A stretch of DNA of 64,000 nt from Vulcanimicrobiota bacterium (GTDB lineage Bacteria; Vulcanimicrobiota; Vulcanimicrobiia; Vulcanimicrobiales; Vulcanimicrobiaceae), in contig CAWHWQ010000001.1 of assembly GCA_963833095.1 (NCBI GenBank), positions 448,001-512,000 of the forward strand. The letters are read 5' to 3'. Under the pieces are notes generated by a model. The model saw nothing but the letters and a program-made list of their open reading frames with translations. It had not been told where the DNA came from and did no database searches. The position numbers and the translations under genes are program-made. Below are positions 1 through 64,000 of the stretch, piece by piece. Numbering within the stretch: the stretch's first letter is position 1; every line of letters begins with the position of its first letter.

Positions 1-363
1 TGACGAATCGGTTCGAATCTTCGGTCGAGAAACTCTTGGCGAGCTCGACCGCTTCGTTGATCGCCACTGCGCGCGGCGTTTCGGCCGATGGCGCAGTTCG
101 AACGCGCCCATCTGCAACACCAAGCGATCGATCGTGGGCAGGCGTTCGATCGTCCAGCCCTCCAGCAGCGGCGCCGACAAGAGGTCGGCCTCATCGGCAT
201 GGTCGAGCGTGCCGAAGACGAGATCTTTCACGAAGGCCCGGTACTCGGTGTCGCCGCCGTCGCCGACGATCTCGGTCAGCGCGTCGCCCGGCTCGCGGTG
301 CCCGACGGCGACCGCGTACAGCGCTTGCAGGGCCGGCTCGCGGCCTTGTCTACTTGTAGGCAT
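1..363 (-). CDS. nusB: Transcription antitermination factor NusB (3' end runs off window; one apparent indel near 90)
   Basis: Manual translation gives [18 protein letters not shown]...WTIERLPTIDRLVLQMGAFEL, then after a shift ETPRAVAINEAVELAKSFSTEDSNRFV. Confidence 0.85.
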   Translation of the reverse strand, partial: MPTSRQGREPALQALYAVAVGHREPGDALTEIVGDGGDTEYRAFVKDLVFGTLDHADEADLLSAPLLEGWTIERLPTIDRLVLQMGAFELRHRPKRRAQWRSTKRSSSPRVSRPKIRTDSS

Positions 364-1786
364 TAGTTTGCACTCGGGGGCCCCACGGGCTTTGCCTGTG
401 AGGGGCGCGCAGCCGAAGCGCCGTTTAAACTCTCGGGGGCCGCCGATTGCGCAAGCAATATGGGGAGGAAACCGATATCGTAGCGGCCCTCGCGGAACTG
501 CGGCGTCGCCAAGATGTCGAGACAATAGGCGATCGTCGTGTTTACGCCTTCGATGACGGTTTCGCGCAGCGCGCGTTCCATGCGCGCGATCGCGGCCTCG
601 CGCGTCGCGCCGAACGCGACGATCTTCGCGATCATCGAATCGTAGTACGGCGGGACGACGGCGCCCGAAAATACGTGCGTGTCGACGCGCACGCCGGGGC
701 CGCCCGGGAAGACGACCGCGTCAAGGTGCCGGCCTGCGGCGCGAAGTTGTTGTAGGGATCTTCTGCGTTGATGCGGCACTCGATCGCGTGGCCGCGCAGC
801 GCGAGATCGGCTTGAATGTAGCCCAGCGGCTCACCCGCCGCGATGCGGATCTGCTCTTTCACGAGATCGACGCCATAAACCATCTCGGTCACCGGATGCT
901 CGACTTGGATGCGCGTGTTCATCTCCATGAAGTAGACGTCATTGCCGCTCACCAGAAACTCGAGCGTGCCCGCGTTGGTGTAGTCGCACGTGCTTGCAGG
1001 CGCGCACCGCCATATCGAGCAGCGCGGCGCGCACGGAATCGGAAAGATGCGGCGCCGGCGATTCTTCGATCAGCTTTTGATGCGAGGGCTTCTGGACCGA
1101 ACAATCGCGCTCGCCGAGGTGCACGACGTTGCCGAACTCGTCGGCCGAGCACTTGGACCTCGATGTGGCGCGGATCGATGATCAGTTTTTCCATGTAAAC
1201 GCGGCCGTCTTTGAAGCTCGCTTCGGCTTCGGCCGTCGCGCTGGCGTAGGCGCGTTCCAGTCTCGTGGGCGTTCTCGACCACGCGCATGCCCTTGCCGCC
1301 GCCGCCGGCGGTCGCTTTGAGCAGGACCGGATAGCCGATCTCCCCGGCCTCGCGCAGCGCCTCGTCGACCGATTCGAGAATGTCGGTGCCCGGCGTCGTC
1401 GCGACACCGGCTTCGTGCATCACGCGCTTCGCCGTCGCCTTGTCGCCCATCGCCGCGATCACGTCGGGTCTCGGACCGATGAAGGTCAGCCCGTGATCGG
1501 CGCAGATCTCCGCGAAACCGCGCGTTCTCGGCCAGAAAGCCGTAGCCCGGATGGATCGCATCGCAGCCCGTGATCAGCGCCGTCGAAATGATATTCGGGA
1601 TGTTGAGGTAGGAGCGCGGACCGGGCCGGGCCCGACGCAGAACGCTTCGTCGGCTTGGCGCACGTGCAGCGACTCGCGATCGGCCTCGGAGAAAATCGCG
1701 ACCGTGCGCACGCCCAGCTCTTGGCATGCGCGGTTGATCCGCAGCGCGATCTCGCCGCGATTGGCGATGAGAACCTTCGTGAAAAT
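363..1786 (-). CDS. accC: Acetyl-CoA carboxylase biotin carboxylase, split by several indels; apparent ATT start
   Basis: Motifs [51 protein letters not shown] and [10 protein letters not shown] are spread over several frames. Confidence 0.9.
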
Positions 1787-1798
1787 GCTTTACGTCCT

Positions 1799-2220
1799 TT
1801 ATCCGCGATCGACTCGAAGAGTGCCGACCCATATTCGACGGGCTCGCCGTCGCCTCGTCTGATCGTCACGATGCGCCCCGAACCGTGACTGCGCACCGGG
1901 TTGCGGATGCCAAGCGCCTCGATGAAGGCGAGCTCTCGATCGCTCTCGAGCAGGTCGCCTTCCGACGGCGACGGCCGGCTCAAGTGGAAGATTCCCACGA
2001 GGTCCGCCTTGATAAGATCGGCACGGACCGGGTGCGCGTCGAGCGCTGTCAGGTCGTGCGGGATCTCCGGGACCAGGTCGGGATGGAGCGCGCGCCGCCC
2101 GAGCTCGATCTCTTCGCCATCGCGTTCGATCCGCAGCCGCAGGAGATCGGTCTCCGCCAACAGCTCGGCCAAGGCGCGGACGTGCCGGGCGGCCGGGGGG
2201 ATGGGGTACTCGTCGGGCAT
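1799..2220 (-). CDS. BCCP/AccB-like protein lacking the biotinylated lysine
   Basis: BCCP-type C-terminal domain ([14 protein letters not shown]...EALGIRNPV...[12 protein letters not shown]) directly upstream of accC; EAMK is replaced by EALG; indel in the last codons. Confidence 0.75.
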
Positions 2221-2297
2221 CGGCGCTACGCTTTCGCCCTCCCGGGCGATCCCTCCGGCTCTGGCGCAATTTCCGATTTAGGCCGATGATATAAGGG

Positions 2298-4092
2298 ATG
2301 GCGACACTGGTTCTGTATCCGCACGACCGACCTCGGTGAACTGCCCCTGCTCTTGGGAACGTGGGCGTTTCGGTCCATGCGGTGGATTTCAAACGGCTGC
2401 GCGAACGCGGCGGATTAAAAGCGCTCGGCGCTCCTCCGGCCAGCGCTATCATCGTGTTGCCCCGCAGCATTTCGCCCTCGCTTGGCTCGCCGACGAGCCC
2501 GAGGTCGTGGCAATCATCCACCCGCCGGTGACGGGCTCCTCGCTGCTCGCGGCGCTGCGGACCGCCGCCGAATCGAGACAGCGCGGACGCTTACGCGCAC
2601 TGCGCGAGAAGGCGGAGAGCTGCTCGGGATCGCGCGCTCGCTCTCGTCCGAGCGCGACCTCCCGACGCTGCAACGCTTGATCGTGCATAAGGCCCGCGAG
2701 TTGACCTTCGCGGATGCCGGCAGCTTGTTCGTGATCGAAGAGCGCGACGGTGAGAAGCGCTTGCGTTTTGCCGTCGCACAGACCGGTCCAAAGGACGACG
2801 GCGTTCTGATGGACGCGATGCTCCCGCTCGCAACGACGTCGATCGTCGGCTACGTCTCGGTGACGGGCAACGCCGTGCGCATCGAGGACGCCTACGCGAT
2901 CCCTGAGACGTCGCCCTATCAGTTCAATCGCGCGTTCGACGACACGAACAAGTATCGAACGAAATCCATCCTGTGCGTGCCGATGCGCAACCTGCCGGTG
3001 ACGATCGGCGCAATTCAGCTCATCAACAACAAGCCGAGTTTTGATATCGTGCTCGAATCGCCGGCGCATACCGAAGAGGTCGTCCGCCCCTATGATCCAC
3101 ACGACGAACGGCTGCTCACGGCGCTTGCTTCGCAAGCCGCCGTCGCTATGGAAAATGCGCGGCTCGTCGATGCGATTCAAAATTTGTTCGAACGATTCGT
3201 CCATGCCTCGGTCAAGGCGATCGAAGTACGCGACAAGTCGACGCAAGGCCACTCCGAACGAGTCGCTGCGCTCACCGTGGCGCAAGCCGAAGCGATCAAC
3301 ACGATCGAATCGGGCCCGCTCGCCGGTTTGCACTTTACGACCGAGCAAATCCGCGAAGTACGCTACGCTTCACTCTTGCACGACTTCGGCAAAGTCGCCG
3401 TGCCCGAATACATTTTTGCCAAGGCGAAAAAATTGCCCGACGGGCGGCTCGACACGATTCGTCTGCGCTTCTTGCTCGCGCTCGAACAGGCGCGTAACAA
3501 AGACGACAAAGAGTTGCTGCGCGAGTTGCTGGCCAAAGTCGAAGGTGCCAACGAACCAAACGTCGTAGGCGAGGCGGGCGACGAAACGCTCTTGCGCGCG
3601 ATGGAACGTCGCTATCGCGATACCGACGGTCCGCGCCCGCTGCTCGATCAAGCAGAATACAGCTATCTCACGATTCCGCGCGGTTCGCTCTCCGACGACG
3701 AGCGCAATCGTATGCAGGAGCACGTCACGCAGTCGTTTCTGTTCTTACGCGAGATCCCGTGGCAAGAAACGCCCTGGCGCGACGTCGCGGACTTGGCTTA
3801 CGGCCACCACGAGCATCTCGACGGCACCGGCTATCCGCGCAAGCTCAAAGGCGAGGCGATCAAGCCACAGGTGCGCATGATGACGATCAGCGACGTATTC
3901 GATGCGCTCACCGCATCGGACCGGCCCTACAAGAAAGGCATGTCGACCGAACGCGCGCTCGACATTTTATCCAAGGAATTTGCCCAACGCGGCAAGGTTG
4001 ATCCGTTACTGCTCGACGTCTTCATTCACAAACGCCTGTACGAAGTTACCAATCGCGAAGACAATAATCCACTGATAAAACACGTTTCGTAA
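2298..4092 (+). CDS. GAF + HD-GYP cyclic dinucleotide phosphodiesterase (5' part has indels; start approximate)
   Basis: GAF (YRTKSILCVPM...IGAIQLINNK) with intact LLHDFGK, HHEHLDGTGYP and DVFDALTASDRPYK. Confidence 0.85.
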
Positions 4093-4116
4093 TTTCATCG
4101 TCGGAGGGTGTCTACG

Positions 4117-5103
4117 ATGAACCCTGCGAAGTTCGCAGCAATTTCAATTGCTGCACTCCTTCTCGCAGCCTGTGGCGGGTCGCTCGCGCCTGCGCCCGCG
4201 CCAACCGTCGCGTTCGCCCCGCTCGCCTTGCCAACGCCGCAATTTTCGCCCGGCATCACACTGCCGACCGGCATCGTCGCGAACCTCATCACCGCAAGCA
4301 GCGTCGAGACCAGCGGCGCGACCGTCGGCGCACTCTCCAACAACGGCGTGTGGACCGCGATCACCTACCCATCGGCGACGTCGACTGCTGCCTACGGCCC
4401 TGCGGTAACCGCAACCGGGTATCGCGTGGTCGGCAGCTATAAGATGCCTGGAGCACCGTACGCGTTCGACAACGCATTCTACTACGACTCGGCGAGCAAC
4501 ACATTTACGACGATCGATCCGCCCCCAAGCTTTTGCGCGCCGAGCCTGTGCAACGAAGTGATCGCACACAGCAGCTACGGCACGACGCTCTTTGAAATTG
4601 TCGGGAACTGCGATGCGGTTAGCGGCGCCCCCCTGCCGCTAGCCTACTCGGTGACGGCAAATGCGTTTCTTTATACGCCGGCGACGAACACCTACGCGCT
4701 GATCAACATGCCAAATGCGATCAGCACGACCGCCTATGGTATATGGATCGATAGCGATACGGTGGTTGCCGGTGGGTTCACCGACACGAAGGGCACCCAC
4801 GGGTACGTGCGCGGACTGGTGAGCGGCAACGTCATCGCCTACGACTATCCCGGTGCCGGCATCACGCACTTCGAAGGCGTTACCGGCGCGGGCAGCACGG
4901 GTAACTACAATCTCGCCGGCAATTACAGCAGCGCCGCGCCGGGATCCACCGTCTATGGATTCTTTTTGCCCGTGCGCAATTGGACGTTCGGTTCGCCGAT
5001 CGTTCTCGGAGCGGTGAGCGCAAACTCCGTGTATCAGCAGACGGTCGTCGGCGTCATGCCGTCGGGAACGTCCTCGACCGGCTACGTCGCTACCGTTCCA
5101 TAA
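4117..5103 (+). CDS. Lipoprotein with repeated beta-rich units, unknown function
   Basis: Lipobox LLAAC, GGAGG SD, repeats YPSATSTAAYG / MPNAISTTAYG / YPGAGITHFEG. Confidence 0.7.
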   Translation: MNPAKFAAISIAALLLAACGGSLAPAPAPTVAFAPLALPTPQFSPGITLPTGIVANLITASSVETSGATVGALSNNGVWTAITYPSATSTAAYGPAVTATGYRVVGSYKMPGAPYAFDNAFYYDSASNTFTTIDPPPSFCAPSLCNEVIAHSSYGTTLFEIVGNCDAVSGAPLPLAYSVTANAFLYTPATNTYALINMPNAISTTAYGIWIDSDTVVAGGFTDTKGTHGYVRGLVSGNVIAYDYPGAGITHFEGVTGAGSTGNYNLAGNYSSAAPGSTVYGFFLPVRNWTFGSPIVLGAVSANSVYQQTVVGVMPSGTSSTGYVATVP

Positions 5104-5554
5104 CCGAAACACCGGCGAGCGCACCCTCACTGAGCGCATCGCGCATCGTTGCATACTGCGAAGCGATTTCCGCCAACGGTACCAGAGCGAAGGCCCGCTC
5201 GTGGAGACGGGGGTGCGGGATCACGAGATCGCCGTCATCGATCTCTTCGTCACCGAACACAAGGATGTCGAAGTCGATGCGCCGCGGCCCCCAGCGTTCG
5301 CCCTCCTCGGCGCGACCCAGCTCACTTTCGAGCCACTTGAGCGCATGGAGCAGCGGGCGTGGGCGCAGCTTCGTGTCGAGCGCGACGACCGCGTTGACGA
5401 ACTCAGGCTGGTCGGTTTTTCCCCACGGCGCCGTGCGATAGAGTGAAGAAACGGCGACCACCTCGCCGACCGCGCGCAGCGCGTCGATTGCGCTTCGAAC
5501 TTGGCCCGCCGGCTCGTCGAGATTCGAACCGACGCCGATGTATGCGCGAATCAC
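5090..5554 (-). CDS. folK: HPPK (6-hydroxymethyl-dihydropterin pyrophosphokinase)
   Basis: AYIGVGSNL, WGPRRIDFDIL, IPHPRLHERAF; GTGA overlap with folB. Confidence 0.95.
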   Translation of the reverse strand: MIRAYIGVGSNLDEPAGQVRSAIDALRAVGEVVAVSSLYRTAPWGKTDQPEFVNAVVALDTKLRPRPLLHALKWLESELGRAEEGERWGPRRIDFDILVFGDEEIDDGDLVIPHPRLHERAFALVPLAEIASQYATMRDALSEGALAGVSVMER

Positions 5555-5910
5555 GGCCAGGGTTCGCGCTGCCTTACCAAACGGACTGACGGCGTCGCGC
5601 CGCCTAGTAAACCAGGTTTGGCGATCGAGACATCCGCGCACGCGATGCGGTCGTCGGCGGCCACCTCATCCAGAATCACGGCTGCCAACCGTTCGAGAAG
5701 CGCGTACGAATGCGTCTGGACGATCTCTACGACGCGCCGGTAAACGTCAGCATAGTCAAGCGTATCCGCCAGATCGTCACTTGCCGCGGCGCGCGAAAGG
5801 TCGAGCTGCAACACGAGATCGATTCGCAACGTCTGGGGCTGCTCGCGCTCCTGTGCGTAGGCTCCGTGCCGTCCCTGCGCGATGATGTCGTGAAGAACTA
5901 TCCGATCCAT
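5551..5910 (-). CDS. folB: Dihydroneopterin aldolase
   Basis: GRHGAYAQER, SDDLADTLDYA, LLERLA. Confidence 0.93.
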   Translation of the reverse strand: MDRIVLHDIIAQGRHGAYAQEREQPQTLRIDLVLQLDLSRAAASDDLADTLDYADVYRRVVEIVQTHSYALLERLAAVILDEVAADDRIACADVSIAKPGLLGGATPSVRLVRQREPWP

Positions 5911-6725
5911 CCGGTCGGCCTCCAATCCCGCACGATCGCATCGGAAACGCTGATCACGTCGCGGTTTTGCGCCACGTCGTGCACGCGCACGACGTCGATA
6001 CCTGCCGCGATGCCCAGCGCGGTCGTCGCCGCCGTGCCGTAAATCCGCTCGTGCGCCTCACGACCGGTCAGTTTGCCGATCGTGGATTTTCGTGATGTGC
6101 CGAGCAGCGTCGGAAAACCGAGCTCGCAGATACGATCCAGGCTTCGCAGTAAGCGAATGTTGTGGTTGGGCGTCTTGCCGAATCCGATACCAGGGTCGAG
6201 CATTATCCGTTCGGGTCCGATGCCGCAGCGGAGCGCGCGCTCCGCGCAATCGCGTAGGAACGCGGTCACGGCATCGACCACGTCTTCGTCGTAGTGCGTT
6301 CCAGCCTGGTTGTGCATTACCGCGATCGGCATTTCGAGGTCAGCCGCGACCGCGAGCAGATCTTCGGGTGCCCCCCACACGGAATTGATCATGTCGGCAC
6401 CGGCCGCGTGCGCCGCGCGGGCAACGGCGGTCTTATACGTGTCGACGGAGATCACGGCATTGCGCAGACGCTCGCGCACACCCGCAATCACCGGCACCAC
6501 GCGCGCCAGTTCCGTCGCTTCGTCTACCGGCGCGTGACCGGGACGCGTCGATTCCCCGCCGATGTCAAGCATGTCCGCGCCCGCATTCCACTGGCGCACG
6601 GCATAGTCGATCGCCGCCTCTATTTGCGTGCGTCCGTCGCCGGAAAATGAATCCGGCGTCACATTGACGATCGCCATCAGGTACGTCCGTTCGCCCCACG
6701 CGAAGCTGCGCCCACGAAGGCGCAT
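5898..6725 (-). CDS. folP: Dihydropteroate synthase
   Basis: NVTPDSFSGDG, DIGGESTRPG, DPGIGFGK, GTSRKS, VRVHDV. Confidence 0.96.
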   Translation of the reverse strand: MRLRGRSFAWGERTYLMAIVNVTPDSFSGDGRTQIEAAIDYAVRQWNAGADMLDIGGESTRPGHAPVDEATELARVVPVIAGVRERLRNAVISVDTYKTAVARAAHAAGADMINSVWGAPEDLLAVAADLEMPIAVMHNQAGTHYDEDVVDAVTAFLRDCAERALRCGIGPERIMLDPGIGFGKTPNHNIRLLRSLDRICELGFPTLLGTSRKSTIGKLTGREAHERIYGTAATTALGIAAGIDVVRVHDVAQNRDVISVSDAIVRDWRPTGWIG

Positions 6726-8032
6726 CACGCCGCGACCAGCCACCATTCCCGCAATGCCGCAACTAAGAAGGTCGAACCCGTAACGACGATCACGTCGTTT
6801 GCCGCGGCGCTGCGCCGCGCGACCGAGAGCGCCTCGACGGCATCGCCCACGCAGCGGCCCCACGTTCCGATCGACTCGGCAATCCGCAACAGCCGCATGG
6901 GGTTGGTGGCTTCGCGACCAGCCGTGTCGAAAGTGGTAAAGACGAAATTTGCCGGAAGGCTCGCAAGCGTTCGCAAAATCTCGGCGGCATCTTTGCTCGC
7001 GCCAATTGCCACGACGAAGGTGAAGTGACGATCTTCGTAGCGTTCCCGCAACGAGCGGACGAGCTGCTCGGCCTTCTCCACGTTGTGCGCGATATCAAAG
7101 ACCAGCGTCGGATGTCCGGGATACACCTCCATGCGCCCAGGTATCAACAAATCGGCGAACGCGCCTTCGATCTGCGCGGCGCTCGGGCGGAGCGCCTCGG
7201 GCAACGTCTCCATCGTGGCGATGGCGGTTGCCGCGTTGCGTCGCTGAAATGATCCAAGCATCCGCGTCTCGATGGTATAGCGCGCATGCGGCGTTACGAC
7301 GTCGAAGTGCTGCGCCTCGCGCTCCATGCGTATGTTGTCGACGACAACGGCATCCTGGCGCGCATCGACCAGCGGCGCGCCGACCTGCCGCGCTTGATCG
7401 GCGATCACCTCGAAGGCCGCGGCATCCTCAACCGCCACGACCAGCGGCACGCCGGGCTTGGCGATGCCGGCCTTTTCGAGCGCAATCTCTTCGATGGAGT
7501 CGCCCAGAACGTCGGTATGGTCAAGCCCCACCGACGTAATCGCCGCCACCACCGGGACAAGAACGTTGGTGCCGTCGAGCCGGCCGCCGAGCCCCACCTC
7601 GACCACCGCAACGTCGACCTTCTCTTGCGCAAAGTAGAGCAGCGTGAGCGCGAGCAACGTTTCGTAATAGGTTGGACGCCCGTGCGCCTGCGCGGTTCGC
7701 TCGATCGCCGGCATCATCTCATCGAGTAACGCTGCGAAGCGCTCTTCGCTTACCGCGGCGTCGTCGATTCGCGCGCGTTCAGTCATCGAACGCAAGTGCG
7801 GCTTGGTATGCAAACCGGTGCGTTTCCCGCTGCGCGTGAGCGCTGCGGCAATCATCATCGACGTCGAACCCTTCCCGCTCGTTCCGCCAACATGCACCGT
7901 CGGATACCGGTCTTGCGGATCGCCGAGCTCGTGCATGAAGGCGCGCATGCGTTCGAGCCGGTACGGCATCCGCCGCGAAACCGTTTCGTTGATAGTGGCG
8001 AGCAGATACCCTTGGGCTGCTTCGAAATCCAT
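6725..8032 (-). CDS. folC: Folylpolyglutamate/dihydrofolate synthase
   Basis: HVGGTSGKGST, EVGLGGRLDGTNV, DIAHN. Confidence 0.95.
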   Translation of the reverse strand: MDFEAAQGYLLATINETVSRRMPYRLERMRAFMHELGDPQDRYPTVHVGGTSGKGSTSMMIAAALTRSGKRTGLHTKPHLRSMTERARIDDAAVSEERFAALLDEMMPAIERTAQAHGRPTYYETLLALTLLYFAQEKVDVAVVEVGLGGRLDGTNVLVPVVAAITSVGLDHTDVLGDSIEEIALEKAGIAKPGVPLVVAVEDAAAFEVIADQARQVGAPLVDARQDAVVVDNIRMEREAQHFDVVTPHARYTIETRMLGSFQRRNAATAIATMETLPEALRPSAAQIEGAFADLLIPGRMEVYPGHPTLVFDIAHNVEKAEQLVRSLRERYEDRHFTFVVAIGASKDAAEILRTLASLPANFVFTTFDTAGREATNPMRLLRIAESIGTWGRCVGDAVEALSVARRSAAANDVIVVTGSTFLVAALREWWLVAA

Positions 8033-8043
8033 GAAGGTGGCCT

Positions 8044-8526
8044 TCAGCCGTCCGTTACGCGGTCGGCGAGCAGTTCGAGCGCATGCGGCAAGACTGGCAA
8101 GATGACGCCGAGCGACTCGGCCACCGCTTTGGGGCTCCCCGGAAGGTTGACGATTAGCGTGCGATGGCGCACGCCCGCGATCGCCCGCGAGAGCATCGCC
8201 GTGCGCACGATCGGTATGCTCGCCGCGCGGATCGCCTCCGCGATCCCCGGCACTTCGAAGTCGAGAACTGCGGACGTGGCCTGCGGCGTGCGGTCGCGCG
8301 AGGAGAGTCCCGTGCCGCCGCTCGTGAGGATCAGCGCTGCTGCGCCGCTATCGGCAAGGTCGATTAGCTCTGCCTGCAGCGCACCGGGGTCGTCGGGCAA
8401 AATCAATGCGCGCACGATGTCGTAGCCCGCGCCGAGGTGATCTCGCATCACGGGTAGGCAGCCATCCTCGCGGCTTCCATCGGCCGCCCGGTCCGAAAGT
8501 ACGATGAGCGCGGTGCTAAAGGGCAC
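8044..8526 (-). CDS. mog: Molybdopterin adenylyltransferase (Mog/MoaB family)
   Basis: TSGGTGLSSRDRTPQAT, NLPGSPKAV. Confidence 0.88.
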   Translation of the reverse strand: MPFSTALIVLSDRAADGSREDGCLPVMRDHLGAGYDIVRALILPDDPGALQAELIDLADSGAAALILTSGGTGLSSRDRTPQATSAVLDFEVPGIAEAIRAASIPIVRTAMLSRAIAGVRHRTLIVNLPGSPKAVAESLGVILPVLPHALELLADRVTDG

Positions 8527-8977
8527 TCTTACCGCCGGTCTTCGAGAGCAAGCGCACGTTCTCGACCACGATGCCCTTATCAACGGCCTTCGTCATATCG
8601 TAGATCGTTAGCGCTGCGATGCTTGCGGCCACCATGGCCTCCATCTCAACGCCTGTCTGAGCGCTCGTGGTCGCCTCGGCCTCGATGCGCAGCACCTCGT
8701 CGTCCTGCCATGCGAAGCTCACGTCCACGCGCGCGAGCGGCAGCGGATGCGCAAGCGGTATCAAGGCGGCCGTCTGCTTTGCCGCCATGATGCCGGCAAC
8801 TTGCGCGGCAACGAATGCATCGCCCTTCGGCAGCGTCGCGTCGCGCAGCGCCCGGGCTGCCTGCGGACTCATCCGCACCAGCGCCTGCGCGCGCGCGGTG
8901 CGCGCCGTGACGGGTTTATTGGAAACATCCACCATGGAAATGCGGCCGTCGGCCAGGATATGTGAGGGTTTCTGCAC
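8516..8977 (-). CDS. moaC: Cyclic pyranopterin monophosphate synthase
   Basis: MVDVSNK, AGIMAAKQT, TGVEMEA, IYDMTKAVDK, KTGGKS. Confidence 0.95.
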   Translation of the reverse strand: MQKPSHILADGRISMVDVSNKPVTARTARAQALVRMSPQAARALRDATLPKGDAFVAAQVAGIMAAKQTAALIPLAHPLPLARVDVSFAWQDDEVLRIEAEATTSAQTGVEMEAMVAASIAALTIYDMTKAVDKGIVVENVRLLSKTGGKSAL

Positions 8978-9001
8978 GGCTTTATGTAAACGGCGTAGGG
9001 A

Positions 9002-10147
9002 ATGACGCTATTCCAGGACACCGGCGGCGATCCTCGGACGGCTCGCGCGTTTGTGGCCGACGTTCTTGCGTGGTTTGGCGCCGTAGGCGACGCCGCAATG
9101 GGCAATTCGCCCGGCTTTGCTGTCCAGAAAGCCTCGCTCGCCGTGGCTCTCGCGCAGACCGCGCAACTTCAGGAATCCGATTGGCACGCACTCTATTTCG
9201 CGGGTCTGCTCCACGCAATCGGCGCGATCGGCAATCCCGCTTATCGCAAGGGCGAAGAGCTTTCCGAACGGACCGCGCGGATGGAGAGCTGGGATGCTCC
9301 CGCGCAAGGCGCGCAGATCTGCGAAGCCGTCGGGTCGCTGCCGCCCGAAACAGCCGACATGGTGCGCTGGCAGCACGAGGCATGGGACGGAACCGGCTAT
9401 CCCGACCTCTTGCGCTGGACCGGGATCCCGCGCACGGCACAATTTCTCGGAATGGCAGACCGCTTTGTGCGCGCCCACGATCCCGAGGTGGCCCTGAGTC
9501 AGATCGGCCTCGAGAGCGGCCGCGCCTTCAATCCCGAAACGGTGCGAACGTTTTCCATGTGGTTCCACCTCAGCGGCGCAGAAATCGAATTGGTCGAGGC
9601 TCCGGTAGATTCACTGCGCGATGCCCCGCCCGACGCGCAGATCTTGCTCGAACGCTTCGCCGACCGCATCGACGCGCACAACGGCGTGCAAGGGCGCTGG
9701 CGTCGCATCGCGCAGATCTCTGAAGCGACCGCAGCGCAGCTCTCGCTCGCCGAGGCTGACGCGCGCGATTTGGCGATCGCATGCCGCATCTTCGGTGCCG
9801 GCGAGATCGGCGATAAGAACGTTGAAGACGAGGACTTTGATCCGCTCGCGCGTCTGGGCGTTGAACATCGCGCGAACAACGCGAGCGCCGCTGCGGCAAT
9901 TGCGCGCGCGTATCCGGCCTTACGGGGCGCTTCCCAGGTCGTCGCCGCGCGCGGCGAGTGGTTCGACGGCACGGGGAAGCCGCATGGACATGCTCGGGCG
10001 GGTCTTCCGATAGCGGCTGGTATTCTTGCGGCCGCCATCGCCTACGATCGTCTCGATCGCGGCGAGCGCATCGATACTGCGGCCGGGACGCAATTCGACC
10101 CCGCGGTGGTTCGTGCAATGATGGAGGCTGCGAAGCTGCGCGCATGA
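9002..10147 (+). CDS. Tandem HD-GYP-like protein with degenerate metal sites
   Basis: Domain 1 has LLHAIG (HD>HA) and QHEAWDGTGYP; domain 2 has RIFGAGEIG and RGEWFDGTGKP. Confidence 0.75.
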   Translation: MTLFQDTGGDPRTARAFVADVLAWFGAVGDAAMGNSPGFAVQKASLAVALAQTAQLQESDWHALYFAGLLHAIGAIGNPAYRKGEELSERTARMESWDAPAQGAQICEAVGSLPPETADMVRWQHEAWDGTGYPDLLRWTGIPRTAQFLGMADRFVRAHDPEVALSQIGLESGRAFNPETVRTFSMWFHLSGAEIELVEAPVDSLRDAPPDAQILLERFADRIDAHNGVQGRWRRIAQISEATAAQLSLAEADARDLAIACRIFGAGEIGDKNVEDEDFDPLARLGVEHRANNASAAAAIARAYPALRGASQVVAARGEWFDGTGKPHGHARAGLPIAAGILAAAIAYDRLDRGERIDTAAGTQFDPAVVRAMMEAAKLRA

Positions 10148-11058
10148 TCGAACTTCCCGAACGAACCCGCCGTATTTCTCCGTCTCGTCTTCACGAGATA
10201 CTGCTTGCGCACGATTGTAAGAGTCTGGTCGACCCGTTTATGGGCCTTCCAACCCACTTGAACTATCTCAAGCGCCACGGCATAGCCGTGCATGGCGGTG
10301 ACTTGCTTGAGTGGTTCGTGCGCGTCGGCGAAGGCTTAATCGTCAACGATCTCACGTATCTGCGCGACGCCGAAGTCGCGGAGATCGTCGAGATGTTACC
10401 CGGGCGCATCTACTCGATCGATCTTTTCAAGGCCTGGGAAGGCGTCTTTTTCAGCGAAGAGCAGTGCATGTATTTAGGCGTCTGGCACGATAACGTGCGC
10501 AACCTGCGCAGCGATCAGCAGACGGGCCTCGCGATCCTGGGGTTGTGGCGCGCCTTCTGTTATTGGATGCAAAAGACGCAATCGCCCGACGATATGCAGG
10601 ATACGCCGCCAAGCGAACTCGCGTGGTCCTACATCCGCCAGACCGAGCAGTGGGTCACGTCAAACATGCGCCGCAATACCGTGCGCCAAGGTGATGTGCT
10701 GGCGACGATGGGCGCGCGCAGCGCTGACGCGCTCTTCCTTGCGCCTCCACCGCGCAATTCATTTCGTAGCGCAGACGCGCGCATTTGGATGTGGGAAGCT
10801 TGGTGGCAGGGTAATCCGTATTTTACGATCGAGCACGCCTATCGCGATTCACTCCTGGGCGCTCGAGCGGCCGATGCCGCGGCGTATGCACGGGCGGTAG
10901 CGACCATTCTTGCGAATGCCGACCCCTATCCCGTGGTCATCATGCAAACAACCGAGCAGCGAATCGGCGACCTCGAGCCGCTCGTTCGAGACGCGCGCGC
11001 AAACGTCACCACGATCGCCCCGCATCCCTACGAGATCTATCTCGTCGCGACGAAATAA
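10144..11058 (+). CDS. Degenerate N6-adenine DNA methyltransferase-like protein
   Basis: Motif-I-like LVDPFMG...LKRHGIAVHGGD; the motif IV position reads DALFLAPPP instead of DPPY; ATGA overlap with the upstream gene. Confidence 0.6.
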   Translation: MIELPERTRRISPSRLHEILLAHDCKSLVDPFMGLPTHLNYLKRHGIAVHGGDLLEWFVRVGEGLIVNDLTYLRDAEVAEIVEMLPGRIYSIDLFKAWEGVFFSEEQCMYLGVWHDNVRNLRSDQQTGLAILGLWRAFCYWMQKTQSPDDMQDTPPSELAWSYIRQTEQWVTSNMRRNTVRQGDVLATMGARSADALFLAPPPRNSFRSADARIWMWEAWWQGNPYFTIEHAYRDSLLGARAADAAAYARAVATILANADPYPVVIMQTTEQRIGDLEPLVRDARANVTTIAPHPYEIYLVATK

Positions 11059-11083
11059 CAGAATTCAGCTTCGCTGAATCTGT
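11058..11083. terminator. Hairpin between convergent genes
   Basis: ACAG(A)ATTCAGC-TTC-GCTGAAT-CTGT inverted repeat; no clear U-tract. Confidence 0.45.
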
Positions 11084-11114
11084 GGCGTTCGGCCTCCGGC
11101 CGATCCGCTGCGTT

Positions 11115-11306
11115 TCATCGAACTGTATTGCTCTGGAAGCGATACCATATCAGGCAGAGCAGCGCAAGCACCCAGCAAATGACCAAATGCGACACGTGGT
11201 GCGAGTGCTCGGTTCCGGATTTGGTCATGAAGTTGATGGTGCCGAGGCCGTAAAGCGCACCCAGCACGAAGAATGCGAGCGCGAGCAGCAGGGCGAGCGG
11301 TTTCAT
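11115..11306 (-). CDS. Small two-TM membrane protein
   Basis: 63 aa, two hydrophobic segments, ATGA-coupled to uppP. Confidence 0.65.
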   Translation of the reverse strand: MKPLALLLALAFFVLGALYGLGTINFMTKSGTEHSHHVSHLVICWVLALLCLIWYRFQSNTVR

Positions 11307-12163
11307 GAAAGCAGACCTCGTTTACTCAAGATATAGCAGCATACGCCGACGATCAGACAATACCAGCCGAACGGGCGTAGATCGTTCGACTTGAAGTAAC
11401 GCATGAGAAACGCGACCGAGAGATAGGCGGCGACGGCAGCCACAACGCCGCCAAGGAGCGCCTGCAAGAATACGACATGTGCGCCCGGCGCGATGAGATA
11501 TCTGGTTTCGAGCAGCGCCGCTGCGAAGATCACCGGCGTTGCCAGCAGGAACGAGAATTCGGCAGCGTCCTCGTGATCGAGATCGCATAAGAGTCCAGCG
11601 ACCATCGATGCCCCCGAGCGCGAGATGCCGGGAAGGAGCGCAAAGCTCTGCGCGAATCCCACCAGCACGCTTTGGGCAAAGCTCAGCTGCTCGATCGCTT
11701 TATCGGCGCGCGCCGGGTTGGCAAGCTGCCGCCGGCGCAGCGCCTCGCCCGCGAACATAACGAGGCCGTTGAGGGCGAGAAAGAGCGCGACCGGTGCCGG
11801 CGAGCCGAAGAGCGCGCGCACGGGTTCCTCGAGGAGCACGCCCAGCACACCCACCGGAATCGTTCCTACGACCAGAAGCCAACCAATCCGCTCGTCGCGG
11901 TCGTCAGACAACCGCCCCCGAACGACGCTTGCCACCAGCGCTCGAACGATCGCCCACCATCGCGCACGATAATACACGATAAGTGCAACGGCCGTTCCGA
12001 GATGCAGCACGACCACAAACGCGAGGAATGTCGGATTGGCGCGATCGATATTCGTCCAGTGTAAAAGCGCCGGCACGAGAATCGTATGGCCAAGGCTCGA
12101 GACGGGAAACAGTTCGCTGACGCCTTGGAGCAGCGCGAGGATCAGCGCTTGGATATCGGTCAC
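11303..12163 (-). CDS. uppP: Undecaprenyl-diphosphatase
   Basis: QGVSELFPVSSLGH, ALLPGISRSG, AAEFSFLLATP. Confidence 0.93.
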   Translation of the reverse strand: MTDIQALILALLQGVSELFPVSSLGHTILVPALLHWTNIDRANPTFLAFVVVLHLGTAVALIVYYRARWWAIVRALVASVVRGRLSDDRDERIGWLLVVGTIPVGVLGVLLEEPVRALFGSPAPVALFLALNGLVMFAGEALRRRQLANPARADKAIEQLSFAQSVLVGFAQSFALLPGISRSGASMVAGLLCDLDHEDAAEFSFLLATPVIFAAALLETRYLIAPGAHVVFLQALLGGVVAAVAAYLSVAFLMRYFKSNDLRPFGWYCLIVGVCCYILSKRGLLS

Positions 12164-12249
12164 GGAGCACTCTGGTACGCCCCACAGCCGAAGTGCGCCT
12201 CCCACGCATGGAGGATTGCCTATGCAAGCAGCCTAAGGCGCGTAGGGCA

Positions 12250-12636
12250 GTGGATCAGCACGAAGAAAGCCGTGCCTTCGAGCCGCAAGAGCGCAAATTC
12301 GCTCGTGTTGGTGACACACTGCTCGTGTCTTACAGCATCGGCGACGACTTTGCGCCCGAGTTCACCGAAACGTATGATATCGCCCTCGGCGGCATGGCCA
12401 TGCTTACCAATGCCGAGCTCATCCGTGAGGATCCGATCGACGTGCAGATCGAGCTGCGCAGCGATCCCGAACCGGTCTTGCACGTGCGCGGCGTCGTGCG
12501 CTGGTCGCGCTACGATCCGCTGTTGCAGCGCTATCGCACCGGCATCGCCTTCCTCGACGTCGATGAGAAGACACGCATGCATCTCCAACGCTACATCGAC
12601 ACGCTCCACCTACTCCGCGACATGGGGATGCTTTAG
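12250..12636 (+). CDS. Stand-alone PilZ domain protein
   Basis: RxxxR (RKFAR), DIALGG, GVVRW, TGIAF. Confidence 0.8.
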   Translation: MDQHEESRAFEPQERKFARVGDTLLVSYSIGDDFAPEFTETYDIALGGMAMLTNAELIREDPIDVQIELRSDPEPVLHVRGVVRWSRYDPLLQRYRTGIAFLDVDEKTRMHLQRYIDTLHLLRDMGML

Positions 12637-12701
12637 CGCGAGCGAAGCCGCGCGTCCTCGTCGCTCGGACAATCGTTCGGGTCGATCGTCGAACGCGGCC
12701 C

Positions 12702-13319
12702 TTACCAGGCGACAAATCTCACCGCGTAGGTGTAGTCCGCCAGCACGGCTTTGCAAGCATGCGTCGCGGGCGCATATTGTGCGCCGCGTGCCATGGCCAT
12801 TGCAACTTGATCCAACGAGGCGCTTCCGCTCGACGCGACCACTGTCGTGCTCTCGACGCCGCCGTTCGGATCGACGATCACACGAACTTGCGCCGTTCCG
12901 CTCACCCGGTCCGCACGCGCGCCGGATGCAATTTCCGGCGGAGGCGGCGATGCGATGATTTGTACCGGCGTGTCGCTCGTCGCGCAATTCGGCGTTGCCG
13001 TCGCCGCGGGAGTCGGCGAGGCAGGCGTTTCCGTCGCGGCAGTGACGATGCGTCCTTGCGTCAGGGACGACTTCGGATTCACCGCGGTAGCTTTGGCCAC
13101 GTGCACGGGAACGCGTCGCGGCGGTGCTGGTGCCGGCGTATGCGGCGGCGGCGTCGCGTGCGCGATGCGCGTAGTATGGAGGTGCTCGATGCTTACGATC
13201 TGCACGTCGTCGCTCGAACGGCGAAACGGCCAGCGAATGATACCGGTGAGGATCAGGTGGATGAGCAACGATAAAGCGAACGCGACGATAAGAAACCGCC
13301 GCGTCCGTTTATCATCCAT
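12702..13319 (-). CDS. TonB-family energy transducer
   Basis: N-terminal TM with SxxxH, Pro-rich linker, TonB C-domain (VRVIVDPNG...SSGSASLDQVA). Confidence 0.8.
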   Translation of the reverse strand: MDDKRTRRFLIVAFALSLLIHLILTGIIRWPFRRSSDDVQIVSIEHLHTTRIAHATPPPHTPAPAPPRRVPVHVAKATAVNPKSSLTQGRIVTAATETPASPTPAATATPNCATSDTPVQIIASPPPPEIASGARADRVSGTAQVRVIVDPNGGVESTTVVASSGSASLDQVAMAMARGAQYAPATHACKAVLADYTYAVRFVAW

Positions 13320-13417
13320 TGTCCAGTTTTTCGATTTCGAAGACGAGGTACCCGCACGAAGCGGGTGAAGGTTCGGAGCACAGGATGTGCGTCCGGCCAC
13401 GGGCCGGCCGAACCGTC

Positions 13418-14137
13418 TTAGTCGGGATTAAACTCCGCTCGAAAGAGATACGAGCCGGTCGTCGGCGCGCAATTTACGAGCTTGGGCGCATACTGCGACT
13501 GCCGCGCGGCGCGAATCGCCGCCTGATCGATCGCGCTGTTATGAGATGACTGCTGGATCGAGGCTTCCACCAATGCGCCGGTGGGACCAATCGTCACCTC
13601 GACCAGAACGGTCACTGGACCCAGTCCCAAGTCGCGCGCGGAATCCGGATAGTCAGGCGACATCGCCTGGGTTACCGTCGCTTCCTGATTTGGATTCGCA
13701 CACGCGGGCTTTTCCGTCGGGGCGGGCGTTGCGTTCGTGGGCGGACCCGTGCTCGTACCCGCGGGCACACCGTTTTCCGATCCCTTGTTGACGTTGTAGG
13801 TCTGCTCGTTGCTCGTCGTGCTCGTGTCGTTCGTCGTCTTGGGCACGTTGACTTTGAGCTTGGGCTGCGGCGCCGTGTGATGCGGCGGTGGTGTTTGCTG
13901 CGGCGGCGGCGTCGGCGTCGGTGGGGGCGTCGGGGTCGGCGGTGGCGGGGTGGGGACCCTGACCTGCACCTTCTTGGTCTCGCTTATCTTCTCGACTTCG
14001 TCGCTCGAATGATGCGACGCGAGGTTGGGATAGAGCGGCGCGGCCAGACCGTTGACGAGGATAGACAACAGAAAAGCAAGCCCCAGATAGTTCCGGATGC
14101 GCTCGCCCGAAGTGATGTACGTTTTTTCTTTCGCCAT
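13418..14137 (-). CDS. tonB: TonB-family energy transducer
   Basis: TM anchor, PTPPPTPTP linker, PDYPDSAR...SSHNSAIDQAAIRAA. Confidence 0.82.
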   Translation of the reverse strand: MAKEKTYITSGERIRNYLGLAFLLSILVNGLAAPLYPNLASHHSSDEVEKISETKKVQVRVPTPPPPTPTPPPTPTPPPQQTPPPHHTAPQPKLKVNVPKTTNDTSTTSNEQTYNVNKGSENGVPAGTSTGPPTNATPAPTEKPACANPNQEATVTQAMSPDYPDSARDLGLGPVTVLVEVTIGPTGALVEASIQQSSHNSAIDQAAIRAARQSQYAPKLVNCAPTTGSYLFRAEFNPD

Positions 14138-14140
14138 CCG

Positions 14141-14566
14141 TTACGAACTTTGCCCCTGCGGAGTGCCTTCGATGTGGTTCGCAAGGCCAAAGTCGATCAA
14201 ACCCGACGACTTGGCAGCATCCATCACTTGTAGGATGGTTCCATAGTTGGCTTTCGGGTCGGCTTTGATGATCACGCTGCGAAACTTATGCCCGGTATTG
14301 TCCTGCAGCGTCTCAAATGCATCGTGCGCCTGCGAGATCGGCACCGTGTTGGATCCGATTTGGATATTGTTCTTTTCGTCGATGATCACGACGATCTGCG
14401 AGGGCTGCACCTTGTCCTTGTTACGGGCATCGGGCAGCTTCGGCTCTTTCGTAACCGAGGCAAGAATGATGAAGATAATGAGGAGCACCAACAACACGTC
14501 CGTAAACGGCGTGATGTTGATGGTCGACATCACATCATCTTCTCCCCCACCTGTCGAAACGGCCAC
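14141..14566 (-). CDS. exbD: ExbD/TolR family protein
   Basis: INITPFTDVLLVLLIIFII, IKADPKANYG. Confidence 0.9.
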   Translation of the reverse strand: MAVSTGGGEDDVMSTINITPFTDVLLVLLIIFIILASVTKEPKLPDARNKDKVQPSQIVVIIDEKNNIQIGSNTVPISQAHDAFETLQDNTGHKFRSVIIKADPKANYGTILQVMDAAKSSGLIDFGLANHIEGTPQGQSS

Positions 14567-14586
14567 GAGTCTTGTTAAACCTCCAC

Positions 14587-14997
14587 CTAGGACGTGACGA
14601 AACCGACGTCTTCGAGTCCGGCTTCCTTGGCAGCATCGAGAATGCGGATGATGACGCCGTAGGGCGCTTTCGTGTCCGCGGTGATCGAGACGTGCTTGTG
14701 CGGCCGCTTGATCGCGGTGATGGTCATCACCCGATAGATACCTTGCGAATCCGTCTTCGTTCCGTCGACGAAGATCACGCCCTTGTCGTTGACGATCACT
14801 TCGATATCATTCTTTTGCTGTTGCTGCGTATTGTTGTTATTGCTGTGGTTCGGAAGCTCTTTTTCGAAGCCGGGTGGCGTCACGAGAGCAGCCAGGATCA
14901 TGAAGATAATGAGCAGCACCAAAAGGACGTCGGTGAACGGCGTGATGTTGATCTCCGCCATGACGTCGGCCTCTTGTTGTGCCGAGAGCAGTGACAC
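14587..14997 (-). CDS. exbD: ExbD/TolR family protein
   Basis: EINITPFTDVLLVLLIIFM, TADTKAPYG. Confidence 0.9.
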   Translation of the reverse strand: MSLLSAQQEADVMAEINITPFTDVLLVLLIIFMILAALVTPPGFEKELPNHSNNNNTQQQQKNDIEVIVNDKGVIFVDGTKTDSQGIYRVMTITAIKRPHKHVSITADTKAPYGVIIRILDAAKEAGLEDVGFVTS

Positions 14998-15012
14998 GAC
15001 GCTACTCCGGGC

Positions 15013-15684
15013 TTACTTCGCGCCGGTTTGCGACGGCTGATACAGCTCGGTCGGGATCGGGGCGCCGGTGTTGTGGAAGTGAAGCATTTCGGCAAGCTGA
15101 TTCGCCGCAACGATCATCTCTTGGTTGTACGCCTTGATGCGCGACTTGAAGTAGTTGAAGAAGATCACGGCCACGATCGCGACCACGAGGCCCGCGAAGG
15201 TGGTGATCAGGGCTTCTGAAACGCCGCCGGCGACGACCGCTGGCGTCGAGTTCCCTTTGAGCGCGATATCTTCAAACGCGCGGATGATACCGAGCACCGT
15301 TCCGGACAGACCGATGAACGGCGCGATCACCGCGATCGTACCGATCACACCGAGGAAGCGCTCGAGTGAGTTCAGGTGCTCCATCAGCGCTATCGAGAGC
15401 GCGTCGGTGATGTCGGCGCGATTTTTCTCACCGCGGCGAAGCCCGAACTCGAGGATACGCGGAAGCATGCCTTTGTTGGCCTGGCAAATCTTGATTGCGC
15501 CGTCAAGATCGTCTGCGGCGATTTTGGCGCCGATTTGGCGCAGCAGACCTTTGGTATCGCTATGCTGCGACGCAAAAAAGATTAGTCGCTCGATCACGAT
15601 GGCGACCACAACGATTGACGCGATGAGCAGCATCCACATAACGGGACCGCCGCGATCCATCACGCTGATAAATCCGTCAAACAC
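15013..15684 (-). CDS. exbB: ExbB/TolQ/MotA proton channel
   Basis: IAPFIGLSGTVLGII, GGVSEALITTFAGL. Confidence 0.92.
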   Translation of the reverse strand: MFDGFISVMDRGGPVMWMLLIASIVVVAIVIERLIFFASQHSDTKGLLRQIGAKIAADDLDGAIKICQANKGMLPRILEFGLRRGEKNRADITDALSIALMEHLNSLERFLGVIGTIAVIAPFIGLSGTVLGIIRAFEDIALKGNSTPAVVAGGVSEALITTFAGLVVAIVAVIFFNYFKSRIKAYNQEMIVAANQLAEMLHFHNTGAPIPTELYQPSQTGAK

Positions 15685-15836
15685 GAGTTTCGAAACCCTC
15701 CCGGGTGTTCATGTAAAGTGCACTAGACAATGGAAAACACGGGCGGTGTGCCGCCCCGTGAGGGCGGACCATTGGCCTACCCTCCTGGAAAGTCCTGGTA
15801 CGTTCTGTACCGGGTGCTTGGATAGTCAACGGCTTC

Positions 15837-17151
15837 TTATTGAGGAACGTTCTTAATCTGGCTTTCGATCTGCAAAGCAAGCCCCTCATTGCCGGCCGCC
15901 TTGGCCAATTGGTCAGATTTTTTCAGGTAGGTGAGCGCTTGCGTCTTATCGTCGGTCTTCTTGCTCGTTACGTAAATGTTGGCGTACGCCACCCCGGCTG
16001 CGAAATTTGCCTGTACGTCGTCGGGTGAGGCAGATACCGCCTTGAGCGCGTATTCCTTGGCCTTATCGTAGTCCGGCTTTTTCCCGCTCATGATTGCAAA
16101 CGCGGCAAACGTGTTCGCCGTGACCGCTTCAGGTGCGCTCCCCGCCGAGGCGGCCTGATCGAAGTCCTTGAGCGCGCCGGCGTAGTCTGCTGCTTTCATC
16201 GCATCGTTCCCGGCCGCTAGGTAGTGCTGAGCGATTGCCCGCTGAGCGCCGGTGCCGCTCGGGTCGAGCGACTTCATCTCATTCGCCGTAGCCTGAGCGT
16301 CGGCTGAGTCGTTGGTCGCGAGATAACCCTGCAGCAGCTCGGTGTCGATGTTCAATCGCGCCGCCTTGTCGGTCACTTGGTCGTGGACGCTCTTGAGCGT
16401 CGCAAGCGCATCGGGATACTGCTTATTCGCAAGCTCCGCCACGCCCAGCGCGAACTTCGAGGTGTTGTCGCCGGAGAGCGCCATGGCCTTGTGCGCAAAA
16501 TCGAGCGATTGCGTCGGATCGGTGGAGGAGACTCGCACGGCGCCGGTAGCGAACGCCTGTGCGGCGATCGGCTGGAACGGCTTCTTGATGTCGTCGACCC
16601 GGTTGAACGTGGTTGCCGCTTCAACGTAATCATTGTCGTAGTACTGCGCTACGCCGAGTAGTTGCAACACCGCCGGGTTGCCGGGCGACGCGAGCAAGGC
16701 GGCATTGGCCTTGGCAATCGCGTCTTTGTATTTTCCTGAACGCACGAGCGCATCGATCGCCGCGGTGTCGCCGCCGCCGACTGGAGATCGCGTTCTCCTC
16801 AGGCGTCTGCGCCGACTTCCCGTTAAATCGCAGGCTAAAATCGTAAAAGGTCGTTATCGGCGTCGAGCCGCGCCGTGCGGGTCTATAGGTAGAGGTCTGC
16901 GCGATCTCCATCGCCGCGGCGTTATCGCCTGTGTTGTCGGACTTGAGGATCTTCACGACCTTGTGCGTGCCGTCGGCGTTGACTTGCACCTGGACCAGGA
17001 CGGTTCCCGAGCCCGCAATCGGCTGCGTCGTCGTCCCTTGTTTAATGACTTTGGCGATCGAGTAGTCTTGGGATTGCGCAAAGGCCGGCGCTGCGGCGAC
17101 TGCGATTGTCAGCGCCGAGAAGCCGGCGACGATTCGAGAGATTCGATTCAT
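15837..17151 (-). CDS. Secreted TonB-C domain + TPR protein (indel near 16780)
   Basis: Signal peptide ending AFA, TonB_C-like GTVLVQVQVNADG, then a TPR-like helical ORF in the next frame. Confidence 0.7.
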
Positions 17152-17163
17152 GAGGTACCTCAA

Positions 17164-17931
17164 CTACGTAGAGCTATGCTTCCCATCCTGGGAAGCAACG
17201 CGCCGGAGTGCGGAAAGTTCCTTGGGAGTCAGCGAGCGCGAGTGGCCGACCGGGAGATCGCCCAAGGCAATGGGGCCGAAACGCAGCCGAACGAGCGTTT
17301 GCACGGGATGACCTAGCGCCTCAAACATCCGGCGCACCTGACGATTGCGGCCTTCGTGAATGGTGATGTCGACGACCGAGGATCCCGAACGGACTGCGAC
17401 CACGCGTACCTGCGCTCCCGCCGCGTGCTCGCCGCCATCCAGGACGACGCCGTCATGGACCCGTTTGACATCTTCGGGGGAGAGCCGGCCGCCAATCGTT
17501 GCGCGATAGGTCTTTTCGACACCGAAGCGCGGGTGCAAAAGCCGATTCGCGAGATCGCCGTCGTTCGTCATAAGCAATACGCCGGCCGTATCGTAGTCGA
17601 GCCGGCCGACCGGCACAACGCGCGGCATGCGCTTGGGGATCAGGTCGGCCACCGTTCGCCGTCCTTGCGGATCGCGCATGGTCGTCATGACGCCCGCCGG
17701 CTTGTGCACCACCAGATATTCGGTCTGCTCCATCGCCGAGATAGGCGTTCCGCTCACGTCGACTTTATCGCCGGGGGCGACCATCGTACCCAATTCGCGC
17801 ACGACCTTGCCATTGATACGCACCTTGCCGTACGCGATCAATTCATCGGCGCGCCGGCGCGATGCCACGCCGGCCTGCGCGATGTATTTGTTGAGGCGCG
17901 TGCCGTCACCCACGATCCTGGAGTCCTTCAT
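17164..17931 (-). CDS. rluB: rRNA pseudouridine synthase (RluB/RsuA family)
   Basis: S4 domain RLNKYIAQAGVASRRRAD, catalytic GRLD, EGRNRQVRRM. Confidence 0.88.
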   Translation of the reverse strand: MKDSRIVGDGTRLNKYIAQAGVASRRRADELIAYGKVRINGKVVRELGTMVAPGDKVDVSGTPISAMEQTEYLVVHKPAGVMTTMRDPQGRRTVADLIPKRMPRVVPVGRLDYDTAGVLLMTNDGDLANRLLHPRFGVEKTYRATIGGRLSPEDVKRVHDGVVLDGGEHAAGAQVRVVAVRSGSSVVDITIHEGRNRQVRRMFEALGHPVQTLVRLRFGPIALGDLPVGHSRSLTPKELSALRRVASQDGKHSST

Positions 17932-18094
17932 CGGCGCGGAGCCTGTCTCGGGTCATTTTTGCGGCTTCTTCTTCGCTCAGCGATCGTCCGCGGAAGAATA
18001 CAGAACCCGAACCGGCGGATGGCCGGTTCGGGCCCTGACGTAGATAGGCGATGAGCGCGAAGCAGACGATCGCTATTGCAATAAGAACGATCAT
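17906..18094 (-). CDS. Small membrane-anchored hypothetical protein
   Basis: 62 aa ORF filling the rho-rluB gap, hydrophobic N-terminus. Confidence 0.45.
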   Translation of the reverse strand: MIVLIAIAIVCFALIAYLRQGPNRPSAGSGSVFFRGRSLSEEEAAKMTRDRLRADEGLQDRG

Positions 18095-18108
18095 CGAGTT
18101 AACGAGGG

Positions 18109-19563
18109 TTAATATTTACTGCTGCTGTTGCCGTTGTTGTCGTCATAGCCGCGAGACATCGAGAGTGCCTCTTTGGTGACCGACTGCAAGAACTCGTCGT
18201 TCGTGCGCGTCTGGGCCATCTTATCGAGGATGATCTCGGTGATATCTCCGGTGTTGAGAACCGACGTGGCGCGGCGAAGCATCCAGATCTTGCGCATCTC
18301 TTCGGTCGTAAGCAGCAACTCTTCGTGTCGCGTGCCCGAACGCTTGATGTCGATTGCCGGGAACACGCGCGACTCGGCGAGTTTACGCGTGAGGTTGAGC
18401 TCCATGTTGCCCGTGCCTTTGAACTCTTCGAAGATCACGTCATCCATCTTGGATCCGGTTTCGATGAGCGCCGTGGCAATGATCGTGAGCGATCCGCCTT
18501 CTTCGATTTTGCGCGCAGCGCCGAAGAAGCGTTTGGGTTTGTGGAGCGACGCGGTATCGAGACCACCCGAAAGCGTTCGGCCCGAACTCGCGACGACTTG
18601 ATTGTAGGCGCGAGCGAGGCGTGTGATCGAGTCGAGGAGGATCACGACGTCTTTGCCGAGTTCCACCAAGCGTTTTGCGCGCTCCATCGTCAGTTCGGCG
18701 ACGGCGGTGTGATTCTCGGGATGCTCGTCGAAGGTCGATGCGACGACTTCGCCGTCGACCGTGCGCTGCATATCAGTAACTTCTTCCGGCCGTTCGTCCA
18801 CGAGTAGCGCAATGATATGCGCATCGGGATGATTGATCGAAATGGAATTGGCGATGTTCTTAAGCAGCGTGGTCTTGCCGGCTTTGGGCGGCGAGACGAT
18901 CAGCGCGCGTTGACCCTTACCGATCGGGCAGAACAGATCGATGACGCGAGTCGAGAGCTGCGTCGCTCGAACCTCAAGCTTAAAGCGCTCGTTCGGATAT
19001 ATCGGCGTGCCTTTTTCGAAAAGGCGCCGGCCCTTGATCGCTTCGGGGTCGAGATCGTTGACACGATCGACGCGAATGAGGCCGTAATACTTCTCGCTCT
19101 CTTTGGGGCGGCGTACTTGGCCTTCGACCATGTCGCCGCGGCGCAGCTCGAAGCGCCGAATTTGCGACTGGCTCACGTAGATATCGTCGTTGCCGATGAT
19201 ATAACCGCCGCGTCGCAAGAAGCCGTAGCCCTCGGGAAGGACGTCGAGGATCCCGCTAGCCATCTCCATGCCCGAGCGCTGTTGCTGGGTGGCGAGGATC
19301 GCGGCGATGATCTCGTCTTTCTTCATGGTCGTCGGATTGCCGAGCGCGATTTCATTTTGCTCGGCGATCTCGACCAGTTCAGCCTTCTTCTTATCTTCGA
19401 GATCGGCTGCGGTCAAAAGCGGCGGCCCAGTTTCCGCTTGAGGAAACTGTTCGTTGTGTTGTTGAAATTGCGGGTTGAACCCGTGGCGGCGGCGCGAACG
19501 GCGGCGACGTCCGCCACCCTGCTGCCCATTGTTATTGTTGTTGGGGCGATGTTCCGTTTGCAG
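18109..19563 (-). CDS. rho: Transcription termination factor Rho with N/Q/G/R-rich N-terminal extension; probable CTG start
   Basis: GYGFLR, SPPKAGKT, DERPEEVTDM, EEFKGTGNMEL; the frame stays open upstream of TTG 19416 until TGA 19612-14. Confidence 0.95.
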   Translation of the reverse strand: MQTEHRPNNNNNGQQGGGRRRRSRRRHGFNPQFQQHNEQFPQAETGPPLLTAADLEDKKKAELVEIAEQNEIALGNPTTMKKDEIIAAILATQQQRSGMEMASGILDVLPEGYGFLRRGGYIIGNDDIYVSQSQIRRFELRRGDMVEGQVRRPKESEKYYGLIRVDRVNDLDPEAIKGRRLFEKGTPIYPNERFKLEVRATQLSTRVIDLFCPIGKGQRALIVSPPKAGKTTLLKNIANSISINHPDAHIIALLVDERPEEVTDMQRTVDGEVVASTFDEHPENHTAVAELTMERAKRLVELGKDVVILLDSITRLARAYNQVVASSGRTLSGGLDTASLHKPKRFFGAARKIEEGGSLTIIATALIETGSKMDDVIFEEFKGTGNMELNLTRKLAESRVFPAIDIKRSGTRHEELLLTTEEMRKIWMLRRATSVLNTGDITEIILDKMAQTRTNDEFLQSVTKEALSMSRGYDDNNGNSSSKY

Positions 19564-19790
19564 AGGAGTGTTCTCTCTCGTAGAGTCGTACGCATGAACA
19601 ACGCGACGCTGTCACGGGCGAGGCTGCCACGCGAGCGTCGAGTCCGAGGTACGGGGGGGATTAAACGACCACACTATACCACAGGCCGGGGAAGCCGCAA
19701 TGTGCCCCGCCTCGTCGTCGGCTCGACCAGGCGTTATCGTCAAAGCGAAGCTCTCCCGGCTAGATCCGCGCAGATTCGCTCGCCTAGTCA

Positions 19791-20357
19791 TTAAGGCGAA
19801 AGGTTTTTTGGGCCGCTCAGGTAGGGATTGCCGCGTTCGTAAAACCTCAGGAGCCGGCGCGCGGCCGAGCTCACGCCGATTCTGCGGCTGCGCCGAATCG
19901 CTCCCACAGGCCGGTCGGGCGGATGAAGTTGCAACGTCGAATTGGTCAGAAGATTGCAGCCATCGAGCGTCCGATCGATCTCCAGCGCTTGGGACAGGCG
20001 CCCAGGCCCGCTGCAAAGGAGGCGCGGATCCTCTAGCCCACGGCGTTCACGCATCAGCGCGATGCCCTCGAGCGGTTCGAGAGCACGAATCAGCACCGCT
20101 GCCCCCTGTCCATCGGCCTCACTCGAAACGTTGACGCACCAATACCGCCCGTAAATACGGTAGACGTAGGCGTGAAACGGTGCGCCGAACATCGTGCGAT
20201 TGCGGGGACGTACGCCGCGAAAAGCGTGCGATGCCGGATCGCCGATGAGGTAGGCTTCGGTTTCAATGATGCGGCCCGCAGAGGTCCCGGCCGGGCCTAG
20301 GCGCACGAGCCGCCACCCGATGAGCGCCCGCGCCAGTGCTTGCGTCTCCTTCGGCAA
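19791..20357 (-). CDS. mpg: 3-methyladenine DNA glycosylase (AAG/MPG type); start approximate
   Basis: GRIIETEAY, DPASHA, AYVYRIYG, AVLIRALEP, GPGRLSQAL. Confidence 0.92.
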   Translation of the reverse strand: MPKETQALARALIGWRLVRLGPAGTSAGRIIETEAYLIGDPASHAFRGVRPRNRTMFGAPFHAYVYRIYGRYWCVNVSSEADGQGAAVLIRALEPLEGIALMRERRGLEDPRLLCSGPGRLSQALEIDRTLDGCNLLTNSTLQLHPPDRPVGAIRRSRRIGVSSAARRLLRFYERGNPYLSGPKNLSP

Positions 20358-20376
20358 CTCTGGAAGAACCGACGGT

Positions 20377-20775
20377 CTACGCGGCGCTATGCAGTACCAA
20401 TTCCGCGCGAGCGCGCGCCTCGAGATCGTCATCGCCTCCGGTGCAGACCGCGTACGCGGCGAAACGGTTCAGCGCGCAACGCAAGCGCACGTACGGCAAT
20501 ACTAACGGCGGCGGCACATTGCGATGCTCGTTGCAATCGGCAACCAGCTCGCCGTCGGCGAGTCCAAACGACGCGCGCTCGAGGCCGCGTTCCCGCAGCA
20601 TCGCGGCGACCGCGGTCAACGCCGCGTAGCCAATCTCGCGACCTCCCAGACCCTCGAAGCGCGCGACGCGGAAGGCGACCCGCACAAGCCGCTCTCCCGC
20701 CCGCGTCGTCAGGCGAGCGTAGGCGACTCCCTCCCCGAGCCGGTCGGCGGCGAACCCTAGCTGTACCTGCACCAT
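20377..20775 (-). CDS. Hypothetical protein resembling a degenerate RNase HI fold
   Basis: EIGYAALTAVAAML...GL...ADGELVADC...LRCALNRF parallels RNase HI (EY.ALI.GL...DS.LVV...L...F). Confidence 0.55.
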   Translation of the reverse strand: MVQVQLGFAADRLGEGVAYARLTTRAGERLVRVAFRVARFEGLGGREIGYAALTAVAAMLRERGLERASFGLADGELVADCNEHRNVPPPLVLPYVRLRCALNRFAAYAVCTGGDDDLEARARAELVLHSAA

Positions 20776-20779
20776 ACCC

Positions 20780-21949
20780 TTATGATACCGAACGTATGTT
20801 CGTCTCGTCAACCGGGTGTGGCTCCAGCAAGCTCTGATAGAGATCGATCATCGCGTCGACCTGCCGAACCGCCGAGAAGCGGCTCGCCGCCGATTTCGCG
20901 CGACGGGCTGCCGCGGCGTCCGGCGCCGCGGGGATCTCGCGTAGGGCGTGAGCGAAGGCACCGCGATCCGGCGCGACGATGCGCGCGGCATCGCCCAGCA
21001 CCTCGCGATTGGGTTGCGTGTCCGCGGCGATGACGAGCGCTCCGGCGGCCAGTGCCTCGGCTTGAACCAGTCCCTGCGTTTCCGTCGTGCTCGGAAAAAC
21101 GAACGCATCCGCGCTGGCGTAAAGATCCGGAAGCTCTTCGCTCGCGACGACCCCGAGAAATACGACACGGTCGGCAATGCGCAGGTCGAGCGCGAGCCGC
21201 TCGAGCTCGTCGCGCTGTGGTCCATCGCCGGCGATCACGAGCACCAGCGACGGATCGTTCGCTTCGGCGAGGGCGCGCAGGAGCACGTCGACGTTCTTTT
21301 CGCGCGCTAGGCGCGAGACAAACAAGACCAGGCGACCGTCGGCCCGCACGCCTAGACGGCGGCGCAAACGATCGTCGCGCACTCCCGCGCCGAAACGCTC
21401 GACGTCGATACCCGAGGGAACAACATCGATGCGCGCCTCGACCCCCAGGTCGCGAAGATGCCGCGCGACGGCCGGCGTCGGCACGACGACCGCATCCACT
21501 AAATTGCAGAATGTCCGCGTCAACTGGCCCGCCGCAAAACGCGTCGCATTCGGCTCGAACGGTACGTAGTGGGCGTACGCTTCGAGCTGCGTGTGATACG
21601 TGTACACGATCGGCATGCCGTAACGGCGCGCGTACCGCAGCCCGGCCCAGCCGGTTACAAAAAGCGAGTGCACGTGGATCAATCCGAGTCGCTTGATGAT
21701 GTTGTTGACGTTGCGCCGCCCCACCAGCGGCAGGGTGAGGCGATATGGGGCCGCCGTCGGCAGCGGTAGCGACGGCAGCCGGAACACGGCGCCGTCGCTC
21801 TGTGTTCCGCCCGGCATGCTCGGCGCAAAACAGTAGACCTCGTGTCCGCGCGAACGCAAACCCTGAGCCAAGGTGTCGACCGACGTCACCACACCGTTGA
21901 CCACCGGCCGGTAGATCTCGGTAAAAAAGCCGAGGCGCAGATGGGTCAT
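20780..21949 (-). CDS. GT4 glycosyltransferase (diacylglycerol glucosyltransferase-like)
   Basis: FTEIYRPVVNGVVTS, YTYHT, SRLAREKN, ETQGLVQAEA. Confidence 0.88.
   Translation of the reverse strand: MTHLRLGFFTEIYRPVVNGVVTSVDTLAQGLRSRGHEVYCFAPSMPGGTQSDGAVFRLPSLPLPTAAPYRLTLPLVGRRNVNNIIKRLGLIHVHSLFVTGWAGLRYARRYGMPIVYTYHTQLEAYAHYVPFEPNATRFAAGQLTRTFCNLVDAVVVPTPAVARHLRDLGVEARIDVVPSGIDVERFGAGVRDDRLRRRLGVRADGRLVLFVSRLAREKNVDVLLRALAEANDPSLVLVIAGDGPQRDELERLALDLRIADRVVFLGVVASEELPDLYASADAFVFPSTTETQGLVQAEALAAGALVIAADTQPNREVLGDAARIVAPDRGAFAHALREIPAAPDAAAARRAKSAASRFSAVRQVDAMIDLYQSLLEPHPVDETNIRSVS
20782..20811 (-). promoter_or_regulatory. Sigma70-type promoter containing a Gram-positive-type LexA (SOS) box
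   Basis: -35 TTGACG (20811-06), CGAAC-N4-GTTCG (20789-20802), -10 TATCAT (20787-82), 6 nt before the ATG. Confidence 0.8.
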
Positions 21950-22045
21950 GGCGTTACCTTCGCCGATGGCCTTGGGGTCCGCTCTAAAAAGAGGGCACTC
22001 CTGCCGATTTCCGACATAAGGCATATTCCCGGCTCGGAATGGGCA

Positions 22046-22208
22046 TGGTATAGTGCCGGGGTCACTGGTCGCCCGTCCAACAGGCGGCCATCGCGTGGAT
22101 CATCATTGCCGGCTCCCCCTTTGCGAGCCTTGATCCGCCACCAACGGCGTTTCTCTAACTACCAGGGACCATCTCCCCACATCTGTGGGGCGCTATCGCC
22201 GATTTTTT
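22046..22208 (+). ncRNA. Putative promoter plus structured 5' leader or small RNA upstream of the yabE-like/rsmA operon
   Basis: Extended -10 TGGTATAGT; closing stem 22060-69/22161-70; inner stems; hairpins followed by T6. Confidence 0.45.
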
Positions 22209-22299
22209 ACCTACTGTTGGTTCAACTTGCGGGCATTCGTTCGCCACTGCGGGTGCGCGGTGTGCCGGTGCCGGAGTTGGGACAGAAAGGACCTCGGTC

Positions 22300-23283
22300 T
22301 TGATAGGACGCGGCCCCCTACGGCGTAGCCACGTGCTTGCCGTCAGCGTCTTGACCGCCGGCCTCGTATGGGCCGGATTTGTCACCTACCCGTCACCGGC
22401 GTATGCCGGTAATGCGTCGATCGCTACGAACGTCGCGCACGTGGTGATCTTCACCGCGCAAGGTTCGACGACCGAGCAGCCGACCAATGCGACGACGGTT
22501 GGCGCATTCTTGCGCGAACATGGTATCGGCGTCGGTGCGAACGACTACATTTCTCCGTCGGTTGATACGCCGCTTTCCGACCGCATGTCGATCGAGTATC
22601 GTCCAGCGGTATCCGTCACAATCGTTTCCGGTAAACGTCGAAACACGGTTATCACGAGCGCGCCAAACGTTGCAGCGCTGCTGCAATCGCAAAACATTCG
22701 GCTCGGAAGATACGACAGCGTCACGCCCACCCTTACGGACTCGGTTCCTATCGACGGCACCGTGCGCATCGACCACTTCTTGACGTGGCAACGCGTCGAA
22801 CATCGTATTATTGCGATGCCGACGATCAAGCGCGTCAACGTCTCGCTAAAGCCGGGAGCGGCGCGACTCGTGAACAGAGGACAGCCGGGAATGCTCGACG
22901 TTCTCGTATCGTTCACGCAGCGCAACAACGGCGACGTGAAGGCTCGAGTGATCGGCTCGCGCGTCGTGCGCAAAGCGCATGCGCGCCTGGTTGACGTCGG
23001 TGCAGCCGACTCGATGCAGATGGTCGCAACTGCGTACACGCCATATTGCTCCGGCTGCAGCGGCATCACCGCAAGTGGCCGGCCAGCCGGACACGGCATC
23101 GTGGCGGTCGATCCGCGGGTGATCCCACTTGGTACACGCCTGTACATTCCCGGATACGGCTACGCAATCGCCGGCGACACCGGCGGCGCAATTGTTGGCT
23201 ATCGCATCGATCTCGGTTACACTTCATATCGTGATGCGATGCAATTCGGGCGCCGGGCGGTGACGGTATACCGTCTGAAGTAA
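22300..23283 (+). CDS. YabE/RpfB-like cell-wall protein (DUF348-like, G5 and 3D domains)
   Basis: 3D motifs MVATAY, VAVDPRVIPLGT, AGDTGGAI, RIDL; located upstream of rsmA. Confidence 0.85.
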   Translation: MIGRGPLRRSHVLAVSVLTAGLVWAGFVTYPSPAYAGNASIATNVAHVVIFTAQGSTTEQPTNATTVGAFLREHGIGVGANDYISPSVDTPLSDRMSIEYRPAVSVTIVSGKRRNTVITSAPNVAALLQSQNIRLGRYDSVTPTLTDSVPIDGTVRIDHFLTWQRVEHRIIAMPTIKRVNVSLKPGAARLVNRGQPGMLDVLVSFTQRNNGDVKARVIGSRVVRKAHARLVDVGAADSMQMVATAYTPYCSGCSGITASGRPAGHGIVAVDPRVIPLGTRLYIPGYGYAIAGDTGGAIVGYRIDLGYTSYRDAMQFGRRAVTVYRLK

Positions 23284-24107
23284 ATCCGCGCGTTTTACTC
23301 TCGCAGTGGGGCGCACGTCCGAAGAAGAAGTTCGGGCAGAACTTCCTGATAGACCCGGGCGCTTCGCGCCGGATCGCGCAAGTTGCGTGCCAGGACGCGC
23401 CCGCCGGCGCGCGCTTGATCGAAATCGGCGCGGGTACCGGTACGCTCACCCTCGCGCTGCTAGAAGCGGGAGCGAACGTCACCGCTCTCGAGATCGATCC
23501 GCAGCTGGTGAGCATCCTTGGTAATCGCGCGGACCTCGCGCGCGCAACCGTGGTGCTCGCCGACGCGATGACGTACGATTACGCCGCCTTCGCCCGTGGC
23601 GGCGCTTGGCGCGTTGCCGGCAACCTCCCTTACAACATCGCGACCCCGCTCTTGCTCCAACTTATCGAGATGGATGACGGACCCGAAACGATCGTCGCGA
23701 TGATTCAAAAAGACGTCGCGGACCGCATCGGCGCAAAGCCCGGCACCGCTGCCTACGGCAGCCTATCGATCGCGGTGCAATATGCGATGACCGTCGAACG
23801 CGCATTCACGCTCGGGCCTCGCGCATTCTATCCACCTCCCAAGGTCGACTCCTCGGTGATCCGCCTGGTACGCCACGCAGAGCCCGCCGTGCAGCCGCGC
23901 GACCTCGAACTTTTTCGGAAGGTCGTGCGCGGCGCGTTCGCGTACCGGCGCAAGACGCTCGCAAATAGTCTGGCGCTCGCGCTGCACATCGAACGCGATG
24001 TCGTCGCCCGCGCCATTTCCGCGAGTGGTCTGCCTGCGGAGTCACGTGGTGAACAACTCGATCTCGAAGCGTTTTGTCGACTGGCCGACGTCCTGGCCGA
24101 GCGGTAG
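23268..24107 (+). CDS. rsmA: 16S rRNA m6,2A dimethyltransferase RsmA/KsgA; non-canonical start required (ATA 23268 assumed)
   Basis: PKKKFGQNFLID lies upstream of the first TTG; EIGAGTG, GNLPYNIAT, FYPPPKVDS. Confidence 0.92.
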   Translation: MPSEVNPRVLLSQWGARPKKKFGQNFLIDPGASRRIAQVACQDAPAGARLIEIGAGTGTLTLALLEAGANVTALEIDPQLVSILGNRADLARATVVLADAMTYDYAAFARGGAWRVAGNLPYNIATPLLLQLIEMDDGPETIVAMIQKDVADRIGAKPGTAAYGSLSIAVQYAMTVERAFTLGPRAFYPPPKVDSSVIRLVRHAEPAVQPRDLELFRKVVRGAFAYRRKTLANSLALALHIERDVVARAISASGLPAESRGEQLDLEAFCRLADVLAER

Positions 24108-24811
24108 CTTCCGCGCCTTCCCGACGGCGTTGTTATTCGTCGTCGTCGTTTTTCCGATGTTCGCGTTCGGCATCTATCAGGTGATCGCTGTCGGCGTCGT
24201 CAAGCATCGATCAAAAACTGCTGGGCGATCCGCTCGTGGTCATCGCGTCGCTCGGACTCACACTCCTGGTCGAAGGCGGTCTTGCGCTGATCGTGCTGCT
24301 GCTGCTGCCATGGGCATCGCGGCTTTCGCTGCGCGCGCTCGGCTATCGGCCGCCCAGCGCGCGGGATCTGCTCGCTGCATTCCTTGGCTCGCTCGTCATG
24401 GCGCTGGTGGCCAACGGCGGGGCTTCGCTCATTCAATCGCTGCTCCACACGAATCAAGACCAGCAAGCCGTTGAAATGCTGCGCCAGCTGCACGATCCAA
24501 GGCTGTTGATAGCCTTTACCGTTTTTGCCTGCGTGCTCGCGCCGCTCATGGAAGAAACGATTTTCCGTGTCTTCCTTTTCAACGCGGTGCGGCGGTATCT
24601 GGGATTCTGGCCCGGTGCGCTGGTGAGCGGGCTTTGCTTCGGCGTCGCCCATGGCGATCCGATCGCTTCGCTTCCGCTCGCGCTGGGCGGCGTGGTCCTC
24701 GCGTTTGTTTACTATCGCACGAACAACGCGTTCGCATCGATGGTTACCCATGGTCTCTTCAACTCATACACGATCCTCGCGCTGATCTTCACTCCGCAAC
24801 TGGCGAAGTAG
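24049..24811 (+). CDS. CPBP (Abi/CAAX) intramembrane protease; indel near 24205
   Basis: APLMEETIFR, FGVAH, HGLFN. Confidence 0.85.
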
Positions 24812-24821
24812 GCAAACCCCC

Positions 24822-25793
24822 ATGCGCGTTGCAGTCGACGCTTGGAATCTCGTCAACGATCGACGTGGCATGGGTCGCTACGTCAGACGCGTTCTAACCG
24901 ACTGGCAGAACGAGCGCGATCTCGAAGTGACGCTGCTCGTTCGCAAGGCCGGCCACGCGGCATTGCTGAACCGAGAATTTCCCTATCACGCGCGCAGCGA
25001 TCTCAAGGGCAGCTACGACGTTGTGTGGTACCCGTGGAACGCGCTGCGCTTTGCCATCCGCGGCGCGCGCAGCGTCGTCCTCTTTCACGACGCTTTCGCG
25101 TTTGCGTATCCCCACGCAAATTGGGTAGCGAGGTATCGCGAGCAGGCGCCCATTCGTCGCGCCCTTGCGCGCGCCGACTGCCGGTCGGCAAATTCCTCAT
25201 GGACGGCGAGCGAATTTGCGCGCATCTTCAATCTGGCCGCCGACTCATTCAGTGTCATTCATCCGGTGCCCGACCCGTGGTGGCAGCCGGTAGCGCCGAC
25301 GCAGCATACGCCATATATCCTCGTTGTCGCCGGCCCCGAAGAACGCAAAAATCTCCCGACGCTCGTGCGCGCGTTCGCCCGCGCGTTCCCGGCGCGCGAC
25401 TGCTCTTTGCTCATCGCCGGCAACGCGCCTCGAGCGAACATCCATCCCGACGACACGGAACTGCGCGCGCTCTATAGCGGCGCGCTCGCCGTCGCGGTTC
25501 CCTCGAACGCGGAAGGCTACGGCTTGATGGCGGTCGAGGCGATGGCCTGCGGCGCGCCGGTCATTGCGAGCGACGCATCGGCGCTCCCCGAGGCGTGTGA
25601 CGGCGCGGCCGAACTCGTGCCGGCATTCGACGTCAATGCGTGGGCGCTTGCGCTGCGGATGATCGCTGACAACGCAAATATGCGGACGATCATGCGCGAC
25701 CGTTCGCTCGCGCGCGCCGCACGCATCGATCGCAGCGCGCCGGCGCGCCTTACGCTCGGGTTGCTTCGACGATCGCTCGAAAGCGCTCGATGA
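24822..25793 (+). CDS. GT4 glycosyltransferase
   Basis: RGMGRY, EERKNL, EGYGLMAVEAMACG. Confidence 0.87.
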   Translation: MRVAVDAWNLVNDRRGMGRYVRRVLTDWQNERDLEVTLLVRKAGHAALLNREFPYHARSDLKGSYDVVWYPWNALRFAIRGARSVVLFHDAFAFAYPHANWVARYREQAPIRRALARADCRSANSSWTASEFARIFNLAADSFSVIHPVPDPWWQPVAPTQHTPYILVVAGPEERKNLPTLVRAFARAFPARDCSLLIAGNAPRANIHPDDTELRALYSGALAVAVPSNAEGYGLMAVEAMACGAPVIASDASALPEACDGAAELVPAFDVNAWALALRMIADNANMRTIMRDRSLARAARIDRSAPARLTLGLLRRSLESAR

Positions 25794-26822
25794 AGCGCTG
25801 CGGCGAGAACGTTTCGGCGTGCGCGCGTAAGCGCCGTTGATCGTAAGGGCGCGAATCGAACCCTCGCAAGACGGCGGCGAGCGACTCTGCCGTCGGCTCG
25901 CCGAAGAAAGCGCCCGTCTCCCCCTCGATCACCGTTTCGCGAGCGCCGCCCGCTCCGTAGGCGATGGTCGGCCGTCCTGCGGCCGCTGCTTCGATCGGCA
26001 CGAGTCCTAAATCTTCTTCTCCCGGCACGATCGCGGCGATCGCGTTGCCCAAGAGCTGATTGACAGCCGCGTCATCGACAAAGCCTAGCATCGTCGTGGT
26101 GCTCGATCGCGCCCGCTCGCGCAGCGCGCCATCGCCGGTCCATCGCCGGCAACGAGCAGTTTGACGCCGGCGAGCCGCGCGGCATCGATTGCAAGATCGA
26201 TACGCTTGTACGGCAAAAGGCGCGATGCGATGAAGAAGTAATCGCCGGCCCCGCTGCCGATCGTGAACCGGTCAACGTCGGCGGGCGAATGCAGCACGTC
26301 CGCATCGCGCGCATAGAAGGTGCGGACCCGTTCCTGCACTGTGCGGCTATTAGCGACGTACCGCGTCGGCCGCTTGGCAGCCTCAAGATCCCAACGTACC
26401 AGGCCGCGCACCATCGGCCTTGCGAGCCGCGAAAGCCCGAACCCGCCAACGTACCGTTCATAGTCGAAGAGAAAACGGCTGACCGTGTGAATGAAGCAGA
26501 CGTGAACGGCATCCTCGCGTATACGGACGCCCTTTGCCCAAGCGCTCGTCGAACTCAGGATAAGATCGTACTCACGCAGATCGAAGGCCTCGAATGCGTG
26601 AGGATAGAGTGGCGCGAGGTAGCGAAAGTTCCGGTTGGCTCCCGGAATCCGTGCAAGCAGCGAGGCGTGCACCCGCTCGCGCGGGATCAAGTCGCCAACC
26701 GCGCCTTCGTCGTAGAGTGCGGTGAAGACCGGCGCTTGCGGCCATGCTTGCGCGAAATGTGCAAAGACGCGCTCGGCGCCTCCGCGCTGATTTAAGTAAT
26801 CGTGAACCAGCGCAACGCGAAT
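25750..26822 (-). CDS. GT4 glycosyltransferase (WbaZ-like); ATT start; indel near 26090
   Basis: (I)RVALVHDYLNQRGGAERV, RLLPYKRIDL, EEDLGLVPIEA. Confidence 0.85.
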
Positions 26823-26825
26823 GGC

Positions 26826-28126
26826 TTAGGAATCTTCTCTTGGAAGAACCAGCGCGATCGTCGGGTTGCTCAAGTACTTGCGCGCAACGCGTTGCAAATC
26901 GCTCGCGCTCGTCTGCGAGATCGCGTCGAGCGTGCGCGAGAGATAGTCCGCCTGTTGTCCATTTTCGTCATAGACCACAGCCAGCCAGGCTCGTGCCTCC
27001 AGGCTATTTGCGCTGCTGATAAAGTCCCCTGAGGCCATTGCTTTGAAATCCTCAATGGAACCTTGGAGTTTCGCGGATGCGAGAATGCTGGCAATCGAGA
27101 GCGCCGTCGCAAACGAGCGGTTCGGGTTCCCGATCCCCCCATTGACATACAGTACCAAGTTAGGCCGAGCGTTTTCGTATTGGTAAAGCGCGCCGACCGC
27201 TCGCGACGCATAGGTCTCGGAAACGACGCCGGGCACGTCGGCCATGTCGGCAAGCGTGCGCTGCATGAACGACGCAAGCACGAGCATCGGGCCAAAGTCT
27301 TTGCTGCCGACGAGCGGCGCAGGATACTGTGCGATAAGCCATGGTGCCGTGATGTCGCGCTGCGCGACGAGTTGTCGCGATGCGCCGGTGAGCTTAGGCA
27401 ATTGGACGCTCAGGGCCGTGGTGCTGCCGTCGGGCAGCGTTTGCCCAAAGCCCGCGAGCGTTCCCGCCGAAAGCGCGTCAATGCGGCCGGCCGCACTGAC
27501 ATACGTTCCACCGCGGCGATAGTAGGTAGCGTAGAACGCTTGCGCGTCGTCGGGACCGAGCGTGCGCGAGCGCAGCCGGCAGTCCCAACTCCGGCAAACC
27601 GGCATTGGCCGACGCGGCCAGCGTGAGCTGAGCATGTCCAGCCCGACCTGCAGCGCGATTTGCTGATTTTCGTCGATCGCCTGGTCAGCGTGACGCGCGC
27701 GGCCTGCACGGACGCGGCGTAGAAGGCGGGCGCCGCCAGCGCCGTGCGCGAAGCGTCCAGCACCGTCGCGGCATCCTCGCGAGCGCCTCGACGTCAAAGC
27801 GTACGTCGCCCGGATCGACGGTAAAGCGAACCGAACCGCCGCGCGCAGCGATCGCGTCGCTAGCGGCGCGGAAGGCGAACCGACCGGCGTGCGCAGGATC
27901 GTCTGCGCGGTGAACGCCGCGAGACCGTTCTGCTTCATCGTCTGGCGGTCGAGCCCGGCGCGCACGACGTACACGACGTCGACCAGCGATGCGTTGGCGT
28001 CGAGCTGGCGAACGATGGTCGTTCCGCCGCTGCTCTCCATCGTCGGGGCCGGCGCGGCGGCACCGGCTGCGAGCGCCGCAGACGGCGCGGCGACGAGCGC
28101 GGCCAGAAGGCGGCGATGAGTTTCAA
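26826..28126 (-). CDS. Secreted M16 (insulinase) family homolog without HxxEH; indels
   Basis: Signal peptide, RAGLDRQTMKQNGLAAFTAQ, FYATYYRRG, C-terminal DLQRVARKYL. Confidence 0.65.
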
Positions 28127-29437
28127 GATGTGGACTCCTTCGAGGTTGCGGACGAGCGTGACCGTAACCGCGTTCTTCAAGTAGCGTCGCACGATGACGG
28201 CAACGTAGTGCGGGATCGAGTTCGCGGGCCTTCGCGATGTAATTGCCGTTGGCGTCACCCGGCGCGTACGTGGCGTTGCCCTCGGCGGCGTACCAGCCGA
28301 GATTGTCCGCCTGCTGCTGCGGCGTCTGCGTATCGGAGGCAAGGTGATAGAGAAACGCTTCCCGCGCCGCCGCAAACGCGGCCGGATCCATCGGTTTTTC
28401 GAGCTTGGCAAGCTCGTCGAGCACGCGCTGTTTCGCCGCTTTGGCGGCGTCGCCGCCGACGGTGACGACCAGCACGCCGGGATCGTGCAGCGTGATGAAC
28501 TGCCCGTTGACGTAGGCGTCGGTCTTGCTCGCATCGAGCGCACGCGACACGACGCCGGTGTCGTCGCGGAACAAGATAATCGGCGATGAAGTCCATCGCG
28601 GTCGCCGCTTTTTCGTCGGCGATCGGCGGCCCGGCCCATGCCAAGCCGAGGCCGTCGACCGAGCCCGTCGACGTCTTTCTCCGCGAGCCGGCGCCAGCGT
28701 CGAATCGATCGGCGCGTCCGGCTGCCGCGGTGCCGCCGCCGTCGGTTACCGCGTCGATGCTCGACGCATCGACGTTGCCGGCGAGCGCGAGCACCGCGTT
28801 GCTCGAGCGGAACGCGCGCTTCGCAAAGGCGTCGACGTCGGCCGGCGTAATGCTGTGCGATCTGCGTCAGACGTCGTCGGAATCGGCGAATAGTGCGCCG
28901 GTCCCGAGGCAAAGAGTTGCGCAAAGAGCGGGTCGTGCAAGAGATCCTCGCGGCCGCGTACGTATTGCTTGCACCGCCAGGACCGCCGCGTCGCGCTGTG
29001 CCGACCTTCACGCGATCGTCGTCGATGGACGGCGCAAAGTATGCGGCGGTCATCGCGGCGACGATGCGCCGCGCCTGCGGAGCGGGTACGACCGCGTCCA
29101 CGCTGACGATGTCCGGATAGACGTTGATGTTCAAGTCGCCGCCGACGCTGTGCACCAATGCGAAGAGCGATTTGCCGCGATGCCAGCGGTGCCGCCGCAG
29201 CGGCCGTCGCCGCGAGCCGCGAGATACCGGGCGAAGCGTTGTCGTAGCCTGCTCCCGGCGCACGGAACCAAAGGCTGACGGCCGCGGCTGCCGACCGTCG
29301 TGTCGGGGCGCAGAACGTAGGTGCCGCCGCGCGGCAACGCTCCGGCCTGCTGCTGCGCCGAGCTCGCCGCACACGGCAACGGCGCAAGCATCTTGCCGAT
29401 ACGCCGAGCATAACGGCCAGGAGCAGCGCCCCGCGCT

Positions 29438-29441
<4 letters not shown>
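28123..29441 (-). CDS. Secreted M16 family homolog without HxxEH; many indels
   Basis: LWFRAPGAGYDNASPGISRLAA, LALAGNVD, VAVIVRRYL. Confidence 0.6.
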
Positions 29442-31376
<1,935 letters not shown>

Positions 31377-31465
31377 TTATTTTGCTTTCGGACCCAGGTG
31401 CGTCGCTAGATTAAACACGTTTCCCGGGCGAACGTTTCCTTAGACGGCGCCGCTCTCACACAGGC

Positions 31466-32048
31466 TTAACCGTCGGTAAAGACCTCGGGCCGAAGCTGCG
31501 CCAGGTACGGCAGGTTCCGGAACAATTCCTGATAGTCCAGACCGTAACCTACGACGAACGCGTCGGGCGCCTGAAGCCCCACGTATTCGACCGTCACGTC
31601 GACCAGCCGGTGATACGGCTTGTCGAAGAGGACACAGGCGCGCAGACTCGCCGGATTTCGCTCTCCCAGTAACGCGCGCAAGTACTGCAGCGTGAGGCCG
31701 TTGTCGACGATGTCTTCGACAATCACCACGTGCCGGCCGGCTGACCGGATCGGTCAGATCCATGAGAAGTCGCACCTCACCTGAGGATCCGCTGGCATTC
31801 CCATAGCTGGAGACGCACATGAAGTCCACGCGATCTCGCTGGGCCCGTCCGGTATCGCCGCAGAGGCGCGGGCCAGGTCGGCGGTGACATAAAGCGCACC
31901 CTTGAGGACGCCGAGAAGTGTCAACGGCACGCGGCGGTGATCGGCCAGCGATCTCGCTGGCCAGCCGCTCGATTGCCGACGCGATCTCGCTGCTGGAAAA
32001 GAGCGTGCGCGCAAGAGCGCCGTCATAGGCTCGCATCGTCTTCATCAC
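31466..32048 (-). CDS. hpt: Hypoxanthine phosphoribosyltransferase (indels)
   Basis: GVLKGA, SSYG, IVEDIVDNGLT, FVVGYGLDY; tilS-hpt-ftsH synteny. Confidence 0.9.
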
Positions 32049-32938
32049 GCCTGCTCCGTACCCACGATCACCCCGTGCTCGATTTGCAGCTCGACACCCG
32101 TCTTCATATGAAAGCGGCCCGAACCGCCGCGCTCGATCGCGCGAACGGCGGCTTCGACGTGAACGAAATCGACGTCGCGCAAGCCGTCTTGTTCCGCGAG
32201 CGCCGCGCGCACCTCGCGCCGCAGATCGGCGCGCTGCGTTCCGGCCATCTCTTCGGCCAGCACTTCCGCAGTACGCGCGACCGCCGCGTCCAGCCCGGGA
32301 AAGAGCGGGCGCAGCGCCTCGAGCGCGTCGCGCACCGCATTGCGGCGCAGTCCGCGATCGGCGTTGGTGGGATCGACCGCGTACGGCAGCGCGTGCGCGT
32401 GACAGAGCCGGCGCAAATCTTCGGCGGCAACGCGCAGCAACGGGCGCGCCAAATCGACGCCCGGCGCCAGCGGCCGGCGCGCGCGCATGCCGGCAAGTCC
32501 GTCGGGACCCGCGCCGCGGAAGCAGCGCAAGCAAGCACCGTTTCGCTCTGATCCTCCGGTGGTGCGCGGTCGCGACGGCGTTCGCGCCGGCGGCTCGCGC
32601 GCGATCTGCGCGAGCGCTTCGTAGCGCGCGTCGCGCAGCGCGGCTTCGTCGTGCGATCGCCCTCGAGCGCTGCGACGCGCACGGCCAGCCCGAACGTTGC
32701 GCCGACGCGCAGAACGACGCATTCGTCTTGCCAAGCCGATGCGCGCGTCGCCGTGATTGACGTGCGCGATCGCGAGCTCCAGGTCCATCGGCTTTGCGCA
32801 GCGCGCGAGCGCGTGCGGCGAGCGCGACCGAATCGGCACCGCCGCTGCACGCGATCGTGACCCGATCGCCGCGACGGATCACGCCGCTCGCGTTCGATCG
32901 CTCTGTTCGATCGCCGCTTCCGGCTTCGCGCCGCGCAT
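32045..32938 (-). CDS. tilS: tRNA(Ile)-lysidine synthetase (indels)
   Basis: ACSGGADSVAL, HVNHG, RDARY, DQSETVL, DPTN...RRNAVR. Confidence 0.9.
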
Positions 32939-32940
32939 CG

Positions 32941-33430
32941 TTATCGCAGTGCGGGCGATTTCGCGCTCGACGTCGCGCTTGGCGACGTCCTCGCGCTTGT
33001 CCCAGAGCTTCTTGCCTCGCGCAAGGCCGAGCTGGACTTTCACTTTGCCGCGCGTGAAATACATCCGCAGCGGAACGATCGTCAGGCCCTTCTCTTCCAC
33101 GCGCGCCTGAAGATCGGCGATCTGCTCTTTGTGCAGCAGCAGTTTGCGCGGCCGATTGGGATCTACGTTGGAAAAGCTGCCTTGCTTGTAGGGCGGAACG
33201 TGCATGCCCATCAGCCACGCCTCGCCGTCGCGAAAGCGCGCGTACGCTTCGCTCATACTGACGCCGCCGGCGCGAATCGACTTGACCTCGGTGCCGGTCA
33301 GGGCAAGCCCCGCTTCGACTGAATCGAGAATGTGATACTCGTGCCGCGCGCGGCGGTTGTCGATCGCAGGCTCGTTGCGCTTCTTAGCTTGCTCTTTAGC
33401 AGCGACGCGCGGTTGTTTCGACTTAGCCAT
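32941..33430 (-). CDS. smpB: SsrA-binding protein (as written the ORF reads on to 32879; likely indel near the stop)
   Basis: NRRARHEY, AGLALTGTEVKSIR, RKLLLHK, GLARGKKLWDKRE. Confidence 0.95.
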
Positions 33431-33968
33431 GCGAAAGGCGCTCCGCCCGAGGCTCGCCCCACGCTGCGTGGGGCCCCGAAGTAGACATAACGTCGTTAGC
33501 CATCCTGGGATCGGGACTTCGACTCGTTATTTCGTCTTCCAACACGGTAATCGTCGACCGCGTCGAGCGGCCCCCGCGAGACGAATTTGCCTTCGCCGTC
33601 GGCAAGCACGTGCCGCGCGTCGCTCACCTGTGCTTCGAGGCCCAGCACGTTGCGGCGCTGCCAAGGTGACGCGTCCGCGTAATCGGGATCGGCTCGCCGA
33701 TCGGCACGGGCTTGCGAAAGCGCACGTTCACGCTGGCAGTGACGCCGCGATGTCCGGCCGAAGCCGGCGGCGTGCGCCATCGCTTCGTCGATAAGCGACA
33801 TCGCGATGCCGCCGTGCGCCACCGATTCCAGCCTTGAAATTCCGGTGCGAGCGTGGTTTCCGCTCGCACGCCGTCGCCGTCACCGTCGGCGTCAAAATGC
33901 AAATGCAGGCCGATCGGGTTCTCCGGGCCGCACGCAAAACAATTCCCGTCGTCGACCGGCACGCTCAC
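33423..33968 (-). CDS. PaaI/hotdog thioesterase (indels; end uncertain)
   Basis: CFACGPENPIGL, AHGGIAMSLIDEAM, VTASVNVRFRKPVP. Confidence 0.8.
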
Positions 33969-34696
33969 CGTCCCGACTCCAACCGCATCGCGAGATACTC
34001 GGGCAGATGGGCCTCGTGAATCTTATCCTGAACCTCGCGGATCGGATAGGGATACCGTACCCACTCAACTTTGCGGCTTTGCGGATCGTAAAAAACGAAC
34101 GACGCTTCGCGGATTGAGGTCGCGCGGCTGCCCGACGCTGCCGACATCGACGATGTAGCGCTGCGACCCTCTTCGAGGCGCAGCTCGCCGCCGTGCTGCA
34201 TGTGCCGATGCCCAACGTTGCCGTCGGGCTCGGGAACCCAGTACTCCGCGATGTGCGTGTGCCCGATAAAGACCAGCGGCGCGTCGGTCAGCGCAAACGC
34301 TTTGGCCGCCGTGCGCTTGTCGAGAATGTATTCGAAGTAGTTTACCGGCGCGCCATGCACCATCAGGAAATCCGGATAGCGAATTTCGTACGAGAGGCTG
34401 TTGAGCCATGCGCGGCTCTCGTCGTTGAGCACGCTTCTGCGTCCAGGCGATCGCCGCGCGCGCCGCGTCGTTGAAATACTCCACGCCGAAGTTTTCGAGC
34501 GCCGCGAGGTCGTGATTTCCCAGCACTGCATGCTTGCAGCGCGAGTCCGCAGCAGCGCGATGCACTCGTTGGGATTGGGACCGTAGCCGACGATGTCACC
34601 CAAGCACAACACCTGGTCGTCGGGCTCCATCAGCGAAAACGCGCGCTCGAGCGACTCGATGTTCCCGTGAACGTCGGAGACGATCGCGTACCTCAC
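33965..34696 (-). CDS. Calcineurin-like metallophosphoesterase (indels)
   Basis: SDVHGN, LGDIVGYG, GNHD, GHTH, GSVGQPRD. Confidence 0.88.
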   Translation of the reverse strand: MRYAIVSDVHGNIESLERAFSLMEPDDQVLCLGDIVGYGPNPNECIALLRTRAASMQCWEITTSRRSKTSAWSISTTRRARRSPGRRSVLNDESRAWLNSLSYEIRYPDFLMVHGAPVNYFEYILDKRTAAKAFALTDAPLVFIGHTHIAEYWVPEPDGNVGHRHMQHGGELRLEEGRSATSSMSAASGSRATSIREASFVFYDPQSRKVEWVRYPYPIREVQDKIHEAHLPEYLAMRLESGR

Positions 34697-35812
34697 GCGT
34701 GCACGCTCGGAAGAGCAGCCACGACGTCGCGGAAGGCGGCCGCAAACGCGTCGCGCATCGGCGGCGTTCCGGCACTGACGCGCACGTAGCGGTCGAGCGG
34801 CGGCAAACCCGGCTTGCGGATCCACACGCCACGCACCAGCAATTCGTTCATCACCGTCGTCGCGCGCGCTGCCTCGCCCAGGTCGATGCATACGAAATTC
34901 GTCGCCGACTCGATCGCACCCAAGCCGAGCTCGCGGGCAAGCGCGTAGTAATCCTCGCGCGCTTGCGCGACCGCGTCAACGACGTAGCGGCGAAAGGGCT
35001 CGTCGGCGAGCGACGCGAGCGCCCCGATCTGCGCGTTGCGATTGACGCCGTAGTGCAGGCGAATCTTCTGGAGGATGCCGATCACTCGCTCGGAGGCGAT
35101 GGCGTAGCCGATCCGCGCGCCCGCCATACCGTAGGCTTTGGAGAACGTGCGCATGCGAATCAGCCGGTCCTCGACGTGCATCGGCAACAGGGCCGACTCG
35201 TCGACGAAGTCGGCGTAGGCTTCGTCGAGCAACAAGACCGCGTCGCGCGGAAGCGCGTCAAAGAAGCGCTGCATCTCGTCTCGTGCGACAAACGTGCCGC
35301 TCGGATTGTCGGGATTGGCGAGGTAGATGACCGCTGCGCGCTCGCGCGCGGCGACCGCGGCAAGTTCGTCGAGATCGAGTTGTCCGTCGGCGCGATAGTG
35401 CGCGTACACCAGACGTCCGCCGTAGCCGTTGACGTGATAGTTGAAAGTTGGATACGAACCGCGCGTGGTCAAGCGCGGCGCCGCCGGGCGCGACAAACGC
35501 GCGAACCACCAGGCCCATCAAATCGTCGATGCCGGCACCGACGACGACCTCTTCGACGCGGCAGCCGTGCTTGCGCGCGAGCGCTTCGCGCAGGTCGTAC
35601 GATTCGGGATCGCCGTACCACGATAGACGCTCGAGCTCGGCCGTCATTGCGGCGACGGCGCGCGGCGACGGACCGAAGGCGCTTTCGTTGGCCCCCAGGC
35701 GAACGAGCGACGAATGCCCGGTCTCGCGCATGAGTTGCTCGGGGCCGATAAAGGGTGTCATCGGCTCGATCGCTTCGATCGCGGGCGCAGGGCGGATCAC
35801 CAGCTTTTCCAT
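34693..35812 (-). CDS. Class I/II PLP aminotransferase, HisC-like (indel near 35470)
   Basis: LGANES, ANPDNPSG, DEAY, RTFSKAYGMAGARIGY. Confidence 0.85.
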
Positions 35813-35824
35813 ACCTCCATAAAA

Positions 35825-37064
35825 CTAGATGAATCGCCGTATCGTCACAGGCGACCCTATCTCCAAGTCTTCGGCTTCTTCAGGGACGACTATGTATCCA
35901 TCGGCTTGGGCCGTAAGGCTCTACGAGCGCGGAGCGAACCGGCAACGGCCACGCGGTCCAATGATCTGAGTCGCTTTCGGGGTCCCGCTCGGCGCGGACA
36001 GGCACGAACCAGGTCCATCCTTTGCGGGTATGCACGCCGGCGCCAAGACGCGCAGAGAAGGTGGCCGGGGGCAACGGTGCGCCTGCTAGCGCTTCAATGA
36101 TCGGTGCAACCACCGCTTCTAGAATCACCAGCGCCGACGTTGGGTTGCCCGGTAGCCCGATGACCGGCTTGGATCCAACCGCCGCGAGCACCGTCGGCTT
36201 ACCGGGTTTGACCCGCAGCCCATGAACGATGACGCCCGGTGCGCCAAGTGCGGCAATCGCTGCCGGCGTACGATCCATTTCACCCACCGACGAGCCGCCG
36301 GTTACGATCGCCGCATCTGCTTCGGTAAGCGCGCGACGTAAGGCGCGCTCGAGCGCGCCTGGCACATCGGATACGGTCGCCCCGTGAAACGGCTGCGCGC
36401 CCATACCTTGTAGCGCACCAGCCACCGCGTGGCGATTCGAATCGCGCACTTGTCCGGGCGCGGGATGCATGCCGGGCGGCACCAGTTCATCGCCGCTCGA
36501 GATTACCGCGATGCGCGGTCGCGGAAAGACCGGCACCATGGTGACACCGAGCGTTGCTAAGACGCCCATCTGTGGGCCACCGATGCGCGTCCCCCGCGCG
36601 AGCATCGTCACCCCTGCCAGCATGTCGCCCCCGGCCGGGTTGACGTTGGTTCCCGGCTCGAGAACGGTCTCGATAGCAACATTTGCGCCCAGCAAGCGCA
36701 CCTCTTCGATCGGAACGACCGCGTCTGCGCCTTCGGGTACGACGCCGCCGGTCGGAATGCGCAGCGCCTCGCCGGCCTGCAGCGGCAGCGCCCACGGACG
36801 GCCCATCGCGATCTCGCCGGCGATGACAAAGACGCCCGGCCCCCGCGCGCTATCGATCGCAAACCCGTCCATCGCCGAGCGCGGAACGCTTGGATAGTCG
36901 GCGTCGGCGACGATTTGCTCGGCTAAAATGCGACCGCACGCATCCTCGAGCCGGACGCGTTCGGGCGCCCGAGGCGCCACCGCCACACGAGAGAGGAACG
37001 CCGCAACCGCCTGCGCGGGCGACAAAAGATTTTCCTCGAGAAAGACGAAGCCGCGCTGTTCCAT
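35825..37064 (-). CDS. moeA: Molybdopterin molybdotransferase (indel near 35915)
   Basis: SAMDGFA, IPTGG, SSGDEL, TGGSSVG, KPGKP, GLPGNP. Confidence 0.92.
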
Positions 37065-38346
37065 GCTCGATATCGCTCTTGTCCGACGCGATCCCGATCG
37101 CGTGCGCCGTTCGGCGCAACGTCGTGGGATCGACGCCTCGTTTGTGGACGAGGTTCTGCGTCTGGATGCGCAGTACCGCTCCGAGTTGGCGGAAGCCGAG
37201 CGGTTGAAAGCTGAAAAGAACGTCCTGTCCGCGCAGATCGCCAAAGCCGCTGACAAAGCGGCGGCGGCGCGCGATTTGCGTCCGCAACTCGACACGATTT
37301 CGGCATCGATCGCGGTGCATGACGAGCAGGCAAAGGCCCTAGCTCCCGACTCGCCGCAGTCTCCGCTGCGCGCGCTGCTCGAGAATACGCCCAATGTACT
37401 CGACGACTCGGTTCCGAGCGGCAGTGATTCCAGCGCAAATGTCCTCGTGCGCACGTGGGGCACGCCGCGCCGGTTCGATTTTGCGCCAAAGCCGCACTAC
37501 GAATTGGGCGAAGCGCACGACATTCTCGATTTCGAGCGCGCGGCCAAACTCTCGGGCAGCCGCTTTTGCGTGCTCAAAGGCAAGGGCGCAAAGCTGCAGC
37601 GGGCGCTCGCGCAGTTTTTCCTGGATCGCGCAACCGCGCGCGGGTATGCGGAGATTGCGCCGCCCGTGCTCGTGACGCGCGAAACGATGTGGAGCACCGG
37701 ACAACTGACCAAATTTTCCGACGCGATGTTCGCGGATCCCGATGCGGACCTGTTCATGATTCCGACTGCCGAGGTGCCGCTGACCGCCCTGCATTCGGGT
37801 GAGATTCTCGACGCGGCCGAGCTTCCGCGCAGGCTGACCGCGCACACGCCGTGTTTTCGTAAAGAGGCCGGCGCCGCGGGAAGAGATACGCGCGGGCTTA
37901 TTCGGCAGCACCAGTTCGAGAAGGTCGAGCTCGTGTCGCTGACGTTACCGGAGGCTTCGTTCGAGATGCTCGAGCAGATGACGGCGGACGCCGAGGCGCT
38001 CCTGCAAGAGCTCGAGCTGCCGTATCGCACGATGCTCTTGTGCGCGGGCGATGTCAGCTTCAACAGCGCCAAGACCTACGATTTAGAGGTATGGCTTCCA
38101 AGCGCGAATACGTATCGCGAAATCAGTTCGTGCTCGAACTGCACCGACTTTCAGGCGCGGCGCGCGTCGATTCGAATGCGCCGCGACGCTAAGGCCAAAC
38201 CCGAGCACGTTCACACGCTCAACGGTTCGGCGCTGGCCGTCGGACGCACGCTGCTCGCGGTCTTGGAAAATTTTCAGCAGGCGGACGGATCGATCGAGAT
38301 TCCGCGCGCGCTCGTGCCATACACCGGCTTCGAGCGCATCGGCTAA
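37063..38346 (+). CDS. serS: Serine--tRNA ligase
   Basis: IPTAEVPL, FRKEAG...GLIRQHQFEKVE, EISSCSNC, HTLNGSALAVGR. Confidence 0.97.
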   Translation: MLDIALVRRDPDRVRRSAQRRGIDASFVDEVLRLDAQYRSELAEAERLKAEKNVLSAQIAKAADKAAAARDLRPQLDTISASIAVHDEQAKALAPDSPQSPLRALLENTPNVLDDSVPSGSDSSANVLVRTWGTPRRFDFAPKPHYELGEAHDILDFERAAKLSGSRFCVLKGKGAKLQRALAQFFLDRATARGYAEIAPPVLVTRETMWSTGQLTKFSDAMFADPDADLFMIPTAEVPLTALHSGEILDAAELPRRLTAHTPCFRKEAGAAGRDTRGLIRQHQFEKVELVSLTLPEASFEMLEQMTADAEALLQELELPYRTMLLCAGDVSFNSAKTYDLEVWLPSANTYREISSCSNCTDFQARRASIRMRRDAKAKPEHVHTLNGSALAVGRTLLAVLENFQQADGSIEIPRALVPYTGFERIG

Positions 38347-38549
38347 CTTGTCATCCCAGCGTAGCGAACGCAGTGAGCGTAGTCGAGGGACCGCCTAACG
38401 TCCGTCCCTTCGACATTCGGCCTCACTAAGCGCCTCGCGTCTCGCACAAAGCTACATTGTCAGGGTGCTCGCCGCTCGGCTAACCCGTTCAGCCGAACGT
38501 CGAAGTCGGGCCGTTGCAGCGGTCCCCCGTCTACGCTCGGGATGACAAG
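38347..38549. repeat. REP/MITE-like long imperfect palindrome (copy 1)
   Basis: Arms CTTGTCATCCC(G)AGCGTAG ... CTACGCTCGGGATGACAAG, shared with 61872-62101; nested inner repeat CTTCGACATTCGGC/GCCGAACGTCGAAG. Confidence 0.8.
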
Positions 38550-38896
38550 GCATCGGCTAGCGCATCGACAACGGGCGAGCGCTGCGGCCGCTCGACGCCC
38601 GCTGGATAGTGCGCCTCGATGTACACACGCGTTTGCTCCGGTCCTTCACGTTTGAACGTCGCGCTCACGCGCTCTTGGTTGACCGTGCCAAAGCCCGCCT
38701 CGATCGTATGCGAGAGTCGGTCGTCGAGGTAGATGTTCGCTCCGAGTACGCGCACGAACGCATCTCGCGCGCGCTCGTACGCTTCGTCGATTCCAATTGA
38801 AACGATGACCTCGCGATGCGCCCGCAGCCCGATCGCCGGAACTTGCCGTTTGCGCAAGCCGAGTGATTCGAGCAGATCGCCGAAGAACGAGCTCAC
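38531..38896 (-). CDS. Hypothetical protein
   Basis: GTGA-coupled to the upstream gene; last codons and stop lie in the repeat arm. Confidence 0.6.
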   Translation of the reverse strand: MSSFFGDLLESLGLRKRQVPAIGLRAHREVIVSIGIDEAYERARDAFVRVLGANIYLDDRLSHTIEAGFGTVNQERVSATFKREGPEQTRVYIEAHYPAGVERPQRSPVVDALADALSSRA

Positions 38897-40128
38897 CGCG
38901 CCATGATCCACGCCGCGATCAGGCCAAGCACACAGAGCCCGGTGAGGGCGGCCGCCGGAACGACGCTCTGCGGACGCCGGGTGAAGGCCAGTGTGTAGGC
39001 AGCCTTCAGTACGTTGTTCGAGGACGCGGCGATGACGATGGCGATGGACGCGGTTGCAACGCCGATGGTCGCAACGCCGCCCTGCGCGAGGCTCAGCACG
39101 AAGGGGTCAACGTCGGTGACACCGACCAGCGCGGCCAACGCCAGCACGCCGTGCGCACCCGCATTTGCCTGCACCCATTTCGAGAGCACCGAGATCGCGA
39201 TCAACAGCGCGGCGAAGATCGCCGCCGTACCGAGACGGAGCGGGTTCTTTGGAACGACGTTGGGCGCTTTGACGCCGGCGCCGCGACGCGCGAAGATGGC
39301 AGCGATTGAAATTGCGATTGCCGCCAGGACGACCATCGGAATCACGATCGAACGCGCAAGTGCGATATTGAAGATCGCGACGATGGCCATCATGCGCAGA
39401 AACATCATCGCGGTGGCGGCGACGATTCCGGCCGTGATCTCCGGTGTGACCCCTTCGTCGTGCGCTGTGCGCGCCAGCACGACGGTCGTCGCCGTGGAGG
39501 AATAAAGACCGCCGAGCGCCGCGGCGACGATCACACCGCTCTGCGGAAGCACGTAGCGCTGCAGCAGGTAGCTCGCATACGAAAGCGTCGAAACCGCGAC
39601 AACCGCGAGCCAGACGCTGAAGGGAGTAATTTGGGTGTACGGAATACGCGGCGCGCCATAAAGCAGCGGCAGCACGACGCCGACCAGCAGCAAGAATTGG
39701 CCCAGCGTGACGGCTTCTTCTTTCGGAACGCGCGCGACGAACGCGTGCAGCCAGGCACGCGAGCCCACAAGCAATACCGCGCCCACGATGAGCGCAAACG
39801 AAACCCACAGTGGTTGCGTCAGCGCAATCGGCCCAAGTACGAACGCGATCACCACGCACATCGGGACGATCAATGGTCCGTCGGCTGCTTTGCGAGCGCC
39901 ATCGAGCACGCTGCGAATGTACAGACCGATCCATGCGCCCAGCACAAACAAGCCTGCGATAAACGCAAGCGCGAAGCGGGGTTCGATCAGGTAGAGCGCA
40001 GCACCGGCGAATGAAACAAGGGGGAAGGTACGGATGCCACCCGGCACCGGCGGGTTCTCGCCGCCAAAAAATTCCTCAAACGCAAATCCGAAGAAGAGCG
40101 AAAGCGCGAGGAGGACGAGGTAACTCAC
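38893..40128 (-). CDS. MgtC/SapB-like + DUF4010 membrane protein
   Basis: GGIRTFPL, GGLYSSTATT, GVTDVDPF, SNNVLK. Confidence 0.82.
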   Translation of the reverse strand: MSYLVLLALSLFFGFAFEEFFGGENPPVPGGIRTFPLVSFAGAALYLIEPRFALAFIAGLFVLGAWIGLYIRSVLDGARKAADGPLIVPMCVVIAFVLGPIALTQPLWVSFALIVGAVLLVGSRAWLHAFVARVPKEEAVTLGQFLLLVGVVLPLLYGAPRIPYTQITPFSVWLAVVAVSTLSYASYLLQRYVLPQSGVIVAAALGGLYSSTATTVVLARTAHDEGVTPEITAGIVAATAMMFLRMMAIVAIFNIALARSIVIPMVVLAAIAISIAAIFARRGAGVKAPNVVPKNPLRLGTAAIFAALLIAISVLSKWVQANAGAHGVLALAALVGVTDVDPFVLSLAQGGVATIGVATASIAIVIAASSNNVLKAAYTLAFTRRPQSVVPAAALTGLCVLGLIAAWIMAR

Positions 40129-40724
40129 ATGCCGCGCCAGATTTCGCGCACCGTCGTGCTGCGATCGACGCGTTCGACGTCACGATACGTTGCGCCGGCA
40201 AAGTCCATCGACGGATTGGTGACGCCGTACCAGAAGTGCTCGTTCTTGAAGTGATGCCAGAGATGGTACTTCTTCACGTACCGTCCAAACGGTGTGACTG
40301 GATTGAACGCAATATGCGCCACGTAATGGACCCACTCATAGTAAAACAGCGCGCACATGCTTCCGAATGCAAGACAGAGCGCTACTGCCGGATTGCGGAC
40401 GATCGCAAGAAAGATTCCATAGTACGCCACGACGGTCGGGATCACGAACCACCACGGAAGAAAGAGCAGCTCGATCTTGGGCGGGTCGATGTGATGGTCA
40501 TAGTGGAGCTTGTGCTGCAATTTGAGAACGAACGGAATCTTCGAAGGCTGCGCGTGAAAGAGGAAACGATGCGTCGTGTATTCGGAAACAAAAAAGACAG
40601 CCGCGCCCACAACCGCTCCCACGAGCGAGAAAGGCACGGCTCCGATCGCAAAGACTACAACGGCCGCCACGATCGCGGCGGCTAAAATCGCGTTACTTCC
40701 ATGACGGAAGAACGAAAGGATCAT
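40125..40724 (-). CDS. Fatty acid hydroxylase/sterol desaturase family diiron enzyme
   Basis: His boxes EYTTHRFLFH, HYDHH, YEWVHYVAH, YHLWHHF. Confidence 0.85.
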   Translation of the reverse strand: MILSFFRHGSNAILAAAIVAAVVVFAIGAVPFSLVGAVVGAAVFFVSEYTTHRFLFHAQPSKIPFVLKLQHKLHYDHHIDPPKIELLFLPWWFVIPTVVAYYGIFLAIVRNPAVALCLAFGSMCALFYYEWVHYVAHIAFNPVTPFGRYVKKYHLWHHFKNEHFWYGVTNPSMDFAGATYRDVERVDRSTTVREIWRGM

Positions 40725-41656
40725 CCAGCGTCCTTGATCATGTCCAGCAATCCTTGACGATCGAGGTAGCGGATGTGTCCGCGCTCGCGCTTGAGCAGCT
40801 CACGCTGCTCCAACTCCGCGATCGCTCGCGCGGCAACCTCTTTGACCGTGCCTGCGGCAGCGGCGATTTGCGCCTGCGTGAGGTGTGGAAGCGGCAGGCG
40901 GGCCGGGCTGAGGCCTCGCTCTGGAATCGCGTAGGGCACGAGCACGTGCGCAATGCGCGCGATGATCGGCATCGTGGACTGCGTTGCGAGCGCCTGCATG
41001 TGATCCCGGCGCCGCTGCGCATTCACGCGACCTAATGCCAGGAGGATGTGCGTCTCACGCGCGCCCGCTTCAAGAACGACGCGCCGCGGAACGCGCAGGT
41101 ACCGGGCGACCTTCGAGAGCGCGATGACGCGTCCGCTGGCCGGCGCTTCGTCGAAGAGCTCCAGTTCACCGAAGAGTTCGTACGGAAAAATTTCGAGGAA
41201 GATGCGCGGGCGACCGTTGCCGTTTCCGGTCGTGAGCGCCAGCACGCCTTCGAAGACGATGCCTAGGTACGGCCATTCCGTGCCTTCGGTCACGATGGTC
41301 TGTCCACGTCGCATCGTGTGCAAACTCGCGTGCGCAGCAAGCTCGCTGCGCACGTCCTCGCTTGCGCCTGCAAAAACGGCGGAGCGCTTGATGATTCCCG
41401 CCGGAGAGGGCGCGTCATTCTCGACTGCGACCCGAGTAAGATGAATCATCCATTCGCGTTCGCCGACACGGCGATGATCCACCAGCACTTCACGCGGCCG
41501 CGCCTGCTCCATACGGAAGGCGAGGCCGCGCGGTTCGTGATCGGTCACGATGCTGAGCGATCCGCCCAGGGGCAGGCGATCGAATAGCTCCGAGATCATT
41601 CCCGGGCGCTCCCATACGGGAAGAGTACGCAGATCAAGACGCGCTACATCCATCAT
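40721..41656 (-). CDS. Crp/Fnr regulator with an N-terminal DUF2249 domain
   Basis: LDLRTLPVWERPGMISELFDRL...TDHEP (DUF2249); cNMP domain FGELELF; HTH LTQAQIAAAAGTVKEVAAR. Confidence 0.78.
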   Translation of the reverse strand: MMDVARLDLRTLPVWERPGMISELFDRLPLGGSLSIVTDHEPRGLAFRMEQARPREVLVDHRRVGEREWMIHLTRVAVENDAPSPAGIIKRSAVFAGASEDVRSELAAHASLHTMRRGQTIVTEGTEWPYLGIVFEGVLALTTGNGNGRPRIFLEIFPYELFGELELFDEAPASGRVIALSKVARYLRVPRRVVLEAGARETHILLALGRVNAQRRRDHMQALATQSTMPIIARIAHVLVPYAIPERGLSPARLPLPHLTQAQIAAAAGTVKEVAARAIAELEQRELLKRERGHIRYLDRQGLLDMIKDAG

Positions 41657-41674
41657 TTGGAACGCGCTTTCTCT

Positions 41675-42253
41675 TTAGCGGGTGGAACTACTGCCTGCCG
41701 GCGGCGGCAGCGCGGAGAGCGGAGCAAGCGCAACGGGCGTTTTGAGCGACTTCCACACCTTCTGCGGTGTCGCGGGCAACGTGTCCATGTGTTTAAGGAA
41801 GAGCGCCAGCGTCCAAATCTGGTCGTCGCTCAGTGACTTCGTGAACGCCGGCATGCCGGTCATCCGAATGCCGTGCTTGATGGTCCAAAACGTCTGGCCA
41901 GCGGGGTCATCCTCGACGCCGTGCTTGGCGAGCTGCGGTGCGTGCACGTAAAGCCCAATCGCTACCGTGCTCGACTGCTGGCCCGGGACGCCGTGGCAAG
42001 CGGAGCAGTTTTCGCTGTACAGTTTTATCCCGGCCAGATAGTCGGCATCCGTCGCGGCAATCGGGTTCGGCTGGGTCGGCGCCTCACGGGCGACCGTTGC
42101 GTGGAGCGAGCGTGACGCTGCCCAACGCTCCAACCGCGACGGTTTCGCATCAGCGTTGGCCGGAATCAACAACCCCTGGGTGATACCCACATAGCCAACC
42201 ACGAGCGCGAAGACGATGGTCGCAAGTACGCCAAGAATGAATCCCTTGAGCAC
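41675..42253 (-). CDS. Membrane-anchored monoheme cytochrome c
   Basis: CSACHG heme motif, GIRMTGMPAF; AAGGAG SD before GTG. Confidence 0.88.
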   Translation of the reverse strand: MLKGFILGVLATIVFALVVGYVGITQGLLIPANADAKPSRLERWAASRSLHATVAREAPTQPNPIAATDADYLAGIKLYSENCSACHGVPGQQSSTVAIGLYVHAPQLAKHGVEDDPAGQTFWTIKHGIRMTGMPAFTKSLSDDQIWTLALFLKHMDTLPATPQKVWKSLKTPVALAPLSALPPPAGSSSTR

Positions 42254-42274
42254 TGTTTCTCCTTTAGGACGGGT

Positions 42275-43186
42275 ATGGATTCGCAGATCAAAGCACAGTT
42301 CCCCGACGAGCAATCCGCCGACGGCGAGTTCGTTCGCCAAGAAGATCACTTCCGTGGCTGGGTCTCGGCCGATGGGCACAGCGGCTTCCCGGCCGTCGCC
42401 GGTCGATACCAGCTCTTTGTTTCACTTGCCTGCCCGTGGGCGCATCGCACGATCATCATGCGCAAGCTCAAGCGCCTCGACGCTGCGATTCCGATGACGA
42501 TCGTCGATCCGATTCGCGACGAACGAGGCTGGCGCTACGGTACCCATTTCTTGAGCGAACTCTACGCGGCGAGCGATCCGACCTATCGTGGCCGAGTGAC
42601 AGTCCCAGTGCTCTGGGACATGCAAACCAAACGGATCGTCAGCAACAACGACGATGACATCCTACGGATGTTTGAAACCGAGTTCGACGCGATCGGCGAC
42701 CCCGAGCCGGATTTTTATCCGCGCGAATATCGCACCGAGATCGACGCGCTCAACGCGGAGATCTTCCACGAGCTCAACGACGGCGTCTATCAGGCCGGCT
42801 TCGCCACCAGCCAGTCCGCGTACGAAGAAGCCGCCTACCGCGTCTTCGCGATGCTGGATCGTTTGGAGGAGCGTCTTACGACGCGGCGCTTTCTCTTCGG
42901 CAAGAAACCGGTTGAGACCGATTGGCGCGCGTTTGTGACGCTGATTCGCTTCGATCCGGTCTATTACGGTCACTTCAAGTGCAATCTGCGCCGGATCGTG
43001 GACTACCCCAATCTCTACGGCTACCTACGCGATCTCTACCAGTATCCTGGCGTCGCGCAGACGGTCGACTTCGATCACATCAAGCGCCACTACTACTACA
43101 CTCACGACGACATCAATCCGACCCGCATCGTGCCGATCGGCCCGCTACAATATCTCGAGATGCCCGCGCTCCGCGAACATCTTTAG
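42275..43186 (+). CDS. Glutathionyl-hydroquinone reductase (YqjG/Xi-class GST)
   Basis: SLACPWAHR, VTVPVLWD, RFDPVYYGHFKCN, HIKRHYY. Confidence 0.9.
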   Translation: MDSQIKAQFPDEQSADGEFVRQEDHFRGWVSADGHSGFPAVAGRYQLFVSLACPWAHRTIIMRKLKRLDAAIPMTIVDPIRDERGWRYGTHFLSELYAASDPTYRGRVTVPVLWDMQTKRIVSNNDDDILRMFETEFDAIGDPEPDFYPREYRTEIDALNAEIFHELNDGVYQAGFATSQSAYEEAAYRVFAMLDRLEERLTTRRFLFGKKPVETDWRAFVTLIRFDPVYYGHFKCNLRRIVDYPNLYGYLRDLYQYPGVAQTVDFDHIKRHYYYTHDDINPTRIVPIGPLQYLEMPALREHL

Positions 43187-43443
43187 GAGCCGCAGCCGAT
43201 TGCGGCGAGCTGCTCGGCAGCAATTCCCTCAACGTTGAAGCTCTTAAACGGACTGCGTCCGCCTTGAATCAACCGCACACGCGAGGGCGCAATGCGCAGC
43301 TCGAGCGCGATTGCCTTCACGCACGCGTCATTCGCGGCCCCCTCGATCGCTTTCTCGCGCACTTTGAGGACCAGCTCGTCGCCAATCCGCGAGAACCCGG
43401 GCTTCGGCGATCCCGGCTTCACGTGCACACGCAGGATGCCCAC
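43183..43443 (-). CDS. DUF167/YggU family protein
   Basis: VHVKPGS, EGAAN, GGRSPFK. Confidence 0.82.
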   Translation of the reverse strand: MGILRVHVKPGSPKPGFSRIGDELVLKVREKAIEGAANDACVKAIALELRIAPSRVRLIQGGRSPFKSFNVEGIAAEQLAAIGCGS

Positions 43444-43448
43444 CGGCG

Positions 43449-43838
43449 CTAGCGGCTGGCCAAACGCACGAGCGTAACGCCGGCAGCTGCGGCGAGGAAT
43501 CCGAAGCCGACCGATGACGCAAGATAGACAAGCGCCGGGAAAACGCCCTGTTCGAGCAACGTGAACGCTTCAAGCGAAAACGACGAAAAGGTCGTGTAAC
43601 CGCCGAGTACGCCGGTCGCGAGCAAAACACGAAGAAATGGGGTCATACCTAGCGCGCGCGTCGCAGCCAGCTGCGCGATGATGCCGATGCAGAAGCTTCC
43701 CGATACGTTGATGAAAAGCGTGCCGTAAGGAAAACCGGGTCCGAGGCGCTGCAGAAAAACTTGCCCGATGACGTAACGCAGCACGCCGCCGATCGCCGCG
43801 CCGACCGCGACCGCGACCACGGCACGCCACTCGATCAC
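43449..43838 (-). CDS. crcB: Fluoride channel Fluc
   Basis: GAAIGGVLRY, FPYGTLFINVSGSF, GVLGGYTTFSSF. Confidence 0.95.
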   Translation of the reverse strand: MIEWRAVVAVAVGAAIGGVLRYVIGQVFLQRLGPGFPYGTLFINVSGSFCIGIIAQLAATRALGMTPFLRVLLATGVLGGYTTFSSFSLEAFTLLEQGVFPALVYLASSVGFGFLAAAAGVTLVRLASR

Positions 43839-44173
43839 GTTTTGCCTCGCGAGATACGCATCAACTCGAGGTTCTCGAGCGTAATCAAACCCTCGCTCAC
43901 CATCGAACGCAGCGTCGGCAGAAAGGCCAGAATCTTCGCCTCTTCTTCGATCACCTCGATGAGGGTCGGCAGGTTCGTCGACTGATCGAAGTTGCGCGCC
44001 GCGTGCACGGTCTTGTGAACGCCGAAGCCTTCGATCCCTTTGAGCACCGTTGCTCCCGCAAATCCCGCCGCCTTGAGCGCTTCGACGAGCGCCATATAAA
44101 GCGGACGGCCATCGAAACGGTCGTCCTCGTCAACGAAGATGCGTAGGAGTTTTCCAGTCGTTCGGTCGGGCAC
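43835..44173 (-). CDS. DUF190 (PII-like fold) protein, copy 1
   Basis: LLRIFVDEDD, GATVLKGIEGFG, NLPTLIEV, EGLITLE; GTGA-coupled to crcB. Confidence 0.88.
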   Translation of the reverse strand: MPDRTTGKLLRIFVDEDDRFDGRPLYMALVEALKAAGFAGATVLKGIEGFGVHKTVHAARNFDQSTNLPTLIEVIEEEAKILAFLPTLRSMVSEGLITLENLELMRISRGKT

Positions 44174-44225
44174 GTTGGCCAATTCCCCCCGCAACCCGCG
44201 ATCGCCCGCAGGGAGGCTTTGCCTG

Positions 44226-44255
44226 TTGCCACGACGGCGCCTCTTCGCGTATAGT
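44226..44255 (+). promoter_or_regulatory. Sigma70-type promoter of the riboswitch leader
   Basis: TTGCCA-18 nt-TATAGT ending 11 nt before the aptamer. Confidence 0.7.
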
Positions 44256-44266
44256 AGTGGCAACTC

Positions 44267-44311
44267 AGCGATGAAGCTCGCTTAACGCCCTCCCGGGCTG
44301 ATGGCTTCTAC
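44267..44311 (+). ncRNA. Fluoride riboswitch (crcB motif) aptamer
   Basis: AGCG-ATG-AAGC-T-CGCT-TAAC-GCCC-TCCC-GGGC-TGATG-GCTTCTAC: P1 AGCG/CGCT, pseudoknot GAAGC/GCTTC, hairpin GCCC/GGGC, conserved GATG and TGATG..CTAC. Confidence 0.92.
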
Positions 44312-44346
44312 TCAAGACCGCCCGTACTTTGAGTGGAGCTTTTTTT
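44304..44346 (+). terminator. Riboswitch expression platform: intrinsic terminator that also occludes a GGAG SD
   Basis: GCTTCTACTCAA pairs with TTGAGTGGAGC (one bulge), followed by T7; the left arm is the aptamer 3' strand. Confidence 0.85.
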
Positions 44347-45295
44347 GTTACAAAGTATCGCGATCAATCTCTGCCAAGTCGCGTTTGTCTGTGGGCTCTC
44401 CCCGCTTGTGGCCGGCATTCTTGCCAAGCTCAAGGAGTTGACGCAGTCCAAGCGCGGGCCCAGTATTTGGCAGCCCTACCGCGACCTGCGCAAGCTCTTC
44501 CAAAAGGACGAGGTCATCTCGAACGAGAGCACGTGGATCTTCCGCGCAACACCGTTCGTCGTCTTCGTTGTCCCCCTCGCCGTCACTCTGCTGATTCCAG
44601 TACTCACGAACTTCCCGCTCTTCTTTGCCTTCGCCGGGGACATGCTCGCAGCGGGCTTCATTCTCGCCCTCTCGGGCTTTTTCTTGACGCTTGCCGCAAT
44701 CGATGCGGGCAACCCCTACGGGGTGATGGGTGCGAGCCGCACACGCATGGTTGGAGTGCTGGTCGAACCCGTGATCATCGTCGCACTTTTCACCGTCTCC
44801 TTCGTTGCGAACTCGACGATTCCGTACATCGTGCAACAGCATTGGGTGACTCCACCGTCCAACTTTTTTTCCGCATCGCACGTACTCGTGCTGATCGCGT
44901 TCTTCATGGTCATCCTAGCCGAAACCGGCCGCATTCCGGTCGATAACCCGAGCGGGCACTTCGAATTGGCGATGATCGATAAATCAAAGACGCTCGAGTT
45001 TTCCGGACCGTCGATGGCGTTGGTCAAGTGGGGCGGCTATATGAAATTTGTCGTCCTCTCGTGCGTATTGCTCAATGTCTTTCTCGCGCCGTGGGGCCTC
45101 TCGCCGTATCCATTACCACTCGCTATTGCGTCCGCCGCATTTTGGATATTCGTGAAGATCCTGGTTCTGATCGGCGTCGTCGTTTTCGTGGAATCGTCGT
45201 TTTCGAAACTTCGGCTCTTTCGCATCGCGGAATTCGTTGGATTCTCTTTCATTGCGTCGGTAACCGCAATGATCACGCAACTCTTACACCTGTGA
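44345..45295 (+). CDS. HyfC/HycD/NuoH-like membrane subunit (start TTG 44345 or GTG 44333)
   Basis: RGPSIWQPYRDLRKLFQK, AETGRIPVDNP, ELAMI, KLRLFR. Confidence 0.9.
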   Translation: MLQSIAINLCQVAFVCGLSPLVAGILAKLKELTQSKRGPSIWQPYRDLRKLFQKDEVISNESTWIFRATPFVVFVVPLAVTLLIPVLTNFPLFFAFAGDMLAAGFILALSGFFLTLAAIDAGNPYGVMGASRTRMVGVLVEPVIIVALFTVSFVANSTIPYIVQQHWVTPPSNFFSASHVLVLIAFFMVILAETGRIPVDNPSGHFELAMIDKSKTLEFSGPSMALVKWGGYMKFVVLSCVLLNVFLAPWGLSPYPLPLAIASAAFWIFVKILVLIGVVVFVESSFSKLRLFRIAEFVGFSFIASVTAMITQLLHL

Positions 45296-45314
45296 GCGCC
45301 GGAGAACACACGAC

Positions 45315-45980
45315 ATGACGACGTGGCTTTACGACCTCAACGCCTTGGTACTCGGATTATTTGTCCTCTGCGCGATCGGCATGGCGGTCATGCGTCAGGT
45401 CGGGGCCTGCTTACAGGTATTCGTAATCCAATCGCTGCTCTTGGCGGCCTCCGCCTTTCTTTTGGGCGGATCGCCGTGGTCATGGCATCTCTTTGCGCTC
45501 GGCTGCGTTACCATCGCGAGCAAAGCCGTACTGATTCCATGGATACTACGCGCGCTGGTGCCGGGCGAGGTCTACGCACGACGCGAACTTTCGCAGGCGA
45601 TCGGCGTTCCGGCAATTCTCTTGGCGACGCTGGCCCTCGTCCTCGCCGGATATGCGTTTGCCCGCCCACTCAATGCGGCGGCGCCAAGTCTCTCCGCTGC
45701 GAACGTTTCGCTGGGGGCTGCAGGCCTCTTTATCGCGCTCCTGTCGCTCGCGGTGCGCCGTGAAGCGGTTCCGCAAATTCTCGGAATCTTGGCGATGGAG
45801 AACGGCGCCTTTCTCGCCGGCATCGCGATTGCTCCGGACTTTCCGCTCATCGCCGAACTCGCGATCGCATTCGATGTTCCGCTGCTCGCGTTCATCGTGG
45901 CGTTGCTCACCCGCGCCGTCTACCATCACATCGGGTCAACCGAGATCGCCAAGCTCTCGACACTGCGGGAGGCCCCGTGA
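45315..45980 (+). CDS. HyfE-like membrane subunit
   Basis: FVIQSLLL, KAVLIPWIL, QILGILAMENG, ELAIAFD. Confidence 0.85.
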   Translation: MTTWLYDLNALVLGLFVLCAIGMAVMRQVGACLQVFVIQSLLLAASAFLLGGSPWSWHLFALGCVTIASKAVLIPWILRALVPGEVYARRELSQAIGVPAILLATLALVLAGYAFARPLNAAAPSLSAANVSLGAAGLFIALLSLAVRREAVPQILGILAMENGAFLAGIAIAPDFPLIAELAIAFDVPLLAFIVALLTRAVYHHIGSTEIAKLSTLREAP

Positions 45981-47404
45981 CCCTACTGCCCTTTGCTATC
46001 GCCGGGACGCCTCTTGCGGCCGCCGCACTTCTCGCGCTGCCGCGAAGCGAACGAATCGCCGGCGTCGTCACGGTGGTCGCGGCATCGCTTTCATTCGTGC
46101 TGGCCGTCACGCTTATTATCGGCGTGCGCTTGCACGGGCCGCTCATTGCAATCCCGCACTTCGTCGAGATCGACGGCTTCGGGGCCCTACTGGCGCTTTT
46201 GATCGCACTCGTTGCCACGACCGCGGCGCTCTTTTCCTACGGCTACATCAGGCACGAAGATCCGAATCCGCGACGCGTCAGGCTCTATTATGCGAATTTC
46301 AATCTCTTCGTCTTCTCTATGCTCACCATTCCGCTCACCGTCGAGCTCGGGATGGTGTGGATCTTCGTCGAGTTGACCACGCTGCTCTCGGTGATGCTCG
46401 TCAGCTATGAAAACACGCGCGCGGCACTCGAAGCGGCCTGGAAGTACATGGTGCTCACGCTGTTGGGTGCGACCGTTGCAGTACTCGGTGTTCTCGTTCT
46501 CTTTTGGGCGCTGCACCAGACCGGATCGACCGACTTCACCTGGAACGGCCTGCTCGCTCATGCGGCAGCGATGCCCCCGGCGCTGGTAAAAGGCGCCTTT
46601 GTTTTGCTCCTGATCGGTTACGGCGCAAAGATCGGCCTCGTTCCGTTGCACACGTGGCTACCTGACGCGCACAGCCAGGCGCCTTCGCCGGTGTGCGCGC
46701 TGCTTTCCGGCATTGAAACGACCGCCGTGCTCTACGTGCTCCTGCGGTTGCGCAACGTCTTTGCGCGTGTTCCTGGAACCCATGTGGGGACGTGGTTTGC
46801 GGTTTTCGGAGCGATCTCCGTCGTCGTGGCGGTGCTGTTAATCGTCCAGACGCGCGATTACAAGCGACTGTTCGCATTTTCGACGGTCGAACACATGGGG
46901 ATCATTCTGGCCGCGGCAAGCCTGGGGACGCCGCTTGGCGACGCCGCCGTCGTCTGGCAGATCGTCGCGCACGCCGTCACCAAATCATTCTCTTTCTACG
47001 CAGCCGGATCGACGCTTCTCGTTACCGGAACGCGGGCGATCGATGAGGTGAGTGGATTGCTCGGGCGCTCGCGTACTGCTGCCGCGGCGCTGATCGCCGG
47101 CGCGCTTGCGATCTCGGGTGCCCCGCCATTCGCGGTCTTCTTGAGTGAACTCGCCGTGCTGCGGGCCGGCATCGATGCGCATGCGTACCTTCTAACAGGA
47201 GTGCTGGCCGTGGCGATCGTGATTGGCTTCTGCGCAATGCTCTGGCACGTCACCGGAATGGTCAGCGGGGAATCGCGACCGAAAGCGCCGGAACAAGCAG
47301 CACTCCCGCGATCCTGTCGCGCGGCGCTGGCAATTGCAGCGGTTCCCATGCTGCTTTTAGGTCTATGGGTTCCGCTCTCGATCGGAACGTTATGGACGCC
47401 GTAA
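45977..47404 (+). CDS. HyfF-like antiporter-type (Mrp/NuoLMN) subunit
   Basis: WIFVELTT, LEAAWKY, GYGAKIGLVPLHTWLPDAHSQAPSPV, KRLFAFSTVEHMG. Confidence 0.9.
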   Translation: MTLLPFAIAGTPLAAAALLALPRSERIAGVVTVVAASLSFVLAVTLIIGVRLHGPLIAIPHFVEIDGFGALLALLIALVATTAALFSYGYIRHEDPNPRRVRLYYANFNLFVFSMLTIPLTVELGMVWIFVELTTLLSVMLVSYENTRAALEAAWKYMVLTLLGATVAVLGVLVLFWALHQTGSTDFTWNGLLAHAAAMPPALVKGAFVLLLIGYGAKIGLVPLHTWLPDAHSQAPSPVCALLSGIETTAVLYVLLRLRNVFARVPGTHVGTWFAVFGAISVVVAVLLIVQTRDYKRLFAFSTVEHMGIILAAASLGTPLGDAAVVWQIVAHAVTKSFSFYAAGSTLLVTGTRAIDEVSGLLGRSRTAAAALIAGALAISGAPPFAVFLSELAVLRAGIDAHAYLLTGVLAVAIVIGFCAMLWHVTGMVSGESRPKAPEQAALPRSCRAALAIAAVPMLLLGLWVPLSIGTLWTP

Positions 47405-48879
47405 TGGTGCCGGCCGAACACCTCGTGGCCGAGGTCGCACGATTACACGCGGAGCAAAAGCGTCTCGGGACGATTGTCGCAACCGAGGCAGCCGGCACGA
47501 TCGTGCTTCGCTATTTTTTCTACGACGTCGCTGCGCCCGACTGGGTGGAGCTTGTCGTCGAGGTGGATCCGGCGCAGCGCTGTGCTCCAAGCATTACCGG
47601 CATCACCATCGCGGCGGATTGGCAAGAGCGCGAGATTGAGGATCTGTTCGGTATCAGCTTCTCCGGCCATCCGCGGCTTGGCGACTTCGTATTACACGAC
47701 GACAAATGGGCCGAAGATCTCGGGCTCATGCGCCCACAGGTTCCCGATGAGGCCATCGCGCAGACGCGCCGGCACTGGGCGCCGCTGCGCGTCCTGCAGG
47801 AAGACGGCGCATTCGTCATGCCGGTTGGGCCGATTTACTCGGGCGATGCAGAGTCCTCGCTCTTCTTGCTCGAGACCGTTGGCGAAGACGTGGTGCGCGC
47901 GGTCCCGCGCCTCTTTTATAAGTTTCGTGCAATCGAGCGACTCGCCCAAGGGCGCAGCATGCAGGACGTGCTGCTGCTCGCCGAGCGATGCAACGGAACC
48001 GCCGCGTTCGGAAATGGGTGGGCCTATTGCCGCGCCGTAGAGTCCGCGCTGGGCGTCCACGTTCCGCCCGAAGCAATCGCATGGCGAACGTTCTTGGCGG
48101 AACTCGAGCGCGTCCGCCACCATGCCGGCGCGATTCGCGCGATCTGCGATTCGACCGCGCTCGGGGTTGCTGCGGCACAAGCCGCCGCATACGAAGAGCG
48201 GCTGCTCCGCGTGAGCGAAGGATTGACCGGGCATCGGTATCTCTTCGGTGCGCTGTGCATCGGCGGCATTTCCTTCACGCCGGAGCGGGCGGACGCCGAA
48301 CATGCGTACGAGTTGGTGCGCGCGCTGATCGATGAGCTGCAACCGTTCCGCGCGCTGCTCGAACGCACGAGCAGCTTTCTGGACCGTATCGAAGCTGTCG
48401 GTGTGATCGGCACGGCGCAGGCGCAGGCCTTCGAACTCGTCGGCCCGATCGCACGCGCAAGCGGTGTTGGGATCGACCTGCGCGTCGCGCAGTTCTACGG
48501 CGTCTACGATGCGCTGACGTTCGAGGTGCCTGTCGAGGAAGAGGGCGATGGGTTTGCGCGCCTGCGCGTGCTCTTCCGCGAAATTGGCGCGTCGGTGCAG
48601 CTGATGGCCCAGTCGTTGCGCCTCCTGAGCGGTGGACCAGTGCGCACGCAAGTTCAGACACGTGACGGGGCGGCGCTAGGATGGACGGAAACGCCGCAGG
48701 GCGCTTCGCTCTGTTGGGTCGCGCTGCGTCCCGACGGCCAGGTGACGCGCTTTCGCATTTCGCCGCCGTCGTTTTGTAATTGGCACGGTTTTCACATTGC
48801 TACCGAAGACTTCGCCTTCCAAGATCTCCCAATTATCCTGGCCACGATGGGCCTTTCGGTCGCTGAAAACGATCGATGA
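47392..48879 (+). CDS. HycE/HyfG-like (NuoC+D) large subunit without NiFe cysteine pairs (Ehr type); alternative start 47404
   Basis: ADWQEREIEDLFG (NuoC-like); L1 position reads ERCNGTAAFG and L2 reads MGLSVAENDR, with no CxxC. Confidence 0.88.
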   Translation: MDAVMVPAEHLVAEVARLHAEQKRLGTIVATEAAGTIVLRYFFYDVAAPDWVELVVEVDPAQRCAPSITGITIAADWQEREIEDLFGISFSGHPRLGDFVLHDDKWAEDLGLMRPQVPDEAIAQTRRHWAPLRVLQEDGAFVMPVGPIYSGDAESSLFLLETVGEDVVRAVPRLFYKFRAIERLAQGRSMQDVLLLAERCNGTAAFGNGWAYCRAVESALGVHVPPEAIAWRTFLAELERVRHHAGAIRAICDSTALGVAAAQAAAYEERLLRVSEGLTGHRYLFGALCIGGISFTPERADAEHAYELVRALIDELQPFRALLERTSSFLDRIEAVGVIGTAQAQAFELVGPIARASGVGIDLRVAQFYGVYDALTFEVPVEEEGDGFARLRVLFREIGASVQLMAQSLRLLSGGPVRTQVQTRDGAALGWTETPQGASLCWVALRPDGQVTRFRISPPSFCNWHGFHIATEDFAFQDLPIILATMGLSVAENDR

Positions 48880-48892
48880 AAGGAGCACGCAC

Positions 48893-49609
48893 ATGAGTTG
48901 GTTTTGGCGTGGGTTGATCGCGGGCACGCGAACCGAACGATATGACGAGTCAAAGCCTGCGCCGGTCGGCACGACGCCGGGGATGCCGGTAACGACGACG
49001 TTCGCGGATCCATCCGCGCCACGCGAACTCGCGACGCTCTGCCCCACCGGCGCGATCGAGGCGCAAGGCGAAACGGCACTCCTCGATCGCGATCGCTGCG
49101 TTCATTGTTTGCGATGCGCACCGAAACGCGGCTCGCAGGCGCTCACCTGGAACGACAGCTTCGCGTGGGCGCACGCGCCGGACGGGAACGCAGTGCGAGC
49201 GCTCCCGGCACGCTTTCGCCGCTCGATGCATGTGCGGGTTGTCGACGCAGGCGACTGCGGATCGTGCCTCAACGAAATAGTCCACCTCAACGACCCTTTC
49301 TATAACATGCACCGGTTTGGTTTTTTCATCACGCCGACGCCACGCCAAGCCGACGTTCTGCTGGTTGTCGGGCCGGTGACGCAACAGATGCGCGAAGCCT
49401 TGCTCACCGCCTATCAAGCAATGCCCGAGCCCAAACGCGTCGTGGCCGTGGGCGTGTGCGCCGTGAGCGGAGGCATATTTGGGCCCAGCGTGATGTGCGC
49501 GGCAGGAGCGGGCGACGTGCTCCCGGTCGACGTCGTGGTGCCGGGCTGCCCTCCTCCGCCTTTGGCTATTCTCAACGCGCTCATGGAGGTCTGCAACCGC
49601 AAGCCGTGA
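48893..49609 (+). CDS. Ferredoxin-like + HycG/NuoB-like small subunit fusion
   Basis: LCPTGAI...CVHCLRC; GDCGSC, GVCAVSGG, PGCPP; AGGAG SD. Confidence 0.88.
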   Translation: MSWFWRGLIAGTRTERYDESKPAPVGTTPGMPVTTTFADPSAPRELATLCPTGAIEAQGETALLDRDRCVHCLRCAPKRGSQALTWNDSFAWAHAPDGNAVRALPARFRRSMHVRVVDAGDCGSCLNEIVHLNDPFYNMHRFGFFITPTPRQADVLLVVGPVTQQMREALLTAYQAMPEPKRVVAVGVCAVSGGIFGPSVMCAAGAGDVLPVDVVVPGCPPPPLAILNALMEVCNRKP

Positions 49610-51738
49610 CGAATTTGCTGCTCGCCGCCTATGCGTCGACGTTTGCCCTTGCACTGCTGGGAGCAATTGCCGCGCTTGTATTTCCGTCGCGCGCGCGCAC
49701 CTTGCTCGCGTGGTTTTCGCTTGCGGCGTCGCTCGCGGCGCTCGCGGCGGGTACCGTCTCATTCTTCGTTCCCGATACCCATGTGGCGCTGTGGGCTCTG
49801 CCCGCGTACGGCCCGCTGTTGCTCAAGACCACGCCGCTGGGCGCGTTCTCGACTTGCATTGCCGCGTTGATCTACGTTCCGGTCTCGATCTACAGCGGCG
49901 CTTACCTTCGGCGCTACGAAGGCGCTTATTCGGTCGCCTCGTTTGCTCTGTGGTACTTCCTGCTCTTCGCGTCGGTCATCGCCGTCTTCGTCTGCGCCGA
50001 CGTCGTCTCGTTTTTCGTCGTCTGGGAAATCGCAGCGATTGCGAGCGCAGCGCTGGTTGCCTTCGAGTGGCGCGACCGCTTGTGCACGCGCGCGGCCTAT
50101 CTCATGCTGGCCATGACGGAGGCCGGTACGGCGACAGCAATCCTCGCGATGTTGATCGTCTTCGCCGGCTCGGGCTCCTATGCGTTTGCACCGGGCGCAG
50201 GCGCGCATCTGCCGCCGCAGCTCGGATGGTCCGCTGCTTTACTTGCGCTCTTCGGTTTTGGCGTGAAGGCTGGGCTTGCGCCGGTGAACTCGTGGCTGCC
50301 GCGCGCCTACCCCGTCGCGCCCGCCAACGTCTCGACGATCCTTTCCGCGATCGTCGTAAATCTCGGTGTGTACGGCATCCTGCTCGTGAACGTCGAATTT
50401 GCGCCGCTGCATTCCCTCGCGTTCGGCGCCCTGATGCTTGCAATCGGCGCCGTTTCAGCTCTCCTCGGCATCCTGTATGCCTCGGTAAGCGATGACGCAA
50501 AAGCAGTCCTGGCCTACAGTTCGATCGAGAATCTGGGAATCGTCGTCGCGGGCATGGGCGCGGGCCTCGTCTTTCTCGACGCAGGGAAGCCCGCCTTCGC
50601 GGCGCTCGGATTTGCCGCTGCACTCTACCACCTGCTAAATCATTCCACGTACAAGGCGTTGTTGTTTCTCGGAATCGGCGTCGTCGATATGCACGCTGGG
50701 ACCCGGAGCATCGATCGTATGGGCGGATTGATCCGGTTGCTGCCCGCGACGGCAGCGTGCGTATTGATCGGTTGTCTTGCGATCTCGGCGATCCCGCCGC
50801 TCAATGGATTTACGAGCGAATGGCTCACACTGCAGTCGCTGCTGCGCAGTTCGGAACTGGCGTCCATTGGGATGCGCGTGACCTTCGCACTCTCCGGCGC
50901 CGTTCTTGCGCTCACCGCAGCACTGGCGATCACCACCTTCGTCAAGATGTTCGGCATGATCTTCCTCGGCGTCGCACGCACGAATTGGGCCGATCGACCG
51001 ATCACCGAAGCTCCCCTTGCGATGCGCGCGGCAATGTATCTCCTGGCCGCCGCGTGCGTGCTACTCGGCATCGGACCGACGTATGTGCTCGGTGTCGTGG
51101 ATCGCGCCTTGCGCGACCTGTCCGGATCGATCGCGTCCTACACGCTCGTTCCGGGATTCCTCTCTCCGTATCCTGGACGGGCACCATTGCCCGCCGGCTT
51201 CGTTGCAACGTTCCACGCATTGGGTGCACAAGTCGGCATGCATGTGGTTCCCGGTCACGGCTTGGTCGTGATGCTGCGCGGCGGCAGCGCAAACCCGGTG
51301 GTGTTTGCGATGTCCACCACCTATCTGTGTCTCATTTTATTCGTACTGTTCACGGCGACATACGCGGGCGTACGTCTGGCTGCGCGCGGTCGCCTCGTGC
51401 AACGTGCGCTCGCGTGGGCAGGCGGACTGCGCGTATTGGCCCCGAGCATGACCTACACGGGTACGGGGTTCTCGAATCCGATCCGCGTGATCTTCGAAGC
51501 GGTGTTCCAACCGGCAACGAACGACGAGCGCGAGACCGTCCAGGAGCATTTTCGTACCGCGATACGGCGCGAACGCCGGAACGACTACATCGGCGACCGG
51601 CTCGTGATAGTACCTGCTACGCGCGCGGTACAGTGGTCTGCGCGCCTGCTCGCCCGCATGCATCACGGCCACCTCGACGCCTACGTGCTCTATGCGCTGT
51701 TCACGCTACTGCTTGCGCTCGGAATCATGTTCGGCTAA
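49606..51738 (+). CDS. HyfB-like antiporter-type subunit
   Basis: FFVVWEI, GFGVKAGLAPVNSWLPRAYP, LAYSSIEN, NHSTYKALLF, PPLNGFTSEW; GTGA overlap. Confidence 0.9.
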   Translation: MTNLLLAAYASTFALALLGAIAALVFPSRARTLLAWFSLAASLAALAAGTVSFFVPDTHVALWALPAYGPLLLKTTPLGAFSTCIAALIYVPVSIYSGAYLRRYEGAYSVASFALWYFLLFASVIAVFVCADVVSFFVVWEIAAIASAALVAFEWRDRLCTRAAYLMLAMTEAGTATAILAMLIVFAGSGSYAFAPGAGAHLPPQLGWSAALLALFGFGVKAGLAPVNSWLPRAYPVAPANVSTILSAIVVNLGVYGILLVNVEFAPLHSLAFGALMLAIGAVSALLGILYASVSDDAKAVLAYSSIENLGIVVAGMGAGLVFLDAGKPAFAALGFAAALYHLLNHSTYKALLFLGIGVVDMHAGTRSIDRMGGLIRLLPATAACVLIGCLAISAIPPLNGFTSEWLTLQSLLRSSELASIGMRVTFALSGAVLALTAALAITTFVKMFGMIFLGVARTNWADRPITEAPLAMRAAMYLLAAACVLLGIGPTYVLGVVDRALRDLSGSIASYTLVPGFLSPYPGRAPLPAGFVATFHALGAQVGMHVVPGHGLVVMLRGGSANPVVFAMSTTYLCLILFVLFTATYAGVRLAARGRLVQRALAWAGGLRVLAPSMTYTGTGFSNPIRVIFEAVFQPATNDERETVQEHFRTAIRRERRNDYIGDRLVIVPATRAVQWSARLLARMHHGHLDAYVLYALFTLLLALGIMFG

Positions 51739-52091
51739 GCGTGCGTCGACGTAGGTCTGGAAAGGCGCAGGTATTGCGCCGCTTCAACCGTGAGCAAGCC
51801 CTCGCCCATCATCGTCTCGAGTTCGCCGATCAGCGGCTCGAGTACCGACCAGTCATCCACGACTTCGATGAGGATCGGAAGGTTCGGCAGCCACGAAAAA
51901 ACTTTGGCCATGTGCACTTGGCCATGCCCACCGAAGCCTTCGATCCCGCGAAAGACCGTGGCGCCCGCGACACCGCGCTTGCGCAAGAATTCGACGATCG
52001 CCGTGTAGGTGGGCTGCACGCCGCGCCGATCCGCTTCGTCGACGAAGATCCGCAGCAATTTGCCGTCCCGAAAGCCCTGGGCGCTTTGCAT
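51735..52091 (-). CDS. DUF190 (PII-like fold) protein, copy 2
   Basis: LLRIFVDEAD, GATVFRGIEGFG, NLPILIEVVD; GGAGG SD. Confidence 0.88.
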   Translation of the reverse strand: MQSAQGFRDGKLLRIFVDEADRRGVQPTYTAIVEFLRKRGVAGATVFRGIEGFGGHGQVHMAKVFSWLPNLPILIEVVDDWSVLEPLIGELETMMGEGLLTVEAAQYLRLSRPTSTHA

Positions 52092-52124
52092 CGACGCGCC
52101 TCCGCGTAGCAAGTAAGAATTCCA

Positions 52125-52211
52125 AGGAGAGGGAGAGATTCGAACTCTCGGAACGCTTTCGCGTCCTGCGGTTTTCAAGACCGCTGCATTAAACCACTCT
52201 GCCACCTCTCC
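52125..52211 (-). tRNA. tRNA-Ser(TGA), CCA not encoded
   Basis: GGAGAGG/CCTCTCC acceptor, GCGGT-CTTGAAA-ACCGC anticodon arm, long variable arm, GAGAG-TTCGAAT-CTCTC. Confidence 0.96.
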
Positions 52212-52371
52212 GGGCGCAGACCCGTATTTTGGTGAGGACCGGCCTCCGACCTTGCGTCGCTCAGCCATGTCCTAGACAGAGGCCGCCGGATCGTCACATT
52301 TTGGGATGCCTCCGGCCCACTTCGCGGGGCTACGATGAGTGGACCACTTCGAAGGGGGAGACGATACAACA

Positions 52372-53886
52372 ATGCCAGCGAAGAAACCCAACATTCTGAT
52401 ACTCTGGGGCGACGATGTCGGCATCTGGAACATCAGCAAATTCAGCAACGGGATGATGGGGTACCGGACCCCCAACATCGACCGGGTTGCCAACGAAGGC
52501 GGCCTCTTCACCGACTACTATTCGCAGCAGAGCTGCACCGCGGGCCGCGCCTGCTTCATCACCGGTCAGAATCCGATCCGGACCGGCCTTACCAAGGTCG
52601 GCATGCCCGGCGCCACGGTTGGCCTTCATAAGGAAGACCCGACAATCGCCGAGATGCTCAAGCCCCTCGGCTACGCGACCGGTCAGTTCGGCAAGAACCA
52701 CCTCGGCGATCGCAACGAATTTTTGCCGACGGTGCACGGCTTCGATGAATTCTTCGGCAACCTGTATCACCTCAACGCCGAAGAAGAGCCCGAGCTGCCG
52801 GATTATCCCAAGGATCCTCGGTTCAAAGCCATGTTCGGGCCGCGCGGCGTGCTGCATTGCAAGGCGACTGACAAAGACGACGCAACCGTCGACCCGCGCT
52901 TCGGCAAAGTCGGCAAACAGACGATCCAAGATACCGGCCCGCTCACCAAGAAGCGCATGGAGACGATCGACGAGGAGATCACGTCCGCCGCAATGGCGTG
53001 GATGGAGAAGCAAGCCAAAGCCGATCAACCGTTCTTCCTGTGGTACAACTCGACCGCGATGCACTTCCGCACCCACGTGGCCGAAAAGAACATCGGCAAG
53101 AGCGGTCAAGATCCGTACAGCGATCGCATGGTCGTGCACGACGAACAGATCGGCATGATGCTCGATAAGCTCAAAGAGCTCGGGCTCGAGGACAATACGA
53201 TCGTCATGTACTCGACCGACAACGGTCCGGAGAACGACACCTGGCCGGACGGCGCCACGACCCCATTCCGCGGGCAAAAGGACTCCAACTGGGAAGGCGG
53301 ATGGCGCGTGCCGTGCTTCTTGCGCTGGCCGGGCGTCATCAAACCCGGATCAGTCTACAACGGCATCGTCTCGCACATCGACATGTTCCCGACGTTGCTC
53401 GCTGCTGCCGGTAATCCGGACGTCACCGAGCAATTGCTTAAGGGCACCACGGTAAATGGCCAGAAGTACAACGTCCACCTCGATGGCTACAACCAAATTC
53501 CCTACTTAAAGGGTGACGTAAAAGAAAGCCCGCGAAACGCGCTCGTGTACTTCAGTGATGACGGCGACGTTATCGCGGTGCGCGTCGGCGATTGGAAGTT
53601 CAACCTGTCGGTGCAACGGGCAAACACGATGCAGCAGTGGGCGGAGCCCTTCATCAAACTTCGCTTGCCGCATATCATGAGTATGCGCCGCGATCCGTTC
53701 GAGCGAGCCGATTTCAACTCAAACACGTACTTTGACTGGATGGTCGATCACGTGCCGCAGTTGTACATGATGCAAGCGGTGATCGCAGGTCAGATCGAGG
53801 ACTTCGTCAAGTTCCCACCGCGTCAAAAGCCGGCCTCGTTCAACCTTGATTCGGTCATGGAACAGGTCAAGACACCACACGGCTAG
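52372..53886 (+). CDS. Cys-type arylsulfatase, no signal peptide
   Basis: KPNILILWGDD, SCTAGR formylglycine motif, GKNHLG, STDNG, WEGGWRVP. Confidence 0.92.
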   Translation: MPAKKPNILILWGDDVGIWNISKFSNGMMGYRTPNIDRVANEGGLFTDYYSQQSCTAGRACFITGQNPIRTGLTKVGMPGATVGLHKEDPTIAEMLKPLGYATGQFGKNHLGDRNEFLPTVHGFDEFFGNLYHLNAEEEPELPDYPKDPRFKAMFGPRGVLHCKATDKDDATVDPRFGKVGKQTIQDTGPLTKKRMETIDEEITSAAMAWMEKQAKADQPFFLWYNSTAMHFRTHVAEKNIGKSGQDPYSDRMVVHDEQIGMMLDKLKELGLEDNTIVMYSTDNGPENDTWPDGATTPFRGQKDSNWEGGWRVPCFLRWPGVIKPGSVYNGIVSHIDMFPTLLAAAGNPDVTEQLLKGTTVNGQKYNVHLDGYNQIPYLKGDVKESPRNALVYFSDDGDVIAVRVGDWKFNLSVQRANTMQQWAEPFIKLRLPHIMSMRRDPFERADFNSNTYFDWMVDHVPQLYMMQAVIAGQIEDFVKFPPRQKPASFNLDSVMEQVKTPHG

Positions 53887-53902
53887 CATCATCACTGCAC
53901 TC

Positions 53903-55111
53903 ATGCACGACGAAGTGAGTGCGTTCTACGAGATGCATCCTTACCCACCGGCGGTAGACGACTTGGTCGCCTACCGCCGGCTTTGGGACGACGCGCGCCG
54001 GCGCGCCGACGCGCATCTCTTCTGGCCGAACGATGCGTATCGCGACGACCGGAGCATCCTCGTCGCCGGGTGCGGCACCTCACAAGCCGCGCATTATGCG
54101 GTGCGCTGGCCGAACGCGCGCGTCGTTGGTATTGACGTCAGCGCGAACAGCATCGCCTTCACGCAAGAACTTAAGCGAACGCACACGCTGCAAAATCTCG
54201 AGGTCTACCAACTGCCGGTCGAGCGTGCAGCCGAACTCGGGCAAACCTTCGATCACGTCGTCTGCACGGGGGTGCTGCATCACCTTGCCGACCCCGACGC
54301 GGGTTTGCGAGCCTTGCACGACGCTCTGGCACCAAACGGTGCGCTGCACGTGATGGTGTATGCGCCGTACGGCCGCGCCGGCGTGTACATGCTCCAAGAC
54401 TATTGCCGGCGCTTGGGCATCGCCACAACCAACGACGCTATCCACGACCTCGCCGCAACGCTGCGCGCCCTTCCGCCCGATCATCCGCTCGTGCCGTTGC
54501 TGCGCAACTCACCCGATTTTGCGGATACTGCCGCGATGGCGGATGCGCTGTTGCATCCGCGCGATCGCGCCTACTCGGTTCCGCAACTCTACGAATTTCT
54601 CGCTCACGCGGATCTGGAGTTTGGGCGCTGGATTCGCCAAGCGCCATATCTGCCTCAGTGCGGGGCCATCGCCGCAACGCCACACGCGGCGAAGATCGCG
54701 TCGCTAGCGCCGCGCGAGCAACACGCGGCGATCGAACTCTTCCGCGGCACGATGGTGCGCCATAGCGCCGTCGCGTACCGCAGCGATCGACCGCCGCACG
54801 CGCACGGCGACTTTGACGGCGTCGACTGGCCGAACTACGTGCCCATCCGGCTGCCCGAAACGATCGCGGTACGTGAGCGCGTCCCGGCCGGTGCAAGCGC
54901 TGTGTTGATCAATCGCAATCATCGCTACACCGATCTCTACCTCCCTATCGACGCGACGCAAGGGGCGTGGCTCGACGGCATCAACGATCAGCGCACCATC
55001 GCCCAGATCGTCGGCGAGAACGGCGACCGCAACCGTGCGCGCGCGTTCTTTGCGCAGCTCTGGGAGTGGGACCAGGTTGTGTTTGATACCTCCGGGAAGC
55101 CCCCGCCATGA
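53903..55111 (+). CDS. Class I SAM-dependent methyltransferase
   Basis: ILVAGCGT, VVGIDVS, FDHVVCTGVLHHL. Confidence 0.85.
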   Translation: MHDEVSAFYEMHPYPPAVDDLVAYRRLWDDARRRADAHLFWPNDAYRDDRSILVAGCGTSQAAHYAVRWPNARVVGIDVSANSIAFTQELKRTHTLQNLEVYQLPVERAAELGQTFDHVVCTGVLHHLADPDAGLRALHDALAPNGALHVMVYAPYGRAGVYMLQDYCRRLGIATTNDAIHDLAATLRALPPDHPLVPLLRNSPDFADTAAMADALLHPRDRAYSVPQLYEFLAHADLEFGRWIRQAPYLPQCGAIAATPHAAKIASLAPREQHAAIELFRGTMVRHSAVAYRSDRPPHAHGDFDGVDWPNYVPIRLPETIAVRERVPAGASAVLINRNHRYTDLYLPIDATQGAWLDGINDQRTIAQIVGENGDRNRARAFFAQLWEWDQVVFDTSGKPPP

Positions 55112-55881
55112 GCGCCACAAAAACCCCAGCCGCCGGCGTCCGCGACCGCGTCACGGCCCAAGAGTGGGAACAACGGGTCGACCTTGCCGCAGCCTATCGG
55201 CTGGTCGCGCATTTCCATTGGGATGACTTGATCTTCACCCATCTCTCAGCCCGCGTACCCGGGCCCGAGCATCACTTTCTCATCAATCCCTACGGCATGA
55301 TGTTCGATGAGATCACCGCCTCGAGTCTGGTCAAGGTCGACCTTGGCGGCAACAAAGTGATGGAATCACCGTACGAGATCAATCCCGCCGGTTTTACCAT
55401 TCACAGCGCGATTCACGAAGCCCGCGACGACGCCAAGGCCATCTTTCACGTACACAGTTTGAACGGTATCGCGGTCTCCGCGCAGGAGCACGGCGTGCTG
55501 CCGATTTCGCAGCAGTCGACCTTTGTGCTCTCGTCGCTTGCCTATCACGACTACGAGGGCGTCGCGTTACGCGATGATGAGAAGCCGCGGCTAGTAGCCG
55601 ACCTCGGCGGCAAAGGCTTTCTGATGCTGCGTAACCACGGGCTCCTCACCGTGGCCGAAAATATCGCTGAAGCGTTTCTCGCGCTCTACATCTTCGAAAG
55701 CACCTGCGCGATTCAAGTGCGCGCGCAAGGCATGGGCGACAATCTCATTCGCGTTGACCCGCGGATCGTCGCCGGCGCGCAAGCCAATTCCAAGGCGGTC
55801 ACCCGCGGCGCCGGCGGCACACTCGCCTGGCCCGGCCTCATTCGTAAACTCGACCGGATCGATCCCAGCTACGCACAATAA
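55108..55881 (+). CDS. Class II aldolase/adducin family protein
   Basis: FTHLSAR, AGFTIHSAIH, HVH, LRNHGLL. Confidence 0.9.
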   Translation: MSATKTPAAGVRDRVTAQEWEQRVDLAAAYRLVAHFHWDDLIFTHLSARVPGPEHHFLINPYGMMFDEITASSLVKVDLGGNKVMESPYEINPAGFTIHSAIHEARDDAKAIFHVHSLNGIAVSAQEHGVLPISQQSTFVLSSLAYHDYEGVALRDDEKPRLVADLGGKGFLMLRNHGLLTVAENIAEAFLALYIFESTCAIQVRAQGMGDNLIRVDPRIVAGAQANSKAVTRGAGGTLAWPGLIRKLDRIDPSYAQ

Positions 55882-55897
55882 AACATAAGGAGGTCAC

Positions 55898-56572
55898 ATG
55901 AACTACGACCGTCGCGCGTTTCTTCTTCAAGCGAGCGCAGGTCTTGCAGTTGCATCAACAGCTTCCGCTTCGGCCGCCCCGGTATCGGGGGCCCCACTCG
56001 ACGCAAACGGCGCCCTCGCCGCGCTTATGGCCGGCAACGCGCGCTTCGTAGCCGATAAGGCGGCGTGTCCACCGCTCACGGCGCGGCGCATCGAGCTCGC
56101 CGAAGGACAAAGCCCCTTCGCTATTATCGTGAGTTGTTCTGACTCGCGCGTTCCCGTCGAAACCGTTTTCGATCAGATTCCGGGCAATATTTTCGGCATC
56201 CGCATCGCCGGAAATTTCATGGATCGCGGCGGGGTCGGTTCGATCGAATACGCGGTCGCCGTTTTGAAATCACCGCTGATTCTCGTTCTCGGCCATAGTG
56301 AGTGCGGTGCGGTCAAAGCGGCACTCGCGTACGCCAAGGATTCGTCAGCGACGCAGCCGGGTGATATTCAATATCTCGTCGAGAGCATTGCGCCCGGCAT
56401 CAAAGGCGCAACCGGCTCGCTGCATGCGGCAATCGCCGCAAATGTGCGCGTCGAAATGCATCGCGTGCAAGCGATGTCAACGATCGTTAGCGACGCAGTA
56501 ACCGCTGGCAAAGCGAAAATCGCCGGCGGCGTCTACGATCTCCACTCGGGTCACGTAACGCTACTTTCCTAA
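55898..56572 (+). CDS. Tat-exported beta carbonic anhydrase
   Basis: DRRAFL twin-Arg signal, CSDSRVP, GHSECGAV. Confidence 0.92.
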   Translation: MNYDRRAFLLQASAGLAVASTASASAAPVSGAPLDANGALAALMAGNARFVADKAACPPLTARRIELAEGQSPFAIIVSCSDSRVPVETVFDQIPGNIFGIRIAGNFMDRGGVGSIEYAVAVLKSPLILVLGHSECGAVKAALAYAKDSSATQPGDIQYLVESIAPGIKGATGSLHAAIAANVRVEMHRVQAMSTIVSDAVTAGKAKIAGGVYDLHSGHVTLLS

Positions 56573-56606
56573 AGCCTTCCCTACTTTACTGATCGGAGCA
56601 AGAGTA

Positions 56607-58445
56607 ATGGCAATTCGCGCATCCTTCGGATTGGCTGCCGCTGCGTTCTTCATGCTTTCCGCCTGCGGCGGAGGCGGCAACACCTCCAATTCGATCCCCA
56701 CGGCCGGCATGACGCAAGGTAATCTGGCCAACTCGGCGCCTGCCGCAACGCAGTCGTACGCCTATCCCGACAGCGCTCCGGCGGGCGTGCGTATCTACGT
56801 CCACCTCCCGTTGCGTAACAGCGCCCAGCTGGATCAACTTATCTCGCAACAGAGCACCAAGGATTCCTCGCTCTATCATCAGTGGCTAACGCCTGCGCAA
56901 TTTCGCGCGGAGTACGGACCAACGGCGAGCAGTCTTGCGACTGCGGCCGCAGCGCTGAGCGCGCAAGGGTTCAAAACGGCGATCACCTCGCAAGGCATCG
57001 TGGCCGACGCACCGCAAGCGACCGTGGAGCGGCTGTTCAACGTCCGCCTTTCAAACCGGTCGGCCGCCCTTTCTCGCGGTACCGCGGTAACGCTGCTCCA
57101 AGCCGATAAGGCGCCGACGGTTCCCGCGGCGCTTGCCAGCGTTGGCGCGCAAGTCGCTGCGTTCGCGCCGCTTCCGGCGATGCGGCCCAGCTTCGCGAAG
57201 GTCAGCACCGCGTCGTTTGCGGACAATCGCTACAGCAATGCCGGACCGTATTGGTTCGACGACCTCAAACAGGCGTATCAGTATCCGTCGTATGCAACCG
57301 CCACCGGCCGCGGACGTACGATCGGCATCGTTGCCGCGTGCGATTACCTCGACAGTGACGTGTCGCTCTACTTTGGTCATGAGAACCTCACCCCGCCCAC
57401 GGTCGCACGGCGCGCGGTGGACGGCGGAAGCCCGCCGTTCGACATCAATAACGGTGATTGCGACGAGGTTTCCCTTGACGTGCAGCAGTCCGGCGGCTCC
57501 GCGCCCGGCGCAACCATTCTAGTCTACGAGGCGCCGGATGCTTCGATCGTGCCGTCGTTCCTGGATATGTACACGGCGATCGTCGAAGACAACAAAGCCG
57601 ACGTGGTTAGCACGTCGTTCGGCCTCTGCGAACTCTACTTCACGGCGGCATATAACGGCGGCGAGGACTTCACGTACTTGTTCAATACGTTCCACGACCT
57701 CTATCGGCAAGGTAATGCGCAGGGCATCACGTTCGTGCAATCCTCCGGTGACAACGGGGCGCTGAACTGCACCGACGTAACCGGCGCGGTCGCAACCCTC
57801 GGCGTCAATTGGGCGTCCGATGACACCGACGTCACCGGCGTCGGCGGCACCAACCTCGTTACGAGCTTTAACAGCGGCTCGTTGCGCTCGGCGTATGTCT
57901 CCGAAAACGCCTACGACGACATCTTCTCCCCAAGCTCCGGTGAACCGGCCGGCGCGGTGTGGGGATCGGGCGGCGGTAAGAGCCTCTACTTCCAAAAGCC
58001 GATCTATCAATATCTTGTCAATACCGGTGCATCGACGCGAACGGTTCCCGACGTTGCGATGCACATGGGCGGCTGCCCATACGGCGCGGTAACACCGTGC
58101 GGAGCGGATCGCAGTTCGGACGTCACGGCCCTCGGGGGCGGCTTCTATCTGCTGATCGGAACGAGCGCTTCGTCACCGGAGTTTGCCGGTCTGCAAGCCG
58201 TGCAAGACCAACTCCTCGGTAGCCGCACCGGAAACGTCAACTATCTACTCTACGCGCTCGCGGCGCTGGGCTCGGTCGGGAACGGGCCGATCTTCCACAA
58301 CAATATCCCGGGTAACAACGGATATTATCCATCGCATCCTGGATATAACGAGGTTGTCGGCAACGGAACGCCGCGCGGTGCTCAATACGCGCTCGATCCG
58401 TTCGGGCCGCAAGCGGGCAACCCACAAACACCAAGTAACCCCTAA
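56607..58445 (+). CDS. S53 (sedolisin) peptidase lipoprotein with prodomain
   Basis: LSAC lipobox, WLTPAQF prodomain, EVSLD, SSGDNG, GTSASSP. Confidence 0.9.
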   Translation: MAIRASFGLAAAAFFMLSACGGGGNTSNSIPTAGMTQGNLANSAPAATQSYAYPDSAPAGVRIYVHLPLRNSAQLDQLISQQSTKDSSLYHQWLTPAQFRAEYGPTASSLATAAAALSAQGFKTAITSQGIVADAPQATVERLFNVRLSNRSAALSRGTAVTLLQADKAPTVPAALASVGAQVAAFAPLPAMRPSFAKVSTASFADNRYSNAGPYWFDDLKQAYQYPSYATATGRGRTIGIVAACDYLDSDVSLYFGHENLTPPTVARRAVDGGSPPFDINNGDCDEVSLDVQQSGGSAPGATILVYEAPDASIVPSFLDMYTAIVEDNKADVVSTSFGLCELYFTAAYNGGEDFTYLFNTFHDLYRQGNAQGITFVQSSGDNGALNCTDVTGAVATLGVNWASDDTDVTGVGGTNLVTSFNSGSLRSAYVSENAYDDIFSPSSGEPAGAVWGSGGGKSLYFQKPIYQYLVNTGASTRTVPDVAMHMGGCPYGAVTPCGADRSSDVTALGGGFYLLIGTSASSPEFAGLQAVQDQLLGSRTGNVNYLLYALAALGSVGNGPIFHNNIPGNNGYYPSHPGYNEVVGNGTPRGAQYALDPFGPQAGNPQTPSNP

Positions 58446-58454
58446 GGGATCGTA

Positions 58455-58483
58455 AGCGGGCGCCGTCCTCGACGGCGCCCGCT
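58455..58483. terminator. Strong hairpin after the S53 gene
   Basis: AGCGGGCGCCGTC-CTC-GACGGCGCCCGCT perfect 13-bp stem; no U-tract. Confidence 0.6.
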
Positions 58484-58541
58484 CTCTGCGCCGTCCTGGA
58501 TTCGCGCTGTCGCATTTCTGGGCATCTGCTACCATTCGCGC

Positions 58542-59753
58542 ATGAAGCCCGATCCCGTCGCTGCGCAGGCGTACCTCTACGGCTTTCCGCTGCTGCTCAT
58601 GGATGCAGCAGCTCGGCGAGGGACCGGGAGTGCGGGGGCGGTCCTCAATCGCTTTACGCATTGCTTCGATCTTGCGGAAACCTCACTAGGCGGCGTTGTG
58701 CTCCCGAGCAGAGATCTCGCGTCTTCCGTCGCCTGGCTGGACTTACGCCGAGCACCGGTGATACTCACGTCGCTTCCCACCAACAGTTACTACGTGATGT
58801 CGTTGATCGATGCGTGGAGCAACGTCTTCGCGACACTCGGTACGCGCGCGGCGGGGAACGCCGAAAATCGGTTCGCCATCGTCGGCCCAAATTGGACCGG
58901 TTCTATCCCGTCAAACTGTACGCGCGTCTGCGCTCCGACGAACCTTGCGTGTATCGTCGTGCAAACGTCCGTGGAAGAGCTCTTGCAAACCCTTGCGCTC
59001 GCCTCACTTGACGAACGCTACCGTCTCGAACCATCCGGGAGCGAATCGCCGGGGCTCGAGCCCGCGTCGGTGCTGAGCGACGTCGACGCGCTTAGCGCAG
59101 AGGAGGCGTTCACCCGCATCCGCGAGCTGATGATCGACAATCCAGCCGCCCGCTCCGACGCATCAGCCATCGACGCATTGGACGCGTTGCGCGGCCACGA
59201 AGCGAGCGCAGCGTCGGCGAATGCCGCTGCGCAAGCGCGCAGGCAAATCGATGAGATCCCCGACACCGAGCAGGGCGGATGGGCGCTTGACACAGGCACC
59301 GGCCGCTACGGAACCGATTATTTGCGGCGCGCGCGCGGCGCGCGACATAACTTTCTTGCAAGCACGGCGCATGATGTTCTCTGCGTCCAGGCGCGCTCTG
59401 ATACGCATAACCTCCGCCTGACGGGAACCAAAGACTACGTGCTGCACTTCGATCCTTGGGACGAACCGCCGGCACGAGCCTTCTGGTCGCTATGCGCATT
59501 CGATAACGAGCGCCGTTTTACGACGAATGCCGCGGTGCCAACGACGATCGACAGCCGCGAGCCGCTCGCTCGCCGATCGAATCGTTCGCTCGATCTCTAT
59601 CTCGCGCACGATCAACCGATCGACGATCGCGTGCAGAATTGGCTGGCCTGCCCGCAGTCCGAGTTCACGCTTGCGCTCCGTCTTTACTGGCCTCGGCAGG
59701 CAGCTTTGAGCGGAGTCTGGATGCCGCCGAACATTGCCGCGCTATCGCGCTAA
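58542..59753 (+). CDS. DUF1254/DUF1214 protein
   Basis: AYLYGFPL, AWLDL, IVGPNW, GRYGTDYLRRA, PPARAFWSL, NWL...LRLYWP. Confidence 0.85.
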   Translation: MKPDPVAAQAYLYGFPLLLMDAAARRGTGSAGAVLNRFTHCFDLAETSLGGVVLPSRDLASSVAWLDLRRAPVILTSLPTNSYYVMSLIDAWSNVFATLGTRAAGNAENRFAIVGPNWTGSIPSNCTRVCAPTNLACIVVQTSVEELLQTLALASLDERYRLEPSGSESPGLEPASVLSDVDALSAEEAFTRIRELMIDNPAARSDASAIDALDALRGHEASAASANAAAQARRQIDEIPDTEQGGWALDTGTGRYGTDYLRRARGARHNFLASTAHDVLCVQARSDTHNLRLTGTKDYVLHFDPWDEPPARAFWSLCAFDNERRFTTNAAVPTTIDSREPLARRSNRSLDLYLAHDQPIDDRVQNWLACPQSEFTLALRLYWPRQAALSGVWMPPNIAALSR

Positions 59754-60491
59754 GAATTTCATGAACGCGGCGCGCGCTTCGTCGGATTGCAGTGCCGTCG
59801 CGAAGGTGGTAAGCTCCTCGTCCATCGCGCGGTCGACGAGATCGGCAAATCGCGCCTTGAGCAGTCGTTTGGTATTCGCAAGCGCCTTGGGCGGCAGTTC
59901 GGCTAGCGCCCCGCACATCATCGCGACCGCGCCGTCGACATCGACGTCGTCCGTCACCCGGTTCACGAGACCCATCTCCCTGGCTTCGTCGGCGCCGAAT
60001 TGCTCGCCGGAGAGCATCAACCACGATGCCCGCGTGCGTCCCGCAATCAACGGAAAGAGCACGCTCGAGGCAGCTTCGGGAACCAGGCCGAGTCGCACGA
60101 ACGGCAAGGCGAAGCGCGCCGATCGCCCGGCGACGACCGCATCGCAGTGCATGAGCAGTGTGGTGCCGATCCCGATCGCCACGCCTTTGACGCCTGCAAG
60201 CAGTGGTTTTGGAAACGCCACAAGCGCGCGCAGGAGCTTGATGACCGGTAAGTCGCCGTCGGTCGCGGCACCGCCCGCCGCAAGAAAATCACCGAGATCG
60301 TTTCCCGCGGTAAACACGTCGCCTCCGAAGAGGCCGACGGCGCGCACCGCATCGTCGCTGGCCGCATCGTCAAGCGCGTCGACGAGCGCCTGATACATCG
60401 CGACCGTGATCGCATTTTTTTTCTCAGGCCGATTAAACCGTATCGACGCTACGGCGCCGTCTTTGCTGTAGATAATCTGTTCGCTCATCAT
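59742..60491 (-). CDS. Enoyl-CoA hydratase/isomerase family protein
   Basis: NRPEKKNA, FTAGNDL, AIGIG, LGLVPEA. Confidence 0.9.
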   Translation of the reverse strand: MMSEQIIYSKDGAVASIRFNRPEKKNAITVAMYQALVDALDDAASDDAVRAVGLFGGDVFTAGNDLGDFLAAGGAATDGDLPVIKLLRALVAFPKPLLAGVKGVAIGIGTTLLMHCDAVVAGRSARFALPFVRLGLVPEAASSVLFPLIAGRTRASWLMLSGEQFGADEAREMGLVNRVTDDVDVDGAVAMMCGALAELPPKALANTKRLLKARFADLVDRAMDEELTTFATALQSDEARAAFMKFLAR

Positions 60492-60492
60492 C

Positions 60493-61371
60493 TCATACCG
60501 GGAGTGGCAGCAGTTTGGTCTTCGAGCGCGCAATCGCAGCGTCCGGAACGAAAAAGTCCGGCATCAGCGGCGAATGCGGATCGTAGGCATAGGACGTGAA
60601 ATCGGTGACGCCGTCGGCAACCAGTACCTCTTCGTCGATAAAGAAGTTTCCGGTGCATTCTCGGGATGGCCGGTGCAAAATGGCAATCGCCGCGTCGCCC
60701 ATGATCTCGGGCTTACGCGACACCCGCGCCATCGAATCACCGCCCAGCAGATTGCGCACCGCCGCGGTGTCGATCGTCGTGAGCGGCCAGAGCGAGTTCA
60801 CGGCGATGCCTTGCTCGGCAAGCTCCGCCGACATGCCCAGCGTGCACATCGACATCCCGAATTTCGCCATCGTGTAGGCGACGTGATTTTTGAACCAGCG
60901 CGCTTGCATATCCAGCGGCGGGGCCAGGTTGAGGATATGCGGGTTCTCGGCTTTGGCTAAGTGTGGAATCGTCGTTTTCGCGCACACAAACGTCCCGCGC
61001 GCATTGATCTGGTTCATTAAATCGTACCGCTTCATGTCCGTGTGCGTGGTTAGCGTGAGCGAAATGGCGCTTGCATTGTTGATGCAGACGTCGATCCCGC
61101 CGAACTGCGCGACCGTTTTTGCCACCGCCTCCTGCACTTGCTCTTCGAAGCGGATGTCGCATTGCAGCGGCAACGCGGCCCCGCCCGCAGCCTCGATCTC
61201 TTGCGCGGCGGTATAAATGGTTCCCGGCAGCTTGGGATTGGGCTCAACGGTCTTCGCCGCGATCGCGACGTTTGCGCCCTCGCGCGCAGCACGCAGCGCA
61301 ATCGCTAAGCCGATCCCGCGGCTCGCTCCGGTAATGAATAGGGTTTTCCCTTTGAGCGAAAAGGTCTTCAT
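60493..61371 (-). CDS. SDR oxidoreductase (HSDL2-like)
   Basis: TGASRGIG, INNASAI, YTMAK, NSLWP. Confidence 0.9.
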   Translation of the reverse strand: MKTFSLKGKTLFITGASRGIGLAIALRAAREGANVAIAAKTVEPNPKLPGTIYTAAQEIEAAGGAALPLQCDIRFEEQVQEAVAKTVAQFGGIDVCINNASAISLTLTTHTDMKRYDLMNQINARGTFVCAKTTIPHLAKAENPHILNLAPPLDMQARWFKNHVAYTMAKFGMSMCTLGMSAELAEQGIAVNSLWPLTTIDTAAVRNLLGGDSMARVSRKPEIMGDAAIAILHRPSRECTGNFFIDEEVLVADGVTDFTSYAYDPHSPLMPDFFVPDAAIARSKTKLLPLPV

Positions 61372-61398
61372 CAAAACTCCGCAAAGGCTGCATGCAAC

Positions 61399-61869
61399 AT
61401 GGCTCAGGCCGAGATGACGGTTTCCACGCCCATCGGCGCAGTACTGCACGTTGGGGCACAGCAGGGCCGTATCGTCGTCTGCGCGTTTCGGCCACGCGCT
61501 CGCGCTCGCTCATCGACGCTGCGCGATCCGCTTCTTGCGGAGGCGCGCAGCCAGATCGACGCTTATTTTCGCAAGAAGCTGCGCCGTTTTGACCTACCGC
61601 TATTGCTGGAAGGCACCGCCTTTCAATGCGCCGTGTGGGAACTCGTTGCAAGCCTGGAGGTCGGCGAATTGATTTCCTATGGTGATGTTGCGCGCGCCAT
61701 CGGCGCGCCACGCGCGCACCGCGGCGTTGCGGCTGCGATGCGACGCACGCCCTACGATCTGCTGATTCCCGCACACCGCGTGATCGGCGCAGACGGCACG
61801 GTCAAAGGCGCCGGACCGAACTCGCTTCGCCGCCGCCTCCTCGCTTTCGAAGGCATCGTGCTTCGCTAG
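61399..61869 (+). CDS. Ogt/MGMT-family protein with PAHR (alkyltransferase-like)
   Basis: GTAFQ...VW, SYGDVA, RGVA, IPAHRVIG instead of PCHR. Confidence 0.85.
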   Translation: MAQAEMTVSTPIGAVLHVGAQQGRIVVCAFRPRARARSSTLRDPLLAEARSQIDAYFRKKLRRFDLPLLLEGTAFQCAVWELVASLEVGELISYGDVARAIGAPRAHRGVAAAMRRTPYDLLIPAHRVIGADGTVKGAGPNSLRRRLLAFEGIVLR

Positions 61870-61871
61870 CC

Positions 61872-62101
61872 CTTGTCATCCCGAGCGTACGCGCAGCGCT
61901 GAAGTCGAGGGAAGCGCCATGCGGCTTTCGCTTAGCGAAGGCTCGAAGTTTTGCGCCATTCGCAGGATGCGAACTTCCTTTGGACGTGGCGCAAAACTCG
62001 CGCAGCAGGACCGGCGCAGGATGCGCCGCGAGGAGCGTCTTCGCGGGCGGAAGCCGCATGGCGTTCCCTCGACTACGCTGCGCTACGCTCGGGATGACAA
62101 G
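61872..62101. repeat. REP/MITE-like long imperfect palindrome (copy 2)
   Basis: About 55-nt arms CTTGTCATCCCGAGCGTA...GTCGAGGGAA.CGCCATGCGGCTT; inner AGTTTTGCGCCA/TGGCGCAAAACT; two CGCAGGATGCG. Confidence 0.82.
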
Positions 62102-62107
62102 AGAGAA

Positions 62108-62830
62108 TTAACGCAGGAGTTGGCGCCACTCGATGATGGGGCCGAAGCCCACATTCCGATCGGCGGCTTCGCCGGTGAGCGGATAACGCGCGGTAAAGTT
62201 CAGCGTGCGTAGGCCAATGAGCCATTGTGAACGGCGATGCGTGTATCCGAACGTGAGCGACGCATCGACCTCCGAAGCGCGCTCGGGCTTGATCGTGTTC
62301 GGCGACCCATCGAGATAGACGTAGACGTCGGATCCGGTCAAGTAGGGTGCCGTACCGACGAACCCTTCGAGGAAATGCGATTGCCCGAATGCATGATGAA
62401 GACGCAGCGTGTAGCGCGCGCCGGCCAGACGCGACGACACCGTCTGCGACTGCGCGGGTAACGGCGTGCGTTGATTGTAGATCGTTTCGCCCAGGCCGAG
62501 CCATACTTGCCCATGCGGATCGATCGCATACTCGGCCTGACCGTTGAAGATGCCAAGTGCCGGCGTCGCTTGTCCGTAGGTGGCGGACGGACGCGTGCCG
62601 GGAATGCTCACGACGGGAATGCCCTCGAGGTGAATGGCCAAGCGCGGTCCGCCGAGCTGCACTTCCAGCAACGGTCCGCCGCCGATGCCGTATTGGCTTC
62701 CCGCAACGTCGCGGTGAACGCCCACAAGCGCAAGTCCTTGCACGCCGATGTATGAGTAGGGCGACGTCGCGGCGGTTGTGAGAAAAATCGCAAACGCCGC
62801 GAGAATGCGGCGCTTAGACTTTGGCGGCAT
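62108..62830 (-). CDS. Putative outer-membrane beta-barrel protein
   Basis: Signal peptide and amphipathic aromatic/Gly-rich strands. Confidence 0.5.
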   Translation of the reverse strand: MPPKSKRRILAAFAIFLTTAATSPYSYIGVQGLALVGVHRDVAGSQYGIGGGPLLEVQLGGPRLAIHLEGIPVVSIPGTRPSATYGQATPALGIFNGQAEYAIDPHGQVWLGLGETIYNQRTPLPAQSQTVSSRLAGARYTLRLHHAFGQSHFLEGFVGTAPYLTGSDVYVYLDGSPNTIKPERASEVDASLTFGYTHRRSQWLIGLRTLNFTARYPLTGEAADRNVGFGPIIEWRQLLR

Positions 62831-63461
62831 CGACCAACACCACGCCGCGTTGTCCGGAATCGCGCAATGCCTTCGCCGCCGCAAGCGCCGCACCGATCGG
62901 TTGCGACGGGTCGAGCGCTTGGCTTACGGTGAAACCGGTGCGCGCCTTGGCCTGCTGGTCGATGGGATCGCGAAAGCTTTGCGGAAGCATCGAGTACTTG
63001 TCGATCAAGCCGAGCACCGGGCCTGCCTTGGTCTCAAAGGTGGCTGGGTCGAGCACCACCACCACCAACTCGTGGGTCTTTCCGTCCTGCGTATGCGAAA
63101 AGACCTGAAACTGTAAGCCCATCGCTTGTGCGTGACGGTGCGCCGCGTCCACGCTCGAACCGCTCACCGCCACGCTGTAGCCCGGCGGCGGATTCGCGCT
63201 GACGTCGTGGAGCCAGCCTTCGAGTGCCTCGAGCGTCGCGCCTGATTCGGCGATCACCTCGCGGCCTGTTACGGCGACGCTCTTGCCGGTTGTGCCGCTC
63301 CAATCCCGAGCGGTGATCACGGTGCTGCCCGTATATAAAGGAAAGTCGATCGAATTGGTCGCCGCAGCGGAGGGCGAGGAGGACGAGGTAGATTGGGCTG
63401 ACTGCTGCGAGCAGCCGGCTACCAGCAAGATAAGCGCCATTGCACCGAGGGCTCGTTTCAT
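62814..63461 (-). CDS. Lipoprotein, unknown function
   Basis: Lipobox VAGC, Ser-rich linker. Confidence 0.7.
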   Translation of the reverse strand: MKRALGAMALILLVAGCSQQSAQSTSSSSPSAAATNSIDFPLYTGSTVITARDWSGTTGKSVAVTGREVIAESGATLEALEGWLHDVSANPPPGYSVAVSGSSVDAAHRHAQAMGLQFQVFSHTQDGKTHELVVVVLDPATFETKAGPVLGLIDKYSMLPQSFRDPIDQQAKARTGFTVSQALDPSQPIGAALAAAKALRDSGQRGVVLVDAAKV

Positions 63462-63511
63462 GCGCGTCGCTTCGAGGAGAAGCCGCCCGAGCCCCGTATC
63501 CGGGGGATGTT

Positions 63512-63832
63512 ATGAATTTCGAAGAGTTTTGGCCGCGCTATCTGCAAGCGCACAGCGATCGGCGCACGCGCGCCCTTCATGTCGCCGGAACGATCGCCGC
63601 GACAACGATCGTCCTAGGAGCGATCGCGCTGCGCAAACCGTGGCTCGCGGGCATCGGCCTGGTGGCCGGGTATGGTCCGGCATGGTTCTCGCACGCGTTC
63701 ATCGAGCACAACAAACCCGAGACGTTCGCAGCGCCCTTTGCCTCGCTGCGCGGTGACTATTTGATGGCATGGCACGTCCTGCGCGGATCGATCGACGAGG
63801 AGATTGTGCGCACGCGGGGAGCGGTTGCATGA
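63512..63832 (+). CDS. DUF962/Mpo1-like membrane protein
   Basis: FEEFWPRYLQAHS...LHVAGT, GYGPAWFSHAFIEHNKPETF. Confidence 0.85.
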   Translation: MNFEEFWPRYLQAHSDRRTRALHVAGTIAATTIVLGAIALRKPWLAGIGLVAGYGPAWFSHAFIEHNKPETFAAPFASLRGDYLMAWHVLRGSIDEEIVRTRGAVA

Positions 63833-64000
63833 ACCGCTTTCTCCTGATACTTCTCGCGGTGATGCTCGCCGCAGCGCCCGCCTCGGCATTTAGCCCCCAT
63901 TCGCCGGTCTTTATCGAGAGCGATGCCGCGCAGGGGATCACGGTCACGGCGGGCGAGGACTTCTTCATCGCGCTTTCCTCGAACGCGTCGACCGGATATA
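63829..64000 (+). CDS. Chagasin-like I42 protease inhibitor (partial)
   Basis: Signal peptide then GEDFFIALSSNASTGY (NPxTGY-like); ATGA overlap. Confidence 0.65.
   Translation, partial: MNRFLLILLAVMLAAAPASAFSPHSPVFIESDAAQGITVTAGEDFFIALSSNASTGY

Follow-up and report, generated by a model that had tools for sequence, protein, structure and literature searches.

A fluoride riboswitch heads an operon for a NiFe-less, hydrogenase-related membrane complex

Introduction

Why should a fluoride riboswitch stand before genes for a relative of membrane-bound hydrogenases, and not before the gene for a fluoride channel nearby? This question is raised by a locus in a 64-kb stretch of bacterial DNA (the window). 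Baker et al. in 2012 reportedly described a link between the same riboswitch and genes for "formate hydrogen lyase". Such genes downstream of the crcB motif have been in print since Weinberg et al. 2010 (PMC2864571), a paper that, in the sections bearing on this motif, also reports a terminator overlapping the aptamer; the published association with formate-hydrogenlyase annotations, mentioned in an earlier sequence-only reading of this DNA, is thus confirmed. Passages of a 2024 review (PMC11139923) explain the riboswitch-linked "formate hydrogen lyase" by formate oxidation in fermentation. They also state that the cytoplasm becomes more acidic and the proton-motive force declines as fluoride accumulates, and that export by Fluc relies on the electrical gradient.

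Our literature searches found no publication that treats these genes as encoding NiFe-less energy-converting hydrogenase-related (Ehr) complexes without formate dehydrogenase, and a search on "Ehr" plus "fluoride" found no relevant publication. Here, we analyzed the locus and 80 related loci from many phyla.

Organization of the locus

The crcB gene, encoding a Fluc fluoride channel of 129 aa, lies on the minus strand at 43449..43838 (Pfam CRCB, 90.8 bits; NCBIfam TIGR00494, 85.2 bits, cut-off 80.45) and is the single copy in the genome. Its start shares 4 nt with the stop of a gene for a PII-like protein of 112 aa, DUF190a (43835..44173, minus strand; Pfam DUF190, 115.4 bits; P-II also matches weakly). 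The likely DUF190a start is the GTG at 44173, judged from the sequence and from the point at which homologues start to align (ORF residue 33-38).

On the plus strand, six tightly packed genes form an operon. A HyfC/NuoH-like membrane subunit (44345..45295; Pfam NADHdh, 129.6 bits) probably starts at TTG 44345, which gives 316 aa; homologues also have 316 aa, and their alignments begin at ORF residue 5-8. The next gene encodes a HyfE-like membrane subunit of 221 aa (45315..45980), which aligns over its full length with the NCBIfam HyfE model at 55 bits, under the cut-off of 136, and whose C-terminal half resembles NuoK/MrpC and carries two conserved Glu. Downstream come genes for a HyfF/NuoN-like antiporter-type subunit (45977..47404; Pfam Proton_antipo_M, 159.6 bits), a large subunit that is a NuoC-NuoD/HycE-like fusion (47365..48879; Pfam Complex1_30kDa and Complex1_49kDa), and a small subunit (48893..49609) that joins a single-cluster ferredoxin-like domain (Fer4, 21.1 bits) in its N-terminal part to a NuoB/HycG-like domain (Pfam Oxidored_q6, 94 bits). 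The small-subunit stop overlaps the GTG start (GTGA) of the last gene, which encodes a HyfB/HycC/MrpA-like antiporter-type subunit (49606..51738; Pfam Proton_antipo_M). All NCBIfam matches of the operon proteins fall below the curated cut-offs, and the HyfB, HyfE and HyfF models match best.

Convergent with the operon is a second PII-like gene, DUF190b (51735..52091, minus strand; 118 aa; Pfam DUF190, 100.1 bits), whose stop codon overlaps that of the HyfB-like gene by 2 nt; an orthologue, 88% identical, occupies the same position in one related locus (L005). Coordinates, strands and Pfam matches thus agree with the sequence-only reading, which had placed a divergent DUF190-crcB pair on the left and a converging DUF190 on the right. 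In this module, both DUF190 proteins probably have a regulatory role.

The fluoride aptamer and its expression platform

The aptamer of the crcB motif lies on the plus strand at 44258..44317 and matches Rfam RF01734 at 36.1 bits (gathering score 34, E 2.5e-6); the Rfam search that the sequence-only reading had proposed thereby verified the complete aptamer it described. This is the single match in the window, and the genome (2.8 Mb, 80.7% complete) has no other; as that reading had also observed, no aptamer precedes crcB. Departures of the window aptamer from the consensus are compensatory changes in the pseudoknot (one A-U and one C-G pair), a helix that is paired in all 19 of the aligned aptamers (100%). 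P1, P3 and the pseudoknot covary among the aptamers of relatives: 96.8% of cells are paired, compensatory changes occur at 8/8 pairs, and none of 500 shuffles reached this pairing level. The window aptamer is genuine, and the only fluoride riboswitch of the locus would control the six-subunit NiFe-less Ehr complex and not the channel gene.

A putative sigma-70-like promoter, TTGCCA-18-TATAGT, lies 2 nt upstream of the aptamer (44226..44255, plus strand). Only position speaks for this promoter, since a scan of the region yielded one such site where chance predicts 1.8. Downstream, the expression platform (44303..44346, plus strand), recognized from folding, a hairpin script and the sequence, consists of a 13-pair hairpin (approximately 44303-44340, -12.1 kcal/mol) and a T7 tract (U7 in RNA) at 44340-46. 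The hairpin is missing from the terminator-scan list because its loop exceeds 8 nt, and the fold of the entire leader is unexceptional (z -1.87). Its 5' strand is the 3' end of the aptamer, and its 3' strand contains the Shine-Dalgarno sequence GGAG (44335-44338), so that the ribosome-binding site is hidden. Because the 3' end of the aptamer can form this hairpin, binding of F- should permit both read-through and translation, and the leader is predicted to be an ON switch. In a crude test, a hairpin plus U5 followed the aptamer in just 17 of 50 leaders. The order of promoter, aptamer and terminator leading into a six-gene operon, as given in the sequence-only reading, holds.

Conservation of the pairing between aptamer and operon

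Among the 80 related loci, 67 operons could be tested for an upstream aptamer. One was found directly upstream in 48/67 at E<=1e-3 and in 53/67 at E<=1; the remaining 19/67 had none at E<=1e-3. In the window's own four-Cys subtype the pairing occurs in 26/27, and all eight operon leaders in loci that had not gone into the model reached Rfam's curated threshold. The pairing also extends to a sister clade (31% identity) carried by plasmids of Burkholderia and Caballeronia. A separate Ehr clade, with HyfB first, has the aptamer in 0/6 loci. The enrichment proposed earlier as a test was therefore found, and the pairing of aptamer and operon is conserved across phyla. The wider module, with crcB and DUF190 as regular neighbors, is not general: crcB occurs within 10 kb in 18/80 loci and DUF190 in 23/80. 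In locus L034, a single aptamer heads crcB-DUF190-Ehr.

The surveyed loci contain 111 aptamers within 1.33 Mb and form "fluoride islands", in which other aptamers precede genes for Na+/H+ exchangers (loci L039 and L056), CFA synthase, CrcB, enolase, pyrophosphatase, dynamin and a MutS-like protein. No formate dehydrogenase or NuoEFG-type gene was the first ORF after HyfB in any of the 61 loci with a callable ORF (56 loci plus 5 loci), or the first ORF after any of the 111 aptamers; nor do the examined positions contain any module for electron donation or acceptance.

Loss of the Ni-Fe site and retention of other functional residues

The four Ni-Fe cysteines are absent from the large subunit in 81/81 sequences (the window and 80 relatives). 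In the alignment to E. coli HycE (7Z0S chain E), the window protein has ERCNGTAAFGNG where HycE has DRVCGICGFAHS, and it ends in LSVAENDR. The four columns are occupied by A/S/N, by S/T/A, by S (80/81) and by E (81/81). The pocket itself is conserved, with S498 in 80/81, E501 in 81/81 and H at position 217 in 73/81, and more than 50 residues of the subunit are kept in at least 77/81. No HypD match and no NiFeSe_Hases match above cut-off were detected in the 80.7%-complete genome. The description of the complex as NiFe-less is upheld by both the alignment and the column counts and, judged by its sequence, it cannot be a [NiFe] hydrogenase.

Cysteines of the small subunit were counted in 75 sequences (ORF numbering). 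In the ferredoxin-like domain, Cys 82, 101 and 107 are present in all 75 and Cys 104 in 74; in the NuoB-type cluster, Cys 154, 157 and 221 are invariant (75/75). In 43/75 relatives, though not in the window, N, Q, H, D, E, S, A or F takes the place of the fourth NuoB-type Cys, so that redox chemistry may be changed or even unnecessary. In the membrane arm, HyfB-like residues E191, K271, H396, K400 and E455 (aligned to HycC, 7Z0S_C, and MrpA, 7QRU_A) are kept in at least 62/63 sequences. HyfF-like K218, H332, K336 and E391 are kept in 70/70 and E132 in 65/70, the TM5 Glu being absent in 5/70. HyfE-like E162 and E181 are kept in 72/72, and 31 charged or aromatic HyfC-like residues in at least 65/68. 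By these alignments, the complex retains both of its Fe-S sites, a NuoH/NuoK set of the E-channel type and the canonical Glu/Lys of its two antiporter-type subunits.

Possible functions of the complex

We give an even chance to the reading that the locus is a fluoride-response module whose complex would act as a fluoride-induced, redox-driven cation pump. HF entry at low pH combined with F- exit through the electrogenic Fluc would amount to a proton leak, which would acidify the cytoplasm and drain the membrane potential. A low-potential donor, for instance ferredoxin, would supply electrons that pass through the ferredoxin-like domain and the NuoB-type cluster, the energy would be used to expel H+ (or Na+), and the additional pump would offset the leak. 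The redox-driven pump suggested by the sequence-only reading, which would restore membrane potential or pH, fits the conserved antiporter Glu/Lys and the Fe-S ligands, and also the other pH- and membrane-stress genes under fluoride riboswitches. Against the pump reading count the lack of donor or acceptor genes at the examined positions, the missing quinone-site His/Tyr, the substituted fourth NuoB-type Cys in 43/75, the HyfF TM5 Glu missing in 5/70, the hairpin plus U5 in just 17 of 50 leaders, and the 19/67 operons without a directly upstream aptamer at E<=1e-3.

Were electron transfer dispensable, the complex could be a secondary, Mrp-like cation/proton antiporter for fluoride-induced pH homeostasis, with a peripheral arm that has a structural role or senses redox state or a ligand. 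The alignment of HyfB with MrpA, the retained TM5/7/8 residues, the absence of quinone-site residues, the loss of the fourth NuoB-type ligand in 43/75 and the lack of donor or acceptor genes at the examined flank positions all agree with this, as do the single-gene Na+/H+ exchangers that share the riboswitch in two loci, such antiporters being second-ranked among riboswitch-linked genes in passages of PMC11139923. Nevertheless, we regard it as rather unlikely: at least 74/75 sequences across phyla retain the seven Fe-S Cys, the more than 50 conserved large-subunit residues argue that the arm functions in catalysis or redox transfer, and Mrp subunits B, E, F and G were not found with Pfam and NCBIfam. 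An alternative respiratory entry (e.g., a ferredoxin:quinone oxidoreductase), which would be switched on to re-route metabolism when fluoride inhibits enolase and depletes the TCA cycle and the NADH supply, and not to repair pH or potential, overlaps the pump reading, since this oxidoreductase would itself be a pump as well. We consider it improbable, as the NuoD quinone-binding His/Tyr are absent and the genes in the loci indicate no particular donor, even though enolase and pyrophosphatase genes are under fluoride riboswitches in surveyed loci, parts of PMC11139923 describe metabolic shifts under fluoride, and a separate NuoF-containing complex elsewhere in the genome would make the Ehr complex an accessory one.

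Direct action on fluoride, by F- export or by F- binding to the Ser/Glu/His pocket or a three-Cys cluster to gate the machine, seems very doubtful. The residues replacing the Ni-Fe ligands are strongly conserved and the fourth cluster ligand is open in 43/75, which would be indirect evidence for such a site; however, dedicated F- exporters adjoin the operon or occur in the genome, an anion-binding motif was not found, and no result in the present analysis supports export by the complex itself. Antiporter-type subunits of the superfamily to which the complex belongs move cations, which also counts against this reading. Finally, a genuine formate hydrogenlyase or hydrogenase-4 producing H2 from formate is what annotated names at the source (e.g., "formate hydrogenlyase subunit 5"), the best NCBIfam matches and passages of PMC11139923 imply, but this reading deserves hardly any credence, with those matches below cut-off and HypD not found in the 80.7%-complete genome. 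It is refuted at the sequence level by the absence of Ni-Fe cysteines (0/81) and of formate dehydrogenase at the examined flanks.

Comparison with known systems

E. coli Hyc (PDB 7Z0S) provides the best solved relatives, with E 2.2e-48 for the large subunit, 3.1e-29 for the small one and 1.5e-51 for HyfB, and the TM12 Glu is present in both HycC and the window HyfB-like protein. Unlike Hyc and hydrogenase-4 (Hyf), the window complex has no Ni-Fe cysteines, no FdhF partner and no separate HycF-type two-cluster subunit, but one ferredoxin-like cluster domain fused to the small subunit. The MbhJ-type CxxC...C...C motif of Pyrococcus MBH/MBS (6CFW, 6U8Y) recurs in the small subunit, MbhG (6CFW) weakly matches the C-terminal half of the HyfE-like protein (E 0.1), and MrpA of Mrp antiporters (7QRU, 6Z16) aligns with HyfB across the TM5, TM7 and TM8 motifs; compared with these systems, the membrane arm is far simpler, with four subunits and no MrpB, E, F or G. 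Of complex I, the operon has homologues of NuoH, NuoK, NuoN/L, NuoCD and NuoB, with conserved proton-path Glu/Lys. It lacks NuoEFG, NuoI, NuoA and NuoJ genes, and all NCBIfam Nuo models score below cut-off. In the alignment to 7Q5Y_B, HPxxHG and DRMDY of complex I become YSGDAE and ERCNG in the large subunit, and the quinone-site His/Tyr are absent.

A close description is that of Ehr complexes, exemplified by EhrA-S of Geobacter sulfurreducens (GSU0739-45; PMC7894505; PMC6349859). As portrayed in portions of these papers, they are group 4 hydrogenase relatives that, like the window complex, have Mrp-type subunits and no Ni/Fe-binding residues; those portions suggest a link to formate dehydrogenase and do not mention fluoride. 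Their NuoL-like, HyfE-like, large and small subunits match the window set, although the riboswitch is not common to all Ehr types, as the 0/6 HyfB-first loci illustrate. The "formate hydrogen lyase" operons of the literature have the same RNA, the same kind of downstream operon and an overlapping terminator as here. There the annotation is taken at face value, whereas the large subunits of the window and its 80 relatives lack the Ni-Fe ligands, and the examined flanks have no formate dehydrogenase gene. An operon family long mislabelled "formate hydrogen lyase" is an orphan enzyme family to which the riboswitch pairing gives a testable role in fluoride tolerance.

Results

A fluoride aptamer heads the Ehr operon

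The leader of the Ehr (energy-converting hydrogenase-related) operon contains a genuine fluoride aptamer, and a hairpin competes with its 3' end. The aptamer, located at 44258-44317 on the forward strand, scored 36.1 bits with the Rfam crcB motif (RF01734; gathering score 34; E 2.5e-6), which bears out the riboswitch assigned to this leader by the sequence-only reading. RF01734 was matched nowhere else in the 64-kb window or in the genome (2.8 Mb, 80.7% complete). Compensatory departures of the window RNA from the consensus, located in the pseudoknot, account for the modest score. When 19 aptamers were aligned with MAFFT, all five pseudoknot pairs were formed in 19/19 sequences (100% paired), and two of them covaried (G-C/A-U and U-A/C-G), with the rarer form of both present in the window. 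When 112 aptamers were aligned by fitting to the model, paired cells amounted to 96.8% versus 81.9% in shuffles, compensatory changes occurred on both sides in 8/8 pairs, and the score collapsed when the partners were slid. Across these aptamers, compensatory changes maintain P1, P3 and the pseudoknot.

The competing hairpin (44303-44340, forward strand) has 13 pairs and is followed by seven T (U7). Its 5' strand is the 3' end of the aptamer, which from 44303 can instead pair with 44327-44340, the arrangement of an expression platform. A terminator scan overlooked this hairpin because its loop exceeds 8 nt, and the folding energy of the whole leader was unexceptional (z -1.87). The sequence further contains a Shine-Dalgarno motif, GGAG (44335-44338, forward strand), within the 3' strand of the hairpin, and the likely HyfC start, TTG at 44345 on the same strand, stands at the end of the T-run; 316-aa homologues align from ORF residue 5-8. 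Given these positions of GGAG and TTG, the predicted platform could gate transcription and translation together. Scanning also detected a promoter-like TTGCCA-18-TATAGT on the forward strand, ending 2 nt 5' of the aptamer, with such sites occurring at chance level (1 found versus 1.8 expected in the region). No RNA sequencing run carrying 43400-47400 was listed; four DNA runs contained at least half of the words, and others small shares.

Gene organization of the module

The gene list proposed from the sequence agreed with Pfam and NCBIfam assignments. The reverse strand holds crcB (43449-43838) and DUF190a (43835-44173), a translationally coupled pair that diverges from the riboswitch promoter. 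Six operon genes lie on the forward strand in the order HyfC/NuoH-like, HyfE-like, HyfF-like, NuoC-NuoD/HycE-like large subunit, small subunit and HyfB-like, with overlaps or gaps of no more than 19 nt. DUF190b (51735-52091, reverse strand) converges on the operon. Its stop codon (51735-51737, reverse strand) overlaps the TAA of HyfB (51736-51738), so that operon transcripts induced by fluoride would continue into DUF190b in antisense. The DUF190b start is preceded, at a distance of 33 nt, by the end of a tRNA-Ser(UGA) gene (52125-52211, reverse strand).

CrcB belongs to the Fluc family, scoring 85.2 with TIGR00494 (cut-off 80.45) and 90.8 with Pfam (32.9). DUF190a and DUF190b (COG1993, PII-like) reached 115.4 and 100.1 bits in Pfam against a cut-off of 23.4. 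The single crcB of the genome and both its DUF190 copies are inside the module. A complex prediction for two CrcB and DUF190a, both given as alignments, scored 0.02 against a mark of 0.32, a value that speaks neither for nor against an assembly.

Conservation of the aptamer-operon pairing

We searched GTDB species genomes with an alignment of 17 large subunits and took the best 80 of 220 confirmed matches. These 80 loci (designated by L numbers) are all labelled as MAGs or assemblies of uncultured bacteria, several as bog, palsa or SPRUCE, and represent Eremiobacterota, Acidobacteriota, Verrucomicrobiota, Planctomycetota, Nitrospirae and Alpha-, Beta-, Gamma- and Deltaproteobacteria. Run over 1.39 Mb, a covariance model built from 19 aptamers found by nhmmer yielded 133 matches at E<=1; in the loci, 111 of these passed E<=1e-3, and the 64-kb window gave exactly one. 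In eight loci outside model-building, the curated Rfam threshold confirmed 10/11 model hits, among them 8/8 operon leaders.

The HyfC start was included in 70 of these best 80 of 220 loci, and 67, with at least 350 nt upstream, were testable. A same-strand aptamer was present within 450 nt upstream of HyfC in 48/67 at E<=1e-3 and in 53/67 at E<=1. The aptamer-Ehr pairing is conserved over deep divergence. This is the co-occurrence survey that the sequence-only reading had called for; in it, crcB and DUF190 were within 10 kb in only 18/80 and 23/80 loci, respectively (best 80 of 220). Among loci lacking a direct aptamer, L055 has the order aptamer-dynamin-Ehr, and L034 carries aptamer-crcB-DUF190-Ehr in one string; nine loci, mostly from Gammaproteobacteria/Burkholderiales, had no aptamer detected. 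By a crude test, a hairpin plus U5 follows the aptamer in just 17/50 leaders, and therefore a transcriptional mechanism is not claimed for the whole family. No conserved small ORF between aptamer and HyfC was found in 37 leaders with a gap above 110 nt. A group II intron D1-D4 match (36.6 versus 32 bits, Rfam) was observed 5' of the Ehr operon at L067:2060-2145.

The surveyed loci are fluoride islands: at least one aptamer occurs in 61/80 and at least two in 30/80 (best 80 of 220). Genes located 3' of the 111 aptamers in these loci were NuoH-like (47), MutS-V (11), dynamin (7), enolase (4), NUDIX (3) and AAA_16 (3), followed by two each of Na+/H+ exchanger, MFS, Metallophos, CFA synthase and DUF190, and one each of CrcB, pyrophosphatase, FlK, Usp, PPDK, YkoP, HEAT and a second antiporter-like gene. 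The remaining 18 ORFs had no family, two of them being mis-picked frames at HyfC leaders. The non-Ehr genes are those of the classical fluoride regulon.

Several loci are dense in aptamers at E<=1e-3, with five each in L038 and L066 and four each in L021, L048, L056 and L069. Riboswitch-led units clustered within 20 kb include MutS-V-only proteins, a dynamin-like GTPase, AAA_16, CFA synthase, NUDIX and 16 ORFs without a Pfam family; a fluoroacetyl-CoA thioesterase-like gene (L047:1010-1435) is also riboswitch-led. An AAA_16 ATPase of ~250 aa is divergent from Ehr in the riboswitch-less gammaproteobacterial loci L035 (5694-6467), L040 (5592-6368) and L045 (5648-6397), and the family is riboswitch-led in Verrucomicrobia (L008, L010 and L023).

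A hydrogenase-like complex without a Ni-Fe site

Aligned with HycE of E. coli (7Z0S_E; E 2.2e-48), the large subunit of the window carries ERCNGTAAFGNG at the place of HycE DRVCGICGFAHS. The four Ni-Fe cysteines of HycE (N-terminal CxxC and C-terminal CxxC) are replaced by N, A, S and E in the window protein, which ends in LSVAENDR. None of 81 large subunits (the window and the best 80 of 220 matches) had all four cysteines. In this set, the N-terminal columns hold A/S/N and S/T/A, with two Cys in each, and the C-terminal columns hold S in 80/81 and E in 81/81. In the window protein, the former Ni-Fe pocket holds S498, E501 and E207/R208.

Other features of the genome and neighborhood were examined. 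No match to the HypD maturation gene was detected in the genome, an absence that is weak alone because the genome is only 80.7% complete. The sole NiFeSe_Hases match in the genome is the window large subunit itself, below cut-off. All NCBIfam Hyf/Hyc/Nuo models fell under their curated cut-offs on the window proteins, including the equivalog models for HyfB (501 versus 667), HyfF (322 versus 543) and HyfE (55 versus 136). We found no formate dehydrogenase in the window flanks. Likewise, in the best 80 of 220 loci, neither a formate dehydrogenase nor a NuoEFG-type gene was found among the first ORFs after 111 aptamers or immediately 3' of HyfB in the 61 loci where an ORF could be called there (5 of these 61 ORFs also belong to the aptamer set). 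Since Ehr complexes are defined in PMC6349859 as group 4 hydrogenase homologs without Ni/Fe-coordinating residues, the window complex is by its sequence features an Ehr and not a hydrogenase.

Fe-S sites and ion path

At its N-terminus the small subunit carries a ferredoxin-like domain (Fer4, 21.1 bits in the window; Fer4_Nqo3, 33 bits in the related locus L008), whose CP...CxxCxxC cysteines are kept in 75, 75, 74 and 75 of 75 sequences (the window and 74 relatives from the best 80 of 220). Three Cys of the NuoB/MbhJ-type cluster are also found in 75/75 of this set. The fourth ligand of this cluster (PGCPP) is Cys in the window (small-subunit ORF residue 251; 49547-49549, forward strand) and in just 32/75 sequences (the window and 74 relatives from the best 80 of 220), the other residues being N (27), Q (6), H (3), and D, E, S, A or F.

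In HyfB, which can be aligned to both HycC and MrpA, TM5 W-E, TM7 K, TM8 H/H/K and TM12 E are kept in at least 62/63 sequences from the best 80 of 220, among them E191, K271 and K400 (TM5 Glu, TM7 Lys and TM8 Lys). Within the same best 80 of 220, HyfF retains K218, H332, K336 and E391 in 70/70 and E132 in 65/70, HyfE two Glu in 72/72, and HyfC many acidic residues in 68/68 sequences. The predicted cation-translocation apparatus is complete, Fe-S sites are present, and there is no nickel site.

Subtypes and DUF190 neighbors

Two subtypes could be distinguished by the fourth ligand among the best 80 of 220 loci. The 31 window-like loci with Cys had an aptamer in 26/27 testable cases and a second HyfB in 1/31, versus 17/35 and 13/43 for the 43 loci without this Cys. 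A second, Cys-less paralog in L004 has a variant aptamer upstream (23.6 bits, under the Rfam gathering score). Aptamers of 80-100 nt with an extra hairpin between P1 and P3 were observed at L008:5869-5957, L011:6476-6565, L065:6540-6639, L079:6403-6502 and L004:16251-16339; the long acidobacterial ones carry GGCAAAGGAG at the place of consensus GGCGAUGGAG.

DUF190 directly adjoins the operon in 10 of the best 80 of 220 loci, 6 of them without crcB in view. In Acidobacteriaceae, three tandem divergent DUF190 genes lie near crcB (L065:18077-19188, L066:19176-20308, L069:16158-17245 and L079:18329-19458), which suggests a heterotrimeric PII-like protein. A short ORF between aptamer and HyfC in L008 (5950-6108) and L010 (4505-4684) has an end (…GGLVTLEKVRIIDYRADE…) that resembles the DUF190 C-terminus, and is probably a decayed DUF190 gene. 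These remnants hint at an ancestral order aptamer-(crcB)-DUF190-Ehr, still present in L034 and L024.

Related Ehr operons on plasmids of cultured bacteria

More distant, Cys-less Ehr operons of a HyfB-first clade (HyfB-HyfC-HyfE-HyfF-large-small) were found on six plasmids, from Azospirillum, Methylovirgula, Paraburkholderia, Rhizobium, Rhodococcus and Allomeiothermus (L088, L089 and L091-L094). Their large subunits end in NKSFN(C/L)SY(A/S)G(H/N/C)DL. No aptamer was detected in these loci with the covariance model (0/6, E<=0.1) or Rfam (0/2), and tblastn found neither crcB nor DUF190 in the six. A small HTH regulator gene lies 5' of the operon in L089 and L092.

Plasmids of Burkholderia multivorans (L090) and Caballeronia sp. 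SBC2 (L095) bear a sister clade that is HyfC-first and has only 31% large-subunit identity. Rfam-grade aptamers lie directly upstream of these operons (54.9 and 50.7 bits, respectively; that of L095 at 5572-5642), and three and two further aptamers are nearby. The four aptamers of L090 head DUF190/Ehr, a pyrophosphatase, a dynamin and a hypothetical gene, and cfa and an MFS gene adjoin. An 88%-identical large subunit is found on B. cenocepacia plasmids. With Caballeronia sp. SBC1 and SBC2, this clade has cultured soil carriers in which a role in fluoride tolerance is directly testable.

Discussion

Complex I and energy-converting hydrogenases have widespread relatives in the Ehr complexes, to which, to our knowledge, no function has been assigned. 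HF influx combined with F- efflux through Fluc would constitute a proton leak. The Ehr complex may counter this leak as a pump made on demand, with electrons probably coming from a low-potential donor via the ferredoxin-like domain. We give this fluoride-inducible, leak-offsetting pump an even chance of being right; the interpretation of the locus as a whole appears plausible and is partly supported. Extended to the entire HyfC-first branch, from Eremiobacterota to Burkholderia, the proposal is more tentative: these complexes might be dedicated fluoride-stress, ferredoxin-driven H+ (or Na+) pumps, switched on to pay for the leak that arises when HF flows in and F- leaves electrogenically, and PII-like DUF190 proteins might regulate them. 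If so, an Ehr complex would for the first time have a physiological function, and fluoride resistance would gain a new layer coupled to energy. If the genes encode nickel-free ion-translocating complexes, the fluoride regulon includes an energy-coupled system for repair of pH or membrane potential, and NaF becomes an inexpensive inducer for the Ehr family, which then also has a testable phenotype.

The near-invariant Fe-S cysteines and the strong conservation of the large subunit argue against the main rival, a redox-independent, Mrp-like antiporter. We regard this rival as improbable, though missing donor/acceptor genes and the variable fourth cluster Cys are in its favor. Direct export of F- by the complex ranks low, and we would be surprised if the remodelled Ser/Glu/His pocket or the three-Cys cluster itself bound fluoride. 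A true group 4 [NiFe] hydrogenase or formate hydrogenlyase (FHL) was also ranked low: the Ni-Fe cysteines are missing, HypD was not found in the 80.7%-complete genome nor a formate dehydrogenase at the flank positions examined, and NCBIfam scores stayed below cut-off.

The locus is a further case of an association already in print and mislabelled there. In Weinberg 2010 (PMC2864571), 'genes encoding formate hydrogen lyase' are placed after the crcB motif. A 2024 review (PMC11139923) counts 'formate hydrogen lyase' as one of the commonest genes linked to the riboswitch, accounted for by fermentation, with Na+/H+ antiporters as the next most common; it also states that cytoplasmic pH and proton-motive force fall when HF enters and that Fluc export relies on the electrical gradient. 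The role of Ehr was described as never investigated (PMC7894505), and a formate link was only guessed (PMC6349859). Searches of the open-access literature and bioRxiv returned no paper calling riboswitch-linked FHL genes Ehr or noting the missing Cys, which supplements on riboswitch genes may already note, and, as judged from the listing, no relevant paper linking DUF190 with fluoride.

Comparison with known systems places the complex among the Ehr. Unlike complex I (7Q5Y_B), its large subunit lacks the quinone-site His and Tyr of NuoD, and the operon has no NADH module NuoEFG; the only NuoF of the genome is ~41 kb beyond the window. HyfB and HyfF share the TM5 Glu, TM7 Lys and TM8 Lys of MrpA/D-type antiporters, but a full MrpA-G, which has no Fe-S arm, is not matched: the window complex has such an arm and no MrpB, E, F or G family. 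Its antiporter-like (Mrp/NuoL-type), NuoH-like and HyfE-like subunits are those of the Ehr family, and its subunit set matches that of the Geobacter Ehr, as described in PMC7894505.
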